From NCBI GenBank assembly GCA_964530955.1, contig CAZHCL010000002.1, positions 7,412-71,411 of the forward strand: a stretch of 64,000 nucleotides of DNA, given 5' to 3'. The stretch comes from Candidatus Woesearchaeota archaeon (GTDB taxonomy: Archaea; Nanobdellota; Nanobdellia; Pacearchaeales; GW2011-AR1). The notes under the pieces are model-generated. The model had not been told where the DNA came from. It made no database searches and was given only the letters and a program-made list of their open reading frames with translations. This document shows, one piece after another, positions 1 through 64,000 of this stretch; within the stretch, counting starts at the first letter, position 1, and each line of letters opens with the position of its first letter. A program made the translations under genes and the position numbers.

Positions 1-149
1 AAACTTTAAGAACAGGTTTTGAAGAAAAAAGTGTTCATAACAAAGCTGGAGTAATTTATGCCGGTAGTAAAATAGTTAGGGTAGCAAATGGCACAAAGAA
101 AGAATTGTGTACCCTAGATCTGAAACAGGCAATGGAGGCAAAAAAATGA
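1..149 (+). CDS. 3' end of an upstream gene (partial), hypothetical protein
   Basis: Open in frame 3 from the window edge (..GVIYAGSKIVRVANGTKKELCTLDLKQAMEAKK*). The TGA at 147-149 overlaps the next ATG at 146 (ATGA). A GGAGG lies at 134-138 inside its 3' end. Confidence 0.5.
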   Translation, partial: TLRTGFEEKSVHNKAGVIYAGSKIVRVANGTKKELCTLDLKQAMEAKK

Positions 150-646
150 CCATTAACAAAATCTTAATCGCAGATGACAAAGAAGAAAACAGAAAAGCTG
201 CACTGCAAGCATTTCCTTTTGCAGATTGTGCATCTAGTGCAAAGCAAGCTCTCGAATTACTTGCATCGCATGATTATGACTTGGTCTTAACAGATATGCA
301 GATGGAGAAAGAAAATTCTGGTCTAGAAGTTATTGCGATGTCTCTAAGAAAAAGCATTTTGTGTTACACTATTTCAAACGCAGGTTTAAATCATGGTGTT
401 GAAAGCATTGAAGTAACCCCATATATTGATAATATTCAATACTCAAAGGGCAAAGCAAATCCAGAGACTTGGAAATATGTTCTTGAATTAATATCAAACG
501 CAAAAGGATCGCATAAGTCCTACCAGGAAGTTCTATCAAAAATAAAAGGTAATTCAAAATCTAGCAAAGACCCATTAACAAATATTCCAGATGTAGTGAT
601 TACTGCATTGTATGCTCCTTGGAATACAAGAAGAAAAGCAAAATGA
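146..646 (+). CDS. Stand-alone response-regulator receiver (CheY-like REC) protein
   Basis: KILIADDKEENRK...DLVLTDMQM gives the acidic pair plus a phospho-acceptor Asp. I prefer the ATG at 146 (ATGA overlap with the upstream stop, GGAGG SD) over the track's non-ATG start at 107. Confidence 0.8.
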   Translation: MTINKILIADDKEENRKAALQAFPFADCASSAKQALELLASHDYDLVLTDMQMEKENSGLEVIAMSLRKSILCYTISNAGLNHGVESIEVTPYIDNIQYSKGKANPETWKYVLELISNAKGSHKSYQEVLSKIKGNSKSSKDPLTNIPDVVITALYAPWNTRRKAK

Positions 647-1011
647 CAAGTAGAATACTGATAGGTGACGATAACGAGCAAATAAGGAAATCCTTAGCAA
701 GGACTCTAAAGTTAAGAAAGCTGGAAACAGATTTAGCAAGTACTCCTGAAGAGGTAATCAGAAAGGCAAAAGCAAATAATTATTCAGCAATCATAACTGA
801 TTTAGAATATACTGAAGGCGGAAGAGAAGGATATGAAGTTCTGAGACAGATAAAAGAAACTCCATCAGTTAAAATTCTTTACACGGGACAAATAGGATTT
901 GAATTTTTGGCAGAAGGTCTTGCTAACGGAGCAGACTACGTTGTTCTTAGGAAAGAGATATCGCAATTAACTGAAGTTTTGGATAAAATAATTAGGGGGA
1001 AAATGAAATGA
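643..1011 (+). CDS. Stand-alone response-regulator receiver (CheY-like REC) protein
   Basis: RILIGDDNEQIRK...AIITDLEY...KILYTGQ...VVLRK gives DD/D/T/K receiver residues. The ATG at 643 overlaps the previous TGA (ATGA); the track start at 619 is TTG. Confidence 0.85.
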   Translation: MTSRILIGDDNEQIRKSLARTLKLRKLETDLASTPEEVIRKAKANNYSAIITDLEYTEGGREGYEVLRQIKETPSVKILYTGQIGFEFLAEGLANGADYVVLRKEISQLTEVLDKIIRGKMK

Positions 1012-2117
1012 CAAAACAACTAAACAAAAATTTACAAACAAGACGGCAACAATTATCAAATGAAAGAAGTAGATTGATAAGGTTAAATGATAAAATATGC
1101 GAAGATGAACGGATCTGGAAGCGTTTGAATATTCGGAATGTTCAAAAAAGAACATTAGGGCAGTATTTTCAAGGAGATCTAGAAAAAGAATTAACTGACT
1201 ATGTAGATTTTATTTATGATTTTACCATAAATCGCTCAAAAATGGGCACATCAAATGCAGATCGTAATAAGTACGAAAAAATGTATCAAAATAAAAGTCA
1301 ACTTGATAGTAAATTACATAAACACACACTGGCATTATTTAGGACAATAAGAAAAGCACCTGAGCCGGACAGACTTATATTGGCTCATGCGATTGGTCCG
1401 GCATTTCATTTTAATCTTGGGTCTAGTATAGACTTGGAATATATTTTCGGAGAAGTAAGATATAGTGACGGGGATATGGTTTTTAATGCTGAAAAGAGAC
1501 TAAAAATCCTAAAATTAGATCATCTTGTTGACTGGAGCCCAAAGGGAAATAGTAATTACAGTGCGGGTATTCCACATGATAAAGTCAAGGAAATTTATCA
1601 TTCTTGTTCGCACCTATCACGTGAATCAATCGAAACCAAAAGAAAACAACTGCAAGAAAGCAATGTAATATTGGAACAACAGGAAAAAGAATTAAAAACT
1701 GAGTTAAAATATAATGAACTTGCCCAATCTTTAAAAGTCCCCGCTCGAAAACTTAAACAAAGAATGCCTACATTAATGGAAGATTTAGGGCTTATTGAAA
1801 GAGATGTTGGAAGCGGGGTTCAGGAACTGGCTGTTGATCCAGATACGAATACTATTGTTACTATTTCTGATCGCTCAGTAATAGGTAGAGGTTGCGGTCA
1901 TGACAAAATTGTTTCTGCATATAGAGATGGTTCAATTACTCGAAGAACATATTCATATAGAGATCCTGACAGCTGGGAGAGAGACAGACCAGAATATAGC
2001 TTTAACAAAGTAGAAATAGTTCGTGCTGATGACAAAAGCGTAAATGCTAGACTTTCAAGTAACAGTTACACCGAAAATGTAGAATTTAATTTTGGCGGAA
2101 ACGGGAGAGCAAAATAA
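1008..2117 (+). CDS. Hypothetical protein (369 aa), coiled-coil-like N-terminal and central segments, no family recognised
   Basis: Long ORF with an ATGA overlap to the upstream REC gene and an AGGGGGA SD-like motif upstream. No recognisable motif. Confidence 0.7.
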   Translation: MTKQLNKNLQTRRQQLSNERSRLIRLNDKICEDERIWKRLNIRNVQKRTLGQYFQGDLEKELTDYVDFIYDFTINRSKMGTSNADRNKYEKMYQNKSQLDSKLHKHTLALFRTIRKAPEPDRLILAHAIGPAFHFNLGSSIDLEYIFGEVRYSDGDMVFNAEKRLKILKLDHLVDWSPKGNSNYSAGIPHDKVKEIYHSCSHLSRESIETKRKQLQESNVILEQQEKELKTELKYNELAQSLKVPARKLKQRMPTLMEDLGLIERDVGSGVQELAVDPDTNTIVTISDRSVIGRGCGHDKIVSAYRDGSITRRTYSYRDPDSWERDRPEYSFNKVEIVRADDKSVNARLSSNSYTENVEFNFGGNGRAK

Positions 2118-2446
2118 TGGGAAGCTTTGAAGAAGAATATTTCAGATATTCTCCAAAATATGGCTCTAAAATTGCGGACAAGTATATTACATATTCAGAG
2201 AAAAATCCAATTAAAGAAAATGCAACCTTAGCTGAAAGAATGGAACATATGGGTGGCTTTTGTAAGTTATCTAAGCTAGAACGTCCCGCTACATTTTTAG
2301 AAATCGAACAGAAGAGAGATGAAACTAAAATGGGGCATCTTAGACATTATGCTGCTGCAGCAATTATGATAAGAGGAGAAAGCGTGCCAGTATCCCCTAT
2401 ACTAAGAGAAAAGATAAAAGCAAGAATGAGAAGGAAGGCCAAATGA
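2117..2446 (+). CDS. Hypothetical protein (109 aa)
   Basis: TAATG overlap with the upstream gene (2115-2119) and ATGA overlap with the downstream gene. No family recognised. Confidence 0.6.
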   Translation: MGSFEEEYFRYSPKYGSKIADKYITYSEKNPIKENATLAERMEHMGGFCKLSKLERPATFLEIEQKRDETKMGHLRHYAAAAIMIRGESVPVSPILREKIKARMRRKAK

Positions 2447-3570
2447 CCTGCCTTTTTGAGAGAATAGTGGATGGAAGGATGAGGTTCGCAGAAAGAATAG
2501 AAGAAAGAGCAAGGCAGTTATTAACCGGTTATATTGAAAGGGATTTTGAGTCTCTTGTGGCGCAACCACTCCAAAATCCTTCTAAGAAACCGTATTTTCA
2601 GGAGAAATACAAGAAGATTGAGGGAAATAGATTTTCATGGAATGCTCTTAAAAATATTGAAGATATAGCAGGAGTTTCAACAATTGATCATTCCAGTATT
2701 TTTGGGTCTTTGAAACAAATATCTGCGTGTGTTGATGGTTATAACGGTCAATTGTTAGAAGCGGCTGCTTCTATTCCTGCCATTTATATGGATAAAACTT
2801 CTGGTATAGAACCAAATTGTGTTGGAGCCTCGCAAATTATTGCTTCGTTATATTCATTTAAGAAACCCATGAGTAATCTGGAAATGCTTTTTATCTTATC
2901 ATCAAGAAGAAGAGATAATCTGTTAAAATATTTAAGAGAATTCGACACGTTACCTACAGAAAGATCAGGTTATCAAGAATATGTCGAACTAAAAGTTGAT
3001 TCATTTAGCGGGCATTTTCCAAAAAAAGAAGCAAGAGACAAATTGCTTGATGCAGCTTTGCAGATAGAAGATACCGGTCATGTTGCAGTAAGAAAGAAAG
3101 GCGGAGAAATCTTTGATTTTGAAATTGAAAGAAATAATTTCAAGAATGTGGAAATCTGTCCAATTCAGGAAGGGATTTGGGCTTCGGCTGTTTGCAATCT
3201 AGTAAGCCTTTACAATTACCTCGGATTTGATTCTGAAAATCAGTGGAAAAAAGTTTCAGGAAAAGTAGAATCAATCAGTTCAGGATTGGCTGCAATGATT
3301 AATTATTCATTAGGCATTGGGAATTTTAACAAATTGCAGACAATATTCGGAGAAGATTTGCCTTCAAGATATTACATGGCTGAGATGGCAAAACGCAGAA
3401 CAGACCTTCAATTCAATAGCGCCGCGATTCAACAGATACAAAATACCTATGTCCATACCGAAGCCCTTAAAATCGTTGGAAAAAAGTATCTCTCTGAAGA
3501 AGACTATTCTATTTTAATTGGTTCTCTGGATTCTAGGATATTTCAATCGCCATTAAGGAGATTAAAATGA
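2443..3570 (+). CDS. Hypothetical protein (375 aa), no family recognised
   Basis: Long ORF, translationally coupled on both sides by ATGA overlaps. Confidence 0.7.
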   Translation: MTCLFERIVDGRMRFAERIEERARQLLTGYIERDFESLVAQPLQNPSKKPYFQEKYKKIEGNRFSWNALKNIEDIAGVSTIDHSSIFGSLKQISACVDGYNGQLLEAAASIPAIYMDKTSGIEPNCVGASQIIASLYSFKKPMSNLEMLFILSSRRRDNLLKYLREFDTLPTERSGYQEYVELKVDSFSGHFPKKEARDKLLDAALQIEDTGHVAVRKKGGEIFDFEIERNNFKNVEICPIQEGIWASAVCNLVSLYNYLGFDSENQWKKVSGKVESISSGLAAMINYSLGIGNFNKLQTIFGEDLPSRYYMAEMAKRRTDLQFNSAAIQQIQNTYVHTEALKIVGKKYLSEEDYSILIGSLDSRIFQSPLRRLK

Positions 3571-3731
3571 TAAACAAACAGTTCACAATCACAAAAAGAA
3601 TCGCAAAGCATGGAAAGCAAGCCATAATTGTTATTCCTAGACTGATTGAAGAACATCTAAAACCTGGAACGATTGTTGAACTAAAGATTGAAATCTTACA
3701 AGAAACTGAGACCTTGCCTATTCTCTCTTAG
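3567..3731 (+). CDS. Small AbrB/SpoVT-like (swapped-hairpin) DNA-binding protein, 54 aa, not in the ORF track
   Basis: Manual translation: MINKQFTITKRIAKHGKQAIIVIPRLIEEHLKPGTIVELKIEILQETETLPILS*. The pattern K.G...I.IP......L.PG..V resembles AbrB/VapB-type domains. The ATG overlaps the upstream TGA (ATGA at 3567-3570). Confidence 0.5.
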   Translation: MINKQFTITKRIAKHGKQAIIVIPRLIEEHLKPGTIVELKIEILQETETLPILS

Positions 3732-4219
3732 AGCGCCCAAACATTCAGTGAAGGAAGAATGCCAAATATGACCAAGAGTATTATAAAGAACAAATCTTTC
3801 AAGATTCTTGATTTTAGTTTATCCTTGCTTTCCACCACTTCAAATGCAGAATAAGTTATTGCCATTAATATGTTTAGGCTGAAAAAAATCATTCCGATTT
3901 TAACGCTGACAAGGGTTGATAGCAATATTCCAACTACACTTAAAAGAAAACTATATCCTATTGTAAAAGTTATGTATCCAAACTTATCCCACATTTTAGG
4001 TCTCCTAGTATAAGCGAGCTTTGTTCTTGCAAAAACGGAACTTAAAAAGAAAGGAATAGCTATGCTCAATTCTGTTGCCAAAAGAAAATTACTTTGAAGA
4101 ATCTTAGAATTTATAGCAATGATAAATGTAAAAAGTGAGAAACATGTTCCCAAAAAAGAAAGATTTATTTTACTTCTTTCACTCGATTTACTCTTCCTTA
4201 TATCTTCCTCTTTAAGCAT
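3728..4219 (-). CDS. Hypothetical integral membrane protein (about 4 TM)
   Basis: Four hydrophobic stretches; no motif recognised. Confidence 0.6.
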   Translation of the reverse strand: MLKEEDIRKSKSSERSKINLSFLGTCFSLFTFIIAINSKILQSNFLLATELSIAIPFFLSSVFARTKLAYTRRPKMWDKFGYITFTIGYSFLLSVVGILLSTLVSVKIGMIFFSLNILMAITYSAFEVVESKDKLKSRILKDLFFIILLVIFGILPSLNVWAL

Positions 4220-4257
4220 AATAATATATAGATTTTAGGTTTATATTCCTTTTGAGA

Positions 4258-4752
4258 TTAAACACGTCTCCCACGCTTGCCACCCTTCTTCTTAGGACCG
4301 CCACGCGCAACTCTTGTTGTTTCAAGAATATTAATTACTCTAAATCCGCTCTTGCTTAAGCTCTTTATTGCTGCATGAGCTCCAGAACCAAGACCAATAC
4401 TTCCTGTCTTCGCTCTCATTCTAACATAAAGCGCATTAATTCCGAGGTCCTTTGCTCTTTCAGCTGCCTTTTTAGCAACGAACATTGCAACAGTGGCGTC
4501 TGCTTTCAATCTTGAATGTTTAGTTACCATTCCACCAGTTACCCTTGCAAGAGTATTTCCAGCCAAGTCAGTAATATGCACCATTGTATTGTTAGAAGAA
4601 CTATAAATGTAAGCGATTCCTGCTCTCTCTTCTTTTTTCTCTTTAACTTCTTCCTCTTTAGCAGGTTCAACAACTTTTTCAGATTCTTTTGCAACAACCT
4701 TCTCTTCCTGTTTAACTTCAGCTACTGCTTCGGTCTTTATTTTCTCTACCAT
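4258..4752 (-). CDS. rps11: 30S ribosomal protein S11 (uS11) with K/E-rich N-terminal extension
   Basis: GIAYIYSSSNNTMVHITDLAGNTLARVTGGM...KSGFRVINILETTRVARGGPKKKGGKRGRRV. Confidence 0.95.
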   Translation of the reverse strand: MVEKIKTEAVAEVKQEEKVVAKESEKVVEPAKEEEVKEKKEERAGIAYIYSSSNNTMVHITDLAGNTLARVTGGMVTKHSRLKADATVAMFVAKKAAERAKDLGINALYVRMRAKTGSIGLGSGAHAAIKSLSKSGFRVINILETTRVARGGPKKKGGKRGRRV

Positions 4753-4753
4753 T

Positions 4754-5269
4754 TTACTTCGCTACCTCCGCAGGAACAGCAATAGGTTCAGCAGCAACTT
4801 CTGCCTTAGGCTTCTTAACCTTTGCTTTAACTCTTAGTGAAATCGAATTCTCCTCCGCAACCGGAACGATGTAGCTTGGGCTGTTAACAACGTTATTATT
4901 TATAAGAACATTTTTATGAGCTACAAACTGTCTTGCCTGCTGAGGTGTCTTTGCAAGTCCTTTCCTAAATAATATGTAAGGCAATCTTCTTTCAAGGAAG
5001 TTTTCAATCTTAAGAGCAAGTACATCTGCAATTGAATCAACTTTTATTCCTAGAGAAGTTAATTTACCAAAAAGAATCTTCTGCTCTTCCATAGATGCTT
5101 TTGCAAGATCTTTAGCTCTTGACCTGTAATAATCGACCTTAGCATCGACTTTCCAAACTTCTCTCTTACTCTTCAAAGCATATTTTTTCTTGAGATTATT
5201 TTCCTCTTCAATTCTGACCTTCTCATACATTTTCTTAGGTCTTACATAAAGTTTCTTTTTCCTTATCAT
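4754..5269 (-). CDS. rps4: 30S ribosomal protein S4 (uS4)
   Basis: RKKKLYVRPKKMYEKVRIEEENNLKKKYALKSKREVWK plus an S4 RNA-binding domain. ATGA overlap with the S13 stop. Confidence 0.95.
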   Translation of the reverse strand: MIRKKKLYVRPKKMYEKVRIEEENNLKKKYALKSKREVWKVDAKVDYYRSRAKDLAKASMEEQKILFGKLTSLGIKVDSIADVLALKIENFLERRLPYILFRKGLAKTPQQARQFVAHKNVLINNNVVNSPSYIVPVAEENSISLRVKAKVKKPKAEVAAEPIAVPAEVAK

Positions 5270-5802
5270 TTCTTAGTGCGCTTTACCCCCATCGCTACTC
5301 CCTTCTTTCTGAAGTGTGACCTTGTTCTCTGTCCTCTTACTGGAAGCTTCAAAGCATGTCTCAATCCACGATAACTCTTTATCTCTCTAAGTCTCTTAAT
5401 ATCAAATTCTTTCTTTATATCAAGGTCAGAGCCAAGATAATGTTTTGTCTCTCCCGTTTCAACATCAGAGCGCCTATTCTTAAGAAAATCAGCTACATTA
5501 AGATTGTGAAAAAACTTTTCTATTTCCTGTATCTCTGGCTTTGAAAGATCAGAGATTTTCTTTGATTTTGGCATGTTAAGTTTTATGCAAGCAGCATTTG
5601 AAATAGACCATGAAATTCCTTTTATTCTTGTTAATCCAGTAATTAGATTCTTTGAACCAGGTATGTCATATCCCAAAATTCTTATAAGAAATTCTCCCTT
5701 GTCTTCCTGCTGATAAGCTGCTTTCTTTTCTGCCTTTGCTAATACACTCTCAGGCTTTTTCTTATCCTGTTTCTCCTTGTTATCTTGTTTCTTTTCTGCC
5801 AT
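5266..5802 (-). CDS. rps13: 30S ribosomal protein S13 (uS13) with K-rich N-terminal extension
   Basis: IRILGYDIPGSKNLITGLTRIKGI...RGLRHALKLPVRGQRTRSHFRK. Confidence 0.95.
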   Translation of the reverse strand: MAEKKQDNKEKQDKKKPESVLAKAEKKAAYQQEDKGEFLIRILGYDIPGSKNLITGLTRIKGISWSISNAACIKLNMPKSKKISDLSKPEIQEIEKFFHNLNVADFLKNRRSDVETGETKHYLGSDLDIKKEFDIKRLREIKSYRGLRHALKLPVRGQRTRSHFRKKGVAMGVKRTKK

Positions 5803-5803
5803 T

Positions 5804-6346
5804 TTATTTTACAAAAAGATAAAACCTCTGCCTTTCAGTCAATTCCTCCAAAAGCCTTTTCTCAATCGCTTTCTTCGGATCCGGCATGTTCTTTACCCTT
5901 TCCTTTATGTCATCAAAAGACGAGAATTCTTTTTCTTCCCGCGCCTTTAATACCTCTTCAGTGTGCTTCTTTCCAAAACCTGGAAGCAGTTCGAGTTGAT
6001 GCATTCTGGTATTTATTGCCTGAGCGTGGTTGAAGAAATCTAAAAATTTCTTTTCCTGCTCCGCAACCACCATCTCGATATGTTCCTGTAGTTGGATCTT
6101 CGCAGCTTCAGTAAGCTTTTCTTTCGAAAGCCTTCCTGCAATGAAGTATATCTTATCTCTCTTATCTGGGCCTATATAAACTTTTTCTTTTACAGCAAGA
6201 TTTATTCCCCTTCTTGGAACAAGCTCAAGAAGAGAAAGACTCTTCTCTCCGATAGCCTGTGCTATAGGAGTCATCCTTCCACCAGCTACAGGATAGCCGT
6301 AAGGCAAGTAATCTAGTATTATTGCATAATCTTCTTTTTCGGTCAT
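5804..6346 (-). CDS. DUF655/COG1491-type OB-fold + helix-hairpin-helix nucleic-acid-binding protein
   Basis: AIILDYLPYGYP...LELLPGFGKKHTEEVLKARE. Sits in the conserved archaeal position after L21e-RpoF. Confidence 0.8.
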   Translation of the reverse strand: MTEKEDYAIILDYLPYGYPVAGGRMTPIAQAIGEKSLSLLELVPRRGINLAVKEKVYIGPDKRDKIYFIAGRLSKEKLTEAAKIQLQEHIEMVVAEQEKKFLDFFNHAQAINTRMHQLELLPGFGKKHTEEVLKAREEKEFSSFDDIKERVKNMPDPKKAIEKRLLEELTERQRFYLFVK

Positions 6347-6348
6347 GT

Positions 6349-6645
6349 TCAGTATTTTTTGACAATCGCAAGTATAGAATTTGATTCCTCGTCAGTCAAT
6401 CCGACATCAAGGAAAATCTTGTTTAAGTCCTCGGAGTCCTTAGGAACAAAATCAATTATTTTAACAATAGTTTCTTCCTTTATCTTTGGATTATTGAGGG
6501 CTTTTATCTCTTCAGTACACTTCTCAGTATCATCCTTAGAAATCTTTGCAAATGCTTTTATGTAATCTTCCATGACCTTATTGTCAACATCTTTTACATA
6601 ATCCTTGACTTGACCAAGAGTTACTGGAGTTTTACTTATTATCAT
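6349..6645 (-). CDS. rpoF: DNA-directed RNA polymerase subunit F (Rpo4/Rpb4-like)
   Basis: Size, helical acidic sequence and the conserved archaeal L21e-RpoF-COG1491 gene order. ATGA overlap with the L21e stop. Confidence 0.65.
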   Translation of the reverse strand: MIISKTPVTLGQVKDYVKDVDNKVMEDYIKAFAKISKDDTEKCTEEIKALNNPKIKEETIVKIIDFVPKDSEDLNKIFLDVGLTDEESNSILAIVKKY

Positions 6646-6902
6646 GCTTTTACCTCTATCTTTTTCAAATGTATCGGTTTAATTGAATATCTCTTGGCTT
6701 TTCCCAAATCAGCAATCTCAACATAATAGCTGTTTCCTCTCTTTGCAAGAACTTTTCCAGTTCTTCCCTGCAATCTGTGAGAATATTGGAAAGGAACACT
6801 ATGCTCTTTAGCGACGGCTACAGAGTCTCCTACCTTAAACTGCTGAAAATATCTTGTAAAAGAAAATTTTCCTTTCTGCCTTGGATTCTTGTGACTAAGC
6901 AT
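6642..6902 (-). CDS. rpl21e: 50S ribosomal protein L21e
   Basis: SHKNPRQKGKFSFTRYFQQFKVGDSVAV...GRTGKV. Confidence 0.9.
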   Translation of the reverse strand: MLSHKNPRQKGKFSFTRYFQQFKVGDSVAVAKEHSVPFQYSHRLQGRTGKVLAKRGNSYYVEIADLGKAKRYSIKPIHLKKIEVKA

Positions 6903-6952
6903 GGATATACCTCATAAAAGTAGTTTAAAAAGCTTTTCCTTAGAAAAAGTGT

Positions 6953-7129
6953 CTAAGCTCCTGAAACAGAACCTTGAAACAAATCGCCCGACTGCCTGGA
7001 TTTTTCCATGCTTTCTACTATAGCATTGAACATTTTTTCTCCCCAAACACCAACTCCACACCTTTTGCAGAAGTCAATAACTGAATCCTGAGAAATTTCA
7101 GTCTTACAATAAATACATTGTTTTGCCAT
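6953..7129 (-). CDS. Small zinc-ribbon-like protein, 58 aa, not in the ORF track
   Basis: Manual translation: MAKQCIYCKTEISQDSVIDFCKRCGVGVWGEKMFNAIVESMEKSRQSGDLFQGSVSGA*. Two CxxC pairs. It fills an otherwise empty 300-bp gap. Confidence 0.5.
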   Translation of the reverse strand: MAKQCIYCKTEISQDSVIDFCKRCGVGVWGEKMFNAIVESMEKSRQSGDLFQGSVSGA

Positions 7130-7205
7130 TTTACCTCTTTTATTAATTTATTCTTTTAGTTGCAAGAATAAGTATTTAAATATTCTTATTCTTTACAACA
7201 ATTGT

Positions 7206-7430
7206 ATGGTTAAAATAAAAATAGAAAGAAAAGGCTATTTCTGGTCAGGAATAGCTATTTTAGCCTTGCTAATTCTAACCTATATTGTAAAATTTCCAGC
7301 AGATGCAGGCAGCAATTTCATTACCTATGATTCTTTACTCGGAATTATCATTTTTCATAACCCCTTCATTCTTGCAGTTTACCTGATAATAGCAATAAAA
7401 TTAATTATGAATGGCTTGAAAAAGAAATGA
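7206..7430 (+). CDS. Small membrane protein (2 TM), hypothetical
   Basis: Two hydrophobic helices. A TATA-like GTATTTAAATATT lies about 30 nt upstream. Confidence 0.5.
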   Translation: MVKIKIERKGYFWSGIAILALLILTYIVKFPADAGSNFITYDSLLGIIIFHNPFILAVYLIIAIKLIMNGLKKK

Positions 7431-7476
7431 AAACAAAATTCACAAGCTTTAAATAATCTAAAAATCTGCAAAACCA

Positions 7477-8280
7477 ATGACTGAAGAAACTCCCAAAAGT
7501 GAATCAATAACTATTAAGAAAGAGAGTCTCTGGAAATATTCTACGTTTATACTTGTTGCAATACTGATTGTTGGAGCATTTATTTTCTTCAGAAGCGGAA
7601 CTACAAGCGGAAATGCAGTTAATACTGGAAACACTGCAGGAAATGCTGCTGCGGGAGCAGCGACAGGGCCTGTAGATGTAAGCGCCTTCACAGGTAATTC
7701 TGATATATTCCCATCCATAGGACCAGCAAATGCACCAGCAACGGTTATTGAGTTTGCAGACTTCCAATGCCCCTACTGCGCTCTAGCTTCAGGGCAAGCA
7801 ACCTGGGCAAGCCAATATAGTCAATATTCTGATTTAATTAATGCTGGAGGAAAAGCAGAAAAATTGGCTCAAGCAGGCAAGATAAAATTCATATTCGTTA
7901 CAATGAACTTCCTTGACCAAGGAAAAATAGGCGAGTCAAACTGGGCTGCAGAAGCAGCTTATTGCGCAAATGACCAAGGTAAATTCTGGGAAATGCATGA
8001 TGCTATTTACAAAGCAAGCGACGGACCAAGTGAGGATAATGGCAAGTATGCCAAGGCAAAATTGGAAACAATCGCACAAAGTATTTCAGGATTAGACCAG
8101 ACTAAGTTCAAGAGTTGCCTTGAAAGCGATGCAGACCTAAGCAAGGTTCAGCAATCTCAGCAGGCAGCAAGTGCAGTCGTACAGGGAACACCAACCTTCT
8201 TCGTAAATGGCCAGCAGGTCAATGCAGGATGGTCCACAATATCTGCAGCATTACAAAGTGCTGGTGTAAGTACAAATTAA
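7477..8280 (+). CDS. Membrane-anchored DsbA-like thiol:disulfide oxidoreductase (thioredoxin fold)
   Basis: N-terminal TM, VIEFADFQCPYCA active site, GTPTFFVNGQ cis-Pro loop. Confidence 0.8.
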   Translation: MTEETPKSESITIKKESLWKYSTFILVAILIVGAFIFFRSGTTSGNAVNTGNTAGNAAAGAATGPVDVSAFTGNSDIFPSIGPANAPATVIEFADFQCPYCALASGQATWASQYSQYSDLINAGGKAEKLAQAGKIKFIFVTMNFLDQGKIGESNWAAEAAYCANDQGKFWEMHDAIYKASDGPSEDNGKYAKAKLETIAQSISGLDQTKFKSCLESDADLSKVQQSQQAASAVVQGTPTFFVNGQQVNAGWSTISAALQSAGVSTN

Positions 8281-8285
8281 AAGAA

Positions 8286-8867
8286 TTAAATTTTATCCTT
8301 ATTTTTTATAAATCTAATAAGCTCTTTACTTATGAGTGGTTTTCCATTTACTAAATTATATCTATAAGGCAACTGTGTAGACTGTATTTTATCAATTTTA
8401 ATTTCGACATTATCCTGAAATTTTAATTCACCAAGTTTCTTTCCAGATAATATCCTCTTAACAGTATAAACTGCATTATCCGTGCTCATTTGCTCCTTTC
8501 CTATATCGAATCTCTTTACATCAGGCAAGAACTTTGACAGCTCATCCTTTGTCCTTTTTTTAGGAGGATAATCGCCCAAAATCCCGCCAAAAATAAAGTA
8601 ATCATATTTGGAAGAATTACTAGGACTTAGAGTCTCATCTGCCTCAGGGTCAAGTATGCAAGAATTACTCAAGCCCATATCTCTAACAGATTCCAAAAAG
8701 ACTTTCCCTAACCCTACAAGCTTTTTCCTATCCTTTTCTTTTATATTGGTAAACCAAAGATTCTTTTTTCCAACAATCTTAGAAATATGCTTGTATTCAA
8801 TTAAGCACCAAGGCCATAACTCTGGTTCAAGATGCTCTATAACATATATCCTGTTCTTAACTTGCAT
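8286..8867 (-). CDS. SPOUT-class methyltransferase of the DUF431/Sfm1 family
   Basis: YVIEHLEPELWPW..EY, YDYFIFGGILGDYPPKKRT, IGKEQMSTDNAV and LPYRY match my recollection of yeast Sfm1-type proteins. Confidence 0.75.
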   Translation of the reverse strand: MQVKNRIYVIEHLEPELWPWCLIEYKHISKIVGKKNLWFTNIKEKDRKKLVGLGKVFLESVRDMGLSNSCILDPEADETLSPSNSSKYDYFIFGGILGDYPPKKRTKDELSKFLPDVKRFDIGKEQMSTDNAVYTVKRILSGKKLGELKFQDNVEIKIDKIQSTQLPYRYNLVNGKPLISKELIRFIKNKDKI

Positions 8868-8903
8868 ATAAATTAAAGAAAAAGTTATTTTATAAATCCG
8901 TTG

Positions 8904-9152
8904 CTAGACCTTTGTCTGAGATTCAGCAGGAGAAGGCTCTTCCAAATCCTTTTCATCAACTGAATTTATTGCTGCCTTGAATATCTTGAATTTATCAGAA
9001 GGTATTCGCAGTCCAGACTTTGTAAACCCTGTATATCTCTCAGATTTAACAAATTCCCTTATGGTCAGACCCCTATGACCTCCAAAGTCATCAATCCTTA
9101 TTACTATATCCGTATCAGCACTTTTCTCTATCCTGTCTATGTCTTTCTCCAT
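8904..9152 (-). CDS. PC4/p15-like ssDNA-binding transcriptional coactivator domain protein
   Basis: IVIRIDDFGGHRGLTIREFVKSERYTGFTKSGLRIPSDKFKIF follows the PC4 C-terminal domain pattern (v.f.G....dIRE%....ptkkGi.l....w). Confidence 0.65.
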   Translation of the reverse strand: MEKDIDRIEKSADTDIVIRIDDFGGHRGLTIREFVKSERYTGFTKSGLRIPSDKFKIFKAAINSVDEKDLEEPSPAESQTKV

Positions 9153-9230
9153 TAAATAATAAGGACGTCAAATTATATAAATATATCCAAATATCAAGGT
9201 AAAGGATATAAACGACCATATCTTGCAAAA

Positions 9231-10169
9231 ATGATGAAATCAATAAAAATAGGTAATATTAAACTAAAAAATAAACTTTTCCTAGCTCCAATGGTTGACG
9301 TGACTGACTTGGCTTATCGTTTAATATGCAGGAAAGCAGGAGCAGGCATGGCCTATACGGAAATGCTCTATGTAGATGCAATAACCCATGAAAATGAGAA
9401 AACTCAAAAGCTAATGAAGACTTCCAAAGAAGACAAACCAGTTGGAATCCAAGTAACAGGGAATAATGTCTCTGAATTTGAAAAAGCAATTAAAATGAAA
9501 GTCTTTGAAAAATATAATCTAGTTGATATTAACTGTGGATGCCCTAGCATAAGAATAACTGGAAATCAAGCAGGCTCTTTCTTACTAAAAAATCCTGATA
9601 AAATTTCAGGGATGATTAAAACACTTAAGAATTCAGGTTATACCACAACTGCAAAAATAAGACTTGGATTCGAAAACAATAACGTTATGAAAGTTGCAAA
9701 GAGTATTGAAAAAGCAGGAGCAGATGCATTAACAATTCATGCAAGGCTCGCAACACAAGGAACAGGCACAAAGGCAGACTGGAAGTGGATTCAGGAAGCA
9801 AAAAAAGAAATTGGAATTCCAGTAATTGGAAATGGAGATATTTTTTCTGGCAAAGATACAGAAAGAATGCTTGAAATTGCTGATGGAGCCATGATTGCAA
9901 GAGCAGCCATTGGAGACCCGCACATTTTTGAAAGAATTTCATTCTATCTTAAAACTGGAAAAGAAAGAGAAAGAAATTTCAAAAAGAATATTGATTATTT
10001 CAAAAAATACCTCTACCTAGCAAAAAAACATGACATTATAGATATTCCAAGAATAAAATATCTCGGAACAAATTTCCTGAGAAATAAAGAAGGCGCCGCA
10101 AAACTAAGAAATGAATTAATGCAAAAAAAGGATTTCAATGAAATTCAGGATTTCATTAGGAATATTTAG
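9231..10169 (+). CDS. dus: tRNA-dihydrouridine synthase
   Basis: LAPMVDVTDLAYRLICRKAGAGMAYTEM, DINCGCP, TIHARL. Confidence 0.9.
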   Translation: MMKSIKIGNIKLKNKLFLAPMVDVTDLAYRLICRKAGAGMAYTEMLYVDAITHENEKTQKLMKTSKEDKPVGIQVTGNNVSEFEKAIKMKVFEKYNLVDINCGCPSIRITGNQAGSFLLKNPDKISGMIKTLKNSGYTTTAKIRLGFENNNVMKVAKSIEKAGADALTIHARLATQGTGTKADWKWIQEAKKEIGIPVIGNGDIFSGKDTERMLEIADGAMIARAAIGDPHIFERISFYLKTGKERERNFKKNIDYFKKYLYLAKKHDIIDIPRIKYLGTNFLRNKEGAAKLRNELMQKKDFNEIQDFIRNI

Positions 10170-10170
10170 A

Positions 10171-10791
10171 TTAAGTGCCTAAAAGATTGCTAGCTTCCTG
10201 ACAAGCAGCAATATTATGCTCTAAAAACTCTCCGGTTTCAAGGTCATGATTAACATAGCTCAGTATTTTTTCCAAAGAAAAGTCACCTACTCCTGCTTTT
10301 TCCCCTTCTTGAGCAATTATTTGCTCAGAAAATTTCCTTATTGCGAAACCCAATGCATCTAACTCATATCCTTTTCTTTTAGGAATATAAATACTAGCAG
10401 TAATATCACCATCTTCAAATAAACCGCAGGAAGAGATAAATAAACCATGCACTTCAAATGAATATTCTTTTCCCACTCTTAAGACATCAAATAATCTATA
10501 TGCAGATTCCCAAGATGAATCATTAGAAGTAACTTTTTTTCTCAAGAAGTAGTCCCTGCTGTCTCGATGATTTACTGGGCTGGCAACCACTTTATCTTGA
10601 TCAAGAATATTTGCATTCCCGAACAAATGAAAATGAGCCTCGCCCGTTAAAAATTTACCAGTCATTACACCTCCATCATAAGAACAACTTATTGAAGGGC
10701 GATATAACAATAATTTTCCTCTCTTGAATTTTAACTCCCTCGTAACCCGATGTAAATTATCTGAATTAACCAGAACATATCCATCACTCAT
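10171..10791 (-). CDS. Hypothetical protein
   Basis: ORF with no recognised motif. I prefer the ATG at 10791; the track start at 10797 is TTG. Confidence 0.55.
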   Translation of the reverse strand: MSDGYVLVNSDNLHRVTRELKFKRGKLLLYRPSISCSYDGGVMTGKFLTGEAHFHLFGNANILDQDKVVASPVNHRDSRDYFLRKKVTSNDSSWESAYRLFDVLRVGKEYSFEVHGLFISSCGLFEDGDITASIYIPKRKGYELDALGFAIRKFSEQIIAQEGEKAGVGDFSLEKILSYVNHDLETGEFLEHNIAACQEASNLLGT

Positions 10792-10840
10792 ACACAAACT
10801 AATTTTATTTTATATTTAAACAAATATGTTTTAAAGGATA

Positions 10841-12163
10841 CTAATACCTTCTTCCTCTTCCGCCGTAACTTCTACCTCTAGAACTAGAACCATACCTGCT
10901 TCTTCCACCCCTATCTCCGCTATCTCCTCCCTCTCTGCCATGGCTTCTGTTATCACTTCCTCCACGATTGCCTCTGTAGCCCCCATGTCCTCCGCCTCTG
11001 CTGCCGTAACTTCTTCCTCCTCTTCTATCCTGATCAAAACTGATGTAGACCTTCTTAACATCTTCAGGAACTGGCTCCTGCTGAATTTTCAAACTATCAT
11101 CTCTGAGCACATTTCTAAAGTTATCATAATCTCTCTGTGATAAAATAGTAATTGCAATTCCATCTTTGCCAGCTCTTGCTGTTCTGCCTATTCTATGAAT
11201 ATACTCTGAACTTGTCTTTGGACTATCGTAATTGTAAACATGAGAAACATTCTTTATATCCAAACCACGAGCAGCCACATCAGTGCAAACAAGAACAAAA
11301 ACGCTCTGAGATTTGAAATAATCAAGTATTCTGTTTCTCTTTTGCTGTGTAAGACCTCCGTGAATAGCAGTTGCTTCAATACCTTGTTTGCTTAAATTAT
11401 TAGCAACAAAATCAGCATTGATTCTAGTATTACAGAAAACCATAACCAATCCTGCTTTTTCTTTCTTAAGTAAATGAACTAGCAAAGAGAACTTTATTTC
11501 TTTTGGAGCATCATAATAAACCTGTTTCAATAATGAAGGGTCAACATAAGATTCAACAGATACCTGAACCGGATTGTTCATGTACTTCTTTGCCAATCTT
11601 TCAATATCTGGAGAAATTGTTGCTGAGAAAAGCATTGTCTGTCTTTGTTTAGGACAGGCAGATATAATTCTCTCCACATCTTCTATAAAACCCATATCCA
11701 ACATTCTATCGGCCTCATCAAGAACAAGAATATTCAAATGCTTAAGGTCAATAGTTCCCCTTTGCAAATGGTCTAATATTCTTCCAGGAGTTCCAACAAC
11801 TACCTCTGCAGTCTCCAAATCAGAAACTTGAGGACCTATTCCAACTCCACCATAAATAATAGAGACTTCCAATTTCTTGAAAGTAGAAAAATGATGCATA
11901 ACTTTCCCAACCTGCTCGGCTAATTCACGCGTAGGAGTTAGAATAAGGGCTTGAATACCTTTTCCTTTTTCAGAATGCTCAATAATACTTGAACCAAAAG
12001 CAAGAGTCTTACCGCTTCCCGTTGCAGAACCACCGATAATATCTTTCTTGGCAAGTGCTAAAGGTATTGTCTTTTCCTGTATTTCGCTCGGCTCAGTGAA
12101 CTTTGCCTCTTGAATTATTTTTATGAGGGGTTCTGATAAGCCTAATTTTCTAAAGCTTTCCAT
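10841..12163 (-). CDS. DEAD-box ATP-dependent RNA helicase with RGG/RG-rich C-terminal tail
   Basis: Q-motif region, GSATGSGKTLAF, VLDEADRMLDMGF, FSAT, HRIGRTARAG. The last ~70 aa are R/G/S/Y-rich. Confidence 0.95.
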   Translation of the reverse strand: MESFRKLGLSEPLIKIIQEAKFTEPSEIQEKTIPLALAKKDIIGGSATGSGKTLAFGSSIIEHSEKGKGIQALILTPTRELAEQVGKVMHHFSTFKKLEVSIIYGGVGIGPQVSDLETAEVVVGTPGRILDHLQRGTIDLKHLNILVLDEADRMLDMGFIEDVERIISACPKQRQTMLFSATISPDIERLAKKYMNNPVQVSVESYVDPSLLKQVYYDAPKEIKFSLLVHLLKKEKAGLVMVFCNTRINADFVANNLSKQGIEATAIHGGLTQQKRNRILDYFKSQSVFVLVCTDVAARGLDIKNVSHVYNYDSPKTSSEYIHRIGRTARAGKDGIAITILSQRDYDNFRNVLRDDSLKIQQEPVPEDVKKVYISFDQDRRGGRSYGSRGGGHGGYRGNRGGSDNRSHGREGGDSGDRGGRSRYGSSSRGRSYGGRGRRY

Positions 12164-12284
12164 TTTATCTGTTAATTATCTGAAGGAGAAATAGTCGTTG
12201 TATGCTATCTCTCAACCACAACGCATGAAATTTACTAAATTTATGCACTAACAAAATAAACAGAAAAAGAGGCTATTTAAATCT

Positions 12285-12611
12285 TTATTTCTTCACAATA
12301 ACTGCAGTTCCATAACAAAGAACTTCGCTTATTCCTGCAGCAATTTCAGTAGCATCATACCTTACACCTATAATTGCATTTGCGCCAAGCTCTTCAGCAT
12401 GCTTTAGCATCATTTCAAATGACTCTTTTCTAGCCTGCTCACAAAGCTGAGTGTAAAGAGTAATGTTTCCTCCGAATAAAGACTGTATTCCTGCGCCTAT
12501 ATTACCGATTATAGAACGAGAACGAACAACAATTCCCCTCACAACTCCTAAATTCTTAACTGTCTTATATCCCTCAAGCTGAAAAGCGGTTGTAGCCATA
12601 TCTGATTTCAT
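12285..12611 (-). CDS. YbjQ/UPF0145 (DUF74) family protein
   Basis: [29 protein letters not shown]...[13 protein letters not shown]. Confidence 0.85.
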
Positions 12612-12641
12612 AAAGCCACTAAATGACAGAAGATTATAAAG

Positions 12642-13019
12642 TTATCTTTTCCCATTTATTGTAAATGCAAGGGGATTACCTAGTATGTCCAAAAAAAAGG
12701 GAGTTGTCGTTTTGTTTAGCCCGCTAACTATCTGAGCAGGATTAGTATCTGGACTGACTAAATCATCTATTGCTCGAAAAGTAGTTATGCCTGAAAGCGC
12801 GGCAATAGTATTTATTCTTCTTACCACAGTTTCAGTATTGCCTCTTCTCTCTCCGTTTAATCCGAAAAGCTCAACATCAAGACTCCCCTCATATCCAGTA
12901 GAAGAGTCATAATTACCTACACGCTCTTGCAAATAGTCAAGAGTTTCAAGGTTACTTTCAGTCCAAAATGGATCATATACCATATTCTTTATCCCAGAAA
13001 TCGCTGAGGCCCGAATCAC
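12642..13019 (-). CDS. Hypothetical protein (GTG start; start uncertain)
   Basis: ORF only. A TATA-like GGTTTAAATTAG lies about 28 nt upstream of the GTG at 13019. Confidence 0.45.
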   Translation of the reverse strand: MIRASAISGIKNMVYDPFWTESNLETLDYLQERVGNYDSSTGYEGSLDVELFGLNGERRGNTETVVRRINTIAALSGITTFRAIDDLVSPDTNPAQIVSGLNKTTTPFFLDILGNPLAFTINGKR

Positions 13020-13109
13020 CTCTCAAAATTATGGAATATTCTACTAATTTAAACCTTTCTTTTTACCCCTTGGCAAAAGGCTTAAAATCCTGGCTTTCTT
13101 GGGAATATC

Positions 13110-14465
13110 ATGCTAAAGATTTACAATACGCTTACAAGAAAGAAGGAAGTCTTCAAACCAATAAAGAAAGGAGAAGTCAAAATGTATGTATGTGGTCCAA
13201 CTGTAAATGGAATACCTCATTTGGGTCATGCCAAACAACAAATAACTTTTGATATTCTTAGAAAAACACTTAAATATAACGGATTAAAAGTTAAGTTTGT
13301 CTCAAATATTACTGATGTTGATGATAAAATAATAAACAAGGCAAATGAACTTCATGTTGACATAAAAAAATTCACCGAAGAAAACACTAAAATACATCTT
13401 CAGGATTATAAAGAACTAAATGTTGAAAAATCAGATATTCAGCCAAAAGCTTCTGAGTACATAAAAGAAATGATTGATTTAATTAAAAATCTTGAACAAA
13501 AAGGTTATGCATATATTATAGAAGAAGATGGAGTTTATTATAATACTTCAAAATTTAAGAAATATGGAAAGCTGTCAGGCCAAAAAAAGGAAGACTTGAA
13601 AGCTGGAGCAAGAGTAGCAACAAAAGAACTAAAGAAAAACAAAGAAGATTTTGCATTGTGGAAATTTAGTAAGCCAGGAGAGCCTAAATGGAACTCTCCC
13701 TGGGGAGAAGGAAGACCTGGTTGGCATATTGAATGCTCTGCAATGTCAAAAACCCTTTTAGGAATACCTTTTGATATTCATGGAGGCGGCCAAGACCTAA
13801 TCTTCCCTCATCACGAAGATGAAATAGCACAAACCGAGGCAGCATATGGAAAGAAAATGGCAAATTACTGGGTTCACAATGGATTGGTCAATGTAGATAA
13901 TGTAAAAATGAGTAAGAGTCTTGGCAATTTTACAACTATTCAGGATTTGCTTGAAAAATATGATGGAAGTACGCTCAGATACTTCAGTATGCTCTCCCAC
14001 TACAGAAGTCCGACTGATTTCTCCCATGAAAAAATAGATGCTGCAAGAACTGCATTTGAAAGACTAAAAAGAAAAGTAATTGAGCTAAAGAAGGAAAGCC
14101 ATAAAGGAACAGATAAAACCAAAGAATATGACTCAGAGTTTTTAGATGCAATAAATGATGACCTAAATACTCCTAAGGCCATACAAGTTTTCCAGAAAGC
14201 GCTTGATGATTTTGATTTTGACTCAAAAAAGAAACTTAAGCTCCTTGAAAAATTTGATGAAGTTCTCGGAATAGGAATAAAAGAGATGAAAGAAGAAAAA
14301 CTTTCCATTTCAAAAGATCTTAAAGAATTAATGGAAGAAAGAGAAAATCTCAGAAAAGAGAAGAAATGGGCTGAAGCAGATGTAATAAGACAAAAGATAA
14401 AAGAAAAAGGCTATTCTGTTCTTGATACCCCTGAAGGTCCCAAATTAGAGAAAATTAATACCTAA
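13110..14465 (+). CDS. cysS: Cysteinyl-tRNA synthetase
   Basis: CGPTVNGIPHLGHA (HIGH) and KMSKSLGN (KMSKS). Confidence 0.95.
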   Translation: MLKIYNTLTRKKEVFKPIKKGEVKMYVCGPTVNGIPHLGHAKQQITFDILRKTLKYNGLKVKFVSNITDVDDKIINKANELHVDIKKFTEENTKIHLQDYKELNVEKSDIQPKASEYIKEMIDLIKNLEQKGYAYIIEEDGVYYNTSKFKKYGKLSGQKKEDLKAGARVATKELKKNKEDFALWKFSKPGEPKWNSPWGEGRPGWHIECSAMSKTLLGIPFDIHGGGQDLIFPHHEDEIAQTEAAYGKKMANYWVHNGLVNVDNVKMSKSLGNFTTIQDLLEKYDGSTLRYFSMLSHYRSPTDFSHEKIDAARTAFERLKRKVIELKKESHKGTDKTKEYDSEFLDAINDDLNTPKAIQVFQKALDDFDFDSKKKLKLLEKFDEVLGIGIKEMKEEKLSISKDLKELMEERENLRKEKKWAEADVIRQKIKEKGYSVLDTPEGPKLEKINT

Positions 14466-14940
14466 TCAATTTTTTCAATCTATCTCTCAGCCTAGCAGCG
14501 AGCTCATATTCTTCCGTTCTAACTGCAAAACCGATATCCCTTTCCAATTTCTGTATGGGAGAAAGTCTTGGTCTGCTTTTCTTAGTTCCTTTTTTCTTAG
14601 AAGAACCTCTTTCTTCATATGCAAGTCGAACAAAATCATTTTTCCAATCATCCTCAGGAGAATAATCACTAGAAAAGTGATTTTCTTCAACAACCCATGA
14701 ATTTCCTTTTCCTACCGTACTAACATCATAGTCCGATTCTCCAGGTCCAGTCCTTTTTATATGTAATTTCTTCTTATCTCCGTCATTTGCTTTAGAAACA
14801 ATTGCTGTTAAGTCAAGATAAGGTCTCTTCTCAGTATCAAATTGGATTGCGGAGCTACGAATATATCCTCCCTCTCCTACCTTCATGAATCTAACCCTAT
14901 TCTTTATATTTTCGCCATTGGGTCTTCCTATAAAAGCCAT
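14455..14940 (-). CDS. Hypothetical protein with C-terminal UVR (UvrB/UvrC-type) motif
   Basis: C-terminal EEYELAARLRDRLKKL resembles the UVR helical hairpin. The N-terminal domain is unrecognised. Confidence 0.55.
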   Translation of the reverse strand: MAFIGRPNGENIKNRVRFMKVGEGGYIRSSAIQFDTEKRPYLDLTAIVSKANDGDKKKLHIKRTGPGESDYDVSTVGKGNSWVVEENHFSSDYSPEDDWKNDFVRLAYEERGSSKKKGTKKSRPRLSPIQKLERDIGFAVRTEEYELAARLRDRLKKLIRY

Positions 14941-15000
14941 ATCTCTTTTCTGAATTATGTGTTTAAATAATTAATTAATATGCAAATATAGTATCTTAAC

Positions 15001-15522
15001 TTAAACCAAACTATGGAGTCTTATTACTTCAATCCCATTCGAAGTAAATTCTTCAACAAGATAGTCTCTTAATCCCATTCTAACAATAGGATCCTCAGGA
15101 TCGCTTTCTTTTGGCAAATTAAAAAAATCTGTTAGTAGTGGACCAGTATATACTCTAGCAATCTTTGCTTTTTTTAAAACAGGAACGACTTCATCAACTT
15201 TCAATACCCAATCCCGAGTTTGACTTACAGCAAATTCCTCCAAGCTATCTCCTTGTCTTAACCATAATTCTACTCCTTCACCAGAATCTCCTCCTTGCCT
15301 ATGGGCGTAGGAGTCTTCAATCTCAAAAGCATATACTTTGCCATCAAGTTTTAATCTCTCCATAGAAGCTAAACCTGAATATATCCTCTGAAACTCATCA
15401 GGATTTAAAGTCGACATATTTCTGTCCTTGATTAAATCCAATAATCCTCTTAATCTTGAGATATCATGCTCATCAAAGGCAAATGACAATTCCTCAAGAG
15501 ACTTAGCATCTGTTTTAAACAT
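15001..15522 (-). CDS. Hypothetical protein
   Basis: ORF with ATG start; no motif recognised. Confidence 0.55.
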   Translation of the reverse strand: MFKTDAKSLEELSFAFDEHDISRLRGLLDLIKDRNMSTLNPDEFQRIYSGLASMERLKLDGKVYAFEIEDSYAHRQGGDSGEGVELWLRQGDSLEEFAVSQTRDWVLKVDEVVPVLKKAKIARVYTGPLLTDFFNLPKESDPEDPIVRMGLRDYLVEEFTSNGIEVIRLHSLV

Positions 15523-15599
15523 AAAAATACTTTGTTTGTTAATATTTAAAGATAATTATAACCGAGTTTTATTAATAAAATTGTTATAGAAAACACTAT

Positions 15600-15803
15600 T
15601 TACTTTACTAAATAACGGAACAAGTCATAGACTAAAAATGCAGGCCAGACCAAAGCCTTCAAGACAGCCAGAACATCAGGCCAAAAACCAACAGAGCCTG
15701 ATAGAAAATAGACTGCCGCGCCTATAAAACCAAGAAAATAAAACAATCCGCATCTATGACCAATGTGATGATGCCATCCGCAGTTGCAATCCTTATCTTT
15801 CAT
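15600..15803 (-). CDS. Small membrane protein with Cys/His-rich N-terminus
   Basis: DCNCGWHHHIGHRC followed by 2 TM helices. The TATA CTATTTAAATATT (15825-15837) lies about 25 nt upstream. Confidence 0.5.
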   Translation of the reverse strand: MKDKDCNCGWHHHIGHRCGLFYFLGFIGAAVYFLSGSVGFWPDVLAVLKALVWPAFLVYDLFRYLVK

Positions 15804-15879
15804 AATTCACATTGGAATAAAAACTATTTAAATATTGCCCAAACCAAAAGATTATATATGGAAGTAAAGATTTATTTTT

Positions 15880-16386
15880 ATGGGAGAATATGACTTTGTA
15901 GGCGGTAGAGAAGGAGACTATATAGCAAAGCCACATTCAATCGAACCGTTTGGTTTTGTGGCTACGAGCGATAAACATGCCTTTCTTAAGCGCTATTCAA
16001 AGAGAGATATTCCAAATGAACCTTTCTCTCAAAAAACAATGGATATTGCTTCAAGATTGGTTCTTGATAGAATAGAAAATGGAAGTATTGATAAAAAGCT
16101 CGGATTAGGTTTTATGATTTTATCTAATGGATACATAAATGTATCTTTTTGGGGAGGAGAATTACCTTCATTACTAAATAACAGTCTATTTGGTTTTAAA
16201 AACGAGGAAAATATGGCTCGAGAAATTAATGAGTTAGACATAAGAAAAGAGGGGACCTATTGTGTATGGGAGCTCGGAGTCGTTGAGCACGAAGCAAGAG
16301 CATGGAGAAGGTATCTTCAAAGTAAAAAAGAAGAAGCTGATAAGATTCAATATCTTAATGATTCTCTTAGAGGCACCATAAGATAA
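15880..16386 (+). CDS. Hypothetical protein
   Basis: ORF only. Confidence 0.55.
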   Translation: MGEYDFVGGREGDYIAKPHSIEPFGFVATSDKHAFLKRYSKRDIPNEPFSQKTMDIASRLVLDRIENGSIDKKLGLGFMILSNGYINVSFWGGELPSLLNNSLFGFKNEENMAREINELDIRKEGTYCVWELGVVEHEARAWRRYLQSKKEEADKIQYLNDSLRGTIR

Positions 16387-16537
16387 TCAAAATCAAATTA
16401 TTTTATCTTTTGCCACACCTATTGAATAATTTCTTCATTTTAAAAAAAGTAGAATCATAGAGGGCGACGTTCTGTCACATTTTTAGGGCTTTCATTATTA
16501 TAAAAATATAGTCTTAATTCAGCAATCTCTTATATAA

Positions 16538-17212
16538 TTAGCGATTAACATTAAATACAGTGTATACCTCGTCGGCCACATCTTGCCATCTGAAGAAAAA
16601 TTCCGAACTATCTCCTGCTCCGCCTGGAGAGACATTCAGCGTTATAGGCTCAAATTTACCATCGGAATAAGTCCCTCTTTCTATAAAGCCTAAATTACAT
16701 TCTTCATAATCTAAACTATTGTCTGTATTTGGAATACATAAAAAATTATTTCCTTGCTTAAGATAGGGTTTTGAAACATTTCTTGCTATGGCCCATGAAA
16801 CTATTCTACCTTCCAGATTATTAGGCAAGTTACAAAAAGTATCATAATTATCAGACACTATATTCAATCCATCATTGCCCAATCTTATTTTAGCAATTAT
16901 TGGTCCACAGGTAGGATTAAAAATATTGGGTGAATTTATAGGAATTCCTGCTCCTTCTCCAGACAATAATCTATGATATTTATCGCGGGGACTATCTTGA
17001 TCCTCGTAACAAATAGAATCTAATTCTGAAAGTCCTTCTCTTATTGCATGCGCCCTCATAAAAGATAATTCATAAGTGTTAGGCAGACTTATTCCTTTCT
17101 GTAAAGCGTCTCTTGCACTCATATATCCTGCAAATTCAGCTTCAATCTCAAATTCTAAATGTTTTTGAGTAGTCGCATCTTCATATAGCCTTATTGGAAC
17201 TATCATTTTCAT
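16538..17212 (-). CDS. Hypothetical protein
   Basis: ORF only. Confidence 0.55.
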   Translation of the reverse strand: MKMIVPIRLYEDATTQKHLEFEIEAEFAGYMSARDALQKGISLPNTYELSFMRAHAIREGLSELDSICYEDQDSPRDKYHRLLSGEGAGIPINSPNIFNPTCGPIIAKIRLGNDGLNIVSDNYDTFCNLPNNLEGRIVSWAIARNVSKPYLKQGNNFLCIPNTDNSLDYEECNLGFIERGTYSDGKFEPITLNVSPGGAGDSSEFFFRWQDVADEVYTVFNVNR

Positions 17213-17282
17213 ATATTCATATCTCTTTTAGTCTATTTAAATCTTCCTATTTATTATCACTTAATAGTTACAACTTTTAACA

Positions 17283-17364
17283 CGCCCAGACCAGGAGTCG
17301 AACCTGGAAATCCTTGCGGAAACGCGATTTCGAGTCGCGCGGAGTACCGTTGTCCCATCTGGGC
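17283..17364 (-). tRNA. tRNA-Ser (anticodon CGA), type II with long variable arm
   Basis: Manual fold: acceptor GCCCAGA/TCTGGGC, anticodon stem CGCGA/TCGCG, loop CTCGAAA, variable arm TTTCCGCAAGGAT.., T-arm CCAGG-TTCGACT-CCTGG, discriminator G. Confidence 0.9.
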
Positions 17365-17417
17365 TGAAATAAATAAAAAGCACGGCTTTAAATACTATAT
17401 TCTTTTATTTTCACATT

Positions 17418-17624
17418 ATGGAAAAAACGCCCGAAGAAAGCAAGATGTCAAAGGAAGAGCAGATAGGATTTCATAAGGGAGCGATAAATACTCTTATGGC
17501 TGAAAGAAATGAATTACTTAGAATAGTAAGTGTCACAGAAAATCTGATAAACGCACACATAAGCGAACTTGGGAAGTTAGGTGTCAAGATTATTGACAAA
17601 GATGCTTCTCAAAAAAATAAATAA
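17418..17624 (+). CDS. Small coiled-coil protein, hypothetical
   Basis: 68-aa helical ORF. The TATA CTTTAAATAC lies about 27 nt upstream of the ATG. Confidence 0.5.
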   Translation: MEKTPEESKMSKEEQIGFHKGAINTLMAERNELLRIVSVTENLINAHISELGKLGVKIIDKDASQKNK

Positions 17625-17634
17625 TTAACTTTCT

Positions 17635-17889
17635 TTAGGAAGATTCTAAAAATCTAGTTATATCTTGCGCAGATAAAGAAGGATTATGACTTCGGACTGC
17701 TTGCACATACTCCACATCTGAAGAATATAATCTTCTTCCATTTAATATCCAATCTTGCCAGTATCTACATTCAGTACATCCTTTATAAAAAGTACACTTA
17801 GGTTTTTTTAAAGCCCATCCTATTCTGCCCCAGAGACTTAAACGTCCAGTAGGGTCATCCTCTTTTTCATCCATCAAACTCGCAGACAT
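17635..17889 (-). CDS. Small W/C-rich protein, paralog A of a tandem pair
   Basis: Shares LW.R.GWA...P.C.F..G...C.YW..WILNGR..Y.S....Y....R..NP...A.D.T..L with the adjacent gene. Confidence 0.6.
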   Translation of the reverse strand: MSASLMDEKEDDPTGRLSLWGRIGWALKKPKCTFYKGCTECRYWQDWILNGRRLYSSDVEYVQAVRSHNPSLSAQDITRFLESS

Positions 17890-17913
17890 TATCTTTTTAG
17901 TAAAATAGAATAT

Positions 17914-18207
17914 TTAAATAATATTGTTCTGATTTAGTATACTAGTTACATCGTCGGCAGTTATTCTAGGGTTATACTCTCTAATTTCAGCGATATATTC
18001 TCTTTCACCTTCTCGGCTAGAATCATAAAATTGTCTGCCATTTAGAATCCAAGACCTCCAATATCCACATATGACTCCACCATCATGAAAACCACATGTA
18101 GGCATATTTTGAGCCCAGCCCACTCGGTCCCATAATCTATTCCAATCAGTTCTATCCAGAATCTCCTGTAAATTGACTTCTGCTACCTTCAATAACGTTG
18201 TAGACAT
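17914..18207 (-). CDS. Small W/C-rich protein, paralog B of a tandem pair
   Basis: Same conserved pattern as 17635-17889. The TATA TATTTAAATA lies about 25 nt upstream of the ATG. Confidence 0.6.
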   Translation of the reverse strand: MSTTLLKVAEVNLQEILDRTDWNRLWDRVGWAQNMPTCGFHDGGVICGYWRSWILNGRQFYDSSREGEREYIAEIREYNPRITADDVTSILNQNNII

Positions 18208-18270
18208 AAATAAATATATGCTTGAGAGTATTTAAATAAAATTATTCCAAATCACAATAAAAAGGGGAAA

Positions 18271-18338
18271 GGGGCGTCTTTCAGCCCCCGAATACGTGTG
18301 GCATTCCCTTGCGTGTCATTCGATAATTTATCACCTCC
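18271..18338 (-). other. GC-rich structured element: SD-like GGAGGTGAT, 12-codon micro-ORF, two hairpins, U-tract (candidate small gene, leader or ncRNA)
   Basis: On the minus strand: GGAGGTGAT (18338-18330), ATG at 18319, MTRKGMPHVFGG, TGA at 18283-18281. The stem CGAAT+ACGTGTG / TGCGTGT(C)ATTCG spans 18289-18322. The hairpin GGGGC-N8-GCCCC spans 18271-18288 and is followed by a T-rich run on the minus strand. Confidence 0.3.
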
Positions 18339-18456
18339 ACAGTGAATTGATTTAGTTAATATTTCTAAGAAGAGTGTATATAAATCACTTGAGAAGAAAA
18401 ACTCAGGAGAACTTCTTCATAAGCTTTAAAAACCAATTCGTGCATAAATTATCATA

Positions 18457-19116
18457 ATGAATTACTCATATCTGCTTCCTAACTGGTTCTTTGGTTTTAG
18501 CATCGGAATGGAATTATTATTTGGAATAGTAACCCTTCTTGTTGCCATGTTTGCTTTCAGAATATTTAGTGTAACAAAGGAACGAAAAACAAGACTCTTT
18601 GGAACTTCTTTCCTCTTGATAGGCCTATCGTACATTATTTGGGCAGGGATTAACTTTTGGTTTTCCTACATCGACCCTGAAGGTCTAAGAGAAATTACAA
18701 TAGAAGGCTTAGCACTAATAGGAGTAACAAGTCTTTATGCTTATATGATTCTATTCATAAGCGGCCTTGTAACTCTGGCATACATTGCATGTGACGTTAA
18801 AAAAGGAAAAGTTTACTATATGCTGATGGGTCTGAGCCTATTAGTAATAGCAGCCAGCTTCTATAAATTAATAAGTTTCAGAATACTCTCAGTATTTTTA
18901 ATCGCCGTAATAGCATATCATTACCTTGAAGAATACCTTAATAACAAAAATAGGAAAACATTCCTTGTTCTCCTTGCGTTCATACTTCTTTTCTTGAGCA
19001 GTTTAGTCTTTGCTTTCTCTTCTGCCTACTATATGGCTTATGTAATTGGACATATATTGGAGTTAGCTGCATATATGCTGATTTTGATAAATCTTATTAA
19101 AAGCGTGAAAAAATGA
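18457..19116 (+). CDS. Integral membrane protein (about 7 TM), hypothetical
   Basis: Multiple hydrophobic helices. ATGA overlap with the downstream wHTH gene. Confidence 0.7.
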   Translation: MNYSYLLPNWFFGFSIGMELLFGIVTLLVAMFAFRIFSVTKERKTRLFGTSFLLIGLSYIIWAGINFWFSYIDPEGLREITIEGLALIGVTSLYAYMILFISGLVTLAYIACDVKKGKVYYMLMGLSLLVIAASFYKLISFRILSVFLIAVIAYHYLEEYLNNKNRKTFLVLLAFILLFLSSLVFAFSSAYYMAYVIGHILELAAYMLILINLIKSVKK

Positions 19117-19406
19117 GCAAAAAGCGAAACAGATTAGAAATAATAAAGGACATACTAGAAGTTATAAAGAATAAAAGCGGCAAAGTCAAACCTACACATA
19201 TACTTTACAAATCAAATCTTTCGCATCAGATGATGGAGCAGTATATGAATGAACTGAAACAAAAACAAATGATTACAGAAGGAAAATTAGGAAATGGAAA
19301 AACATATTTAATAACAAGCAAGGGAATTGATTATTTGAGTAAGTATAGAATGATTTCTGAGTTCACAGCCTCTTTTGGCTTGGGCGAAGAACAGGCTCAA
19401 CAATAA
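19113..19406 (+). CDS. Winged-helix DNA-binding protein (COG3432-like archaeal regulator)
   Basis: RLEIIKDILEVI....KPTHILYKSNLSHQMMEQYMNEL...MI follows the typical pattern of this archaeal wHTH family. Confidence 0.65.
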   Translation: MSKKRNRLEIIKDILEVIKNKSGKVKPTHILYKSNLSHQMMEQYMNELKQKQMITEGKLGNGKTYLITSKGIDYLSKYRMISEFTASFGLGEEQAQQ

Positions 19407-19412
19407 CTAATA

Positions 19413-20732
19413 TTAGTCCTGAGGAACTTTTATAAATTCTTTTGGATGAAACCCTGATTTTCTAAGATCTACCGAATCAACAAAAGATTTGTAAGAGTCT
19501 ACAATGCCATTCAAAGAAAAATATTTTCTGATTTCCCTAACTCTTGCTTGACTTCCAAAGATAGCTCTGCTTACTTCATAGTTAGTTCTCCCTTCAACCT
19601 GAAAATCAGAGTCTATCTGTTTGCCAACGAAATAAAGCAAGGGCGTGCCTCCAAGCTTGAAACCTTGAAATATAGGATCCATCCTCATTTTATGAAGTAT
19701 TGTTCCTAAAGGTTCTCTGCCAACATTGCCGTAAGAGCTCTCCCTCCCAAATATTCCCTTGCAATCACTAAAGTGGACTTCCCCATTATGAAAGACATAG
19801 AAATCAGAGACTGGTTCATGTTCGATAAGAATATCTCCCAGGTCTAATTTTTTCCTAGGCATTATTCTTTCAAACAAAGGCAGATTTGCTGCTCGTCCGT
19901 AGGGTTCAACTTGTCCTATTGAAATTCTCATAGGACTTGGATTATATTCCACAATTTCTCCGTTTGCCAACTTAAACCCTCTTGATGGATAAACATATAC
20001 TGCATCTTCTATTCCCAATTTTCCCATTCTTTCACTTCTTCTTTTTCCAAATGATTCATTTATGGTAAGAATTAGCTCATTAACTCTCCTCACTGTGTCC
20101 TTTATCTCTCCTAACCCTATAAAATTATAATAAACATTCAAACCTAAATCCTCAAATGGGTAAACTACCTTCAGAGCATCATTAATAAACCTGAAATTAT
20201 CTTGTGTTGTAGGATACATTCTTCCGAAACTTATGCAAAGATTGTTTGACTTTCTAGATAAATCAAAACCTTTTTCTTTTAAAAAGTTCACCCAAGCAAG
20301 AGCATCACTATAATTAGAAGCAAAAGTTCCATTTGTAACAACATTAATTTTAATGAATTCTGAATAATTCACCGCGGAAGCCACCGCGTCCCTATTCTCT
20401 TCTCTTAATGGTTCTCCACTGGTTAGACATGCTTTCAATACTCCTGCGTGTATAGCTCCACCCATAGCCCTCTGAATAATATCTGGACTTGGCAATCCTT
20501 TTCTGTCTGGTCCGCATTCATCTAGACAATGAAAACATTTCAAGTTGCAATTTGGTCCCATTTCTAGAAGCATAGTGTATAAATCGTAGTCAAATAACCT
20601 TTTATGAATAAAATCATTCGTTCTTAAATAAGAAGGAGTCTTTCTAGCTTTTTCAACTGCTTTGCAAGTTTCGGTCTCAATCATTTTAGTCTCAGAAGTC
20701 GCTGAGGTCGAATCACCCTCAAAAATAAGCAT
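19413..20732 (-). CDS. Radical SAM domain protein, function unknown
   Basis: GPNCNLKCFHCLDEC contains CxxxCxxC and is followed by TSGEPL (SAM-binding GGE-like). The long C-terminal region has no SPASM-type Cys clusters. Confidence 0.8.
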   Translation of the reverse strand: MLIFEGDSTSATSETKMIETETCKAVEKARKTPSYLRTNDFIHKRLFDYDLYTMLLEMGPNCNLKCFHCLDECGPDRKGLPSPDIIQRAMGGAIHAGVLKACLTSGEPLREENRDAVASAVNYSEFIKINVVTNGTFASNYSDALAWVNFLKEKGFDLSRKSNNLCISFGRMYPTTQDNFRFINDALKVVYPFEDLGLNVYYNFIGLGEIKDTVRRVNELILTINESFGKRRSERMGKLGIEDAVYVYPSRGFKLANGEIVEYNPSPMRISIGQVEPYGRAANLPLFERIMPRKKLDLGDILIEHEPVSDFYVFHNGEVHFSDCKGIFGRESSYGNVGREPLGTILHKMRMDPIFQGFKLGGTPLLYFVGKQIDSDFQVEGRTNYEVSRAIFGSQARVREIRKYFSLNGIVDSYKSFVDSVDLRKSGFHPKEFIKVPQD

Positions 20733-20777
20733 AAATTATACTATAAAAACATTTGTTTAACGTTAAAAAGATAAAAA

Positions 20778-20859
20778 CGCTAGCGGCAGGAATTGAACCT
20801 GCATATCCTTGCGGAAACTTGCTCTCCAAGCAAGCGAGCTACCACTGCTCAACGCCAGC
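20778..20859 (-). tRNA. tRNA-Ser (anticodon GGA), type II
   Basis: Manual fold: acceptor GCTGGCG/CGCTAGC (one G-U), anticodon stem CTTGC/GCAAG, loop TTGGAGA, long variable arm, T-loop TTCAATT, discriminator G. Confidence 0.9.
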
Positions 20860-20903
20860 ATATTAAATTAGTCATAAAAAATGATTATAAACCTAACGAT
20901 TAT

Positions 20904-21587
20904 TCAAAAAAGGCTATTAATTACATGCTCATAAATTTCTTCAGAAATATCTTCTCTTTTTCTTAATGAGCTTAATGTTTTATCAGGTGCACAATCCACT
21001 CTAGTCCAATTAAATCTCTCTGAAAGTTCTAAATAAGATTGTTCTGCATTTCTCAAATGAGAGGGATTAGATTCATGCCCATCCGCTTCTCCTACCCTAC
21101 CTTTTCTCAACTCAATAGCAACTTCAAGAGGCATATAAAGAAAGAATACCTTATCTGGTCTGGGAAGTCCAAAATTGCCATATTCTAATTCTTCCAACCA
21201 AGAAACAAAGTTTGACCTTTCATCCTTATCGGCAATTTTTCCTCCCTGATGCCCCATATTAGATTCAACGTATCTATTCAAAAATAAATTATTTCCTTTA
21301 GAGACTATTGCTTCCATATCCTTAATAGAAGCATATCTGTCAACAGCATATAAGCAAGATGCAATTTTCGGATTTACATTATTAGAAGGTCCAAACTCTT
21401 GAGTGTAAGGCTGCTTTCCCAAATATCTCCTAAGAAGATTACCAGTAGGAGTATCATATCTAGGGAAACTCATTACTTCAGAAGAGATACCTTCAGAATT
21501 CAGTCTCGCAACAATAAGATTAGCCTGAGTTTCTTTGCCAGAAGCATCAGTTCCCTCAATAACAAATATTTTTCCCTTTTTTATCAT
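20904..21587 (-). CDS. tmk: Thymidylate (dTMP) kinase
   Basis: FVIEGTDASGKETQ P-loop and SFPRYDTPTGNLLRRYL. ATGA overlap with the DHFR stop. Confidence 0.9.
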   Translation of the reverse strand: MIKKGKIFVIEGTDASGKETQANLIVARLNSEGISSEVMSFPRYDTPTGNLLRRYLGKQPYTQEFGPSNNVNPKIASCLYAVDRYASIKDMEAIVSKGNNLFLNRYVESNMGHQGGKIADKDERSNFVSWLEELEYGNFGLPRPDKVFFLYMPLEVAIELRKGRVGEADGHESNPSHLRNAEQSYLELSERFNWTRVDCAPDKTLSSLRKREDISEEIYEHVINSLF

Positions 21588-22096
21588 GGCCTATTTTTAT
21601 GTACATAAGTGACGAAATCAAAATACTCTTTTCTTTCCCTTGATAATTGAGTCCATTCAGCTCTATCCCAATCTGGGAATAAAGCATCTCCCTCATACTC
21701 TCTATGAACTTCCGTTAATTCCATCAATCCGGCATACTTCAAGCCATCCGCATAAACTTGCTGACCGCCAATTAAGTAAATATCCCTTTCTCCCTCTTGT
21801 CTATAAGCAAGTTCTAATGCATCAATAAGAGAAGGAGCCTTAAGAACACCTTCTGGAACATTATAACTTGCTCTGTTAGTTAAAACAATGTTCAATCTAT
21901 TTTTAAGAGGACCATTTGGAAAAGACTCATAAGTGTTTCTTCCCATTACAACTATATTTCCAGTTGTTAATTCTTTAAAACGCAACATATCAGGTCTAAA
22001 AAGTTCCCTTTCTTGAGGAGAACTCCAAGGCAATTTACCATTTATTCCTATGACTCCATTTTTTGCAACTGCCGCAATTATACTTATTTCTCCCAT
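21584..22096 (-). CDS. folA: Dihydrofolate reductase
   Basis: ISIIAAVAKNGVIGINGKLPW, VVMGRNTYESFP, YLIGGQQVY. Confidence 0.85.
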   Translation of the reverse strand: MGEISIIAAVAKNGVIGINGKLPWSSPQERELFRPDMLRFKELTTGNIVVMGRNTYESFPNGPLKNRLNIVLTNRASYNVPEGVLKAPSLIDALELAYRQEGERDIYLIGGQQVYADGLKYAGLMELTEVHREYEGDALFPDWDRAEWTQLSRERKEYFDFVTYVHKNRP

Positions 22097-22097
22097 T

Positions 22098-23237
22098 TTA
22101 TGCAGCCATTACTGCTCGGCAATCCCATTTAATTGGTTCATATCCTGAAATACTTATTACTTCCTTAGCAGGCATTTCAATCATTTGAAATAAATGCAAA
22201 TCTTTCATTTGAAGATGAGGCAAGCTTCTGGGTTCTTTTGACAACTGCTCCAACACAAAAGGAACATGATCTTTCCTTTCATTACCCTCACTTTCAGCAG
22301 GAGCATGTTTTAGATACCATTCTCTAATATCAAGATAATCCTCAGGTTTTCCAGCCATCTTGACTTTTCTCTGCAGTTTAGATAAATTATCCTCTACTCT
22401 TAAGAAATCTGTTCTTGGAGCAACCCCATTATAAATATGTAAATTGCTATAGGTATGATAAAAACCTAATGGATTTAAACCAGTCTCTCTTGCAATCATA
22501 TTAGTAAATAAAGCATACTGAGCAATATTGAAAGGAACACCCAAAAATAAATCACAAGACCTCTGAAACATATGTGCTTCTAAATCCTTATCCCTAGTAA
22601 CAGTAAAATGTACCATTGGATGGCAGGGTTTTATCGCCATTTCATCAATTTCCGCCACATTCCATGCATTAATAACATGATATCTTGAACCGGGATCTTT
22701 CTTTATTCCAGCTATCACTTTTTTAATCTGATCAACTGTTTCTCCATTATACTTTTTCCAACGTCTCCACTGTTGCCCATAAATAGGACCTAAAGTAGAA
22801 TCGTTCTTGTCAAATCTTTCTTCATGAAATAATTTTTGCTGCGAACCTTTAACTTCTAGCCCAGAATTAAATCTCCTATCATCTTTCATTGCCGATTCAT
22901 AAGTTTCAAAAAGCTGATTCCATAAATGAGTATTCTTTTTTACCTGTTTATTCAGACCCATTCTGTCTAAATAATGCTGAAAAGCATTTCTATTCCAGAT
23001 ATTAACCCCTCTTAAATTCAAGCTATAATCATCCGTTTCTCCCCTAAACATCCAAAATAGTTCTTCTCCTACCCATCTCATCTGAACCGGCTTTGTAGTA
23101 AGTAATGGGAACCCTTGGGAAAAATCAAAATAAGATTGATCACCGCTCTTAACAATCATGAACTGCTCTGTTCTCTCATTATACTGTGGCTTGCCCTCTG
23201 ATAAAACCCTTTTTAATAATCCTAGATATTGTTCCAT
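22098..23237 (-). CDS. thyA: Thymidylate synthase ThyA family, unusually long (about 379 aa) with internal insertions
   Basis: MEQYLGLLKRVL, LGPIYGQQWRRW, AIKPCHPMVHF (catalytic Cys), RSCDLFLGVPFNIAQYALFTNMIA. I prefer the ATG at 23237; the track start at 23249 is TTG. Confidence 0.9.
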   Translation of the reverse strand: MEQYLGLLKRVLSEGKPQYNERTEQFMIVKSGDQSYFDFSQGFPLLTTKPVQMRWVGEELFWMFRGETDDYSLNLRGVNIWNRNAFQHYLDRMGLNKQVKKNTHLWNQLFETYESAMKDDRRFNSGLEVKGSQQKLFHEERFDKNDSTLGPIYGQQWRRWKKYNGETVDQIKKVIAGIKKDPGSRYHVINAWNVAEIDEMAIKPCHPMVHFTVTRDKDLEAHMFQRSCDLFLGVPFNIAQYALFTNMIARETGLNPLGFYHTYSNLHIYNGVAPRTDFLRVEDNLSKLQRKVKMAGKPEDYLDIREWYLKHAPAESEGNERKDHVPFVLEQLSKEPRSLPHLQMKDLHLFQMIEMPAKEVISISGYEPIKWDCRAVMAA

Positions 23238-23285
23238 ATTTAATTCCAAACAAAATGCTATATAAACAAATATATTCTGGAAAAT

Positions 23286-23900
23286 CTATTTCGAAAGTAA
23301 AATCTGCTTGACAACCGGCCAGGCAATTTTGGACCACTCCTCAAGATTATTTTTTGGATCTGCAACTAATTGTTCAAACTCAGGTACAGTATAAAACTTG
23401 CATCCCACCATTTCATCATCGCCCTTTTCTACTTTGCCTGTCGTCTCTACCAAAGCAGCAATACCGAAATGAACCTTTTCAACTTCACCTTTAGTATCAT
23501 CGTTGATATACCCTATTATTCTTGGTTTTTGGGGTCTTTCCATTCTAACTTCCTCCGCCAATTCTCTATCCATTCCAGATTCAATAGGATTGCTTCCATC
23601 CTGTCTTTCAACATGCCCTCCGACCCCTATGCTGATTTTGCTTCTAAGTCTTTCCTCAGAATAACTCTTATCTGCTCTTTTATATGCTAAAATAGTATGG
23701 TCGACAGGATTAATAATCATAACATAAGGGATAATTTGTTTCAAAGATATATCTCTTTCAAGAGCATCTCCTCTCTCGTGATAAGAATAATTTTGTAATA
23801 TCAAAGGAAGATAGTCATATTCTCCAGCACTAAGAAAACCATTAAAACTCCTTTCTCTGAACAAGTCTTCTCTCTTAACAACAAGTGCTTCCTTCGGCAT
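23286..23900 (-). CDS. Nudix-fold phosphoesterase (COG4112/MutT-like)
   Basis: GVGGHVERQDGSNPIESGMDRELAEEV approximates the Nudix box. The N-terminal VVKREDLF..GF region is typical of COG4112-type proteins. Confidence 0.7.
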   Translation of the reverse strand: MPKEALVVKREDLFRERSFNGFLSAGEYDYLPLILQNYSYHERGDALERDISLKQIIPYVMIINPVDHTILAYKRADKSYSEERLRSKISIGVGGHVERQDGSNPIESGMDRELAEEVRMERPQKPRIIGYINDDTKGEVEKVHFGIAALVETTGKVEKGDDEMVGCKFYTVPEFEQLVADPKNNLEEWSKIAWPVVKQILLSK

Positions 23901-23920
23901 CCATAATTCTGTTCGGCAGG

Positions 23921-23930
23921 TTATTTAAAG
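23921..23930. promoter_or_regulatory. Shared TATA element of a bidirectional promoter (TTATTTAAAG)
   Basis: Lies exactly 20 nt from the ATG at 23900 (minus) and 20 nt from the ATG at 23951 (plus), within a 50-bp intergenic region. Confidence 0.45.
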
Positions 23931-23950
23931 ATTTATATTCTAATTAAGAT

Positions 23951-24871
23951 ATGAGTCAAATGTATCAGCAAAAAATGGAAGAAGAGTTCTTTAAATTTAT
24001 TTACAAAAGACAATTAATCTGGTACAAGAGGTTTGTCTTACATGAAAAGCAGCCCTGGACAGAAGATGATGTTCTAGGAAAGTACAAAATAATAAATGTC
24101 TATAGAGAACTAGATAAATGCACGATTTATGCAATTGAAAAGTTTAAAGATATTAAAAACAGAGAAAAACTCTTTCTGAATATTGTTTTTTATAGATTCT
24201 TTAATCAAACAAATTTATATGAAAAGATTGGAATTGAACCTTTTTCAGAAATAGATGATAAATTAAAGGATAAAATAATAGACTCATTTGAAAATCTTAA
24301 AAGAAAAGGATATCCTATTTTCAACAATGCTTATCTAATCTCTTCTGGAACTGCTGGACAAAAGAAGCATGTCAGCATAATTAGTAATCTGCAGAGATTA
24401 AAGTTAAAAGAGCTAGTGGATGAAATAGACAAATGCAAATCTCCAGAAGAATCTCTTGCAATTATCCAAAAAATACCTATGGTTGGACCTTTTCTAGCCT
24501 GCGAAATATGGACTGACCTAACCTATTTCAATTTTTTCAAGCAAGAATGGAATGATAATGATTTTGTAAATGTTGGACCAGGAGCCAAATGGGGATTGGA
24601 AATAATTTTTAACAGTCCTCTTAGCAAAAAAGAGCAAAAAGAGCATCTTTCTAAGTTGTATGAGCTTCAGAAAGATTATCTGAAAAATATAAATGAAAAA
24701 ATTAAGGAACCTTTAAAATGGAAAGATATTGCTTTCAAAAAAGCATATTCAAATTATCCATTTCTTTCTATAACTAACATTGAAGGAGCATTATGTGAAT
24801 TCAGAAAGTATTGGAATATAAGTCACGGAAAAGGAAGAAGAAAGTATTTTCACCCTATAGATTATAAGTAA
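23951..24871 (+). CDS. Alpha-glutamyl/putrescinyl-thymine pyrophosphorylase-like (aGPT-Pplase family; DNA base hypermodification protein-like)
   Basis: The N-terminal FIYKRQLIWYKRFVLHEKQPWTEDDVLGKYKIINVYRELDKCT matches my recollection of the family signature (er..I..rR......PWT.D.iL..y.F.NvyRelDr.T). Not verified by search. Confidence 0.55.
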   Translation: MSQMYQQKMEEEFFKFIYKRQLIWYKRFVLHEKQPWTEDDVLGKYKIINVYRELDKCTIYAIEKFKDIKNREKLFLNIVFYRFFNQTNLYEKIGIEPFSEIDDKLKDKIIDSFENLKRKGYPIFNNAYLISSGTAGQKKHVSIISNLQRLKLKELVDEIDKCKSPEESLAIIQKIPMVGPFLACEIWTDLTYFNFFKQEWNDNDFVNVGPGAKWGLEIIFNSPLSKKEQKEHLSKLYELQKDYLKNINEKIKEPLKWKDIAFKKAYSNYPFLSITNIEGALCEFRKYWNISHGKGRRKYFHPIDYK

Positions 24872-25181
24872 TAGAAGAACTTCTTAGCATCAAATTTTCT
24901 GTAGAAACAGATAATTTAGTTTGTCTCAAATATGCTTCAAATTCTGTAATCGCCTTTGTCTCTACACTTCTTCGAGCCAATTGATCTTGAATAGTCTTGA
25001 CCTTAACCACAAAAGTCAAACCAGAATGATATTTAGTAATCTGAGGAAGAAATGCATTCAAAGCCAAATCAAGATTCAGCATATCTTCCTGAGCGAGAGA
25101 ATAACTTCCTCTTTCAATTGCAGGTTTTACCGTTTCTCTCCAGCCAATTTCTATCTCGGTCAAAACAGCAGATAAATCCAT
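24855..25181 (-). CDS. Hypothetical protein
   Basis: ORF downstream of rps10. Its 3' end overlaps the convergent gene by 17 nt. Confidence 0.45.
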   Translation of the reverse strand: MDLSAVLTEIEIGWRETVKPAIERGSYSLAQEDMLNLDLALNAFLPQITKYHSGLTFVVKVKTIQDQLARRSVETKAITEFEAYLRQTKLSVSTENLMLRSSSITYNL

Positions 25182-25220
25182 AAAAAACCTATAAGAAAAG
25201 CATATTTAACTCTTTCCAAC

Positions 25221-25529
25221 TTAATCTTTCATTTCAATCTTAATCTGAACAGATCTTGGAATCTGAAGCTTCATGATAGGATGCAAAACTCTGTCTTCAG
25301 CAGGTATGTCAATTATCCTTCTATGAACTCTCATCTCAAACCTGTCAAAAGTAGCAGTTCCATTTCCACATGGAGATTTTCTTGTGGTAACTTTAAGATG
25401 CCTTGTTGGAAGTGGAATAGGACCCCTCATTAAAACACCTGCTCTTTCAGTAATTTCTTTTATTGAAGCTATAACTGGATTCAATGCATTTATGTCAATG
25501 CTCCCCAACTTTATTCTTACTTTAGCCAT
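25221..25529 (-). CDS. rps10: 30S ribosomal protein S10 (uS10)
   Basis: VRIKLGSIDINALNPV...MRGPIPLPTRHLKVTTRKSPCGNGTATFDRFEMRVHRRIIDI. Confidence 0.95.
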   Translation of the reverse strand: MAKVRIKLGSIDINALNPVIASIKEITERAGVLMRGPIPLPTRHLKVTTRKSPCGNGTATFDRFEMRVHRRIIDIPAEDRVLHPIMKLQIPRSVQIKIEMKD

Positions 25530-25775
25530 TCTGAATGGAAAGAAAAATGCTTTTTAAACCTTATGTTAAAAATGATTTTCGAGTAATCTTAGATTATTCA
25601 ATTTAAAAACAAAAGATAGTACATAAGATTTAAATAGGCTGTTTGACAATTTTATCCATAGAAAGAAAAGTTAAGAGATTAACTAAATTTCATATTCACG
25701 CCCGTGTGGGGCATAGTTTGTTTGATGACTTTCTTTCTAAAAGAATAAGGAAATAGATTTCCTTTAATACATAAA

Positions 25776-26957
25776 ATGGCAAAAGTAAGTCCAGTATCAA
25801 TAAAATATATGATACATGCGTCGTTCAAGGCCGAAGGTCCTTTAGAAAAACCCGATGTAATCGGAGCTATATTCGGGCAGACAGAGGGATTGTTAGGTTC
25901 TGAACTTGAAATGCGCGAATTACAAAAAGAAGGCAAGATAGGCAGAATAGAAGTCAATCTTGAGACAGTTGATGGCAAGAGCGTAGGAGATATTTTAGTC
26001 CCAACAGCCCTTGATAAGAGTGAAACAACCATAATCGCAGCAGCTCTTGAAACAATTGATAGAATAGGTCCTACTGAAGCTTCAATCCAGGTATCAAAGA
26101 TAGAAGACGTAAGAGGAAGCAAAAGAGATTTCATAATAGAAAGAGCAAAGAAACTTCTTGAAGGGCTTGACGGAAACAGCGATTTCGAGGATATGTCAAA
26201 AACACTTAAAGAAGAATCAAGAGCAGCCAAAATAATGGAGTACGGAGATGAGAAACTCCCAGCAGGAGATTTATCAGGAAATGAAATAATAGTAGTTGAG
26301 GGTAGAGCAGATGTAGTTAATCTTCTTAAAAACAGAGTAAACAATGTCATAGGCATGAACGGGACTAAGTTGCCTGCAGAAATAGCAAAACTAGGAAGTA
26401 CAAAGGAAATTACCTTATTTGTTGATGGAGACAGAGGCGGAAAACTTATAGCAAAGAACGTCATAAGTAATGCTAACATAAAATATGTGGCCGTAGCTCC
26501 AGATGGAAAAGAAGTTGAAGAATTAGCAGGTAAGGAAATATTGATTTCATTAAGAAAAAGAATTAGCGTATCTGAATTTATCAGAAAGGCAGACAGCAAT
26601 GGATACAGCAATGGAAATGGATATTCCCCTGCCCCAAAAGAAACTCCTCAGGAACCAGTTAAAGAAGAGTATAAGGGAGATGTAAAAGAAGCTCTAAGAA
26701 AATCCTACGAAGAAAAGATCAAGGGAAGTAAGAATGCTCTACTTTTAGATGGAAGCCTTGATGTCATAAGAAAAGTAAGTTCGAGAGAAGTTGGAAAAAG
26801 CTTGGATATGTCAAGACAGAAAGTCTTTGCAGTGATAGTCGATGGAGCTGCAACATCAGGAATAGTCAGAGCATGCGATGATTACAATGTTAGATATCTT
26901 GCTGCTACAACTTTCTCAGCAACCGAAGGCGCGAAAGTCAATTTAATTAGTCTTTAA
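25776..26957 (+). CDS. dnaG: Archaeal DnaG-type primase (Toprim domain)
   Basis: [32 protein letters not shown], Toprim [13 protein letters not shown] ... LFVDGDRGG. Confidence 0.9.
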
Positions 26958-27039
26958 TTCCAGATTTCTTGTAGCTGGGAATAAAAATAAAAGAGTTATC
27001 TTACATCATGTTATTAAGCAACCTTCACCTACCATAATA

Positions 27040-27453
27040 ATGAAATCTATACCGAAAACAGAAGCTGAATGGAAGAAAAAGCTAACTCCTGAACAGTATG
27101 AAATATTAAGGAAGAAAGGAACTGAAAGAGCATTTACTGGAAAATACTGGAACAGCAAAGAAGAAGGATATTACCTATGCGCAGCATGTGGTGCAAAACT
27201 CTTTTCTTCAGATACAAAGTTTTATTCTGGAACAGGCTGGCCTAGTTTTTCAAATCCCATGGTAAAAAAGAACATAGAAACAAAAGATGATTTCACCCAT
27301 GGAGTAGGAAGAATAGAAGTTATATGCAGGAACTGTGGCTCTCATCTAGGTCATGTGTTTAATGACGGACCTAAAGCAAATGGTAAGAGATATTGCATTA
27401 ATTCCTGTTCACTTGATTTCAAAAAGAGCGATTCGAACAAGAGCGAGAACTAA
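27040..27453 (+). CDS. msrB: Peptide-methionine (R)-S-oxide reductase
   Basis: [35 protein letters not shown]. Confidence 0.95.
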
Positions 27454-28299
27454 TTATCTTAATTCTTTTAGTTTATTCATTTGCACCAATCTTACTTTAG
27501 CATCTATAGAGGAGGAAAACATCTTCCAAAATATTTTAGAAAGCCATTCAGACCACTCCTTATTTTTAATATTGTAAATAACATAAACTTCCTCTTTCAA
27601 TTCACCTTTCTTTAAGGTAGGAATATTAACTTCCTTTAATCTTATCCGTTTATTATCTATTATCGCTCCTCTTATTGGCTGATCGTGATGTCTTATCTCA
27701 ATCATCTCTTTTCCGTGCTTAAAGTTTAAAGAAAGTAGTTTTTCCACATTGCTTTTGCCAGCCAAGTCAACCCTGCAAAGTACCTTTATAGGTATCTTCT
27801 TCTTTATCAAAGATTCAAAAGTTTCCATCATATCAAAATTCTTACCCTTTAAATTTATAAAAGATAAATTACCAGAAAAGATTAAAACCTGCTTTTCGGC
27901 CTTTTCAAGTAAACGTGCATAATCTCTAAGATTATCATCTGTCTGTTTGCTATTTGACTCTCTATATGCCTCCTTGTCTTTATCCCCTACATACTGAAAT
28001 ATATCAAAAGGTGAAAATTCTTCTTTTCTCCTAGCCTTTAATATCTGCTCCTCAAGATTCTGCTGGAAAACAGAAGAACTGACCTTTTCAACAGAAGACC
28101 AGAAAACGATTTTTAAGGCTCCCCTTGTACCTTCTCTAAACACTTTCGTAGAGAGAGTTCCAAAATCAGTTTCTATTTCCTGTATATATCTATCGGCAGT
28201 CCTCCAATTTTTGCCTATATGCAATGCGACTTCCTGTATACTTCTAGGTTTTGAATAAACAAAATCCTCTATTTTCTTTATAATTTCATTGCTCAGCAT
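27454..28299 (-). CDS. Putative wHTH transcriptional regulator (TrmB-like architecture, tentative)
   Basis: The N-terminal IEDFVYSKPRSIQEVALHIGKNWRTADRYIQEI looks like a winged helix. The C-terminal domain is unassigned. Confidence 0.5.
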   Translation of the reverse strand: MLSNEIIKKIEDFVYSKPRSIQEVALHIGKNWRTADRYIQEIETDFGTLSTKVFREGTRGALKIVFWSSVEKVSSSVFQQNLEEQILKARRKEEFSPFDIFQYVGDKDKEAYRESNSKQTDDNLRDYARLLEKAEKQVLIFSGNLSFINLKGKNFDMMETFESLIKKKIPIKVLCRVDLAGKSNVEKLLSLNFKHGKEMIEIRHHDQPIRGAIIDNKRIRLKEVNIPTLKKGELKEEVYVIYNIKNKEWSEWLSKIFWKMFSSSIDAKVRLVQMNKLKELR

Positions 28300-28404
28300 A
28301 AAAATAAAGAGATAAAGTCATATTTATTCTTTTCTATAATATACAACTATAAGCCTATTTTTATGTAAGTAAAATACAACTATTTTACAACTCTATGTAT
28401 TATT

Positions 28405-28605
28405 ATGAAAAGCAGAAAAACTGAGATAAAAGAAATACTATTCGATGAAGGATTCATAGGTAACCCATTTGTTATGAAAGAACTAATTCTGAGGGGATAT
28501 CGAATAAACTCGGTATCTCCCTCATCCTATAACTCTTCTCAACAATCCTCACACCAGCAAGAATATTCCATAATATCAAGAGAACAAATATCTCCAAATA
28601 ATTAA
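28405..28605 (+). CDS. Small hypothetical protein (S/Q-rich C-terminus)
   Basis: ORF only. Ends 1 nt before the next ATG. Confidence 0.35.
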   Translation: MKSRKTEIKEILFDEGFIGNPFVMKELILRGYRINSVSPSSYNSSQQSSHQQEYSIISREQISPNN

Positions 28606-28606
28606 A

Positions 28607-28984
28607 ATGACAAAGAAAAATATAACTCCTATAGATGTACTTATCGGTATTGCCTATCATTTGCCAAAAGGACAAAGAAGTTATCTTCATAATTCGGAGA
28701 GATTCTTTAGATTCTTTTATGAACAAAGAGATAAGTACCCCAAACTGCTTGGAGAATTAAGATTTGACTGCGATGGCCTCTGGCCCGTCAGTCCTGACCT
28801 GGAAGGAGCATTGGATACCTTATTTACTGCAAGAATGCTTTCATACAACACTGCCCAACCAACAAGAAATCTATTCGATGAAGGAGCATGCGAATGCTAT
28901 TTTGAAAGGATATTAAGTACATTGCCAAGACAAACAAGAAATGAAATGTCAGTTCTTTCTGACGAATTTCGAAGGTATATGTGA
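28607..28984 (+). CDS. Hypothetical protein
   Basis: ORF only. Confidence 0.5.
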   Translation: MTKKNITPIDVLIGIAYHLPKGQRSYLHNSERFFRFFYEQRDKYPKLLGELRFDCDGLWPVSPDLEGALDTLFTARMLSYNTAQPTRNLFDEGACECYFERILSTLPRQTRNEMSVLSDEFRRYM

Positions 28985-28989
28985 TAATC

Positions 28990-29006
28990 ACAATCTTTAA
29001 ATAAAG
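28990..29006 (+). promoter_or_regulatory. 17-nt promoter module ACAATCTTTAAATAAAG (copy 1)
   Basis: Contains a TTTAAATA TATA core about 25 nt upstream of the ATG at 29025. An identical copy lies at 29435-29451. Confidence 0.45.
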
Positions 29007-29024
29007 CTAATTTTCTAAAATAAC

Positions 29025-29435
29025 ATGGACGAAGATAATTTTGACAGGATAAAATTCAAGCACCCCCTAGCTGAGCAAGAACTAATGAAGCTATTCAGAT
29101 ATTTCAGAGAAGGAACTTCTAGAAGAATAGATTACCAAGGAGAATTGATAGGAAAAATAGGTTTGGAAGAGCCAATCGAAGGAAAAGATGAACTTGAAGA
29201 AAGAGTTATTTCCAGAGGAGCTATTCATTTCGAAGATAATCATAGATGGCTTAATTTTAGATTATCCTATGATCTGGGGAGAGAAGAAAGAAATATAGCA
29301 TACACTGAAATACAATTTGATATTCCTCCAGGGTATAAGAGAAGAGAGCTAGTAAATAGTCCTTGTTCAAACCCTGCTGATATGGATTTAATCAGAACAT
29401 CTGTTAGCAATTATTTCAGCCAATTTCTTATATAA
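29025..29435 (+). CDS. Hypothetical protein
   Basis: ORF only. Confidence 0.5.
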   Translation: MDEDNFDRIKFKHPLAEQELMKLFRYFREGTSRRIDYQGELIGKIGLEEPIEGKDELEERVISRGAIHFEDNHRWLNFRLSYDLGREERNIAYTEIQFDIPPGYKRRELVNSPCSNPADMDLIRTSVSNYFSQFLI

Positions 29436-29451
29436 CAATCTTTAAATAAAG
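29435..29451 (+). promoter_or_regulatory. 17-nt promoter module ACAATCTTTAAATAAAG (copy 2)
   Basis: Identical to 28990-29006. Lies about 50 nt upstream of the xerA ATG, which has an AGAGGGG SD-like motif. Confidence 0.45.
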
Positions 29452-29494
29452 GTTCGTTTTAATGAAATAAGATAAATCTCATAAAGAGGGGAAA

Positions 29495-30319
29495 ATGCAA
29501 GAATTAGAAAAATTAAAAAGTGAACTGAAGCTTAGAGGCTTTTCGCAGATGACTGTTAGGAATTATAGTTTCTTTGTTGACAAATTTCTTAAAAAAGCGA
29601 ACAAAAATGCAGAAGAACTTAATCAGGATGATGCAAAATTATACCTTTCAGAACTCTTCGATACAAAGTCAAAAAACACAATAATGCTTGCAGCAGCTTC
29701 TTTGAAATTCTTTTACAATGAAATATTAAAAAAAGATTTTTCTGGAGTAAAGATTCCAAAGAAAGATAGAAAACTTCCTGAAGTTCTGAACAAAGAAGAA
29801 GTAAAAAAGCTTATTGAGACAACCGATAATGAAAAGTCCAGACTAATTATTTCTCTTCTTTATTCAGGTGGATTAAGAGTCTCAGAACTTGTAAATCTGA
29901 AAGTAAACGATGTTAATTTCCAGGAAAAAACGGGATGGGTAAGAAAAGGAAAGGGCTCGAAAGACAGGTTATTCATACTTTCAGAATCAATATGTAAAGA
30001 AATACAAGAATACTTGCAGGGAAAAAGTTACAACTATGTATTTTCAAAAGATTCTCCTTTAACAACAAGAAACATCCAAAAAATAATTGCCCTAACGAGA
30101 AAGAGAGCAGGAATAAATAAGAAAGTCACCCCCCACACATTAAGGCACAGTTTTGCAACTCATCTTCTTGAGCAGGGAACAGATATAAGGATGATACAAG
30201 TCCTTTTAGGCCACAGCTCTCTAAGTACGACTCAAATGTACACACATATATCTTCTGAGCAAATAAAGAAAATTAAGAATCCTTTAGATGGACTATTCGA
30301 CAAACCAACAAGTCAATAA
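29495..30319 (+). CDS. xerA: Tyrosine recombinase XerA (XerC/D family)
   Basis: SAM-like N-domain (LKLRGFSQMTVRNYSFFVDKFL), GLRVSEL, HTLRHSFATHLLEQGTDIRMIQVLLGHSSLSTTQMYTH. Confidence 0.9.
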   Translation: MQELEKLKSELKLRGFSQMTVRNYSFFVDKFLKKANKNAEELNQDDAKLYLSELFDTKSKNTIMLAAASLKFFYNEILKKDFSGVKIPKKDRKLPEVLNKEEVKKLIETTDNEKSRLIISLLYSGGLRVSELVNLKVNDVNFQEKTGWVRKGKGSKDRLFILSESICKEIQEYLQGKSYNYVFSKDSPLTTRNIQKIIALTRKRAGINKKVTPHTLRHSFATHLLEQGTDIRMIQVLLGHSSLSTTQMYTHISSEQIKKIKNPLDGLFDKPTSQ

Positions 30320-30367
30320 AAATAAATAGAATATTATAAAGAGTTCTTACAATTCACAAATAAAAAA

Positions 30368-30778
30368 CTATCTGTAAGACTTCTGTCTCTTGGCTCTTGC
30401 TTTGGAATCCCCTGGCTTTCTGGTTTCCTTTCTTCTTGAGTCCTGGACAAGCATATTTCTATCATAGGTAATAAATGCCTTTCTAAGAACATCAGACCCT
30501 GTTATTCTTACTAACGCACGAGCAATGGCAAGCCTTGCCGCCTGTATCTGTCCTTCCTTTCCGCCACCAGTTACCTTAATATGAAAATCATTCTTTAAAT
30601 TTCCTAAAACATGCTCATGTATCTTTAAAGGTTCTGATAAAGCTAGTTTATGAAAAAGATTAAGTTCAGAAGAAGGAACATAATTAAAGAATATTTTACC
30701 AGTACCAGGAAGAATTCTAAGTTTTGCAATTGCAGTTTTTCTCTTTCCAGATATTATTATTTTGTCTGTTTTTTCCAT
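30368..30778 (-). CDS. rps9: 30S ribosomal protein S9 (uS9)
   Basis: GGGKEGQIQAARLAIARAL ... KRQKSYR C-terminus. Confidence 0.95.
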   Translation of the reverse strand: MEKTDKIIISGKRKTAIAKLRILPGTGKIFFNYVPSSELNLFHKLALSEPLKIHEHVLGNLKNDFHIKVTGGGKEGQIQAARLAIARALVRITGSDVLRKAFITYDRNMLVQDSRRKETRKPGDSKARAKRQKSYR

Positions 30779-30779
30779 T

Positions 30780-31220
30780 TTATATTTCCTTGCTGAGTTC
30801 TTTTAGAGTGATTGTTTTAGCCTTCGACTCTCTTACCATGGAAACTTTCTTAACAGAGGCATATTCAGCAGGAACATCAGAATAACACATGACTCTCTTT
30901 AACGCATCTAATCCCCTTTGCTGAGTGTATGAAAGCATTCCTCTTATCGTTCTCTTGACAATTCTCTCAGTATATTTTGGAAAATGAGGTCCATTTAAGC
31001 TTGTTCCACCCCTTCTTCTTGCAGTATTATATTCGCCAACAACCATTCTTGTACGACCAGTTAATTTTATAGAATCACAATTCACTATAACTACATTTTT
31101 TCCAAGAAGGGCCTGCTTTGCAGCATAACTTGCAATTCTACCAAGAACTGCCCCAGAAGCATCTATAACAAATTCAACTTTTTTAACTTCCGTCGCCTTA
31201 TTTTTCTTATTATCTGCCAT
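30780..31220 (-). CDS. rpl13: 50S ribosomal protein L13 (uL13)
   Basis: VIDASGAVLGRIASYAAKQALLGKNVVIVNC. Confidence 0.95.
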   Translation of the reverse strand: MADNKKNKATEVKKVEFVIDASGAVLGRIASYAAKQALLGKNVVIVNCDSIKLTGRTRMVVGEYNTARRRGGTSLNGPHFPKYTERIVKRTIRGMLSYTQQRGLDALKRVMCYSDVPAEYASVKKVSMVRESKAKTITLKELSKEI

Positions 31221-31221
31221 T

Positions 31222-31608
31222 TTAATTTATTACCTTTATTCCCTCAGCCTTAGGATTCTTCTTTATCTCTTCAGCTATTGAAACAGGCTCTGATTTTGTC
31301 TTCCTAAGCTTGTCAAGAGCTGATTTTGAAAATCCGAATGAACATATCCTTACTTTTTTTGTAACGTCCCCATTGCCAAGAACCTTTCCGATTACAACAA
31401 CAGTATCTCCTGCTGAAGTTTGTGCTTCAATCTCAGAAAGATTAACTTTTGAATACATTCTTCTCGAAGAAGAAATCCTTTTTGCAATAGCTAACCAGCC
31501 CTTATTCTTTAAAGCTAGACTTATCGCTTCAGATACCTCTGGATTTGTCTTTTTCTTTAAGTTAAACTTTATCTTTGTCTTACTTACTTTATTTACCAAT
31601 ACTTTCAT
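31222..31608 (-). CDS. rpl18e: 50S ribosomal protein L18e
   Basis: KKTNPEVSEAISLAL...IAKRISSSRRMYSKVNLSEI...GDTVVVIGKVLG. Sits in the conserved L18e-L13-S9 order. I prefer the ATG at 31608; the track start is TTG. Confidence 0.85.
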   Translation of the reverse strand: MKVLVNKVSKTKIKFNLKKKTNPEVSEAISLALKNKGWLAIAKRISSSRRMYSKVNLSEIEAQTSAGDTVVVIGKVLGNGDVTKKVRICSFGFSKSALDKLRKTKSEPVSIAEEIKKNPKAEGIKVIN

Positions 31609-31678
31609 AATTCTTCTCAATCTGCACGCTATTTAAATCTATGTAGAAAGAAAGATTTTTATACCTTAATATACATTA

Positions 31679-31930
31679 ATGTGTATGAAATCAAAAAACA
31701 TCAAGGAAGAAAGTAAGATAAGAGTTAATATCACCATAGACAAAAAACTCCTTGATAAGGCAAAGACAAAGCTCAATCTGTTCGGGGGAAAATTAAGCAC
31801 TTTATTCAATGCATATCTCAGCGATTTCGTTGAGTCAATGGATAAAGATTTTGATTCAGGCAGAAAAGAAATGCAAATTAAGATAAAAGAACTGGAAGAA
31901 AGACTCAAAAAACTGGAAGAAAGAAAGTAA
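31679..31930 (+). CDS. Small ribbon-helix-helix (CopG-like) plus coiled-coil protein, tentative
   Basis: IRVNITIDKKLLDKAK has an RHH beta-strand/helix pattern. The C-terminus is a helical K/E repeat. Confidence 0.45.
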   Translation: MCMKSKNIKEESKIRVNITIDKKLLDKAKTKLNLFGGKLSTLFNAYLSDFVESMDKDFDSGRKEMQIKIKELEERLKKLEERK

Positions 31931-31932
31931 AA

Positions 31933-32451
31933 TTAAAGATGAGCCATTCTTAAAAGCGAGCTAAATAATCCTGCTCTACGCTCATTAGTTGCTCTTTCTG
32001 AAAAAGGCTGAGAAGAGTTAGTTAATCTTCCAAAGTCGGGAGCAATTTCATCAGAATGCAAAAGTCTTGCATCTCTGGGAAAATCCCAATAAATTACTTC
32101 TTCAGTCACAGCATTGCCGTCTTTGAAATGAAGAGGAAAGGACTTGCCGTTCCTTGGATAATATGATAAAAATCTTTCAAGAATAAAACCAGCTTTCTGA
32201 AAGTCAGGAAGAGGGCCAGAGGGCCTAAGTATTCCATCTTGGTCAATATCATAAAAGCCAGGAATTAATCGTGTTACATCAAAATCAGAAACTTGAGAAG
32301 AAAGAGCCACCGCAGCACGATAAACCTTGCCATTCAGATCAGAGGATTGATTATCTAAAAAACGATCAACATTGTCGTAAGGAATAATCCTTAAACATAC
32401 AAACCGCCTAAGTATTGATTCTTGGGACACTATTACTAAGAAGATTTCCAT
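31933..32451 (-). CDS. Hypothetical protein
   Basis: ORF only. I prefer the ATG at 32451; the track start at 32481 is TTG. Confidence 0.5.
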   Translation of the reverse strand: MEIFLVIVSQESILRRFVCLRIIPYDNVDRFLDNQSSDLNGKVYRAAVALSSQVSDFDVTRLIPGFYDIDQDGILRPSGPLPDFQKAGFILERFLSYYPRNGKSFPLHFKDGNAVTEEVIYWDFPRDARLLHSDEIAPDFGRLTNSSQPFSERATNERRAGLFSSLLRMAHL

Positions 32452-32519
32452 ATTTAAACATATATGTAATAAAAAAGACAAATCAGATAAGTTTTAAAGA
32501 AAGAACGCTATTACTAAAT

Positions 32520-33002
32520 ATGAAAAAATTAAACAACTGGCAGAATTCTCTATACAATATAATAATCATTCTGAAAGGAGTTAATGGAATATTCGAACTT
32601 ATTCTTGGAACCCTAATAGCTATAATTAGTTCATCGACAGTCTATAAAATAGCCATAAAAATATTCAGTGAAGAGCTTTCTGATGACCCTCATGATTTTG
32701 TAGCAAACTTCTTCGTGAACCTAGCGAGAGACCTTTCTTTTAGCACAAAAGAGTTTATAGCAGCCTACGTTTTCATTCATGGAATAATTAATATTCTACT
32801 TTTCTATACTCTCTGGAAGAAGAAATTTGAGTTTTATCCTACTGCAATCATCACTTTAGTTTTGCTTACAGTATATCAGATATTTAGAGTTATCACAAAG
32901 CATTCACCTCTATTGATTTTAATCACAATAATAGATTTTGTAATAATTTACTTCCTAGTTAGGGAGTATCGTTTAGCTTTAAGAGAAAAAAGAAAACAGT
33001 AA
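32520..33002 (+). CDS. DUF2127-like membrane protein
   Basis: MKKLNNWQNSLYNIIIILKGVNGIFELILG.. fits the DUF2127 pattern. I chose the ATG at 32520 because the track's upstream extension overlaps the divergent gene. Confidence 0.55.
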   Translation: MKKLNNWQNSLYNIIIILKGVNGIFELILGTLIAIISSSTVYKIAIKIFSEELSDDPHDFVANFFVNLARDLSFSTKEFIAAYVFIHGIINILLFYTLWKKKFEFYPTAIITLVLLTVYQIFRVITKHSPLLILITIIDFVIIYFLVREYRLALREKRKQ

Positions 33003-33032
33003 TATTTAAAAATAATAAGGTTACGTTGATTT

Positions 33033-33458
33033 ATGGTTGTTGAAGCAATAACCCAAACAGCAGAAGAAAGGGAAAGAGAAACTATCCCAGAATCCAGATT
33101 AAAGATTGCTCTTGGTTTACACAAAGAATCCAAAATTGATCTATATACTTTAGAATTGGAAGGAAAACCACAAGTAAGCGTATTTGTTTATCCTCAAGAG
33201 TATATCCTTAATCCTAGTAAAATTACTAAAATAGATACAAGATTTAGAGGCGATATCACTAGAGTTATTACAAGAGAATTCAAAGATACTTCAGTTGAGG
33301 ATCTCAACGCTACTTTTCTTAATGATGCCAGACCAGCAATTTCTCTAATGGACCACACTTATGATATTGGTAGAGAGGCAACCATATTGGAACACTCTTT
33401 CCAAGATGGATCCCAATCGTATCTTGAGAGTGTTATAAAAGACATTAAGTGTAAATAA
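33033..33458 (+). CDS. Hypothetical protein
   Basis: ORF only. Confidence 0.5.
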   Translation: MVVEAITQTAEERERETIPESRLKIALGLHKESKIDLYTLELEGKPQVSVFVYPQEYILNPSKITKIDTRFRGDITRVITREFKDTSVEDLNATFLNDARPAISLMDHTYDIGREATILEHSFQDGSQSYLESVIKDIKCK

Positions 33459-33464
33459 ATATTC

Positions 33465-33914
33465 TTAAGAAAGTTTAAAAAGGTTTAACTGATAATCTAA
33501 TTCCTTCTGACTCTCAGGACAATGAATTCCACAATAAACAAAAGTAACATTTCCATGTTTCAGGTTGTAATCAGCAGACAACCCAAATTCAGATCTTAAT
33601 GAATCATCATTTTGTTTTTGATATCTGATAAAATTGCCCTTATCTTCATTCAAACGTTTTAGAGTATTGCCTTTTTTACTCTTCACAAGCAAAACTATGA
33701 ACTCTTTACCGAATGAATGTTTACTGTATCCATCGATATATGTTTGTATTTCTTCAGCAGTAAATTCTGAATATATTTTTCTTGCATAACTTAGCCAATC
33801 GGAATAACTCTTTTCAAATAAAATAAGATAACCTTTGTTCCCAAGAGATTTCTTCACACTTTCTATTTTACCAATAACTTCTGGCTTTACAATTACTAAA
33901 GATACATCTTCCAT
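33465..33914 (-). CDS. Divergent nucleoside-diphosphate-kinase-like protein
   Basis: SLVIVKPEVIG..., SLRSEFG, YCGIHCPES, LNLF are spaced as in NDK (l.iKPD.v, tiRgdfg, N..HGSDS, i..wF) but are strongly diverged. Confidence 0.4.
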   Translation of the reverse strand: MEDVSLVIVKPEVIGKIESVKKSLGNKGYLILFEKSYSDWLSYARKIYSEFTAEEIQTYIDGYSKHSFGKEFIVLLVKSKKGNTLKRLNEDKGNFIRYQKQNDDSLRSEFGLSADYNLKHGNVTFVYCGIHCPESQKELDYQLNLFKLS

Positions 33915-33963
33915 ATTTTATCTGGTGATATAGATTATAAAAGTTTTATCTTTTAAAACAAAA

Positions 33964-34047
33964 TGCGGGGAACAGGATTCGAACCTGCGCAAGCACTAAG
34001 CTACGACGGCCTAAACGTCGCCCGTTTGACCACTCCGGCATCCCCGC
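33964..34047 (-). tRNA. tRNA-Leu (anticodon TAG), type II
   Basis: Manual fold: acceptor GCGGGGA.., anticodon stem CGACG/CGTCG, loop TTTAGGC, long variable arm, T-loop TTCGAAT, discriminator A. Confidence 0.9.
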
Positions 34048-34233
34048 TTAGCTTTTAGCAAATTTATTAGAGTTAAAAAGCCTTCGATTTATAACTTTTT
34101 ACAGGTATATTTTAGAAATAAATAAGAAATTGATTAGAAATCTGAGATTATTAGAAGAACTAAAGAACAATATATTAACTATATAGTAGTAACAAATAAA
34201 AAGATTTAAATACTCCCGTTCCCTATATAAAAT

Positions 34234-35295
34234 ATGAAAAAGATGATGACAACATTAACAGCAATAGGTCTAGCATCTTTAGTTGGCTACGCTGGACAGA
34301 ATAATTTAGAGGGACTAATCAGGAAAAACCAAGATAGACAAACTGAAAATAGTGCTACACAAATTGGGCAGAGTTTTCAACATGACAGTCCAAAGAACCT
34401 AGCAGATGCTTTTTTGACCATGGAGTCATATAATGGCGCAACTGAATCTGATCATAAAATTCTTAACGATATAATTAGCACTGCAGAAGGCAAAATAGAA
34501 AGAAAAGCTAATTACACCCATGAAGAAGCAGAAAAGTTATTGAGTGTTATTGATACAACAATAAGAGAGAAAGGATTTTCTTACAAGGAACAGCGTTTTT
34601 TAAACAAGGGATTAAAAGAAAGAGAAATTGATTGTGACCTTTTCAGCGATATTTATTTTGGAATTGCTGATGACCTGAATCTTCCAGTTCGTGCAGTCAT
34701 GATCGAAGGCAAAGAAGACAGTGGAGGAGGCCATGTTTTTGTAAGATGGAGATTAGATAGTCAGAATTATTTCAATTGGGAAGCAACATCAGGTCAGGTT
34801 TGTTCTGATGAAGTTTATGATAAAAGAATAAGTGAAAATTCTACCAAGTATGGAAGTATGAAAGAGCTCTCAATACCACAATATGCAAAGCTGCAAACTG
34901 ATGAACAAATATTTCCAGGTTCATTTTTGAAAGATAGTAATGCAAGAGCAGGAATAGCTCATCCAGACAACAAAGAATGCAGAGAACATGAAAACCTAAT
35001 ATATAGAGTTCTGTACGATTATTTATCTAATAGACTTAGAAGTAATCCAGATAGCAGGGAATTACACGAATTAGAAGCTGAAACTGCTATGAGATTAGAA
35101 AGATATGATCAAGCAATTGCAAATTATGATTTTTTACTTAAAGAAAGCCCTCAAAGTTCAAGTTTATACCACGAGCGTGGAAAAGCTTACGAACTCATTT
35201 CACACACTGCGCCAACTTTTAAAGAAGAACTAAACTTTATGGAAAGAGCAAAGAAAGATATTGATAAGGCAGTTTCACTAGAAAGAAAAGAATAA
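34234..35295 (+). CDS. Secreted/lipid-anchored protein with transglutaminase-like Cys/His core and C-terminal TPR-like repeats (tentative)
   Basis: Signal-like N-terminus MKKMMTTLTAIGLASLVGYAG. EIDCDLFS ... GGGHVFVRW spacing resembles a transglutaminase-like fold. AIANYDFLLKESPQSSSLYHERGKAY is TPR-like. The TATA GATTTAAATA lies about 26 nt upstream. Confidence 0.5.
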   Translation: MKKMMTTLTAIGLASLVGYAGQNNLEGLIRKNQDRQTENSATQIGQSFQHDSPKNLADAFLTMESYNGATESDHKILNDIISTAEGKIERKANYTHEEAEKLLSVIDTTIREKGFSYKEQRFLNKGLKEREIDCDLFSDIYFGIADDLNLPVRAVMIEGKEDSGGGHVFVRWRLDSQNYFNWEATSGQVCSDEVYDKRISENSTKYGSMKELSIPQYAKLQTDEQIFPGSFLKDSNARAGIAHPDNKECREHENLIYRVLYDYLSNRLRSNPDSRELHELEAETAMRLERYDQAIANYDFLLKESPQSSSLYHERGKAYELISHTAPTFKEELNFMERAKKDIDKAVSLERKE

Positions 35296-35334
35296 ACATA
35301 TCCAACAAACAATGAATAAGAAAAATAAACTGCT

Positions 35335-36030
35335 TTACTTAAGCTGCTTCTGGAAATCATCAAGGTTGTCAGAAAGAGCTTCTATTGCCTTAAGAAGGAT
35401 ATCCTTTGCAGGCATATTCCCATAGGATTCTATTACCAAAACAATTTCATTTGAGTCAGTTGTAGCCTGCTTGTCAATATCCTCAATTGCCTTTTCTTCA
35501 GCACCATTCAAATCGCAAAGCCATTTGCTACCTTTCTTTTCAGGCTTGATTAATGATTTTGACTTCTGAACTATTGCATCTATCTGTGGAGAAGACTTAA
35601 CTTCCAATAAATGTCTGTAATAAAACAACCCAGGAGTATGTTTTGAATGTTCTATTCCTCTGCCAAGCTTTGCAGTTGCAACAAGTTCAAGTTTGCTTCC
35701 CTCTCCAAGAATAGTCAATGGAATTTTATCATATACTATGTCAGCAGCACCGCTTAAATCACCTGAATAAACAGTGCATGGTCCAGTCTTGCTAAGCTTA
35801 AAGTCTATTTTAGTCTTAGAAGTCATAGATTTTTCAGTCTTAAGGCAAACCAATCCAAGCCTGTGTGCTAATACCTCATCATAAAGAGCAGAATCATTCT
35901 TATACATTTCAACTTCATCAATTGCAAGAGTTGGAATCTCAGAAACGCTTCTTCTTATTGCATTTGCAAGAGCTTCATTAGCTTCAGTTCTCAGAACAAT
36001 TTTCTGGTCAGATTTTTCAATTACTTCCAT
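35335..36030 (-). CDS. rpoD: DNA-directed RNA polymerase subunit D (Rpo3)
   Basis: [45 protein letters not shown]. Only three Cys in total, so no 4Fe-4S domain. Confidence 0.85.
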
Positions 36031-36103
36031 AGTGTTAAATGTAAAAAGAGGGTTTTAAACCTTCGGATTTTAAAGAAATTTTGGCTTTTTAAAGCTTTGT
36101 GAA

Positions 36104-37747
36104 TTAAATAGGCTGATAAGGATTTATCTGCTGAATAGGCTGGAGGTTGTTTTTAGCTTTTCTTATCTTAATTATATAATAAATAACGCCTATAACTGCG
36201 ATAATAAGAATCAATATGAGCATGAAAGTTACTATTGAACGAGTAGAAAAATTTGAAGGAGAACATTCCTGCGACTCTAGAGGTATGTTAGCCGAGCCGG
36301 AAGAACAGGAATTGGAATCTGTGCATGTCCTTGTTTGAGTTCCATTCTGATTACAGATAGACCAATCAGCACAAGACCAGTTAGAAACACACGAAGAAAC
36401 ACATTGTTGAGTTGACGTGTAGGTAGTATTTTGCGGATTGCATGAATTTGAGTCTGTGCAAGTCTTTGTCTGATTTCCATTTAGACAATTACCCCAATCC
36501 CCACAAAACCAGTCTGGAGTACAAGTTTTTGAAGGTAATATCTCCCTCACTGCAGAACTTGTCAAACCTGAAATAGTGAATGTTGAATCTCCAATTGTAC
36601 AGCTCAAATTAGAAGCAAAATCAAACCCAGGACAATCAAGCAATATTTCTCCGGAATTGCTGCAATCATCAGACATATCAGAAATTCTTAAAACGTGAGA
36701 ATTTTTAGCACAAACCTGCGTACTTGAAGAGTTTATTTTATCAATAGTGATATTCTTTTCAACATTAAGACCAGAAACAAGAAGATAGCCAAAATCAGAT
36801 GAACTATTCTGCTTTTCAATTGATATTCCAGTTAAATCAAGATTACCCGAAGAATTATAATAGAAGCTTATTCTAGTTATATTTCCTTCTTCCATTTGAA
36901 CAAAAGAGTTGTTAGTCAAAGTAACAGAAGAAAGATCGCTTGTTCCATCAACAAACACAGTCACATTAAAGTTGTTCGCAGTTATTGAACTCGAATCGCC
37001 AACTATATTTCCAAAACTGCAACTAGAAGTAAAGTTTGCATGACTTGAATCAGGAAGAATGTTACAAGAATTAGTATCATTATACCAAGTTAGATAAGTA
37101 TTATTTGAATCACATGAATTTGTAACCTGCTGCCAGGTAGGAGTACAAGCACTACTCACATTAATGAAAACAAAAGAATCAATGGATTTATTAGCATCAA
37201 TTAAACCTGAGTTAGATAAATTATTATAAAAAAAGGTGCTTTGTGATGAAGTAAAATTAGCCGTCCAGGCAGAAGAGGCTAATCTAAAAACAGACCTGAA
37301 TTCAGTATCTGCGCTATTAGAACTAATTATCCCTCTATTAATTACGGAAGTAGAAAGAATATTCATATTTAAATTCTGATTTAAAGATAATGTTGAGATA
37401 GCTAAAGGAACCCCGGAAGAATTAAAGATTATCTTAAAAGCACTTAAAGTAGGTGATGCAGAATAGTTTGAATTTCCTAAATAATAAAAATCACCTGAAA
37501 CATTCTTGTAGGCTATAAAATTATTACATCCGCTGGATGAAGAAGAATTCATTATTATAATATTATCAGAACTTATAAGAAATATAGAATCCCAGACTGC
37601 TTTTATACTAGCAGTTGAACAGTCAGAAATCTGAGGAGGTGAGTAGATAGAGTAAGCATTAATATTACTGTTAAAAGCTAAAAATAAGAAAATAAGCACA
37701 ACAGCTGTAGCAAAAACAAAATAGATATATCCCCTTATTTTCTCCAT
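36104..37747 (-). CDS. Cell-surface protein: N-terminal signal/TM, S/N/T-rich ectodomain with many N-x-S/T sequons, Cys-rich repeats, C-terminal TM anchor
   Basis: The repeat C.P.W.C.DW..C..G.QT+TCTDSNSC occurs twice near the C-terminus, followed by FMLILILIIAVIGVIYYII. I prefer the ATG at 37747; the track start is TTG. Confidence 0.7.
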   Translation of the reverse strand: MEKIRGYIYFVFATAVVLIFLFLAFNSNINAYSIYSPPQISDCSTASIKAVWDSIFLISSDNIIIMNSSSSSGCNNFIAYKNVSGDFYYLGNSNYSASPTLSAFKIIFNSSGVPLAISTLSLNQNLNMNILSTSVINRGIISSNSADTEFRSVFRLASSAWTANFTSSQSTFFYNNLSNSGLIDANKSIDSFVFINVSSACTPTWQQVTNSCDSNNTYLTWYNDTNSCNILPDSSHANFTSSCSFGNIVGDSSSITANNFNVTVFVDGTSDLSSVTLTNNSFVQMEEGNITRISFYYNSSGNLDLTGISIEKQNSSSDFGYLLVSGLNVEKNITIDKINSSSTQVCAKNSHVLRISDMSDDCSNSGEILLDCPGFDFASNLSCTIGDSTFTISGLTSSAVREILPSKTCTPDWFCGDWGNCLNGNQTKTCTDSNSCNPQNTTYTSTQQCVSSCVSNWSCADWSICNQNGTQTRTCTDSNSCSSGSANIPLESQECSPSNFSTRSIVTFMLILILIIAVIGVIYYIIKIRKAKNNLQPIQQINPYQPI

Positions 37748-37793
37748 TAATTTCAAAGATAAACAGACATTAAAAAGTTTATGTTACTCCGAT

Positions 37794-38891
37794 TTATTTG
37801 ACTGCGCTTCCAACAGCCTCTGAGATATTTCTAAATCCCTCTCTTTCCAACATATCGGCAATACCTAAATTTATTTCACCAATCAAATTAGGTCCCTCAT
37901 AAATCATTCCAGTAATAAGTTCAACTAAGTTAGCTCCTAATTTTATCTTTTTGTAAGCATCCTCAGCAGAGAATATCCCCCCAACACCTATAAGAAAATA
38001 TTTTCCCCTAGTTTTTTTATAAACATACTTTAACATTTTATTAGATTTTTCCTCGACCACTTTTCCTGAAAATCCACCTTTAGCGGACTTGCTTTTTTTA
38101 GTTAAGTTTGAGATGATAAATCCAGTTATTTTATGCTTTCCAGAGATATGTATAATTGTATCAACCTCTTTTATACTTAAATCAGGGGATAATTTCACAA
38201 AAACAGGTTTTTTTATTTTTAACCTATCAGTTTCTTTCAAAAGAGATTCGTAAGCTTCTGCCCTGCTGAAAGGCTGTCCGCCATAGGCATTGGGACAACT
38301 TATATTTAGAACATAAAAATTTCCCATATTTAGCTCATTAAATTTTTTTAAAGAATAAATGTAATCTTTCAAACCAACAGAATCATTTGCAGTTTCCCTG
38401 CAGTTAGTCTTGGCAATACTTATGCCAAAAGGAATTTTATATTTTTCTCCTGACAAAGAATTAGAAATACTATCGACTCCCCTATTATTCAAACCTAAGT
38501 TTATCCAGAGACTTTTCTTACCTGCTATCCTTTCAAGCCTCTTTCCAGTATTTCCACCACAGGAAAGCCCAGTTACACTTCCGACTTCACTGAATCCAAA
38601 TCCGACATCTTCACAGATGCTTATTATCTCAGCATTTTTATCAAAGCCGGCAGAGAGTCCCACAGGATTGTTGAAAGTTGTTCCCATTACATTTTGTCTA
38701 AGAATAGGATTCTCGTAATAATACATATCTCTGATAATTTGTTTCGTCAGTCTATACTTTCCAAGAATTCTTCCAAATTTAATAAAAAATCTATGCATTA
38801 ACTCTGCATCAAAGTTAAAAGCAATTCTTTTAACAATATTAACATACAGCCAATGATTGACCTTATTTCTTACCTCAACTGCAGATTCCAT
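37794..38891 (-). CDS. pyrD: Dihydroorotate dehydrogenase (class-2-like sequence with Cys at the catalytic-base position)
   Basis: NPVGLSAGFDKNAE, GFGFSEVGSVT, NISCPNA, GGFSG. Confidence 0.85.
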   Translation of the reverse strand: MESAVEVRNKVNHWLYVNIVKRIAFNFDAELMHRFFIKFGRILGKYRLTKQIIRDMYYYENPILRQNVMGTTFNNPVGLSAGFDKNAEIISICEDVGFGFSEVGSVTGLSCGGNTGKRLERIAGKKSLWINLGLNNRGVDSISNSLSGEKYKIPFGISIAKTNCRETANDSVGLKDYIYSLKKFNELNMGNFYVLNISCPNAYGGQPFSRAEAYESLLKETDRLKIKKPVFVKLSPDLSIKEVDTIIHISGKHKITGFIISNLTKKSKSAKGGFSGKVVEEKSNKMLKYVYKKTRGKYFLIGVGGIFSAEDAYKKIKLGANLVELITGMIYEGPNLIGEINLGIADMLEREGFRNISEAVGSAVK

Positions 38892-38930
38892 AAAAATAAA
38901 GAATGTGTTTGTTTAAAAACATTAAGTAAA

Positions 38931-40619
38931 CTACTCTCTCTGCTTACCTGCTTCTTTCTGTATATCTTTAAGAGAAGCAATATCTGAAACATCTCTATCG
39001 GGACGGTAATTACTTATTCTTGGAAATCTGAGTGCATATCCCGAACTGTAGCTTATGCTTTTCTGAATATTCTGATAAGTCACAGAAACAACAACTTTTG
39101 GCTTGATAAATACTCTATTACCTTCTGACTCAGTTATTAGAGGTTTTAGAAGTTTAGTCATTTCATCATAGCTTGTTCCCTCTCCTTCCTTCTCTTTCAA
39201 TCCAGAGCTTACCATCCCGAGCTCAAGCATTTTATCTCCCTCTCTGCAAGCAACCATATAGCTTGTAAGCCAACCAGCCCTTTTACCAGTTCCATACTCT
39301 GCGCCCACAATTACTAAATCAAGATCATTTACAATAGGTTTCATCTTTACCATATATCCTACCTTCCTTCCCTGTTTATAGGGAGCATCGAGATTTTTCA
39401 TCATAATCCCCTCCTCGCCTATTTTAAGTGCAGACTCGTAAAACTTCTCAGCTTCTGAATCTGAATCAGTTATTATTTGGACAGCAGGCCTTATCACAAA
39501 AGATTTTTCCTTTATTATTTTTTCAAGGAGCTTTCTTCTTTCAATAAATTTATTGTTTAACATTCCTTTGCCATTGTAAAAAAGTACATCAAAAACGTTT
39601 ATTTCAACAGGGAGCTCATTTATCAGCTTATCAATGTCATATTTTCTTTTTATTCTCTGACTTATTGCCTCGAATGGCCTATACTTTTCAGTTTTTGGAT
39701 CAAAACCAACAGCCTCCGCATCTAAAATAAAGCTGTCCCCTTTTACAAATTTAGAAACAGCTTCAACTATATCGGGAAATTGTATAGTCACATTCTCAAG
39801 CTTCCTTGTAAACAATGAAATTTTTCCCTTGTCCTTATTTATCAATATCCTGAAACCATCATATTTATGCTCAATTGCCGCAGGTCTACCGCATATCCTG
39901 AACCCCTCATCAAAATCAGTCACTTTAGTGGCAAGCATGACCTTTATGGGCCTTCCTGGCTCAATATCTATCTTGTCCAACTCTTTTTCGCCTTTCATCG
40001 CAGCTTCAAAAACAAGAGCAGAGTCATTAGCAAGATCATATTTTTCTTCCAGTATTGGCTTCATCCTATCATCCGAATCAAAAAAAGCAGAATTTATTGC
40101 ATCAACAAGTAATGCATCAGCAACTCCTACTCTGAGATCGTTAAGAATTGTTCTTATAATATATTTTGATTCATTTGGAGAAGCAGAAGTTAAAAGTTCA
40201 GAAACAAGGTCAAGTTTTTTTTCTATACTTCCTTTTCCTTCTATATCTACTATCGCCCTTAAATTATCAAAAACTTTCTTTGCATCAAGATTTTGGGAGA
40301 ATAAAGCCTTCTGTTTCCTTTTCTCTGTATAAAATTTTGCAATCTCGCCCCAATCTCCTATCTTTCTAACCTTATCTTCCACTTCTTCTTGCTTTATTCC
40401 AAAAGCAGAGCAGATAACTTTCAAAGTCAGCTGACCAGAAATACCGAATTCACTTGGGTCATAATCAGGAAATACTTTTCCTCTCAGAAGATAAATCCAT
40501 CGAGCATCCCCTGATTTACTAAGTTTCTTCAAAAAAGAGGCAAGAATAGCTGTCTTCTCCAGTTTCTTAGTTGTCGATGCAAGAGATTCATAAACTTCAA
40601 CAAATTCCTTATATTGCAT
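38931..40619 (-). CDS. lig: ATP-dependent DNA ligase
   Basis: AIEHKYDGFRILI (KxDG adenylation motif), EGIMMK, OB-fold C-terminus. Confidence 0.95.
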   Translation of the reverse strand: MQYKEFVEVYESLASTTKKLEKTAILASFLKKLSKSGDARWIYLLRGKVFPDYDPSEFGISGQLTLKVICSAFGIKQEEVEDKVRKIGDWGEIAKFYTEKRKQKALFSQNLDAKKVFDNLRAIVDIEGKGSIEKKLDLVSELLTSASPNESKYIIRTILNDLRVGVADALLVDAINSAFFDSDDRMKPILEEKYDLANDSALVFEAAMKGEKELDKIDIEPGRPIKVMLATKVTDFDEGFRICGRPAAIEHKYDGFRILINKDKGKISLFTRKLENVTIQFPDIVEAVSKFVKGDSFILDAEAVGFDPKTEKYRPFEAISQRIKRKYDIDKLINELPVEINVFDVLFYNGKGMLNNKFIERRKLLEKIIKEKSFVIRPAVQIITDSDSEAEKFYESALKIGEEGIMMKNLDAPYKQGRKVGYMVKMKPIVNDLDLVIVGAEYGTGKRAGWLTSYMVACREGDKMLELGMVSSGLKEKEGEGTSYDEMTKLLKPLITESEGNRVFIKPKVVVSVTYQNIQKSISYSSGYALRFPRISNYRPDRDVSDIASLKDIQKEAGKQRE

Positions 40620-40668
40620 TATTTCTAAAAGTAAAAATGATATATAATCATTGCTATCATCAAATAAA

Positions 40669-41364
40669 TTAAATCCAGCCAGCTTTCTTTATTCCGCCAT
40701 CAACTATTTTAAATTCTAGCTCTTTCTCCTTCAAGCTTCTATGTTTCTTTAAAAAAGCAATTCTTTTTCCATTGTCGTTCACAAGTTCAATTATACATTT
40801 ACCCCAGTAATTCAAAATATCTCCTCCAACCATTCTTCTTTCATCCTGCCAATTATATACCTGATTAGTTACCAAAACAGGTATTTGCTTTTTCCTAGCT
40901 ATCTCAGCAAGCGTTTTCATCTGAGAAACAAGCTCAGCATTAATCCTTCTTAATGAGTCATCATCTTTTTCTCTTGCGGCTGCAAAGTCAAGTCTGTAAA
41001 GTATAGTCATACCATCAACCACTATCAATGAAACTTGATCTTTCAAATATTCATTTAATTTTTTGAAAGCATCTTTCTGCTCAGTAAAATTAGTAGGATT
41101 TAGTAGCAAGATATTTTTAAGAACTTTTTCAACTTCAGCCTTATCAGCATTAACAAGTTGTTTTACTCTTTCAGAACTGAAACCTCCTTCAGTATCAATA
41201 AAAATAACTTTGTTGCCTTTTTTTGCCTGAGAGACTGCAGCAAGCATACAAAAATTAGTCTTCCCAGAACCCGGGCCTCCATAAATAACACTTACAATGT
41301 CGTTCTCATACCCTCCGAAAAGCCATTTATTCAAGTCATAGCTTCCAGCAGATACTTTTACCAT
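40669..41364 (-). CDS. radB: RadB-like RecA-superfamily ATPase
   Basis: GGPGSGKTNFCM Walker A, LIVVDG Walker B-like, RecA/KaiC-type core. I prefer the ATG at 41364. Confidence 0.8.
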   Translation of the reverse strand: MVKVSAGSYDLNKWLFGGYENDIVSVIYGGPGSGKTNFCMLAAVSQAKKGNKVIFIDTEGGFSSERVKQLVNADKAEVEKVLKNILLLNPTNFTEQKDAFKKLNEYLKDQVSLIVVDGMTILYRLDFAAAREKDDDSLRRINAELVSQMKTLAEIARKKQIPVLVTNQVYNWQDERRMVGGDILNYWGKCIIELVNDNGKRIAFLKKHRSLKEKELEFKIVDGGIKKAGWI

Positions 41365-41419
41365 CAAATCCAAAGAAATAGAAGGTATATAAAAATAATG
41401 AAAATAAAATAAATAGGTT

Positions 41420-41611
41420 TTACTTCCTTCTCGAAGCTCTTGCGTTCTTTTCAGGCATCTCCATAGCGCAGAAACAGTTCTTGCAGCTAAAAGAGTGTAT
41501 AAGCAAAATTATACCTGCGATAACTACTATCCACTGTGAAATCGATGTCTGCCATAAAGCAAACACTATCACAACAATAGCAATTATCAATTCACACCAA
41601 CTCTTGCACAT
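41420..41611 (-). CDS. Small membrane protein with Cys motifs
   Basis: 2 TM; CKNCFC. Confidence 0.45.
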   Translation of the reverse strand: MCKSWCELIIAIVVIVFALWQTSISQWIVVIAGIILLIHSFSCKNCFCAMEMPEKNARASRRK

Positions 41612-41674
41612 GTCACACCTCCCATTATAGCGTCAATGAACTAGGGTTAATAAATATAAGCATTAACAAAAAAG

Positions 41675-42031
41675 TTAATATGCTTTTTTCTGTTTATATT
41701 GACTCCAATACTCAGGAGGAACAAGCAAGTTTAATTTACCTACTATTACGCTAACAGAATAATCAGCTTGAACATCACGGCGGTTATGGTTAACCCCTTT
41801 AAATTCTTCTTCAGCAGCACGTATTGCTCCTTCTAAAGAACCTTTATGCCTTGTAGTAGTAGACTTCTCTCCCTGGCTCTCCCATAAAGAATAAAGAAAC
41901 ACAGTATAATTAGCTCTCTCAGGGTTAAAACCCTCAAGCAGAGGCAATGCTTTTTCAGTTTGAATAATTTTTTCCCTTAATCTCTTAAGTGATTTTTTAA
42001 CATCTTTTCTAAGATAAGTTTGCAATTTCAT
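41675..42031 (-). CDS. Hypothetical protein
   Basis: ORF only. Confidence 0.5.
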   Translation of the reverse strand: MKLQTYLRKDVKKSLKRLREKIIQTEKALPLLEGFNPERANYTVFLYSLWESQGEKSTTTRHKGSLEGAIRAAEEEFKGVNHNRRDVQADYSVSVIVGKLNLLVPPEYWSQYKQKKAY

Positions 42032-42102
42032 ATTCTTACAAAAGAATTAAAGAAGGTTATAAAGATTATTGCATTAATTACATACTATTAGAAGATATAC
42101 AT

Positions 42103-42357
42103 TTATTTCTTCAAACCAGAAGCAAGCTTGTCACAATCTTTCTTTATAGCATCAATAGCATCAGCAACTGCCTTTTTGACAGGCTTGTTATTGCTCTCTA
42201 TACTGAAAATAAGCGGTTTTGAAGGATGCTCTCTTCTCCAGGCAGCAAATTCAACTCCCTGCTCATACAAATAAACCCTTAATATCTCTGCAATGGTAGG
42301 ATTGTCAATCCTAATTTCAATATCATTCTTTTCATTCTTAACAAGTTCAATGTTCAT
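42103..42357 (-). CDS. rpoL: DNA-directed RNA polymerase subunit L (Rpo11)
   Basis: IEIRIDNPTIAEILRVYLYEQGVEFAAWRREHPSKPLIFSIES follows the Rpb11/RpoL pattern. Confidence 0.75.
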   Translation of the reverse strand: MNIELVKNEKNDIEIRIDNPTIAEILRVYLYEQGVEFAAWRREHPSKPLIFSIESNNKPVKKAVADAIDAIKKDCDKLASGLKK

Positions 42358-42410
42358 AAAAGAATTGCTTTTCCTTGGTTTATAAAACTTTCTAAAAATA
42401 GAATAACAAA

Positions 42411-43010
42411 CTACTTGCTCTCTTCAGAATCATCATTGCTTACATCAATAACATCAACAAGCTCCTCAGCTTTAGTTCCTGGTTTGCTAGCACCCATTCT
42501 TTCAGTCCATTTGGGTTGAGAAAGAGAATGCTTCCTTGCAGTAAACCCTGAAGAAGTATCAGTAGAACTGCCAGCTCTTCTAAGATTGACTTTCAAATAA
42601 CTCTCGAGCTTGTTTATCAAGATATAATCATTATGAGGTATGATTCCATTTTCAATCATCTTTATATCCTCTTCAGGACTGTTAATGGCCTGAGCAAGCT
42701 GCTTTCTGTTTAAGTTCATCTGCTTTCTCCTAGAACCAACAATCCAATGAAAGTTTTCTACCAAGCTAGAAATAATCTCATTCTTATCATGCCAAGGTCT
42801 TCGGTATTTATCTATATCAAAATAAGCCTTTCTCTCTCCTCTTAATCTAGGAGTAAGTTTCATCTGCTTCTGGACAGCAGGAGAATCAAGTACTGATTGC
42901 TCAGGCTTTCTTATTACAAGTAATCCCTCTCTCTTTGCATATTCCGAGCTCACTCTTACAATTCTACCGTCCTCAATAGCTTCAACCAGATTTTTATCAT
43001 CTTCAGGCAT
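42411..43010 (-). CDS. HTH (XRE/MBF1-like) domain protein
   Basis: RRKQMNLNRKQLAQAINSPEEDIKMIENG. Confidence 0.6.
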   Translation of the reverse strand: MPEDDKNLVEAIEDGRIVRVSSEYAKREGLLVIRKPEQSVLDSPAVQKQMKLTPRLRGERKAYFDIDKYRRPWHDKNEIISSLVENFHWIVGSRRKQMNLNRKQLAQAINSPEEDIKMIENGIIPHNDYILINKLESYLKVNLRRAGSSTDTSSGFTARKHSLSQPKWTERMGASKPGTKAEELVDVIDVSNDDSEESK

Positions 43011-43034
43011 ACTTTTTAGTGTAGAACATAGTTT

Positions 43035-43703
43035 TTATTCTTTATTGCTATTGAAAATACTATTTTGAAGCTCATTAGAAGTAGGAACGCCATAGATAAT
43101 TTTACTTTCATCTATCACTATTGCAGGTTCAGAAGTTACATTATATCTGTCTAAAGTCAAATTTACAGATTCAAGTCCTAGATTAGCAGCAATAGGAATA
43201 AGTAATATCTTACCAGGGTTCTTTCCTTTGGTATCTAACAAAAGATTTGACAAAGTATACTGCTCAGCTTTTATGTTAGTATCTGTAGAATCATAATTAA
43301 AAAAGTAGGTTACTATGTGGAAGCTCTGATTACAGTTTTGCCTTATCTGAACAGCCTCATCCCACAACATTAATCTTAGTAAATCATATCTTTTATGAAC
43401 TTCTTTTAAATCAGAAGTGAACTTGCTTGCAGAATCATATTGTTCCAAAGCAGAGGCCTCTGCATAAATTCTGTCTGCAAAATTGAATGTGTCATTAACG
43501 GCGACACTGCAACTAATACTTCCCATTGTAACTTCCTTATTTCTTAATTGCTCATCGAGAAGACTTATTTCGGATTTCATAACATCAGAAGAAAGCTGGC
43601 TGGACCTCCCCTGCTCAAGGAAAAATCCCAAAGCTATTCCTATTATGAATACGATAATCGTAAATACAAGAGCCAACCAAAAAGCATGTTTGCTATTTAC
43701 CAT
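43035..43703 (-). CDS. N-terminally anchored membrane protein, hypothetical
   Basis: Single N-terminal TM. Overlaps the upstream GT2 gene by 7 nt. Confidence 0.55.
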   Translation of the reverse strand: MVNSKHAFWLALVFTIIVFIIGIALGFFLEQGRSSQLSSDVMKSEISLLDEQLRNKEVTMGSISCSVAVNDTFNFADRIYAEASALEQYDSASKFTSDLKEVHKRYDLLRLMLWDEAVQIRQNCNQSFHIVTYFFNYDSTDTNIKAEQYTLSNLLLDTKGKNPGKILLIPIAANLGLESVNLTLDRYNVTSEPAIVIDESKIIYGVPTSNELQNSIFNSNKE

Positions 43704-44929
43704 GAATATTTTCCCGTTACCAGCTTATACAATCCGGCAATCATGATTGTGGGATAAACTGATAAGTATACTATACTATAGAAGAATACGTTAAAAACAT
43801 TGTTATTTTCGAACTTGTGCGCATCCATCATTCTTAAAACCAAAAAAGTAAAGGAAATTCCAAGGAAAAACAAAGCAAATCCAAAAAAATTGAGAACAGA
43901 AGGTGAAAAGCTCAAATCCTGTAACTGTAAAACTGCTACGCTTGCATCGATTGAGTATTTGGTAGAGAGATAATACAAGAAAAGTTTTCTTGACAACAAG
44001 TAAGCAAGAAGCAAGAGCCCGAATAATCCTATAAAAAGAGAAATGCTAAAAAAAGGTATTATAAAAGAACCAAGCATCCCTTTACTAAAAGCTGAATCTC
44101 TGTATTTTATTATACACTGCGTGCCTCCAATGTTCCATCTTACTCTTTGCTTCCACCAATCCTTTAATTTAGTAGGAGTAGTTGTATAAACCTGCGTTGC
44201 AAGACACATTCTTGGCCTATATCCGTATGAACGCATTCTCCACACAATCTCTATATCTTGAGTCATATTGTGAGTATCAAAAAGACCTATTTCCATTAGA
44301 ACCTTTTTGCTGTAAAGAGCAAAGGGCCCAGGAGTTACGTAAACAGCATCAACAGAATCAAGAAGCTTTCTCTGAAATCCTATAATAAAATATTCTATCT
44401 GCTGCAGCCTCTGCATAAAAGTAACTGGTTTTTTTGATAACACTGAACAGGTTACTCCTCCAGTCTTTTCATCTTCCTGAAGAAATCCTATCATTTTAAG
44501 AAGAGCATCTCTTGCAGGAGCAGAATCGGCATCAGCAACAGCAATATACTTGTACCTAGCGGCCTTTATGCCTATATTGGTTGGCTCTGCGGCTCCACCA
44601 GAATTTCTTTTGTTAACAATTAGCTGAACATTCCCATGTTTTGCAGCATATTTTCTAACTATTTCTGCAGAATTATCACTAGAACAATCATCGACAACAA
44701 TTATCTCTATCATCTCCCTAGGGTAATCCAAATTAAGTAAAGATTCTATTGCCTCGCCGATAGTTTCAGATTCATTGTAACAGGGCATCACAATGCTCAC
44801 AGGCTCAGGCTTTCCTTTAGGATAAACAAAGAGTTCTTTCCTAGCTGTAAAAAAGATAGTAAGAAAAAGAAAGGAAATATAAAACCCTACAAAAATATAG
44901 AAAAAGAAAACAAAATCTAGCCAAGTCAT
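43697..44929 (-). CDS. Membrane-integrated family-2 glycosyltransferase with Q(R/Q)xRW motif (processive synthase-like)
   Basis: VSIVMPCYNESETIGEAIESLL, VVDDCSSDNS, VADADS, QRVRW, flanking TM helices. Confidence 0.9.
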   Translation of the reverse strand: MTWLDFVFFFYIFVGFYISFLFLTIFFTARKELFVYPKGKPEPVSIVMPCYNESETIGEAIESLLNLDYPREMIEIIVVDDCSSDNSAEIVRKYAAKHGNVQLIVNKRNSGGAAEPTNIGIKAARYKYIAVADADSAPARDALLKMIGFLQEDEKTGGVTCSVLSKKPVTFMQRLQQIEYFIIGFQRKLLDSVDAVYVTPGPFALYSKKVLMEIGLFDTHNMTQDIEIVWRMRSYGYRPRMCLATQVYTTTPTKLKDWWKQRVRWNIGGTQCIIKYRDSAFSKGMLGSFIIPFFSISLFIGLFGLLLLAYLLSRKLFLYYLSTKYSIDASVAVLQLQDLSFSPSVLNFFGFALFFLGISFTFLVLRMMDAHKFENNNVFNVFFYSIVYLSVYPTIMIAGLYKLVTGKYSW

Positions 44930-45447
44930 GCCGAAGGAGTGTTTTCTTCAGATTTATTTACATGAAAATAATCATGGAAACTCTCACTTAAGCTGAGTTC
45001 AGAGGTATGCCCCGTTTTCTTTTTGTGAATCAATCCCATCTCGGCAAACTTTTTTATGTGGTCATAGGCCTTGTTGCCTCTTATCTTTATTATTACACTT
45101 TGTTTTATCGGCTGCTTGTAGGCAATTATCGCCAGTGTTTCCTGCTCTGCCCTTGAAAATTCAGAGCTTCCTGTAGCAAGCCTGTTAACCATGCCAACAT
45201 ATTCCTGAGCAACATCCATCTTCCACATATTATTTTGCTGCACAAGCTCAATTCCTGAATTACTATACTTATCGCTTAAATCCTCAAGTATTTTCTTAAG
45301 CAAAATAGGGTTAACATCTGTAAGAGAAACAAGTTCCTGAATGCTCAAATATCTTCCAGCAATGAAAAGTGCTGCCTCTACTTTTCTAGTGCTTTCAATC
45401 TCGGCAGCCTGATCAACTTCTTCGATGCTTTCTCTGCTTATTTCCAT
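44926..45447 (-). CDS. scpB: Segregation and condensation protein B
   Basis: VEAALFIAGRYLSIQEL...LSRAEQETLAIIAYKQPI. Confidence 0.8.
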   Translation of the reverse strand: MEISRESIEEVDQAAEIESTRKVEAALFIAGRYLSIQELVSLTDVNPILLKKILEDLSDKYSNSGIELVQQNNMWKMDVAQEYVGMVNRLATGSSEFSRAEQETLAIIAYKQPIKQSVIIKIRGNKAYDHIKKFAEMGLIHKKKTGHTSELSLSESFHDYFHVNKSEENTPSA

Positions 45448-45493
45448 AGAATAAATTAGTCTTGTAACCTTTAAAAATTATATGTAATGAAAA

Positions 45494-46096
45494 TCATCTA
45501 AGAATAATAATCAAAATTCCTTCGATTGTTGCAGCAACTACGAGCAACGGCAGAACAATGAGAAAGAAAACCTTCAATGAGTTATAAAGTCTCAGCTTGA
45601 AATTCTTTCTAGCTGGCTTTGAAAATACCGATGCTCCAAGTTTTATGCCAAGTCCCAGAGATATAAAAATAGCAGGAAGCTCAAATATTCCATGAGGAAG
45701 TATTCTCCAAAACTCAGAAAAACCTGAAAGAGAATATACTTTTGCAAGCACATATCCCAAAACAAGCCCGTTTGAAACAGAGTTAATAAGAGGGAATATG
45801 CCTAAAACAATTCCAAAAAGAAGACCTTCAAAAGCAACACTAGCATTGTTAGCGAAAATAAAAAGTATTAAGTTTATTCCAGTAAGCCCAGCGGTTTTAC
45901 TTATTATTTCTTTCAGCAGAGTATCAAGAAAGCCTAATTTAGAAGCAAATGCAAATCCAATTATTGCGCTAATTATGAAAATACCTATAACAGAATAAAT
46001 ATAATTTCTAGAATCTTTGATATATAAAAAAGCATCTTCCACATACTCTTTTAATAGACTAAAAGTTCCTTTAGTTTTTCTTCTTTGAGATTTCAT
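45494..46096 (-). CDS. SpoIIM/DUF95-family membrane protein
   Basis: FANNASVAFEGLLFGIVLGIFPLINSVSNGLVLGYV, HGIFELPA. Confidence 0.75.
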   Translation of the reverse strand: MKSQRRKTKGTFSLLKEYVEDAFLYIKDSRNYIYSVIGIFIISAIIGFAFASKLGFLDTLLKEIISKTAGLTGINLILFIFANNASVAFEGLLFGIVLGIFPLINSVSNGLVLGYVLAKVYSLSGFSEFWRILPHGIFELPAIFISLGLGIKLGASVFSKPARKNFKLRLYNSLKVFFLIVLPLLVVAATIEGILIIILR

Positions 46097-46779
46097 TGGA
46101 AAAACCTCTGCAAAGCAATAACCTTCTTTTTGTACCTGACTCTAAGAAAATATCCATAGGCAAGCCCAGCTAAAAATCCTCCAAGATGTGCAACATTGCC
46201 TATGGGAAGGCTTGCAGCAAGCGAGGCAAGCCAAGTAAGAATAAGCACAAGTGGAATCATGATATATCCTGGAAGAGAGAAAAATGGTAGGAATATTATG
46301 CTAAATCTCATTCTAGGTAATAGAACTACGAAAAGCCCTGCAACGGCAAATATTGCTCCCGATGCTCCAACCATATACAATTCAGGAGTACCGAAAAGAT
46401 TGGCCCAAAAACCATATCCGTAAAATCCTGCAAGAAAAACAGAAAGTAATCCTGCAAAAACTCCTGAAATCAAATAAAACCAGACAAATCTTTTTCTTCC
46501 GATTATTTTTTCAGATAAACTACCTAATGAATAAAGGACAAACATATTTACTAGCAAATGCAGCACACTGGCATGCATAAACATATGAGTAACCAGAGTC
46601 CAGAGATATTTTCCATGGAGAATATTCGCAGGAGATAAAGCAAGATAATTCAAAACTTTATCTCCGTAGACTGCCTGAAGCAAAAGTGCTGCAATGAAAA
46701 TAAAAACATTAATAAAAATTATCCAAGTGGTTGCAGAAAATTGAAAAGAACGTTTATTACCTACTAATTGGCTTTGCAC
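46093..46779 (-). CDS. Rhomboid-family intramembrane serine protease (GTG start)
   Basis: HMFMHASVLHLLVNMF, GASGAIFAV, AHLGGFLAG. Confidence 0.9.
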   Translation of the reverse strand: MQSQLVGNKRSFQFSATTWIIFINVFIFIAALLLQAVYGDKVLNYLALSPANILHGKYLWTLVTHMFMHASVLHLLVNMFVLYSLGSLSEKIIGRKRFVWFYLISGVFAGLLSVFLAGFYGYGFWANLFGTPELYMVGASGAIFAVAGLFVVLLPRMRFSIIFLPFFSLPGYIMIPLVLILTWLASLAASLPIGNVAHLGGFLAGLAYGYFLRVRYKKKVIALQRFFQ

Positions 46780-46781
46780 GA

Positions 46782-47480
46782 TTATCTTCCTCTTTTTTTA
46801 CTTTTAGGTTTCTTACCCTTTGCAGGAATTTTAACTTTTAGCTTTCCTAATTTTTTAAGCTCTCTCTGTCTCTTTTTCTTCTTAGCTTCTTTTTCTTCTT
46901 TCTTTTTCTTCTCCTCAGCCTTCATCCTCTTAAGCCTAGTCTTCTGATTCTTAACATCAAGAATACCTATTTCTATATTGACTTTTTCAATAAGAGCCTC
47001 ATTCCTTGCAAGTTCTTTCTCAAGAAGGGCAGATTCTTTGCTATTATCTTTAAGCTGTAATATCTCTCCACACTCTGGACATACATAATCATGAGTTAGT
47101 GCTGCTTCTTCTGTAAAATCAAGGCTACAATTAGGTGAATAATAAAATCTCTCTGTTTTTTTGCCATGTATATCCTGTTTAAGCGCCTCTATCTTCTTAA
47201 AAAGTTCATCTTTTGATTTGATTAATCCTTTGTCTGGATTTAATGTCCAAAAATAAGTATACCATCCGCCCTTCTTATTGTCCTTCTTTCTTATGAAACT
47301 GACAATTCCTTCATCTGCCAGTTTGTAAAGAACATTTCTTGTCTGATTAATTGTTAATTTAAGCTTTTTTGCAATCAAAAACTCATTTACATTTTTCTTG
47401 TCTACTAGAAGGTCTATAATACCTTTAGATTTTTCTCCTGCGATGGATGAAACAACTTCCTTAAGAATTACAACTTGCAT
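46782..47480 (-). CDS. tfe: Transcription factor E (TFE alpha, TFIIE-alpha homolog)
   Basis: N-terminal winged helix (LIAKKLKLTINQTRNVLYKLADEGIV), Zn ribbon (CPECGEIL), K-rich tail. Confidence 0.8.
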   Translation of the reverse strand: MQVVILKEVVSSIAGEKSKGIIDLLVDKKNVNEFLIAKKLKLTINQTRNVLYKLADEGIVSFIRKKDNKKGGWYTYFWTLNPDKGLIKSKDELFKKIEALKQDIHGKKTERFYYSPNCSLDFTEEAALTHDYVCPECGEILQLKDNSKESALLEKELARNEALIEKVNIEIGILDVKNQKTRLKRMKAEEKKKKEEKEAKKKKRQRELKKLGKLKVKIPAKGKKPKSKKRGR

Positions 47481-47580
47481 ATATTCTCTTCCGATTATTC
47501 TTATTAAAAACCTTTCCCTTTTATGTTACTCTTTTATAGTTAATATAAAGCTATATAAATTAACTTAAAAACCTATCAAT

Positions 47581-48330
47581 ATGTTTTGGAATAAAAAGGA
47601 AAATAAAAATTCATTGCCAGATCTTCCAGCTATTAAATCGCCATTCAGCAAAGAGTTATTTGTCTCTTCCCAAGATAAGAACATAGTCGAAGAAAAAATG
47701 GAAGAAAACGCAGAGCCTGACGATGAAAAACATTCCCTTCCATCATTTCCCGATTCACTTGCAGAAAAGGGATTTTCTCAAACAGCAATAAAAGAAGCAG
47801 TAAGTCAGGATGAGATAAAAGAACCTGAGGAAAGCGATTCTGAAGAGGAAAGCGATTTGCCAGTGGCAAAGCCAGAGCAAAATAAGTTCAAAACAATACA
47901 AGTAAATGAAGACCATGTTTCTTCAACAAAAGAAAATCCTTATCTTAAGAGCGTAAAAACTGGCCTAGAGAATAAAAATAAATATGTTCAGCCAATTAAT
48001 ACCTATAATGAACCTGAAGAACAGGAAAAACCATTCACTTTAGGTCTCCCTCCTTCGGAGCCAGAATTTGAGGATGAAATTGAAAAACCAATGCCTGCTG
48101 AAAACCAGAAGAAAGGAGATGTCTTCGTAAAAATAGAAAAATTCTACTCGGCTAAAAAATCACTTGACGGGATCAGACAACAAATAGACCAAATAGATGA
48201 CCTGCTAAAGAAGATAAGAGACATAAAGATGAAAGAAGAAAGAGAATTGTCAGTCTGGGAAAAAGAGATAGCCCTGGTAAAATCAAGGATACAGAATGTC
48301 AATGAAACTATCTTTGAGAAGATATCCTAA
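47581..48330 (+). CDS. Acidic hypothetical protein with C-terminal coiled coil
   Basis: ORF; E/D/S/P-rich low-complexity N-terminal two-thirds. Confidence 0.55.
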   Translation: MFWNKKENKNSLPDLPAIKSPFSKELFVSSQDKNIVEEKMEENAEPDDEKHSLPSFPDSLAEKGFSQTAIKEAVSQDEIKEPEESDSEEESDLPVAKPEQNKFKTIQVNEDHVSSTKENPYLKSVKTGLENKNKYVQPINTYNEPEEQEKPFTLGLPPSEPEFEDEIEKPMPAENQKKGDVFVKIEKFYSAKKSLDGIRQQIDQIDDLLKKIRDIKMKEERELSVWEKEIALVKSRIQNVNETIFEKIS

Positions 48331-48341
48331 AAGGAATAAAA

Positions 48342-48674
48342 ATGAGTTCTGAATATATCAAATTGTCGCAACCCGAGGTCGTTTATGGGCAGAAGAATTT
48401 TTTGAAGGCACAGTTAGACGTCCTTGACATAACAAGACATTACTTAACATATCAAAAGCTGAGAAAGGAAGAATTCCTCCTCAAAATAGAATTAAGAAAT
48501 AAAATAGGACATGTGCAAAATAATCTTCTTGCAATGGACAAAATTCTGCCTAAAACATATCCGGTTGAATCTGAGAAGAAGAAGAAAATTGCATTAGAAA
48601 CAGACTCAAAAGAAGTGGTTTCCCTTAAGCAGGAAATAGAGCTCATTAAGCAAAAACTTGCAAGGCTGAGATAA
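48342..48674 (+). CDS. Hypothetical coiled-coil protein
   Basis: ORF starting 11 nt after the previous gene. Confidence 0.5.
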   Translation: MSSEYIKLSQPEVVYGQKNFLKAQLDVLDITRHYLTYQKLRKEEFLLKIELRNKIGHVQNNLLAMDKILPKTYPVESEKKKKIALETDSKEVVSLKQEIELIKQKLARLR

Positions 48675-48704
48675 TTTTAAATATACTCTGGTTTCTAATC
48701 CTTT

Positions 48705-50531
48705 ATGAATAATGAAATAAAAACAAGACAGCAACTTATTGAAAAGTATATTGAGTTCTTCAAAAAAAAGAATCATAAACATATACCTGGCTCTTCATTA
48801 ATACCTGAAAATGATCCTACCGTTCTTTTCACAACAGCAGGCATGCATCCCCTAGTTCCCTTTTTACTTGGACAGAAACATCCACTAGGAAAAAGGCTTG
48901 TTGATGTTCAAAAGTGCATAAGAACTCAAGATATTGATGAAGTTGGAGATTCTGTGCATCATACTTTCTTTGAAATGCTAGGGAACTGGAGCCTAGGAGA
49001 TTATTTTAAGAAAGAGGCAATAAATTTTTCATTTGAATTCCTTATAAAAGAACTTGGAATTCCTAAAGAAAGATTTGCGGTAACTTGTTTTGCTGGAGAT
49101 AAAAGAGTCCCCGAATTATCTATTGATGATGAATCATCCGAAATCTGGCTTTCGCTTGGAATTCCTAAAGAAAGAATTTCTTTTCTAGAAGGAGGAGTTT
49201 TTGAATCTAAAAATAATTGGTGGGGTCCTGCTGGAGAAATAGGTCCATGTGGCCCAGACACTGAAATGTTCTATTGGAAACTAAACGACAAAAAAGCACC
49301 AAAAAAATTCAATCCAGATGATGAAAACTGGGTAGAAATATGGAATGATGTTTTAATGCAATACGAAAAGAATAAGGCAGGACAATATGTTAAAGCAAAG
49401 CAGCAAAACATTGATACTGGAATGGGATTGGAAAGAACGCTAGCAGTTCTGAATGGATTAGAGGACAATTATCAAACTTCTATTTTCCAGCCAATTATAA
49501 AAGAAATAGAAAAAATATCAGGCAAAAGCTATGGTAAGAATAAGGAAGATACAAGAGCAATGAGAATAATCGCAGACCATGTCAGAGCAGCAACATTTAT
49601 CCTTGGAGATGAAAAAGGAATAAAGCCTTCAAACCTAGGCCAGGGCTACGTTCTAAGAAGACTGATAAGAAGAGCAATAAGATATGGTAGAATGCTTGGA
49701 ATAAAAGATAACTTCACTTCAAAAGTTGCAAAATCGGTCCTTCCAGTATATCCAGACTATCAAGAATTGCACAGAAATATAAAATTCACTCTAGAACAAC
49801 TCGAAGAGGAAGAAAATAAATTTGGTTTGACCCTAGAGAAAGGAATAAAAGAATTTAACAGAATAATAAAAAGCAGAAAAGAAAAGATCCTCACTGGAAA
49901 AGAAGCATTCTTGCTCTTCCAAAGCTATGGGTTCCCCATAGAATTTACGGAAGAATTAGCATCTGAAAATAATATAGATGTTGACCTTGATGAATATAAT
50001 GAAGAATTCAAAAGGCACCAAGATTTAAGCAGGACAGCATCATCAGGAATGTTCAAATCAGGACTCGCAGATAATTCTGAAGAAACAAAGAAACTACACA
50101 CTGCAACCCACCTTCTCAATGAATCTCTTCGCCAAATTCTAGGAAAAGAAGTAAAACAAAAAGGGTCAAACATAACACCTGAAAGACTAAGATTTGATTT
50201 TAATTTCCCAAGAAAATTAACAGATGAAGAAATAAAAAAGATTGAAATTCTTGTAAATAGTAAAATAAAAAGCAAATTGAATGTAAGAAGAGAAGAAATC
50301 CCTCTGAAAGATGCAGTAAGTTCGGGAGCTCAGTCAGAATTCGGAACTAAATATCCTGAAATGGTTTCTGTTTATACAATCGAAGACTCCGAAGATGAGA
50401 AGAAATGGTTTAGCAGAGAAATTTGCACAGGCCCCCATGTAGATAACACCTCGGAACTAGGCAGTTTCAAGATAATTAAGGAAGAATCTTCTGCGGCGGG
50501 CGTCAGAAGAATAAAAGCCATTGTTGAATAA
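48705..50531 (+). CDS. alaS: Alanyl-tRNA synthetase, short form ending after the editing domain (no C-Ala domain)
   Basis: FTTAGMHPLVPF, HHTFFEMLGNWSLGDYFK, HTATHLL, CTGPHV, GVRRIKAIVE*. Confidence 0.9.
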   Translation: MNNEIKTRQQLIEKYIEFFKKKNHKHIPGSSLIPENDPTVLFTTAGMHPLVPFLLGQKHPLGKRLVDVQKCIRTQDIDEVGDSVHHTFFEMLGNWSLGDYFKKEAINFSFEFLIKELGIPKERFAVTCFAGDKRVPELSIDDESSEIWLSLGIPKERISFLEGGVFESKNNWWGPAGEIGPCGPDTEMFYWKLNDKKAPKKFNPDDENWVEIWNDVLMQYEKNKAGQYVKAKQQNIDTGMGLERTLAVLNGLEDNYQTSIFQPIIKEIEKISGKSYGKNKEDTRAMRIIADHVRAATFILGDEKGIKPSNLGQGYVLRRLIRRAIRYGRMLGIKDNFTSKVAKSVLPVYPDYQELHRNIKFTLEQLEEEENKFGLTLEKGIKEFNRIIKSRKEKILTGKEAFLLFQSYGFPIEFTEELASENNIDVDLDEYNEEFKRHQDLSRTASSGMFKSGLADNSEETKKLHTATHLLNESLRQILGKEVKQKGSNITPERLRFDFNFPRKLTDEEIKKIEILVNSKIKSKLNVRREEIPLKDAVSSGAQSEFGTKYPEMVSVYTIEDSEDEKKWFSREICTGPHVDNTSELGSFKIIKEESSAAGVRRIKAIVE

Positions 50532-50534
50532 TTC

Positions 50535-51323
50535 TCAAATTAAATAAACCAATACTGCAGCAGCAATCAAAAAAACATAAAGAGCTAGCCATCTCAAATT
50601 CTTTCTGTTATTAAGAATATATGTGAAAGAAATATGTATTGTCAAAAGACCAGCAGCGAAAGAAACCAATGCAGCCCAAAGCATTTCAGGAGGAAGTGTC
50701 GCATTTCCTATTTCAAGAACATTCGCCCCAAAAACAACTGGAATTGAGAGCAAAAATGAAAACTTAACAGCACTCTTTTCACGCAATCCCAAAAGCAATC
50801 CCGATGAAATAGTTGTTCCTCCTCTTGATATCCCCCTAAAAAGTGAAAGCATTTCTGCAAGACCTATCAATAATGCAGATTTATAACTCAATTCACTTAA
50901 TTTTTTTGCATTTTTACCAGATTTGTTAATATTTATAGATCCAATAAGAAGAATTACTCCTGTTGTGGCAAAACCTAGGCAAAGAAGCCAAAGATTTCCA
51001 AGAGTATTTTCAAATATATCATGAAAAAGAAATCCTGCAATCCCTGCGGGAATAGTTCCTATTATGAGCAAGAAACCTAGCCTGGAATTTTCAGTTTTCC
51101 AATTCCCTTTCAATAAATCCTCTATAATATCAATAATATCTTTTCCGAAATATACAAAAACAGCCATAAGAGTTCCAAAATGTAATGCGACATCAAATGT
51201 TAAACTATTTGAAAATCCAAGGAGCTTTGAAAAGAGAACCAGATGACCTGAACTAGAAATAGGCAACCATTCAGCTATACCTTGTATTAAAGCCAAAATC
51301 AACGCAGATAATATTTGATTCAT
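50535..51323 (-). CDS. uppP: Undecaprenyl-diphosphate phosphatase (BacA/UppP)
   Basis: GIAEWLPISSSGHL, multiple TM helices. Confidence 0.9.
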   Translation of the reverse strand: MNQILSALILALIQGIAEWLPISSSGHLVLFSKLLGFSNSLTFDVALHFGTLMAVFVYFGKDIIDIIEDLLKGNWKTENSRLGFLLIIGTIPAGIAGFLFHDIFENTLGNLWLLCLGFATTGVILLIGSININKSGKNAKKLSELSYKSALLIGLAEMLSLFRGISRGGTTISSGLLLGLREKSAVKFSFLLSIPVVFGANVLEIGNATLPPEMLWAALVSFAAGLLTIHISFTYILNNRKNLRWLALYVFLIAAAVLVYLI

Positions 51324-51383
51324 TCAAATCCGTTGAAAAAAGCATTAATAAAATTAAGTGTTATGTAAGATTTACTTTGCAGT

Positions 51384-51584
51384 CTAAGACATTTTTAGAA
51401 TCATTCTGCTAAGACTGGCGGGAGAAAACTTTTCGGAAGCATCTAATATTTCCATGCCTATAACCTTTCCGTCTTTAGATATATCTACAATAACTCCTTC
51501 GCCTATCTCTTCGCTATATTCGGACTTTCCTTCTTCTACGTAGATATACATCGCGTCTACTTCTTTGTCGTATCTTATTTTCAT
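51384..51584 (-). CDS. DUF2283 family protein (putative antitoxin)
   Basis: MKIRYDKEVDAMYIYV...VIVDISKDGKVIGMEILDAS. I prefer the ATG at 51584. Confidence 0.75.
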   Translation of the reverse strand: MKIRYDKEVDAMYIYVEEGKSEYSEEIGEGVIVDISKDGKVIGMEILDASEKFSPASLSRMILKMS

Positions 51585-51585
51585 T

Positions 51586-51816
51586 TTAGTATTTTCCAAG
51601 CCTAGTGTAATATGATGTTACAATTATATAAACCTTTTCTGTCTGCAAATAAATAACTCTTAATAATCTATTCCCGATAACTTTTTGAGAAATTTTTCTT
51701 CCTTTTCTCGACTCGGTAATTTTATCTGGATTTAGAATAGCTTCTTCCACATCCTCTTTAGAAATTCTTCTCTCAATCATATTCTTTCTTGCATGTATAG
51801 AATATATTATATTCAT
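51586..51816 (-). CDS. DUF4258 family protein (putative toxin)
   Basis: IHARKNMIERRISKEDVEEAI.NP...RVIY......YIIVTSYY. Confidence 0.7.
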   Translation of the reverse strand: MNIIYSIHARKNMIERRISKEDVEEAILNPDKITESRKGRKISQKVIGNRLLRVIYLQTEKVYIIVTSYYTRLGKY

Positions 51817-51866
51817 AAGATAATAAAGATGTTAAGATATAAATATTTAACTCAAAGTTATTAAAA

Positions 51867-52859
51867 TTACCTACTATCTGCCCTTATTCTCTCTATAAGC
51901 TCAGGAATTCCAACAACTGCAGTTCCTGGTTTTTCAACAACAATTCCAGCAGCATAATTAGCAATCTGCGAAGCTTCAGCAATGTTTGCTCCAGACAAAA
52001 GTGAAAGTGTCAAAGCAGAAAGAACTGTATCTCCTGCACCACTAACATCTATTACTTGTTTAGCCTTAGTAGGAGATTCATGAAAATCTCCATCATAACT
52101 ACACATTCCATGCTCACCGCAAGTAACTATCACATATTTGCTTCCTGTCATTTCTTTCAATTTAAGAGCGCTCTCTCTTCTTCTTTCATAGCCCATTATT
52201 CCTGTTGCCTTTCCAGCCTCACTTAGATTAACACATAACAAATCAACTCCTGAAAACTTGCCTACATTTTCAGGTTTCGGTGCAGCAAAAACAGGTACAT
52301 TCATTCTACGCGCAAGCTGTATAACTCTCTGCGCCAAGTCGCCTCTGAAAACTCTTTTATAATAATCAGAAAGAACTATCGAACCAACTCCTCCGCGAGA
52401 GGAATCTAAATTTTCTAATCCATTAAGAATTTGTAGAGAAATAGCACTACTAAGAGGAGATAGCTCAGTCTCACCATAATCTACCCTAGTAAGATAATGC
52501 CCGTCACCAAAAATTCTCTGCTTGCACATGGTTGGACCCTCTAGAAATAGATCGGGTGAAATTCCTGATTTACATAGCTTCCGAACTTCCGATCCATAGT
52601 TATCATTGCCTATTACTCCATAAAGATATGTCCAGGCATTGAAAGAAGAAATATTACTTGCGACATTTGCTGCGCAACCGAGCGTATATTTAGATGTTGT
52701 TTTTTTTACAAGAGGGCAAGCTCTGTTTTCAGGATTCAATCTTTCTATTGTTCCATAAAGAGCCTCATCCAAAGCAACATCTCCTACAACCGCAACCCTG
52801 TATGAATCAAATCCTTCAATTATACTTGCCAATCTATCAAAATTTACCTTTCCAGTCAT
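51867..52859 (-). CDS. PfkB-family sugar kinase, RfaE/HldE domain-I-like
   Basis: VAVVGDVALDE..G...R..PE...P, LGCAANVASN, DVSGAGDT. Confidence 0.85.
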   Translation of the reverse strand: MTGKVNFDRLASIIEGFDSYRVAVVGDVALDEALYGTIERLNPENRACPLVKKTTSKYTLGCAANVASNISSFNAWTYLYGVIGNDNYGSEVRKLCKSGISPDLFLEGPTMCKQRIFGDGHYLTRVDYGETELSPLSSAISLQILNGLENLDSSRGGVGSIVLSDYYKRVFRGDLAQRVIQLARRMNVPVFAAPKPENVGKFSGVDLLCVNLSEAGKATGIMGYERRRESALKLKEMTGSKYVIVTCGEHGMCSYDGDFHESPTKAKQVIDVSGAGDTVLSALTLSLLSGANIAEASQIANYAAGIVVEKPGTAVVGIPELIERIRADSR

Positions 52860-52936
52860 TAAAAAAAGATAAACCTATGCCTTAAAAAGATTATGAAAGC
52901 GCAAGATAATGAATAAAAAATCAAAAAAAGATTTTA

Positions 52937-52960
52937 GCCTCTGGTCAAGCCTTCAGAGGC
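52937..52960. terminator. Hairpin GCCTCTG-N10-CAGAGGC downstream of the small Zn-ribbon gene
   Basis: Perfect 7-bp inverted repeat seen directly. Its role as a terminator is an inference. Confidence 0.3.
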
Positions 52961-52973
52961 AAGTTTAGTCTAT

Positions 52974-53141
52974 TTATTCTGACCTGCATTTCCAGCAAAG
53001 CGAGGCCCGAGAATTTATCTTCGATCTCATCAATTCCATGATGAATCGCTCGGCGCTCATCCCCTCAAAATCATATCTGAGGTCGAACAGTTCCCCGCAT
53101 CTTTTGCATTGCGCAGGCAGTGCAGTTATTGCTCTGTTCAT
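52974..53141 (-). CDS. Small zinc-ribbon-like protein, 55 aa, not in the ORF track
   Basis: Manual translation: MNRAITALPAQCKRCGELFDLRYDFEGMSAERFIMELMRSKINSRASLCWKCRSE*. CxxC...CxxC. The TATA (TATTTAAAG on the minus strand, 53162-53170) lies about 25 nt upstream. GC content is locally elevated. Confidence 0.5.
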   Translation of the reverse strand: MNRAITALPAQCKRCGELFDLRYDFEGMSAERFIMELMRSKINSRASLCWKCRSE

Positions 53142-53222
53142 TCACTTCAATGAGAGATTTTCTTTAAATACTAACATCCAATTACAAGAAATATTTTCTA
53201 AGATATAGAAACTTATATAGCG

Positions 53223-53290
53223 AGTCACTGAAAAGAAACAAAACTCTCTTTTTAAATGGTTTAAAAAGCCAGTCACTGAAAAGAAACAAA
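53223..53290. repeat. Two perfect 20-nt direct repeats AGTCACTGAAAAGAAACAAA (53223-53242 and 53271-53290)
   Basis: Seen directly. Start-to-start spacing is 48 nt. They lie immediately 3' of the leuS stop, and on the minus strand each reads TTTGTTTCTTTTCAGTGACT (T-rich). Confidence 0.6.
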
Positions 53291-53313
53291 GAAAATATTT
53301 TCTCGCCTATAAA

Positions 53314-56010
53314 TCATTCAGCATAAATTCCTGGCTTTCCAGGTTTTGCCTTTGCAGCCTTGCCTTCAGGATCATATTTTTTCTTATCATTCACAGCAAA
53401 AACCTTGACTTTCTTTCCAACTTTTTTGCTCAATAAGTCAAAATCATAATTTTCAAGCTCATTTGGAAGCACATAGAGATATATATTTTCCATTTCCTTT
53501 CCCTGTTTTTCTTTTATTATTTTAATTACGTTGACAATATCAGAAACAGTTTTCTCAACTGCCTTTTCAGCAATATCAAATTTCTCATTTATCTTACTCT
53601 CATCAGCAGAAGGCCATTCAGCAACAGAAACAAAACCTTTTCCGCCTATTTTCTCCCAAAGCTCTTCAGCAATATGCGGAGTTATTGGAACCATTAATTT
53701 TATCCATTTAGTTAACATTTGAGATAAAATTTTATTATCGCACTCTGCAACCTGAAGATATTTCTTAAACTCATTGTATAAGTTAAAATATATATCGTTA
53801 GAAGCAGTCCTGAAATCAAAATTGTCCATTGCTAGCTTTATTTCTTTTAACTTTTTATTGAAGGTAGACTCCACCATCGCATCAATATTATTTTTACCAT
53901 TCTTCTTTTTCATTAATTCATCTAAAAGCAAATTAATCTTTTCTAGTGACGCTCTGTAGCTTAGAGCAACCTCTTCATCCCATAAAACATCTGCAGCTGG
54001 ACTTCCTATATGTGCATAATACAATCTCATTCCATCGACAGAATATTTCTGAATTAATTCAGGAACTGGTTCAGACCCACCCTTACTTTTCGATATTTTA
54101 CTGCCTTTCCCAGTAATCCAGTAATTGACAAATATTCCTTTAGGAAGTTTATTTTCTGGCAAAATTGCTACATGATTCATCAAAAAAACAGGGAAGTGAA
54201 CTGTTTGATGTTCTTTTCCTCCAAGATTTATATCTAAGGGATACCAATAATCAAAATCTTTCTTGATACTTTCCCACAGTTTATTCTTAGCTTTGCCTAT
54301 TCCTAAATAGACATAATCAAAAAATTCTTCAGTTAATTCTTCAACTTTAATCTTTCCAGTATTAACATATTTAGATACAATATAATAAACAGGATAAAGT
54401 GTTGAATCAGAAATAGGTTCAATTATCCAATTACCACCAAAAGGCATTTTAGTTCCTAGCCAACTACCCTGTCTCGCGCATGCTCTGTCCTGAAACCATT
54501 CCAAAACAGAGGGAATATTTCTTTTATAGTCCTCAGGATAAATAAGCATCTTTTGTGCATGTTCCTTTGAATCCTTAGTAAGCTTGAAATCAGAATATCT
54601 TATAAACCACTGGTCATCAATCTTTTTGATTATTACTCTCTCTCCACATCTGCATATAACTTCTTCTGAGAGAGAATACATTATATCTGCTTTTCCAGAT
54701 TTAATAAGCTCATCTTTCATTTTATCTTTAGCCTCAATAACTTTCATTCCAGAATATTTTCCGCAAATGGAGAGTAAAATTCCAGAATGGTATCCCTCCT
54801 TATAGACCTCCTGAGTCAATCCCTCAAGTTTAGGGTCTTCCTGATTCGAAACACCTTCCTTCTCTACAATATCTACTCCAGCCTTCTCACCATACTTTTT
54901 AGTCTGAATTATAGGAATAACCTTAATAGCCTCCAACTCTTTAATTTGGTTTATATCAAATCCTAACTTTTTCTTATCTTTAGCAGACAATTCCTGTAGC
55001 TCTTTCAAAGCAATATAATCATAAGGGGCGTCACTAGGCACTGAAGTCACAATCCCTGTCCCAATATCTGACTTAACAAATCTCGAAGGAAGAATAATTA
55101 CTTCTCTTTCAATCATTGGTGCTACTGCTTTTTCGCCAAGTAATTTCTCCATTGTATATCCAATTAATTTAATATCGTCTTTTTGATAGGTTAATTTATT
55201 GAAAGCATCTTCGCTTATTATCCAAATCTCTTTTCCAACTTTAACTTCTACATACTTAATATCGGTATTAATCCATAGATTAGTCTGCCCATAAACCGTT
55301 TCTGGTCTTAATGTAGCCGCAACAAGATACTTATCTTTGAACTTGAACTTTAGTAAAGTAAATTCCATTCTTTCAGCATTGCCGCCTTTAGAGATATCTG
55401 TTTCAGAAGCATCAACCGCAACAGGACCATCTTTTGGACAGAAAGTTCCATAATATGGTTTTTGAACAAGAAGATTCTTTTCTTTCAATTTTTTAAATTG
55501 CCATTCAATAAATTTATTATAATCTGGATTAATAGTACAAATGAATCTTCTTTCATCAATTAAAAATCCAAATCTCTTCCAGTATTCAACGTAGTTTTTA
55601 TTAAAAAAGTCTACTACTCCTTTTGGAGTCTCAAGATTAGATATTTTTTTCATATCGTATCCATTATTTTTGAGATAATCCAACATTCCCGAATCTTTCT
55701 TCCTAATTTTATTTGCAAATATAACTGAAGGGTTACCTGAAGCATGAGTTCCTACAGGAAAAAGAACATTATATCCATTCATCCTCTTATATCTACAAAT
55801 TGCATCAGAATAACTATAACCACGCATATGCCCCACATGAAGGTACCCAGATATTCCAGGATAAGCAAAAATTAAAAAAAACTTTTCATTCTTATTTGGT
55901 TCAGCTTCTCCAAGTTTGGCATCATCCCATCTCTTCTGCCATTTCTTTTCTATACTAGAAAAATCAATTTCTTTCTTTATTTCGATATTCCTAGTCATAT
56001 TATCATTCAT
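53314..56010 (-). CDS. leuS: Leucyl-tRNA synthetase (archaeal/eukaryal type)
   Basis: GYLHVGHMRGY (HIGH region), KISKSKG (KMSKS), CP1 editing-domain length. I prefer the ATG at 56010; the track start is TTG. Confidence 0.95.
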   Translation of the reverse strand: MNDNMTRNIEIKKEIDFSSIEKKWQKRWDDAKLGEAEPNKNEKFFLIFAYPGISGYLHVGHMRGYSYSDAICRYKRMNGYNVLFPVGTHASGNPSVIFANKIRKKDSGMLDYLKNNGYDMKKISNLETPKGVVDFFNKNYVEYWKRFGFLIDERRFICTINPDYNKFIEWQFKKLKEKNLLVQKPYYGTFCPKDGPVAVDASETDISKGGNAERMEFTLLKFKFKDKYLVAATLRPETVYGQTNLWINTDIKYVEVKVGKEIWIISEDAFNKLTYQKDDIKLIGYTMEKLLGEKAVAPMIEREVIILPSRFVKSDIGTGIVTSVPSDAPYDYIALKELQELSAKDKKKLGFDINQIKELEAIKVIPIIQTKKYGEKAGVDIVEKEGVSNQEDPKLEGLTQEVYKEGYHSGILLSICGKYSGMKVIEAKDKMKDELIKSGKADIMYSLSEEVICRCGERVIIKKIDDQWFIRYSDFKLTKDSKEHAQKMLIYPEDYKRNIPSVLEWFQDRACARQGSWLGTKMPFGGNWIIEPISDSTLYPVYYIVSKYVNTGKIKVEELTEEFFDYVYLGIGKAKNKLWESIKKDFDYWYPLDINLGGKEHQTVHFPVFLMNHVAILPENKLPKGIFVNYWITGKGSKISKSKGGSEPVPELIQKYSVDGMRLYYAHIGSPAADVLWDEEVALSYRASLEKINLLLDELMKKKNGKNNIDAMVESTFNKKLKEIKLAMDNFDFRTASNDIYFNLYNEFKKYLQVAECDNKILSQMLTKWIKLMVPITPHIAEELWEKIGGKGFVSVAEWPSADESKINEKFDIAEKAVEKTVSDIVNVIKIIKEKQGKEMENIYLYVLPNELENYDFDLLSKKVGKKVKVFAVNDKKKYDPEGKAAKAKPGKPGIYAE

Positions 56011-56043
56011 AAAAGGCAAGATTTAAACTTTATGCTGAAGTAA

Positions 56044-56403
56044 CTAAAAAGCTTCTTTAAGGGAATTCAGAATCCCTTTCTTTCTCAGCTGGCTCACAGC
56101 AGAAGGATTATACTTGAAAATAATATCGCCTTTTTCATTATCATCAGGCCAGGGCATTATGAGAACAATATCTCTTGGTCTAAGCCAAAGCTCCCTCTTG
56201 TATCTTCCAGGGACTCTGCAGTTTCTCTTCTTTCCATCGGTTCCAAGAACTTCCATTCTGTTTCCGCCGTATCTCTGACTTATAACTCCTATAACTTCTC
56301 CATTTCTAGGAGCTCTTACTCTGGCAGGAGCTACCACTTCTGTTGTGCTTTCCTGCGGAGGAGCGTCAGTAACAACTTCCTCGAATTCTCCGTAATCTCC
56401 CAT
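56044..56403 (-). CDS. eif1a: Translation initiation factor aIF-1A
   Basis: VIGVISQRYGGNRMEVLGTDGKKRNCRVPGRYKRELWLRPRDIVLI is an S1-like OB fold. Confidence 0.9.
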   Translation of the reverse strand: MGDYGEFEEVVTDAPPQESTTEVVAPARVRAPRNGEVIGVISQRYGGNRMEVLGTDGKKRNCRVPGRYKRELWLRPRDIVLIMPWPDDNEKGDIIFKYNPSAVSQLRKKGILNSLKEAF

Positions 56404-56475
56404 GATATCTCTAGAAAAGCTCCTTTTTTAAATATATTCAAATACGTTTATAAAACCTTTAAGATTATAATCTAT

Positions 56476-56988
56476 ATGATAAACTTATATCTTACAGGAG
56501 ACAAAATAATCTCAAATGAACAGGAAGCATTCTCTCTTTATGAAAAATCAGTATTTGGAGAGAAGAAAGAAGGCAGAATAGAATATAGCAATGTCGAAGC
56601 CCTTTTTCTAGTTCAGGAAAGAAAAAGTTTTCTCTTTTTAGGAAAGAAAAAGCTCTCTTTTGATGAATTACTTAAAAGATTGAAGAAACAAGATAAGAAA
56701 ATAGAAGTAAAACTTGCAGTCTACTCTGACCTAAGAAAAAGAGGTCATATTGTCAAGTCTGCTTTGAAGTTTGGAGCAGAATTTAGAGTTTATGAAAAAG
56801 GAAGCCGTCCTGGAAATGACCATGCAAAATGGATTCTTTATACCACAAAAGACCATGAATTACTTGACTGGCATGAATTCTCTGCAAAAAATAGAGTCGC
56901 TCATAGCACTAAAAAGAAACTCCTGCTTGCAATTGTTGATGATGAGTCAGATGTTTCTTATTACGAAGTATCCTGGTTCAAGCCCTAA
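56476..56988 (+). CDS. endA: tRNA-splicing endonuclease
   Basis: DLRKRGHIVKSALKFGAEFRVYEKG...HAKW is the catalytic C-terminal domain. Confidence 0.85.
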   Translation: MINLYLTGDKIISNEQEAFSLYEKSVFGEKKEGRIEYSNVEALFLVQERKSFLFLGKKKLSFDELLKRLKKQDKKIEVKLAVYSDLRKRGHIVKSALKFGAEFRVYEKGSRPGNDHAKWILYTTKDHELLDWHEFSAKNRVAHSTKKKLLLAIVDDESDVSYYEVSWFKP

Positions 56989-58139
56989 TCAGAATTTATC
57001 ACTTTCTCTATCTTAGCAACAATATTTTTCCAGTCAAACCTCAAGACATGATTCCTTGCATTCTTCTCTACCAAAGAAATATTCTTTTTACGCATAAGCA
57101 ATACTCGGTCAATAATCCTCGCACAATCTAAAGAATCTCCCTGATTAAACAAAAAGCCATTCTTTCCATTGTCAACAAGTTCTTTGTTTCCAGCTATTTC
57201 ACTGGCAACAACTATCTTTCCACGAGCCATTGCTTCAACAAGAGATTGGGGCATACCCTCTCTCTTTGAAGGAAGGACAAATATTTTTGCAGAATCAATT
57301 TTCTTTATTTTACCTTCTATGTCAAAAATTGCAGGAGAAATAGATACTCTCTTTCCAATTTTATTCTCTCTGATTATTTCATTAATATGCTGAAGATATT
57401 CTTTTTCGGCCATCCCAACTATTTCAAGTTTAATTTTTTTATCATGAAGCAGAGGCATTGCACTAATTAATGTTTCAATATCCTTGACAGGTGAAATCCT
57501 TCCAAGAAAAAGTATTTTGTTCTGTTCCTTTGTTTTTTTCTTTTTACTGAAAAAATCTGAAGGAATGCCATTAGGAATATAAGCAATTTTATCTAATGGC
57601 ACCATAAGATTATGCAAAAATTCTCTTTCCCAGTTAGTTATTGCAATTATTTTTGTAAATTCCCTAAGCCTTCTTCTCCCTATAAATCTGTCAAAGAATT
57701 TAACATAATATCTTGCTGCAAGTGATCTGTTCTCATCAGAACCAAAAGGAGCATGAGTAACCAAAAAGCACTTGGCATGTATTTTCTTTGCAATATCCAA
57801 CCCAAGATGGGTATGACTATGTCTGTAGCTATGGGCTATTATTATATCTGGTTTGAAATCGACAACTGCTCTCTCAAAAGCACCCCTATCCCAGACCATG
57901 TAACTCTCGCTGAAAGGCATTTTTCTTGTAGAAAATCTCTTTATTAGCACATTTCCAATTTTATCATCCTTAGAAACTATTTTGTTGCTTCCTTTTTCAA
58001 TATTTGATGAAAATATTCTAACATTATATCCTTTTTCAGAAAGAAGCTTAGCCTCATGCTTCACCCTTGCAAAAACTCCATCAATGCCTGCAGAGTAAAG
58101 GCATAGTTCAAGTATTTTCTTTTTATCATTAATCTTCAT
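56985..58139 (-). CDS. Family-4 (GT-B, GT1-type) glycosyltransferase
   Basis: EGMPQSLVEAMARGKIVVASEIAGNKELV. Confidence 0.9.
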   Translation of the reverse strand: MKINDKKKILELCLYSAGIDGVFARVKHEAKLLSEKGYNVRIFSSNIEKGSNKIVSKDDKIGNVLIKRFSTRKMPFSESYMVWDRGAFERAVVDFKPDIIIAHSYRHSHTHLGLDIAKKIHAKCFLVTHAPFGSDENRSLAARYYVKFFDRFIGRRRLREFTKIIAITNWEREFLHNLMVPLDKIAYIPNGIPSDFFSKKKKTKEQNKILFLGRISPVKDIETLISAMPLLHDKKIKLEIVGMAEKEYLQHINEIIRENKIGKRVSISPAIFDIEGKIKKIDSAKIFVLPSKREGMPQSLVEAMARGKIVVASEIAGNKELVDNGKNGFLFNQGDSLDCARIIDRVLLMRKKNISLVEKNARNHVLRFDWKNIVAKIEKVINSD

Positions 58140-58169
58140 ATCTATCCTTACCTAAACTTGTTTATAAAA

Positions 58170-58523
58170 TTAGCCATTAGAAGGGCATTGCTCGCTAGTC
58201 CAATAGATAACATTGCTGTTCTTACAAGCATCACAGCTGTTTCCATAGGTCTGGGCGCACGGATATTTTATGCACTGAATCTTTGAGGGATCATTCCAGC
58301 CGCACACTGGCTGATAAACCTGAATGCACATATCAGCATTCCTGCTTGAATTAGTGCAATAACTCCTATTTAGATTAGAAGTAGAATTCTCTGAAGAATT
58401 ATCTGCTTGAGAATTATGATAATTTGCCAAAACAGCAATAACAATCAACAAAATAACCAAAAAAGCGAGAAGCCAGAGCTCCAGTTTGAAATCTTTGTGC
58501 ATATAACTCCCAAGAAAATTCAT
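58170..58523 (-). CDS. Membrane-anchored small protein with Kazal-like Cys-rich domain (tentative)
   Basis: N-terminal TM, then CIQVYQPVCGWNDPSKIQCIKYPCAQTYGNSCDACKN. The PVCG ... TYxNxC..C spacing is as in Kazal inhibitors. Confidence 0.5.
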   Translation of the reverse strand: MNFLGSYMHKDFKLELWLLAFLVILLIVIAVLANYHNSQADNSSENSTSNLNRSYCTNSSRNADMCIQVYQPVCGWNDPSKIQCIKYPCAQTYGNSCDACKNSNVIYWTSEQCPSNG

Positions 58524-58595
58524 TTTATATATCCTTTTTAGCCTTCAAACAAGTTTGCACCTTTGAAAAAACTTATCATCGCCTAATAATTACAA

Positions 58596-59633
58596 ATGTT
58601 TATAACTAAAACCTATCTGAAGATAGCTATGCCCACAGATATGCAAAAATTAATGGAAAATAAGGAAAGTATAGTGAATTCTATCCAAACAAGAGGACCT
58701 TCTCTTCCTGTTCAGATAGCAAGGGAAGCTAACCTGAATCTCCTCTTTGCATCAGCCTACCTTTCTGAGCTCTACAATGAAAGAAGAATAAAAATGAGCA
58801 GCATGAAAGTTGGGAGTTCATCACTATACTATATTGAAGGGCAGGAAGCTCAGCTTGAAAACTTCATCCAATATCTTAACGGAAAAGAAAAGGAAGCTTT
58901 CTCTCTGCTAAAATCCCAAAAGTTACTTGAAGATGATAAGATGAATCCAGCCATAAGAGTCGCTCTCCGTGGTCTTAAAGACTTTGCAGTACCCCTTAGA
59001 ATAAAAGTCAATGAAGACTCAAAGCTCTTCTGGAAACACTTCCTGATTAGTGATACCGAGATAAAAGAAATTGCTCAGTCTCTTTTTGGAAAAAAAGAGA
59101 AAAAAGCAAAAGATGAATTAGCAGAAAGTGAAAAGCAAAAAACCCTAGTAAGTCAACCATCTGAACCGCTGGTTCTAGCTCAGGAGATAAAGCTTGAAAA
59201 ACCAAAGGTAGAAGAAAATAAAGCAGAAACTTTAGTCAAGCAGGAAGAAAAAAGCGAAATTCCTAATGAGATACTTGAAAAGCCTAAGAAAGCAGAAAAG
59301 AAGAAAAAACAAGTAGAAGAAAGCAAGTTCATAAAAAACATTAAAGAATATTTGATTTCTAAAGATATAGAACTTCTTGACATTAGAGATGAGAAAAAGA
59401 AAGACTTTTTAGCAAGAGTAAGAATAGATACCCTATTTGGTAAGCAGGAATACCTTTTAATCGCAAAAGAAAAAAAGAAAGTAACTGAAGAGGATATAAC
59501 TCTTGCATTGCATAAGGCTCAGCTTGAAAAGATGCCTGCCCTTTTCATGGCTCCTGGAGATATAGATAAAAAAGCTCTCGACCATGCAAAGCTCTGGAAA
59601 AACCTTGTTAAGTTTGAGAAAGTGAAGTTCTAG
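58596..59633 (+). CDS. Hypothetical protein: N-terminal winged-helix-like region, K/E-rich linker, conserved-looking C-terminal domain (start uncertain)
   Basis: ORF. The N-terminal [31 protein letters not shown] is wH-like. No family assigned. Confidence 0.5.
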   Translation: MFITKTYLKIAMPTDMQKLMENKESIVNSIQTRGPSLPVQIAREANLNLLFASAYLSELYNERRIKMSSMKVGSSSLYYIEGQEAQLENFIQYLNGKEKEAFSLLKSQKLLEDDKMNPAIRVALRGLKDFAVPLRIKVNEDSKLFWKHFLISDTEIKEIAQSLFGKKEKKAKDELAESEKQKTLVSQPSEPLVLAQEIKLEKPKVEENKAETLVKQEEKSEIPNEILEKPKKAEKKKKQVEESKFIKNIKEYLISKDIELLDIRDEKKKDFLARVRIDTLFGKQEYLLIAKEKKKVTEEDITLALHKAQLEKMPALFMAPGDIDKKALDHAKLWKNLVKFEKVKF

Positions 59634-59646
59634 ACAATTATATTAT

Positions 59647-59943
59647 CTATTTAATCTTCTTATCATAGAATTTATACATAGTAAATACTGCATAAGGAGC
59701 AATTAAATAAAACAAGAACTCTTCAATGGGAAGTCCATAAATCCTTAATCCTATTAGTCCAGGACCAGGAAAAATCCAAGTTGAACGGTAGACTGCATAA
59801 TAATCCCAAATCATTCCTACCAAGAAAATATTTAGAGTAACTATTAGTCTTTCCTTTATAGAATGATAAAGACGAATATGATATTTCCATTCAACAAAAA
59901 TAGTTATTAATAAGATAACCATCAATATGATAAAATATTCCAT
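59647..59943 (-). CDS. Lycopene-cyclase-domain (CrtYc/d-like) small membrane protein
   Basis: 3 TM helices and GLPIEEFLFYLIAPY (PxEE motif region). Confidence 0.55.
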   Translation of the reverse strand: MEYFIILMVILLITIFVEWKYHIRLYHSIKERLIVTLNIFLVGMIWDYYAVYRSTWIFPGPGLIGLRIYGLPIEEFLFYLIAPYAVFTMYKFYDKKIK

Positions 59944-60000
59944 ATAGGATTATAAGAAAGGATAATTATAAATTTAACTTAAACCGATTAACAAAGTAAT

Positions 60001-60010
60001 CTTTAAATAC
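60001..60010 (+). promoter_or_regulatory. TATA box CTTTAAATAC for rps17e (leaderless)
   Basis: Centre is about 27 nt upstream of the ATG at 60032. The same decamer lies upstream of 17418. Confidence 0.45.
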
Positions 60011-60031
60011 CCTCCAAAACACATTCTTCCA

Positions 60032-60289
60032 ATGGGAAGAATAAAATCAACAATGGTAAAGAAGGCAGCCAGGCAACTAATGGAAAAAGACCTTCCTTTC
60101 ACAGGCGATTTTACAGATAATAAGAAAATACTCAAAAATTCAATGCCTTCCAAGCCAATAAGGAATAAAGTGGCAGGATATATAGGAAGACTTGTAAAAA
60201 TGAAGAAAGCAGGCCCAAGAATGAGAAAAGTAATAGTACCTACCGAAGCAGAAGTTCATCCATATTCTGAGCAAGCCCAGAGATTCTAA
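60032..60289 (+). CDS. rps17e: 30S ribosomal protein S17e
   Basis: MGRIKSTMVKKAARQLMEK...FTGDFTDNKKIL. Confidence 0.9.
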   Translation: MGRIKSTMVKKAARQLMEKDLPFTGDFTDNKKILKNSMPSKPIRNKVAGYIGRLVKMKKAGPRMRKVIVPTEAEVHPYSEQAQRF

Positions 60290-60346
60290 TTATATTCTAG
60301 ATTGTTTCCAACAAACTTAAAAACTATCTTTTTATCACTCTCCTAT

Positions 60347-60419
60347 GGCTGTGTAGCTCAGTTGGCAGAGCGGTGCTCTCATGAGGCACAGGTCGGGAGT
60401 TCAATTCTCCCCACAGCCA
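60347..60419 (+). tRNA. tRNA with CAT anticodon (elongator Met or Ile2)
   Basis: Manual fold: acceptor GGCTGTG/CACAGCC, D-arm GCTC-AGTTGGCA-GAGC, anticodon loop CTCATGA, T-loop TTCAATT. It lacks the initiator-type A1:U72 pair and the three G-C pairs. Confidence 0.85.
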
Positions 60420-60429
60420 TATTTAATTT

Positions 60430-60792
60430 CTAAACAACAAGACTCTTATCTATATTATCTCCTTCCTTTCTCGGAAGTATGTGCAAATGTGCGTGCTGAA
60501 CAACCTGCCCAGCGGGCTCTAAATTATTCATAACTATATTAAAACCATCTCCATATTTTTTCTCAAGTAATCCATAAGAAATCTTTTTAGTAAAATTAAG
60601 CAATTCTTCTCCTAATTTATCAGGAATGTCCAACAAAGTAACAAAATGCTTTTTACTTATTATAAGTGCATGTCCTTTAATTTTTTGATTTATATCAAAA
60701 AAAGCCATGAAATTATTACTTTCATCTATAAAATTTGATTTAACTTCTTTTTTAGCGATTTTACAGAATATGCACTCGCTACTTTTTGTCAT
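60430..60792 (-). CDS. HIT-family (histidine triad) nucleotide hydrolase
   Basis: CIFCKI, HAHLHILPR. Confidence 0.9.
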   Translation of the reverse strand: MTKSSECIFCKIAKKEVKSNFIDESNNFMAFFDINQKIKGHALIISKKHFVTLLDIPDKLGEELLNFTKKISYGLLEKKYGDGFNIVMNNLEPAGQVVQHAHLHILPRKEGDNIDKSLVV

Positions 60793-61604
60793 TTTGACTG
60801 CTCAAAAGTATTAGAATAAAAATTTCCTTTAAGCATCTGTCTATTCACTTCCTCTTTCCTTATATTAAAAGTAAATAATTTCGCCAGAGCAGATTTTTTT
60901 TCAGAAGAATTAGTCAAAGCAGCAGCAAGTCTGTTGACTTCTTTTGAAAAACTACTCTTTCCATCGTACAATGAAACGGGCACACCTGAAAACAATGCTT
61001 TTACATTTACAGAGTCATCCTTTATTCTTGCAACAACCGGGATTCCCAAAGTTTCTTCTATATCTTTAAGAGGTATTTCATATTTTGGATCCCTTACTTT
61101 ATTTATTATTATTCCAGAAATGGGCTTGCCCCTTTGCTTAGCAAGTCTGGCTGCTCTCAAAGAACAGCTTAAAGTGGGATAATCTGGAGTCGTAACAACA
61201 AAAAGATTATCAGAGGCAAGCATTGTAGAAAGGACTTCCTCGTTTAAGCTTGGTGAGGAATCAAGTACAATAAAATCATATTCATCTTTAATCTTTGAAA
61301 GCCTATCCTTTAATTTTAGAGGGAAATATTCATGATTGTAAACATAACTTCCAGGAATTATATCGACTCCGTGCCTCTTATGAATCGCTCCCCAAACCCT
61401 AGACCTTCCAGCAAGAACATCATGAATCGTTTTGTCTGGCTTTACAATACCCATATGCAACCCAAGATTAGGAGCAGAATAGTTAGCATCCACAAGAAGA
61501 ACCTTTTGTCCATAATTTTTTGCCAAATCAGTTGCAAGAGAAGCTGCCAAGGTAGTCTTTCCTACCCCACCTTTTATGGATATTATTCCTATCACCTTTC
61601 CCAT
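60789..61604 (-). CDS. MinD/ParA-family P-loop ATPase
   Basis: GIISIKGGVGKTTLAASLA is a deviant Walker A. ATGA overlap with the HIT gene. Confidence 0.85.
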   Translation of the reverse strand: MGKVIGIISIKGGVGKTTLAASLATDLAKNYGQKVLLVDANYSAPNLGLHMGIVKPDKTIHDVLAGRSRVWGAIHKRHGVDIIPGSYVYNHEYFPLKLKDRLSKIKDEYDFIVLDSSPSLNEEVLSTMLASDNLFVVTTPDYPTLSCSLRAARLAKQRGKPISGIIINKVRDPKYEIPLKDIEETLGIPVVARIKDDSVNVKALFSGVPVSLYDGKSSFSKEVNRLAAALTNSSEKKSALAKLFTFNIRKEEVNRQMLKGNFYSNTFEQSK

Positions 61605-61706
61605 AAGTTATATAGAATATCTGCGTTTAAAAGAGTTTCTAAATGAACTAAAACATAACAATTAAGATGCACAAATCTTTAAATATATTATATCCAAGCA
61701 AGAATT

Positions 61707-62039
61707 ATGGCTGAAAGAAGAAGTCTCGATTATCAGGACCCAGCATCGCCTATTAAATTCACTCAAAACCTGCGTGATCAACCTGATGGATATGATATTG
61801 AAATTGGAAGTGACCACGTTTACCTTCCAAGTAGATGTTTACCAGACTTAATCAGGAGAGAAACCACAACAAGTCATCTGGTAGAACTTATGTCAAATAT
61901 AGATCGTAGTTTTGGAGTGGTTCTAGAGTCAAATAATGTTTCTCCAGAACAGTATCATATAGCCATTCTAAAATTAGCTCTATTAAGAACAGAGACAGAG
62001 AGAGACTATTTCATTGATAAAAAAGTAAGGGCTAGCTAA
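61707..62039 (+). CDS. Hypothetical protein
   Basis: ORF only. Confidence 0.5.
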   Translation: MAERRSLDYQDPASPIKFTQNLRDQPDGYDIEIGSDHVYLPSRCLPDLIRRETTTSHLVELMSNIDRSFGVVLESNNVSPEQYHIAILKLALLRTETERDYFIDKKVRAS

Positions 62040-62047
62040 TAAAAAAC

Positions 62048-62118
62048 TGGACCTGCCGAGAATCGAACTCGAGTCTCATCCATGCCATGGACGCATCTTA
62101 CCACTGGACCACAGGCCC
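62048..62118 (-). tRNA. tRNA-Ala (anticodon GGC)
   Basis: Manual fold: acceptor GGGCCTG/CAGGTCC with G3:U70, anticodon stem CGTCC/GGATG, loop ATGGCAT, T-loop TTCGATT, discriminator A. Confidence 0.85.
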
Positions 62119-62156
62119 TAAACAAGTCTGAAATCTCTCAATTATAAATCTAACTA

Positions 62157-62879
62157 TCAGAATGAAATAAGAGAGGTAAGTAACAAAATCAAAAGAACTC
62201 CTATTACCATGATTGCTCCGATAAGCCAGGACTTGTGCTTATGAGTCTCTGGAAGAAGATTTGCAGCTCCGATATAAAGGAATTCTCCCACAAAGAAAGC
62301 AAGTATGAATGCAAGAGCTTTTTCATTTATCAATATCATTGAAGTAATTAATACTCCTAGGACTGGAGCAACAGCATCCATTAATAAGAAGAAAGCAGCG
62401 CTCTTTGTTTTATGTTTATTCTTTAGCATTAGAGTTACAGTGTTTATACCATCAGTAAAGTCATGTGAAATAACAGCCAAAGCAACAACTAATCCCACAG
62501 AAGGATTAACCTGATAAGCAGCCCCTATCGCTGCTCCATCAAGAAAACTATGTACTATTAAACTTCCAGCTCCAATAGGCCCCATAATATGCCCATGCCC
62601 TTCATCTTCCCCATGATGATGTGCAATAAAATATTTTTCAAGAAGGCTGTAAAATAAGAATGAAAAAACAACTGTTATGAACAAATACCTCATAGGTAAA
62701 GCCTGACTTGCAGCTAAACTAAGACTTTCAGGAAATAAATCAAAAAAAGCAACAGCTATTAATGTCCCTGCAGAAAAAGCAAAAAAGTAGGGCATTAATT
62801 TCTTGAATTTTAAAGCAAGCAAACCTCCGCACAAAGTAGATATAAAAGTTGCTATGGCAAGTAAAAAGATTATGCTCAT
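62157..62879 (-). CDS. ZIP-family divalent metal (zinc) transporter
   Basis: HHHGEDEGHGH, HSFLDGAAIG, HDFTDGI. I chose the ATG at 62879 (MSIIFLL..) because the track's longer start overlaps the divergent Fur gene. Confidence 0.85.
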   Translation of the reverse strand: MSIIFLLAIATFISTLCGGLLALKFKKLMPYFFAFSAGTLIAVAFFDLFPESLSLAASQALPMRYLFITVVFSFLFYSLLEKYFIAHHHGEDEGHGHIMGPIGAGSLIVHSFLDGAAIGAAYQVNPSVGLVVALAVISHDFTDGINTVTLMLKNKHKTKSAAFFLLMDAVAPVLGVLITSMILINEKALAFILAFFVGEFLYIGAANLLPETHKHKSWLIGAIMVIGVLLILLLTSLISF

Positions 62880-62914
62880 CAGCAGAAGAGAAAATAAACA
62901 TTTAAAAACCTTAC

Positions 62915-62929
62915 TGATAATGATTATCA
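62915..62929. promoter_or_regulatory. Fur/Zur-box-like perfect 7-1-7 palindrome TGATAATGATTATCA
   Basis: Seen directly in the 58-bp ZIP/Fur intergenic region. It sits just downstream of a TTTAAAAA TATA-like element (62901-62908) and 8 nt before the fur ATG. Confidence 0.6.
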
Positions 62930-62937
62930 ATAAAGAA

Positions 62938-63330
62938 ATGGCAGCGCAAAGCAGAGAAACAAGGCAGAAGAAAATAATCGAAGAGGAAGTAGAAAAAGAA
63001 AAATCCTTCTTTACTTCAGATAGCCTTTTCTCAAAAATCAAGGCAAGAGAGAAAAATATAGGAATAGCCACAGTTTACAGGTTTCTTAAAGACCTAAGAG
63101 CAAAAGGAAAGATTCACACCTATCTTTGTGATAAAAAGATACTTTATTCAAAAGGAGAGCCAAATCATTGCCATTTCATCTGTGAAAAATGCAATAAGAG
63201 CAGGCACATAAAATTGAGCAGACTTGACTTCATAAAAAAAGAAATTAAAGAGGATATTTGCCATTTCCAGCTTGATGTCTACGGAATATGCGAATCATGC
63301 AAAGAAAAAATCAATAAGCGTGAAAACTGA
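62938..63330 (+). CDS. Fur-family metalloregulator (Zur-like by context)
   Basis: ETRQKKIIEE, IATVYRFLKDLRAKGKI, HCHFICEKC...CESC. I chose the ATG at 62938. Confidence 0.8.
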   Translation: MAAQSRETRQKKIIEEEVEKEKSFFTSDSLFSKIKAREKNIGIATVYRFLKDLRAKGKIHTYLCDKKILYSKGEPNHCHFICEKCNKSRHIKLSRLDFIKKEIKEDICHFQLDVYGICESCKEKINKREN

Positions 63331-63892
63331 TTTCGCATCTAGTCATCTTCTCATAAAACTCGAGTTCTGGTCTTTTATCCCTTATTTCATAAACAAACTT
63401 TTCTCCCCCAATCCAGAAAAAAAACCAACCAGCAGGCTCAAGAAATACCAATAAAATATTGAATATTATACTGCTTGCACCATAGTGGGAAACAACTGCG
63501 GCAAGCATGAGCATAGCAAGACCTAAAACAGAAAGAAAAAGTCCTTTCCTTCTTATGTTAGCCATATCCTGATGAATAAGCATCGCATGCTTCTTGAAAT
63601 GTTCTCTCAATCTTCTTTTTATAAGCACTTCATGCTCAAAATTTCTCTTTGCCTTTGGAATCATAAAACTCAAATCAAGAGTTCCATTTTTATCAAGCGC
63701 AGCTTTTTTAGCTTCAATCAAAAAATCATCTGAAAGAGCTCTCTGAGAAAAATTTCTCGGATCAAAGTCAGAAAAAATATCATCATAAGTGTCAAGAAGA
63801 AGACTTATTTCTGCCTTGGCAAGCAAAGATTGCTTAACCTGCTCCTCTGACCCTGCAGTATCAATCTCATCTGATTTTACTTCTTCAATCAT
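63311..63892 (-). CDS. Hypothetical membrane protein (2-3 C-terminal TM)
   Basis: ORF. ATGA overlap with the upstream partial gene. Confidence 0.55.
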   Translation of the reverse strand: MIEEVKSDEIDTAGSEEQVKQSLLAKAEISLLLDTYDDIFSDFDPRNFSQRALSDDFLIEAKKAALDKNGTLDLSFMIPKAKRNFEHEVLIKRRLREHFKKHAMLIHQDMANIRRKGLFLSVLGLAMLMLAAVVSHYGASSIIFNILLVFLEPAGWFFFWIGGEKFVYEIRDKRPELEFYEKMTRCEISFHAY

Positions 63893-64000
63893 CTTTTAGA
63901 TAATCCTTTGGGATTCATCGCCCTGACTGCAATATAATAAATGACTGCCCCAACCCAAGTAGCAAGAACGATTACAATAATCCATATTATTTTCTCACCC
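63889..64000 (-). CDS. Partial (C-terminal end) small membrane protein with PLDc_N-like motif
   Basis: ..EKIIWIIVIVLATWVGAVIYYIAVRAMNPKGLSKR* resembles the W.l.i...P.lG..iY... motif of PLD-N-terminal membrane domains. Truncated by the window edge. Confidence 0.4.
   Translation of the reverse strand, partial: GEKIIWIIVIVLATWVGAVIYYIAVRAMNPKGLSKR

Follow-up and report, generated by a model that had tools for sequence, protein, structure and literature searches.

The first 3,731 nt of the window (the whole 64,000-nt stretch of woesearchaeal DNA analysed here) raise the question of what is done by an operon that combines receiver domains with proteins of no known family. The initial annotation had described the block as a phosphorelay-controlled effector module. 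Our analysis showed a translationally coupled operon whose conserved heart is a previously undescribed pair of genes, encoding proteins of 109 and 375 aa (hereafter 109 and 375). We read the operon tentatively, with a probability of about 0.4, as a phospho-signal-gated thiol enzyme module with this pair at its core, and its structure suggests a signalling-controlled protein-modifying system that has not been studied.

Layout of the operon

All ORFs of the operon in the window lie on the plus strand, and each junction, read directly from the sequence, is a start/stop overlap: ATGA at 146-149, 643-646, 1008-1011, 2443-2446 and 3567-3570, and TAATG at 2115-2119, exactly where the initial annotation had placed them. 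A Shine-Dalgarno-like motif of the GGAGG/AGGAG type is located 6-10 nt 5' of every start, within the preceding gene. The metagenome contig L001, which is 100% identical to the window over positions 1-3173, extends the operon upstream by two ATGA-coupled genes (738 and 192 aa), so that it comprises eight genes joined by seven consecutive overlaps (Table 1). The earlier proposal of at least seven co-translated genes was thus right about the coupling but short in its gene number; it lacked the first gene, which lies upstream of the window and encodes a C-terminal domain of a known family, that of PHPT1. Elsewhere in the window, about 5-6 of the ~55 same-strand junctions counted from the ORF list are four-base overlaps; seven overlaps in uninterrupted succession are therefore far more than unlinked genes would give by chance.

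Table 1. Genes of the operon; coordinates refer to the window unless contig L001 is named
Feature	Coordinates	Strand or location	Basis
738-aa gene, operon gene 1	L001 4767-6983	upstream of window	gene call
192-aa gene, operon gene 2	L001 6980-7558	upstream of window, 3' end inside	gene call
3' end of 192-aa gene, operon gene 2	1..149 (ORF 3-149)	+	contig L001 match, gene calls
REC166, atypical receiver	146..646	+	Pfam Response_reg
REC122, full-length stand-alone receiver	643..1011	+	Pfam Response_reg
369-aa protein	1008..2117	+	ORF; family-less in Pfam
109-aa small protein	2117..2446	+	ORF; adjoins 375-family genes
375-aa core protein, predicted thiol enzyme	2443..3570	+	alignment and AlphaFold2 model
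54-aa small basic protein, operon's last gene	3567..3731	+	family alignment

The operon proteins are all soluble (hydrophobic 19-mers score at most 1.3). The complete eight-gene string is unique to the window genome; the order REC-REC-369-109-375-AbrB, whose recurrence the initial annotation had suggested looking for, was not found elsewhere, and its sub-modules alone recur. The host is a low-GC, small-genome DPANN-type archaeon, and ribosomal genes adjoin the operon.

Receivers and other phosphoryl-signalling parts

Against the Pfam Response_reg model (cut-off 30.2 bits), REC122 scored 42.6 bits over model positions 1-103 and REC166 scored 32.1 bits over positions 1-62 only. Alignment with CheY placed the acidic pair and the phospho-acceptor at D10-D11 and D50 (293-295) in REC166, and at D9-D10 and D53 (799-801) in REC122, so the receiver pockets are intact. 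T80 was aligned in REC122, and in the receivers beta4 plausibly ends in a Ser/Thr. Of the T/K switch residues previously ascribed to both proteins, the Lys is unconfirmed because the beta5 Lys lacks a clear register in either receiver (REC122 reads 'YVVLRK' there). REC166 is also not the plain CheY-like protein that it had been taken for: a REC N-terminal half is followed by a divergent C-terminal half and an extension of ~70 aa, an architecture that defines a distinct family with members in L006, L008, L010, L011, L014, L016, L019 and L023, in which the equivalents of CheY D13 and D57 are invariant.

The small REC-only build, acidic pocket and phospho-acceptor Asp are shared with stand-alone archaeal CheY-like receivers (PF00072), although REC166, unlike a standard REC, fits the first half of the model alone and carries its family-specific extension. 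Like those proteins, REC166 and REC122 presumably act through protein-protein contacts and not DNA binding, the prevailing proposed mode for archaeal response regulators (Galperin et al. 2018, PMC5847659). They differ in lying outside any che operon and in having no histidine kinase or HPt within ~71 kb. A scan of the window and 7.4 kb upstream (~71 kb) in all frames revealed no H-box or G2-box motif, and a search for EnvZ-like sequences gave no credible match either, in agreement with the earlier view that no histidine kinase is visible. In the same census, none of the finished Nanoarchaeota genomes had a two-component system on record (PMC5847659), which makes receivers in this lineage unusual.

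The N-terminal ~640 residues of the 738-aa protein are all-helical and without relatives. Its C-terminus matched Pfam Ocnus (E=1.4e-4), scoring 22.3 against the curated PHPT1 cut-off of 23 (0.7 bit under), and matched Ocnus-family proteins of locus L024 by phmmer (E=3.7e-7); a profile built from four archaeal sequences alone returned human PHPT1 structures as its top PDB matches (E=1.6e-4). The C-terminal ~90-100 residues align with the PHPT1 / Janus-Ocnus family (PF05005; 2AI6, 2HW4, 2NMM), sharing catalytic His53 ('YH.DI') and the GG and 'YG.A.H' motifs, whereas PHPT1 Arg78 is not conserved in register. From these matches and motifs we predict a PHPT1-like phosphohistidine phosphatase domain. 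It differs from PHPT1 in being archaeal, fused to the helical region and encoded in one operon with receiver domains; in the literature that we found, work on PHPT1 concerns animals, and none of it describes an operon shared with REC. As whole proteins, those of 738 and 192 aa had no homologues, local searches included, and the 192-aa protein had no match in Pfam or the PDB.

The 369-aa protein is coiled-coil-like at its N-terminus, and its C-terminal domain is beta-rich and conserved. Exhaustive phmmer searches placed it, as one of the short members, in a small family (P0022, P0028, P0030 and P0031) that is fused or adjacent to REC166-like receivers wherever the upstream side is visible: P0028 (L014) is a REC::369-like gene fusion, and in L019-21 a receiver, REC177, precedes a 461-aa 369-like protein.

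The conserved 109-375 gene pair

Searches of Pfam, NCBIfam, PADLOC, PHROGs and PDB sequences assigned the 369-, 109- and 375-aa proteins to no known family, as the initial annotation had supposed. The concern that their linkage might be idiosyncratic was not borne out: a 109-family gene lies directly upstream of a 375-family gene in 15 of 15 independent archaeal loci, at 375-family identities down to ~17%, and a REC166-type receiver accompanies the pair in seven of the 15, in addition to the association of REC with 369-like proteins. In the window, L008, L010 and L011, a REC166-like gene immediately precedes 109, and in L006 it is one gene away; in L016 and L023, receivers are downstream of 375. 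Since receivers are missing from L003, L009, L013, L017, L018 and L024, about half of the loci, REC control would be an accessory of the 109-375 core and does not define it.

The partners of the pair vary. In L003 and L023, it belongs to operons of tightly overlapping genes that also encode ThiF/E1, JAB-like and AAA+ proteins; in L023, ThiF/E1 directly precedes the 109 homologue, and L003 combines E1, JAB and a PAN-like AAA+. AAA/VWA-like genes are found by the pair in L018. In L024, a MoxR-type AAA_5 gene and a CobT_C/VWA-like gene accompany a distant pair, with three Ocnus-like (PHPT1-like) genes in the cluster downstream. The pair in L013 lies among housekeeping genes (LysRS, polyprenyl synthase).

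Near-invariant residues of 109 in the family alignment are G16, C49, A79, I83 and R86. Its identification as a GG-terminated ubiquitin-like protein was rejected.

In an alignment of 22 sequences of the 375 family (median identity 27%), five residues were invariant, P112, C126, H213, D225 and G244, and C126, H213 and D225 were the sole invariant polar residues. The AlphaFold2 model of 375 is confident (pLDDT 91.2, pTM 0.89), with an alpha/beta core and helical-bundle flanks; in it, Cys126 (2818-2820, motif EPNCVG) caps a helix at its N-terminus and a beta strand begins with His213 (3079-3081), while Asp225 is encoded at 3115-3117. The protein, in which no domain had been recognised before, belongs to no known family but is not featureless. 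Foldseek returned no PDB or BFVD match at E<=0.001, the best papain-fold matches being non-significant (LapG, E=3.8; phage NlpC/P60, E=0.78), and 17 family members gave no Pfam match, with no peptidase family even at E<1. Because the model has no significant structural neighbour, the thiol-hydrolase reading is drawn solely from the identity, order and secondary-structure position of these residues. On those grounds, 375 looks like a new cysteine enzyme with a thiol-hydrolase- or transferase-like residue set, for which we infer catalysis; alternatively, the lone Cys, His and Asp might bind a metal. Papain-/transglutaminase-like peptidases (C39, LapG-type BTLCPs, NlpC/P60) share the Cys, His, Asp order, the Cys at a helix N-terminus, the His at a strand start and the Asp ~12 residues on. 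However, 375 differs from them in a Cys-His insert of ~85 residues with extra strands and helices, in a core enclosed by helical-bundle or TPR-like flanks, and in having no significant sequence or structure match to them.

Possible roles of the operon

The main rival to the phospho-signal-gated enzyme, a less probable one, is a conflict or defence module. In it, 375 would act as the effector, either a thiol peptidase or a toxin, with 109 as its cognate inhibitor or immunity partner, an arrangement like that of a type II toxin-antitoxin pair. Swappable sensor and regulator sets (REC/PHPT1 in the window, E1/JAB/AAA+ or MoxR/VWA elsewhere, and an upstream Ser/Thr-kinase cassette) would arm the effector in response to infection or to conflict between host and symbiont, a theme that resembles the NTPase-centred, highly regulated bacterial conflict systems. 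The small gene overlaps the start of the larger gene in all loci, as in type II toxin-antitoxin pairs; the accessory genes vary round a fixed core, as described above for L003, L023, L018 and L024; and four loci have, upstream, a small gene of RHH or AbrB-like type and then a kinase cassette. Comparable part lists are reported for MoxR-vWA systems (Kaur et al. 2020, PMC7159879), whose effectors include thiol peptidases and whose other components are Ubl/E1/JAB proteins, receivers that lack a histidine kinase, and alpha-helical proteins that are lineage-specific. The 109-375 loci share with such NTPase-centred systems the fixed core with swappable AAA+/MoxR, vWA-like, E1, JAB, kinase and receiver genes, the receivers without histidine kinases, the lineage-specific helical proteins and, in 375, a predicted thiol-peptidase-like component. 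The window operon, however, lacks NTPase, vWA, E1 and JAB genes altogether; as judged by Pfam and PADLOC, neither the 109 nor the 375 family is a described conflict-system component, and neither matches a toxin or antitoxin family; and PADLOC and PHROG searches gave nothing beyond generic REC similarity. There were no relatives in viral contigs and no integrases or other mobility marks, and several pairs sit amid housekeeping genes (those of L013, and the ribosomal genes beside the window operon). With 375 aa and helical repeat flanks, 375 exceeds the usual size of a toxin, no DNA-binding antitoxin fold was recognised in 109, and the described systems are concentrated in multicellular bacteria, not in DPANN-type archaea such as the hosts here.

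It is improbable that the functional unit is the 109-375 pair alone, with 375 as a non-catalytic scaffold or metal binder and the other genes as neighbours through lineage-specific synteny. The uniqueness of the eight-gene string, the lack of homologues of the 738- and 192-aa proteins, the absence of REC from half of the loci and the frequency of four-base overlaps in the window genome would fit this. Yet REC adjacency recurs where the 375 proteins are only 17-33% identical to that of the window, and L016 and L023 show that the receiver can stand on either flank of the pair; PHPT1-like domains recur independently in L024, the REC::369-like fusion exists, and co-expression is enforced by seven overlaps in a row, each with its embedded Shine-Dalgarno motif. 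A ubiquitin-like or peptide-tagging system seems somewhat more doubtful still. Here 109 would be a modifier or precursor cleaved by 375, a processing thiol peptidase or isopeptidase, near the conserved 'R-G-G / R-D-G' site; E1-like enzymes, where present, would activate 109, with receiver control taking their place in the window genome. The E1-containing operons of L003 and L023 and an Arg-x-Gly/Gly-Gly motif conserved ~22 residues from the C-terminus of most 109 homologues accord with it, as does the Cys-~87-His-12-Asp spacing of 375, which resembles that of double-glycine (C39-type) peptidases. Against it, the second Gly is unconserved (the window protein reads R-G-E, and others read R-G-A or T-D-S-G), helix-forming residues abound in 109, which resembles no beta-grasp or Pup family, the window operon contains no E1, E2 or JAB gene, and 375, as noted, falls in no Pfam peptidase family. 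That these are accessory genes of chemotaxis, the archaellum or pili, governed by CheY-like proteins, is hardly credible: the small receivers are its sole support, the proteins are soluble, Pfam and NCBIfam searches gave no Che, Fla/Arl or pilus family for them (the initial annotation had likewise seen no such parts), and related loci carry E1, JAB, AAA+, VWA and PHPT1-like partners instead. The T2SS-type genes of L019 are ~8 kb off on the opposite strand.

For the phospho-signal-gated thiol enzyme module, the coupling, the receivers and the undescribed proteins of the earlier phosphorelay proposal stand, whereas the core is tied elsewhere to E1/JAB/AAA+ or MoxR/VWA genes. In the window, the pair would be wired to phosphoryl-signalling parts, namely REC166, REC122, the receiver-associated 369-aa protein and a 738-aa helical scaffold with its PHPT1-type domain. 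Phosphoryl groups supplied by a donor outside the operon would reach Asp50 and/or Asp53 of the receivers; their phosphorylation would alter binding to the 109-375 complex and the 369-aa protein and switch the thiol enzyme on or off, with control presumably running in this direction. The substrate is probably a protein; a hint at this comes from L003 and L023, where the pair shares operons with ThiF/E1, JAB-like and AAA+ genes. The PHPT1-like domain may strip the phosphoryl group from an upstream phospho-His donor and so reset the signal.

The 54-aa protein may serve as a small DNA-binding autoregulator. Its gene was correctly placed by the initial annotation, but the AbrB/SpoVT-like assignment is statistically weak: the protein reached no more than 14.3 bits (E=0.039) against a cut-off of 24.7, Pfam MazE_antitoxin matching at this E-value in just one of six family members, and hhalign of the family with the AbrB-PhoU N-domain gave E=0.086. 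The conserved motif 'ITKRIAKHGKQ..VIP....LKPG' has the 'G-x5-IP-x6-L-x2-G' look of the swapped-hairpin domain of AbrB/MazE regulators, and the protein is possibly a DNA binder of that kind. A homologue likewise follows 375 directly in L006, and elsewhere the family usually precedes Pkinase (Ser/Thr kinase) genes, as in L006 and, three times, in L003.

Layout and junctions of the operon

The first 3731 nt of the window hold seven ORFs on the + strand. All the start/stop overlaps that the initial annotation had placed between them, the ATGA junctions as well as the TAATG junction, were present exactly as it gave them, and a GGAGG/AGGAG-like motif lies 6-10 nt before every start codon, inside the preceding gene. 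These motifs favor the ATG starts over longer GTG/TTG alternatives, and their position within the preceding gene supports translational coupling. The upstream extension that had been proposed was provided by the metagenome contig L001, which is 100% identical to window positions 1-3173 and adds 7.4 kb upstream. L001 showed that the ORF cut by the window edge is the gene of a 192-aa protein, that a 738-aa gene precedes it, again by an ATGA overlap, and that a 166-bp AT-rich intergenic stretch separates the 738-aa gene from a divergent gene. The overlaps of the supposed seven-gene operon are indeed unbroken; with this extension, however, the count becomes eight genes with seven consecutive overlaps.

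Four-base overlaps were also found elsewhere in this compact genome of 34.5% GC, though never as unbroken runs. Every operon protein is predicted to be soluble. At the 3' end of the operon, the stop codon of the 54-aa gene overlaps the stop of the convergent membrane-protein gene, and no mobility genes were found between the operon and the downstream core housekeeping genes, among which S11, S4, and S13 were recognized by eye from their translations. All seven upstream operon proteins end in Lys (..SKK, ..AKK, ..KAK, ..KMK, ..RAK, ..KAK, and ..RLK), the last codon being fixed as AAA by the A-rich spacer and the ATGA/TAATG overlap. The codons for the C-terminal residues of each of these proteins also supply the Shine-Dalgarno motif of the gene that follows.

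Location of the operon genes, their junctions, and other features in the window, in L001, and on contigs of relatives
Feature	Location	Strand	Description
738-aa gene	L001		first gene of the operon
192-aa gene	L001, running into the window	+	cut by the window edge
REC166	window 146-646	+	receiver
REC122	window 643-1011	+	receiver
369-aa gene	window 1008-2117	+
109-aa gene	window 2117-2446	+
375-aa gene	window 2443-3570	+
54-aa gene	window 3567-3731	+
ATGA overlaps	window 146-149, 643-646, 1008-1011, 2443-2446, 3567-3570
TAATG overlap	window 2115-2119
Lys-ending junctions	window 140-149, 637-646, 1002-1011, 2109-2117, 2437-2446, 3561-3570; L001 6974-6983
Convergent genes directly downstream	window 3728-6346	-	163-aa multi-pass membrane protein of no known family, then ribosomal S11, S4, S13
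ORF matched by EnvZ	window 31933-32481	-	long ORF
ORF overlapping it	window 32415-33002	+	long ORF on the opposite strand
NDK-like gene	window 33465-33914	-	149-aa divergent nucleoside-diphosphate-kinase-like protein
Cassette	L001 2357-4600		upstream of the window
Cassettes	L003 117-2791, 14838-18075, 18173-21121
Cassette	L006 3886-6833
Cassette	L023 509-3218
Tandem paralogues	L003 7315-9695		272, 264, and 257 aa, between ThiF/E1 and the 109-375 pair
Relative of the paralogues	L003 11112-11438		108 aa, after the 375 homologue
Split 375-family gene	L007 8984-10085		83-aa and 226-aa ORFs

Receivers, PHPT1-like domain, and possible phosphodonor

Two kinds of operon component, the receivers and the PHPT1-like domain, fall into known families. 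Of the receivers, REC122 is full-length (42.6 bits against a Response_reg PF00072 cut-off of 30.2), and REC166 passes the same cut-off at 32.1 bits but covers only model positions 1-62 of 111. The equivalents of CheY D13 and D57 were invariant in all nine aligned receivers, the D12 position being Asp or Glu, and alignment with CheY and relatives placed the phospho-acceptor Asp at D50 in REC166 and D53 in REC122. Plausible candidates for the Thr/Ser at the end of beta4 are T80 in REC122 and T75/S77 in REC166. The beta5 Lys is out of register in REC122 ('YVVLRK'), and the REC166-like proteins show a family-specific 'YSK' motif in its place. Both receivers had been credited with a complete set of active-site residues; the acidic pair and the phospho-acceptor Asp are there and the Thr/Ser is plausible, whereas the Lys switch is in register in neither protein.

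The last 90-100 residues or so of the 738-aa protein match Pfam Ocnus/Janus PF05005, the PHPT1 phosphohistidine phosphatase family (E=1.4e-4; 22.3 bits, cut-off 23; positions 16-102 of a 108-position model). phmmer linked this C-terminus to Ocnus-family proteins of an unrelated locus, L024 (E=3.7e-7), where the homologous proteins have confident precomputed PF05005 matches. A profile built from four archaeal sequences alone placed three structures of human PHPT1 (2AI6, 2NMM, and 2HW4) ahead of everything else in the PDB (E=1.6e-4); only profile methods succeeded here, as pairwise comparisons (BLASTP of the C-terminus against human PHPT1 and phmmer against PDB) gave nothing. In our alignment, in which the human sequence was checked against 2AI6, H53, G76, G77, G92, S94, G98, and A100 were invariant and the equivalent of H102 was present in four of five sequences, so that the catalytic His53 of PHPT1 is conserved, as are its GG and YG.A.H motifs. 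This evidence supports assignment of the C-terminus to the PHPT1 family as a predicted phosphatase. The N-terminal 640 residues or so are all-helical, and no relatives of this region were found; a word-indexed search with the 738-aa protein returned essentially itself only, and its single-sequence AlphaFold model (pLDDT 43) could not be used.

No H-box or G2-box motif was found in six frames of the window and L001 (about 71 kb), and a search seeded with EnvZ gave no credible match, which bears out the absence of a histidine kinase noted initially. The operon proteins contain no HxxKG motif. One minus-strand ORF was matched by EnvZ in phmmer (E=8e-5 in a small database) and was rejected as spurious because it has no Pfam family; it overlaps a second long ORF on the opposite strand and is probably not a gene. 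The window also encodes a divergent NDK-like protein, whose single PDB match was NME5 (E=0.34, residues 5-125) and whose 'NLKHG' aligns with the NDK active-site His motif. Because NDKs autophosphorylate on His, this protein might, speculatively, be a candidate phospho-His source for a PHPT1/REC system without a histidine kinase.

The 109-375 pair and its proposed role

The 369-, 109-, and 375-aa proteins, described as family-less from the outset, matched nothing when compared with Pfam, NCBIfam, PADLOC, and PHROGs; nor did the 192-aa protein match anything in Pfam or PHROGs. None of the four had a match among PDB sequences in profile searches with the 375 family (at full length and as its core), the 109 and 369 families, and the 192-aa protein. 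Word-indexed searches with the 375-aa protein and with the profile of its family returned essentially themselves only. Relatives emerged solely when the 369-, 109-, and 375-aa proteins were joined into one query and compared by exhaustive phmmer with 1.84 billion representatives. This gave about 18 representatives for the 375 family, five for the 109 family, and four distant relatives of the 369-aa protein; the contigs of these relatives were then retrieved and their ORFs clustered.

The 109 and 375 genes were adjacent and co-oriented, in this order, in all 15 independent loci with a visible upstream side, with 375 proteins down to about 17% identical to that of the window. A REC166-type receiver lies immediately 5' of the 109 gene in the window and on the related contigs L008, L010, and L011, and one gene off in L006; receivers lie immediately 3' of the 375 gene in L016 and L023. 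Recurrence of the arrangement, on which the initial annotation had made its case depend, therefore held for the pair throughout and for receivers adjoining or near it in seven loci, whereas L009, L013, and L017 carry the pair among unrelated or housekeeping genes; mere synteny is a less likely account of this linkage. The 369-like family is also associated with receivers, being either fused to one (P0028 of L014, followed by another REC166-like gene) or encoded directly after REC177 (L019-21). Two sets of apparent relatives were discarded. The 112- and 362-aa genes of L019 resemble the pair by size only and are unrelated, the latter encoding a nucleotidyltransferase, and the 396-aa protein of L014 and the 330-aa protein of L006 have no detectable kinship to the 375 and 369 families.

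Other loci join the pair to different partners. In L003, from a Nanoarchaeota MAG, genes for a PAN-like AAA+ protein, JAB, ThiF/E1, and three paralogous proteins share one overlapping operon with the pair, and in L023 an AAA+ gene, a JAB-like gene, and ThiF stand immediately upstream of it, with REC256 downstream. In L018 the partners are a large AAA protein and one that resembles VWA, and L024 combines the pair with genes for a MoxR-type AAA_5 protein and a CobT_C/VWA-like protein and, downstream, with three Ocnus/PHPT1-like genes. The tandem paralogues of L003 and their 108-aa relative had no Pfam match; they might supply what the L003 system otherwise lacks, an E2, an E3, or a modifier.

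A 22-sequence alignment of the 375 family (median pairwise identity 27%) retained only five invariant residues, P112, C126, H213, D225, and G244. AlphaFold2 with a 17-sequence alignment gave a confident model (pLDDT 91.2, pTM 0.89) comprising an N-terminal helical bundle, an alpha/beta core, and a C-terminal helical repeat. In the core, C126 (motif EPNCVG) opens helix 126-137, H213 begins strand 213-218, and D225 lies in the next loop. The order Cys-His-Asp with such a placement on helix and strand is typical of papain-like and transglutaminase-like thiol enzymes. The 375 family shares with these peptidases an invariant Cys-His-Asp in that order, the Cys starting a helix and the His lying on a beta strand, but neither sequence nor fold comparison linked it to any known member: no Pfam peptidase or other family matched any of 17 members, and Foldseek with the full model found nothing at E<=0.001 in PDB (best 0.65) or BFVD (best 0.2), papain-fold proteins appearing among the noise only (LapG, E=3.8; phage NlpC/P60, E=0.78). 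The model suggests that the 375-aa protein works like a thiol hydrolase or transferase, and we place it in no peptidase family. With a confident predicted structure and no PDB neighbors, the family is a candidate for a new thiol-enzyme fold. In the 109 family, G16, C49, A79, I83, and R86 are near-invariant.

The 109, 375, 369-like, and REC166-type families and their recurring linkage are undescribed in every library searched. Our leading, still tentative interpretation, with a probability of about 0.4, is that the pair constitutes a regulated thiol enzyme under phosphoryl control through the receivers, with the PHPT1-like domain as a drain. The substrate of the 109-375 complex would probably be a protein, a hint that comes from the E1/JAB/AAA+ partners of its relatives. 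REC166, perhaps relayed via REC122 and the REC-associated 369-aa protein, would bind or free the complex as its Asp changes state, and the PHPT1-like domain of the 738-aa scaffold would drain the phospho-His donor. The phosphoryl donor would not be encoded nearby, the 71 kb or so examined having no histidine-kinase motifs, and the 54-aa protein may autoregulate transcription. The view of the block as a phosphorelay-controlled effector module is partly supported and sharpened in this form, the observation behind it having been confirmed. Among known kinds of system, we rate receiver-controlled enzyme modules or regulated effector modules as the closest.

The main rival, a conflict or defense module with the 375-aa protein as effector, the 109-aa protein as inhibitor, and interchangeable regulators, is not exclusive with a regulated thiol enzyme and would be analogous in style to the MoxR-vWA/Ubl systems of Kaur et al. 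2020 (PMC7159879). However, there were no PHROG matches, PADLOC-DB 2.0 gave no defense component (just generic REC similarity to PDC-M60B/C, E about 1e-4), a scan of viral contigs found no relatives, and the surroundings are housekeeping at several loci; we consider such a module less likely than the leading interpretation. The E1 and JAB genes of the relatives raise a Ubl-like tagging pathway, which is also less likely. When examined as a prokaryotic Ubl-conjugation system, the window operon had neither E1 nor JAB, and the 109-aa protein had no terminal GG. Members of its family carry a variable R-G-G / R-D-G segment, which lies about 22 residues before the C-terminus. Since this GG is not conserved and does not end the protein, we give the 109-aa protein a low probability of being a ubiquitin-like modifier. 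The receivers might instead suggest chemotaxis or pilus accessories, again less likely. CheA/CheW/MCP and archaellum switch genes were absent from the operon and the upstream 7.4 kb, as was any chemotaxis, archaellum, or pilus family, in agreement with the initial annotation, and the accessory reading was dropped because no family of that kind was found.

A categorically new system, that is, a kinase-less His/Asp signaling route with a new-fold Cys-His-Asp enzyme at its center, seems improbable. The 109-375 pair may then be the core of a signaling or protein-modification system of archaea that is new to description. In lineages without histidine kinases, receivers would have the 375-aa protein as their immediate output, or even as a partner bearing the phospho-His; PHPT1-type phosphatases, the 'eukaryotic' phosphohistidine phosphatase, would serve as the reset enzyme, a non-kinase donor such as the NDK-like protein could supply the phosphoryl group, and the whole would be swappable with E1/JAB/AAA+ control in related genomes.

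The genomes of DPANN archaea are tiny, and two-component signaling is believed to be scarce or absent in them. A census found no two-component systems in finished Nanoarchaeota genomes (PMC5847659). Receivers recurring beside a conserved, family-less enzyme pair offer a handle on the role of receivers in DPANN and possibly a new class of receiver output. PHPT1 is an enzyme known from animals, and PHPT1-type domains in the same neighborhoods tie it to prokaryotic receiver signaling and make the bearer of phospho-His an experimentally tractable question; none of the papers retrieved connected PHPT1-type domains to receivers in prokaryotes. The wiring of one core to REC/PHPT1, E1/JAB/AAA+, or MoxR/VWA is a clear case of modular regulation, which could bear on DPANN-host or virus conflicts.

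Upstream cassette and distribution of the family

In L001, L003, L006, and L023, the 109-375 operon is flanked on its immediate upstream side by a divergently oriented cassette of three genes. A small gene for an RHH or AbrB-like DNA binder overlaps the start of a eukaryotic-type Ser/Thr kinase gene, which in turn converges with a gene for an AbrB-PhoU protein of about 300 aa. The small gene encodes an RHH protein of 45-49 aa ('ISISVDEETL...') in L001 and L023 and a member of the 54-aa AbrB-like family in L003 and L006, and L003 bears the cassette three times within 21 kb. The AbrB label for the 54-aa protein itself is a plausible guess. The motif pattern looks right, but the protein reached 14.3 bits where the MazE/AbrB PF04014 threshold is 24.7 (E=0.039, a match given by one of six family members), and hhalign of its family with the AbrB N-domain of the neighboring AbrB-PhoU proteins was weak (E=0.086, probability 0.7%).

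A GTDB genome scan returned one species representative only. Archaeal markers in the family loci (class I LysRS, a GatB-family amidotransferase with an asparaginase-type partner, Alba, S17e, and CDC48) place the family in archaea, mostly of low GC. The archaeal contig L017, at 57.7% GC, has one 109-375 pair beside CDC48 and an amidotransferase pair with GatB_N and Asparaginase (Pfam) domains, which we read as GatE/GatD-like; the family is thus not confined to low-GC DPANN genomes. L007 is the only locus without a recognizable 109 partner. There the 375-family gene is split into two ORFs, probably as a decaying copy, and the upstream 115-aa ORF is not 109-like.

Follow-up and report, generated by a model that had tools for sequence, protein, structure and literature searches.

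What does a protein from a phage-associated enzyme group do beside the thymidylate genes of an archaeon? We addressed this question in a 64-kb window, the whole stretch of DNA analyzed here, from a DPANN (Pace-/Woesearchaeota-like) archaeon; all coordinates are window positions. We modestly favor the reading that the locus is a chromosomal thymidylate module, in which a stand-alone PF18723 protein is tied to thymidylate supply, salvage or quality control and not to hypermodification.

Locus organization

The features of the locus are collected in Table 1. Gene order, the 1-nt gap between thyA and folA, the ATGA overlap of folA and tmk, tRNA-Ser(GGA) and the 50-bp divergent gap, all described in an initial annotation of this DNA, are each confirmed by the coordinates. 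Its cellular, apparently non-prophage context is likewise borne out, as the surroundings consist of cellular housekeeping genes (S10, DnaG, MsrB, S9/L13, aminoacyl-tRNA synthetases).

Table 1 Features of the divergent thymidylate locus (window positions)
Feature	Position	Strand	Description
tRNA-Ser(GGA)	20777-20860	minus	own TTTATA box ~26 nt upstream
tmk	20904-21587	minus	divergent thymidylate kinase, 227 aa; Pfam Thymidylate_kin 3e-21
folA	21584-22096	minus	dihydrofolate reductase, 170 aa; Pfam DHFR_1 3.7e-42; 1 nt past thyA
thyA	22098-23237	minus	379 aa; classical thymidylate synthase; two insertions, ~50 aa each
thyA's own TATA box	23259-23266	minus	TTTATATA; 21 nt upstream of thyA ATG
Nudix-fold hydrolase, TM1382 type	23286-23900	minus	204 aa; likely Nudix box GGHVERQDGSNPIESGMDRELAEEV; PDB 3e57
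Divergent intergenic region	23901-23950		50 bp
Single 8-bp archaeal TATA box	23922-23929		plus TATTTAAA, minus TTTAAATA; 21 nt from both divergent ATGs
Stand-alone PF18723 (HMUDK_hel) protein	23951-24871	plus	306 aa; aGPT-Pplase / HhH-glycosylase-like fold group

On the minus strand, the Nudix-fold gene is followed by the tightly packed thyA-folA-tmk unit, which has a promoter of its own and is very probably a classical dTMP operon; it would convert dUMP to dTMP by the classical route, recycle dihydrofolate and phosphorylate dTMP. The thyA product, taken from the ATG of the public gene calls (the open reading frame list runs further, to a TTG at 23249), scores 260 bits in Pfam and 244 bits against the NCBIfam model TIGR03284, whose cut-off of 108 is also exceeded at three related loci (L005 202, L081 202, L067 422), whereas the PaMx11 hydroxymethylase (52.7) and the TS-like protein of E. 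coli DS-4 (43.7) fail it. The protein shares 34% identity with E. coli ThyA and retains its catalytic residues, and the best 60 PDB matches listed in a structure search are thymidylate synthases throughout. Because it passes a cut-off that hydroxymethylases fail, retains the active-site residues and is adjoined by DHFR, ThyA is a bona fide thymidylate synthase coupled to DHFR; set against hydroxymethylases by model score, it falls with the classical synthases. The same grounds (244 against 108, active-site residues, DHFR coupling) rule out a dUMP hydroxymethylase for this gene. The tmk product matches NCBIfam dTMP kinase models with scores under their cut-offs, and tRNA-Ser(GGA) is the boundary of the module and no functional part of it.

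The gene paired divergently with the PF18723 gene encodes a protein with a match to 3e57, the structure of T. maritima TM1382 (E 4e-21), to phrog_8902 and, weakly, to a MutT/NUDIX PHROG; searches of Pfam (NUDIX included) and NCBIfam found no match. Its earlier description as a COG4112-like Nudix gene holds for the fold, by way of 3e57, and lacks the backing of these family models; COG4112 is a putative label.

A TATA box shared by two divergent genes

A single TTATTTAAAG element at 23921-23930, a 10-mer enclosing the 8-bp box, stands exactly 20 nt from each ATG, as had been claimed. The 50-bp gap is too short for two separate TATA boxes of the kind found at the other divergent pairs of the window, where gaps of 68-78 bp hold two. 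In the window, 61 genes are preceded by a gap of 35 nt or more; 34 of them have a TTTAWA core located 20-26 nt before the ATG, with spacing modes of 23 nt (n = 19) and 21 nt (n = 8). At the divergent locus, the core is 23 nt from the minus-strand ATG and 21 nt from the plus-strand ATG. Judged from these spacings, the shared box fits the leaderless promoter geometry of the genome, beyond what chance would give. The orthologous locus L067 (71% protein identity) carries the identical 10-mer, the 20 + 20 nt spacing and the 50-bp gap, while the 20-mers flanking the 10-mer are ~48% identical by hand count. The proposal of a shared leaderless promoter thus agrees with both the window statistics and its conservation in L067.

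The reach of this promoter is narrower than proposed. Because thyA has its own TATA box, as does its L067 counterpart (tcTTTAAATA, 21 nt from the ATG), the shared box would directly serve only the Nudix-fold gene and the PF18723 gene, which would be co-regulated from it, and may reach thyA-folA-tmk only by read-through; the claim that it drives the whole dTMP operon was too strong.

Family, fold and motifs of the PF18723 protein

The 306-aa protein is virtually certain to belong to PF18723, which it matches as a full-length member (Pfam; 170 bits, 6.8e-50, residues 9-294). Within the phage aGPT-Pplase group, PF18723 is the second paralogue, and its members are still biochemically uncharacterized; M6 gp55, presumably this paralogue, was dispensable for hypermodification in vitro (PMC8989533). 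A Pfam scan at E <= 10 returned no family besides PF18723; in particular, there was no match to PF18724 (ADDT), so that the protein is not a member of the amino-acid:DNA transferase clade. Of the earlier assignment to the aGPT-Pplase family, PF18723 membership therefore withstood the HMM check and transferase-clade membership did not.

In Foldseek searches with the AF2 model (pLDDT 94.1), PF18723 proteins lead the BFVD matches, headed by the kinase fusion of SP10 (5-hmdU DNA kinase; E 1e-10, TMq 0.80), then phiRSL1 and PhiW-14; Pplase1 (2e-4) and an amino-acid:DNA transferase (1e-2) come lower. In the PDB, gp46/PUGT (entry 8z2m, prob 0.94) ranks first and the glycosylases AGOG and AlkA come next; TM-scores to glycosylases are 0.28-0.42. 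Relatives of ~25% identity were found by tblastn in 157 phage records, with M6/YuA/PaMx11-like Pseudomonas phages, SP10, SH-Ab 15599 and many Salmonella and Dickeya phages among the matches listed. Several IMG/VR relatives are accompanied by a kinase, by a TS homologue (of hydroxymethylase type or another), or by both. Because IMG/VR holds only relatives of at most 34% identity, the window copy appears not to be viral.

The protein contains the motif E278-x3-C282-E283 and two HhH-like Gly-Pro segments, including G179-P-F181. C282, E283 and E278 are invariant in an alignment of 42/42 close relatives, and C282 and E283 recur in 90% or more of an alignment of 136 divergent members of the family; the PaMx11 gp50 counterpart reads EHTLCE. 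Across phage and cellular members, the Cys-Glu, three Arg and Asp/Asn positions are near-universal down to ~25% identity. In weak hhalign comparisons with the transferase clade (E 0.04-0.13, 16-50 columns), where residue equivalences rest on short alignments and fold similarity (TM 0.41-0.53), E278..C282 aligned to E243..C247 of PaMx11 gp46, and G179-P-F181..E185 to its G144-P-W146..K150. In gp46, these residues serve as metal ligands, as the clamp on the base, as the catalytic Cys and as the Lys that binds glycine (PMC11472151, PMC8989533, PMC13458397). The archaeal protein thus shares with gp46 the metal-binding Glu, the Cys four residues later and the aromatic base clamp in the HhH-like segment, but has Glu in place of K150, which binds the amino-acid co-substrate.

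Neighborhoods in other genomes

We surveyed 57 non-redundant DPANN/CPR lineages for dNMP-metabolism genes within 2.5 kb of the PF18723 gene. Such neighbors occur in 17/57, mostly 6-120 bp away (ThyA 5, DHFR 4, Tmk 7, YfbR-like HD 7, CMP-kinase-like 2, TM1382-like Nudix 2), and 40/57 have no nucleotide-metabolism neighbor in this range; the enrichment corresponds to a rough binomial P <1e-5 even at a 10% null. Gene order differs between lineages. The thyA slot of L067 holds a textbook 266-aa ThyA. In L075 and L077, thyX, tmk and the PF18723 gene share a strand in that order, so that cellular copies cluster with both synthase types. The previously noted link to thymidylate genes therefore recurs in other lineages.

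An 18-bp palindrome, TCTCAAA-N4-TTTGAGA, lies directly upstream of the PF18723 TATA box in at least eight Woesearchaeota-type loci and also precedes genes for thymidine kinase, the HD nucleotidase and kinase-like proteins; it is absent from the PF18723 promoter of the window. Thioredoxin genes adjoin the PF18723 gene in two loci, and a methyladenine glycosylase is among the neighbors in one. In L010, whose DnaG fragment is 92% identical to that of the window, the PF18723 copy is 51% identical and has no nearby thyA. In gut Alphaproteobacteria, the gene adjoins cell-wall genes with Tmk four genes off in a common housekeeping cluster. The relatives with known chemistry act on DNA, where they serve phages in masking thymine; the neighbors at the archaeal locus act on mononucleotides.

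Phage PF18723 homologues lie in hypermodification clusters, in PaMx11 in the order gp49 kinase, gp50, gp51 hydroxymethylase, whereas DPANN/CPR copies have no kinase or transferase nearby: no HMUDK or transferase homologue was found near the gene in any of the 57 lineages. A search of the 64-kb window for PaMx11-cluster homologues of the 5-hmdU DNA kinase, transferase and HD protein found none, nor is there a hydroxymethylase, consistent with the initial observation that kinase and dUMP hydroxymethylase were not evident.

Alternative explanations

Post-replicative hypermodification of the archaeon's own thymine, in which the 306-aa protein would transfer a group to activated 5-hydroxymethyluracil in the manner of a Pplase, would account for the fold group shared with DNA transferases, the retained Cys/Glu motif, the phage clusters (PaMx11 gp49-gp50-gp51) and the NCBI name of some members, 'putative DNA base hypermodification protein'. 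We consider it highly unlikely given the lack of any PF18724, Pplase1 or other Pfam match at E <= 10, the absence of kinase, transferase and HD homologues from the window and of kinase and transferase in 57 lineages, a DHFR-coupled ThyA over the TIGR03284 cut-off, the textbook ThyA in the L067 slot, and the replacement of K150 by Glu. DNA hypermodification by the archaeal protein is therefore not supported, and the base-modification reading fails on points by which the initial annotation had itself proposed to judge it, an aGPT-Pplase profile match and DNA-modification partners; its alternative, a role in pyrimidine salvage or thymidylate metabolism, is the better fit. It is also improbable that PF18723 resolves a C5 exocyclic methylene from 5-(phospho)hydroxymethyl-uracil to methyl, by which DPANN/CPR cells would obtain dTMP, or T in DNA, through salvage or repair. 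In PhiW-14-/SP10-type phages, the paralogue goes with the kinase, in SP10 as a fusion; it is not needed for the hypermodification branch, and borohydride converts the gp51-bound intermediate to thymidine (PMC8989533), which we count for this reading. In cells, the copies lie among enzymes that form or use dTMP, with both synthase types represented, and the two thioredoxin loci point the same way. However, the all-helical protein has no recognizable hydride-donor or cofactor domain, the 57 lineages show no recognizable 5-HMUDK-type kinase at these loci to activate 5-hmU, no relevant 5-hmdUMP or 5-hmU pool is known from these organisms, and the proposal is entirely inferential.

In typical HhH glycosylases, the catalytic residue is an Asp or Lys that follows the HhH motif and not part of a C-terminal Glu-x3-Cys-Glu, which argues against an HhH-glycosylase-type DNA repair enzyme that excises or processes uracil or oxidized thymine (5-hmU) in DNA. 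Such an enzyme, which we regard as unlikely, would make sense of repair and thymidylate genes together, as each would keep U or damaged T low where a genome is AT-rich, and is suggested by AGOG and AlkA as the best PDB folds after gp46, the two HhH-like Gly-Pro segments, the methyladenine glycosylase neighbor and the base flipping from duplex DNA by relatives with known chemistry (PMC11472151, PMC13458397). The glycosylase TM-scores are low, however, and Tmk, ThyA/ThyX, the HD 5'-deoxynucleotidase and the palindrome-sharing thymidine kinase act on free nucleotides or nucleosides. Very unlikely is a non-catalytic DNA- or nucleotide-binding protein, either a transcription factor that controls itself and a deoxynucleotide-salvage regulon, or an accessory presenting substrates to kinases: Pfam describes PF18723 as a kinase 'helical domain' and the distribution of the palindrome resembles autoregulation, but the near-universal Cys-Glu, Arg and Asp/Asn positions point to an active site, the palindrome is missing from the window promoter, and the fold is unlike a known archaeal regulator. 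There is equally little probability that the gene merely landed beside the thymidylate genes of this genome, with the shared TATA box a by-product of tight packing. DPANN genomes are compact, 40/57 lineages have no such neighbor, and L010 has no thyA nearby; yet L067, at 71% protein identity, preserves the divergent arrangement, the spacing and the 10-mer despite diverged flanks, independent arrangements with ThyA, ThyX, Tmk and HD occur in different lineages, in phages and in the E. coli DS-4 system, and the enrichment speaks against chance.

Proposed function

We place the PF18723 protein in thymidylate supply, salvage or quality control because the phage partners are missing from the DPANN/CPR loci and ThyA/DHFR, ThyX, Tmk and a YfbR-like 5'-deoxynucleotidase recur as neighbors; a functional link to thymidylate metabolism is probable. 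By analogy with the transferase, the protein would be catalytic, with a uracil-type pyrimidine as the base that it most likely binds or flips. Because the features catalytic in the transferase are kept, we propose that Cys282 would add to the pyrimidine C6, enabling chemistry at C5, a mechanism to which we give an even chance. The substrate would be a dUMP/dTMP-like nucleotide, possibly 5-substituted, or such a base in DNA, with the balance between nucleotide and DNA about even.

Should the thymine-forming role hold, PF18723 would be the missing 5-hmdU to thymidine activity of PhiW-14-/SP10-type phages. More broadly, a phage-associated enzyme group occurs here in a small symbiotic DPANN archaeon without the phage partner genes, apparently within thymidylate metabolism.

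A compact thymidylate operon diverges from the PF18723 gene

The gene for the 306-aa protein, a member of Pfam family PF18723 (HMUDK_hel), diverges from a Nudix-fold gene, thyA, folA and tmk, which are followed by tRNA-Ser(GGA). The initial annotation had described this gene set, including a 1-nt spacing between thyA and folA, an ATGA overlap between folA and tmk and a 50-bp divergent gap, and the coordinates bear out each element. Its assignment of the locus to a cellular, apparently non-prophage setting likewise agrees with the ordinary chromosomal gene content of the window. At ~34–35% GC, this looks like a normal DPANN archaeal chromosome, with genes for ribosomal proteins, DnaG, MsrB, apparent aminoacyl-tRNA synthetases (judged from size and sequence) and one integrase-family (Phage_integrase) protein; no phage structural genes were seen in the window, and an Rfam scan of it returned tRNAs and nothing else.

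Several features flank the core locus. A 108-aa ORF runs towards the PF18723 gene, with a 17-nt overlap at the 3' end of the latter. This ORF is called in public data, is without a family match, is preceded at 21 nt by a separate TTAAATA box and was seen in the same species only. On the other side, the segment between the two serine tRNA genes encodes a 439-aa radical-SAM protein, a membrane protein, two small paralogues of 84 and 97 aa (common pattern W..GWA..P.C.F...YW..WILNGR) and one further small protein, which is HTH_45 in the copy of a second strain (L061). Because L061 carries a 246-aa gene in the radical-SAM slot, we regard this segment as a variable islet. The radical-SAM gene was considered as a hypermodification partner (cf. 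M6 gp53) and set aside: it lies beyond the tRNA in the strain-variable segment, is absent near the PF18723 gene in other lineages, and has weak best matches that are MoaA-/sactipeptide-maturase-like. We also compared window 23951-26957 with a Pacearchaeota MAG (L010, contig VGKP01000001.1). A DnaG fragment of L010 is 92% identical to the window DnaG, compared with just 51% for the PF18723 protein, and no thyA operon lies close by in L010; between these close relatives, the block of PF18723 and thymidylate genes has apparently been rearranged or exchanged.

Features of the locus and of related loci (window positions unless a locus or contig is named)
Feature	Location	Strand	Length	Remarks
tRNA-Ser(CGA)	17283-17364			border of variable islet
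Variable islet	17283-20860			
Radical-SAM gene	19413-20732		439 aa	in islet
tRNA-Ser(GGA)	20777-20860			own promoter box
tmk	20904-21587	minus		ORF listing, Pfam, public calls
folA	21584-22096	minus		ORF listing, Pfam, public calls
thyA	22098-23237	minus	379 aa	counted from publicly called ATG; ORF listing, Pfam, public calls
thyA TATA box TTTATATA	23259-23266			21 nt from thyA ATG
Nudix-fold gene	23286-23900	minus	204 aa	ORF listing, Pfam run, public gene calls
Divergent gap	23901-23950		50 bp	room for one box only
Shared element TTATTTAAAG	23921-23930		10 bp	exactly 20 nt from each of the two divergent ATGs
Shared box	23922-23929		8 bp	21 nt from both ATGs
PF18723 gene	23951-24871	plus	306 aa	50-bp gap to divergent neighbour
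Converging ORF	24855-25181	minus	108 aa	
Standard ThyA, L067	L067:1008-1808		266 aa	slot orthologous to window thyA
ThyA, L005	L005:4060-5085			
thyX-tmk-PF18723	L075:2595-5864; L077:2566-5864			one strand
18-bp palindrome	L004:5938; L007:5941 (=L079); L008:5939 and 8968; L071:510; L076:25; L077:4939; L082:846; L143:4943			
Thymidine kinase gene	L008:8028-8927			preceded by palindrome
DS-4 cluster, E. coli	NZ_QOYB01000018.1, 32107-36002			contains WP_087900470.1

The 306-aa protein is a PF18723 family member with a helical fold shared with phage proteins

The protein scored 170.4 bits against PF18723 (cut-off 25), with residues 9-294 covering model positions 3-278 of 281. The initial annotation had assigned it to the alpha-glutamyl/putrescinyl-thymine pyrophosphorylase (aGPT-Pplase) family and had proposed a profile search as the check; at E ≤ 10, Pfam returned PF18723 only, with no match to either Pplase1 or ADDT. 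The broader protein group was thus named correctly, as fold and phage relatives both indicate, and Pfam corrects the precise family to the PF18723 paralogue. NCBIfam holds no model that matches the protein. The window protein contains R20, R52, D55, F181, the G-P-G segment and C282-E283-x2-K286, all of which show complete or ≥90% conservation among 136 divergent members plus PaMx11 gp50 (the PF18723 protein of a phage hypermodification cluster), and the 306-aa protein is probably a catalytic PF18723 enzyme.

Its confident AF2 model (pLDDT 94) was compared with predicted viral structures. The best match among these was the 637-aa SP10 '5-hmdU DNA kinase' (gp186; TMq 0.80), followed by stand-alone PF18723 proteins such as those of phiRSL1 (0.79), PhiW-14 (0.70) and others; lower ranks went to aGPT-Pplase1, at E 2e-4, and to amino-acid:DNA transferases, at E 1e-2. 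Among PDB structures, the top match was the transferase PaMx11 gp46/PUGT (8z2m; prob 0.94, TM 0.41-0.43), and the glycosylases AGOG and AlkA were among the following few, with weak scores throughout. A PDB sequence search with the family profile gave no match.

The family comprises ~4,300 clusters at 50% identity (E ≤ 1e-3). The nearest named relatives of the window protein come from Pacearchaeota, Woesearchaeota and Nanoarchaeota MAGs, with CPR bacteria next. By tblastn, relatives of ~25% identity occurred in 157 phage records, those listed including M6/YuA/PaMx11-like Pseudomonas phages, SP10, SH-Ab 15599 and many Salmonella and Dickeya phages, groups which we take to be thymidine-hypermodifying. 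Among 150 family representatives inspected for informative domain fusions, longer proteins (P0125, 600 aa; P0129, 531 aa; P0246, 528 aa; and others) carry extensions, of 230-300 aa in some, without a Pfam domain, that of P0129 containing a HELGH motif that looks metallopeptidase-like.

The putative active site may partly parallel that of amino-acid:DNA transferases

The amino-acid:DNA transferases (PF18724, ADDT, formerly aGPT-Pplase2; gp46, M6 gp51, ViI gp247, and the YuA and SH-Ab 15599 Pplase2 proteins) share the all-helical HhH fold and a similar size with the 306-aa protein. The PF18724 profile, which scores gp46 itself at 97 bits, had no match to the window protein at E ≤ 10, and hhalign against a 23-sequence ADDT alignment yielded only short, non-significant matches (E 0.036-0.13), which we read as positional hints. 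These weak alignments placed 'IEGALCEF' on gp46 'VETILCKW' and 'VGPFLACEI' on gp46 'FGPWIGFKV', so that a C-terminal Glu-x3-Cys (E278-G-A-L-C282 versus E243-T-I-L-C247) and the aromatic residue of a G-P-aromatic HhH segment line up. Close relatives all have E278 and C282-E283; in the 136 divergent representatives, conservation of C282 and of E283 is at least 90%, and gp50 has both. At the aligned positions, Thr244 of gp46 is Gly in the window protein, and gp46 K150 (YuA K159) is Glu185, a Glu conserved across PF18723. The window protein further differs from ADDT enzymes in an additional invariant Glu that follows the Cys, as well as in other invariant Arg, Asp and Asn residues, and its locus lacks the kinase that makes the phosphorylated 5-hydroxymethyldeoxyuridine (5-PmdU) substrate in ADDT systems.

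In the gp46 and YuA enzymes, Glu and Thr bind metal, an essential Cys attacks C6, a Trp clamps the flipped base and a Lys holds the amino-acid co-substrate (PMC11472151, PMC8989533, PMC13458397). From such a site, PF18723 appears to have retained the portion that activates the pyrimidine, namely the Glu, the Cys and the aromatic clamp, and appears to have replaced the co-substrate Lys by Glu and to have added its own invariant Arg/Asp/Asn set. These residue equivalences are a weakly supported lead, backed by the fold match, and do not amount to proof. The resemblance to HhH DNA glycosylases (AlkA, AGOG, endonuclease III) is more distant: HhH-like Gly-Pro hairpins also occur in the 306-aa protein, but TM values reach only 0.28-0.42. 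Those glycosylases typically use a catalytic Asp or Lys following the HhH motif, unlike the window protein with its C-terminal Glu-x3-Cys-Glu.

The adjoining thymidylate genes are classical

Window ThyA scored 260 bits in Pfam and 244 bits against the NCBIfam equivalog TIGR03284 (cut-off 108), to be compared with 52.7 for the PaMx11 gp51 hydroxymethylase and 43.7 for the thymidylate synthase (TS)-like protein of E. coli defence system DS-4, both below the cut-off. Other ThyA proteins adjoining PF18723 genes scored 202 (L005), 202 (L081) and 422 (L067). Aligned with the E. coli ThyA sequence (34% identity), the window enzyme has the catalytic residues in place, retaining R21, E58, W80, Y94, C146, R166, D169, N177, H207 and Y209 in E. 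coli numbering, and deviates in a Tyr for Arg127 of the DSRR motif; identity to gp51 is just 24% over 134 aa. The best 60 PDB matches listed were all thymidylate synthases. We had considered a hydroxymethylase on account of the 379-aa length, and the TIGR03284 score, active-site residues and PDB matches led us to reject this. The thymidylate synthase reaction yields dihydrofolate and the hydroxymethylase reaction does not; DHFR directly after thyA therefore makes sense for a synthase only, and the thyA-folA pairing recurs in L005, L011 and L067. By these sequence criteria, ThyA is a classical thymidylate synthase (EC 2.1.1.45), and the thymidylate part of the locus is classical.

ThyA has two ~50-aa insertions, one after the IW motif, at a point where the alignment with the 316-aa L. 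casei TS runs on uninterrupted, and one after the HIY motif that is common to the window and L005 enzymes. The orthologous slot of L067, a lake-metagenome locus whose PF18723 protein is 71% identical to ours, holds a textbook ThyA, which suggests gene replacement inside a conserved operon frame. Tmk is divergent (76 bits in Pfam, under the NCBIfam dTMP-kinase cut-offs). No Pfam or NCBIfam model matched the Nudix-fold gene, whose product matches the structure of TM1382 from T. maritima (3e57, E 4e-21) and has a recognisable Nudix-box-like segment; we take TM1382 to belong to COG4112, together with YmaB, which B. subtilis encodes in its nrd operon. Compared with classical thyA-folA(-tmk) operons, the window operon is thus alike in family membership and tight packing, and unlike in the ThyA insertions and Tyr for Arg127, the sub-cut-off Tmk, and a Nudix-fold gene whose TATA box is shared with the PF18723 gene.

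A single TATA box is placed equidistantly from both divergent start codons

We surveyed every window gene whose upstream spacer measures 35 nt or more (n = 61). A TTTAWA core lay 20-26 nt from the ATG in 34 of them, with sharp peaks at 23 nt (19 genes) and 21 nt (8 genes), which gives a window consensus of (a)tcTTTAAATA + 21 nt + ATG; in 27 genes, a box of this type ends 21 nt (core +23) or 19 nt (core +21) upstream of the ATG. Of 15 occurrences of the consensus 8-mer TTTAAATA, nine are at the box+21 spacing. Such regular box-ATG geometry across the 61 genes implies that most transcripts of the organism would be leaderless.

Other divergent pairs in the window are separated by 68-78 bp and have two separate boxes each, as compared with the one box between the Nudix-fold and PF18723 genes. 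On the minus strand, the shared box matches the consensus atcTTTAAATA exactly; its plus-strand reading, TATTTAAA, is the reverse complement of the consensus, with a BRE-side upstream context that is a poorer match. The lake-metagenome orthologue (L067/L068) keeps this arrangement: a Nudix-fold gene, thyA, folA and tmk diverge from the PF18723 gene across a gap that is again 50 bp long, and TTATTTAAAG is again placed 20 nt from each ATG. Between L067 and the window, the flanking 20-mers are only about half identical by our own count, and retention of the 10-mer and its spacing while the flanks diverge argues that the shared box is under constraint. Canonical TATA distance to both starts and conservation in L067 were thus both found, and we predict a shared bidirectional leaderless promoter.

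The thyA gene has a TATA box of its own, and L067 carries tcTTTAAATA+21 at the equivalent site. The shared box would hence directly serve the Nudix-fold and 306-aa genes, with thyA-folA-tmk being at least a partly independent unit. The initial proposal of one promoter common to the dTMP operon and the divergent gene therefore stands with respect to the single equidistant, conserved box, but not in the sense that this box directly serves the whole operon. The locus offers a clean, conserved case of one archaeal TATA box for two divergent, predicted leaderless genes.

PF18723 genes recur beside deoxynucleotide-metabolism genes in DPANN and CPR lineages

We collected 142 related loci from GTDB genomes and metagenomes, which formed 95 groups at 90% identity, and used our own simple ORF calls for their genes. 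The DPANN/CPR-type groups, with 45% or more identity to the window protein, number 57; in 17 of them, a gene of deoxynucleotide metabolism lies no further than 2.5 kb away, usually at 6-120 bp: Tmk and a YfbR-like HD 5'-deoxynucleotidase in seven groups each, ThyA in five, DHFR in four, and a CMP-kinase-like protein and a TM1382-like Nudix protein in two each. Against a null of 3.6-10% per locus, which is our rough, generous estimate, 17/53 corresponds to P ~1e-12 to 1e-5. The arrangements are mutually unrelated, the PF18723 gene preceding thyA and folA, following an HD gene, following or preceding tmk, or diverging as in the window. An unbiased count of Pfam neighbours put the same families on top and added ThyX: in L075 and L077, thyX (514-525 aa, Pfam Thy1), tmk and the PF18723 gene form an apparent operon. 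That PF18723 is thereby linked to both non-homologous synthases, ThyA and ThyX, argues for a tie to the pathway rather than to any one protein. In gut Alphaproteobacteria (35-41% identity), the gene lies before an MltB-RlpA-carboxypeptidase-Tmk cluster or beside Hsp33/YebC, a context that is not informative.

An 18-bp palindrome, aTCTCAAA-N4-TTTGAGAt, lies directly upstream of the TATA-like box of PF18723 genes in at least eight Woesearchaeota-type lineages and is absent from the window. The same palindrome precedes genes for thymidine kinase, the YfbR-like HD nucleotidase, CMP-kinase-like and AAA_17/18 kinase-like proteins and a few other proteins; from this distribution, it looks like a putative operator of a deoxynucleotide-salvage regulon.

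Phage and defence clusters place PF18723 in other settings

In PaMx11, gp46 (transferase), gp47, gp48, gp49 (5-hmdU DNA kinase), gp50 (PF18723), gp51 (hydroxymethylase) and gp52 (YfbR-like HD) follow one another. Lee et al. 2018 described two 'aG/PT-PPlase' paralogues per phage and a kinase-Pplase fusion, SP10 gp186; a 2021 paper showed that the aGPT-Pplase2 paralogue (now PF18724 ADDT) is the transferase and that M6 gp55 is dispensable in vitro (PMC8989533). As phage PF18723 proteins we count PaMx11 gp50, the SP10 gp186 C-terminal domain and PhiW-14 C9DG43, as well as M6 gp55 and ViI gp160 by gene order and Table 3 of Lee 2018. They share with the window protein the Pfam family (gp50 141 bits, window 170), the fold (TMq 0.68-0.80) and the invariant L-C-E and G-x-F, and their neighbouring genes likewise encode a TS-family enzyme along with a YfbR-like HD protein. 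Identity is nevertheless only ~25%, and genes for a 5-hmdU DNA kinase, an amino-acid:DNA transferase and a hydroxymethylase-type TS accompany the phage copies, whereas the archaeal copy has no such partners and adjoins classical ThyA, DHFR and Tmk.

It is these phage relatives that had led the initial annotation to raise thymine hypermodification of the archaeon's DNA, while observing that neither a 5-hmdU DNA kinase nor a clear hydroxymethylase was evident in the window. That observation was upheld by phmmer and TIGR03284. PaMx11 gp49 matched none of the window ORFs as a query for the P-loop, PF18748-like kinase, and PaMx11 gp45-gp53 together produced matches to gp50 and, weakly, gp51 only; there is no dUMP hydroxymethylase in the 64-kb window, its sole TS homologue scoring 244 bits with TIGR03284 versus 44-53 for hydroxymethylases. 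The loci of the 57 DPANN/CPR groups likewise contain no homologue of the kinase (tblastn) or of the transferase. Some IMG/VR viral-contig relatives (at most 34% identity) do have a kinase and a hydroxymethylase-type TS. We consider it very improbable that this archaeon hypermodifies its DNA thymine; in this lineage, the 306-aa protein is probably tied instead to thymidylate supply, salvage or quality control.

DS-4 ('NTTI'), a system from the DefensePredictor study with experimentally validated phage resistance in E. coli (PMC13092281), comprises a TS-like protein, a small P-loop (d)NMP-kinase-like protein, a PF18723 protein, a TIR protein and Nmad2 (PMC13092281 supplements), and is a third biological setting for the combination of TS, kinase and PF18723. 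Its PF18723 protein (WP_087900470.1; 180 bits) is stand-alone, and its gene lies between those of the P-loop kinase and the TIR protein, downstream of the TS-like gene. The archaeal locus resembles DS-4 as a cellular cluster that combines TS-family, kinase and stand-alone PF18723 proteins, and differs from it in having true ThyA and DHFR and in lying among ribosomal and replication genes; precomputed Pfam labels revealed no TIR or Nmad2 within ~5-6 kb either side of the PF18723 gene.

Implications for PF18723 function

The neighbours favour a mononucleotide as the substrate of the 306-aa protein and the homologues favour DNA, and we rate the two about equally likely. One specific reaction can be proposed. 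The conversion of 5-hmdU to thymidine in PhiW-14-, SP10-, M6- and ViI-type phages is explicitly unexplained (PMC5889632; Lee et al. call the step unknown), and on this proposal PF18723 would perform it by making thymine from activated 5-hydroxymethyluracil. DPANN archaea, CPR bacteria and some gut Alphaproteobacteria would then have recruited the family so as to obtain thymine nucleotides, or T within DNA, by folate-independent salvage or repair, and in the window it would be co-regulated with classical dTMP synthesis via the single shared TATA box. We regard this thymine-forming reaction as unlikely, if less so than hypermodification.

Within the phage toolkit for thymidine hypermodification, PF18723 alone lacks an assigned reaction. 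A cellular subfamily that is stripped of the hypermodification partners and is found repeatedly by ThyA/DHFR, ThyX, Tmk or a 5'-deoxynucleotidase offers a simpler setting for the function of the family. For genome-reduced symbionts, with their heavy dependence on nucleotide salvage, this suggests an undescribed step in pyrimidine deoxynucleotide metabolism.
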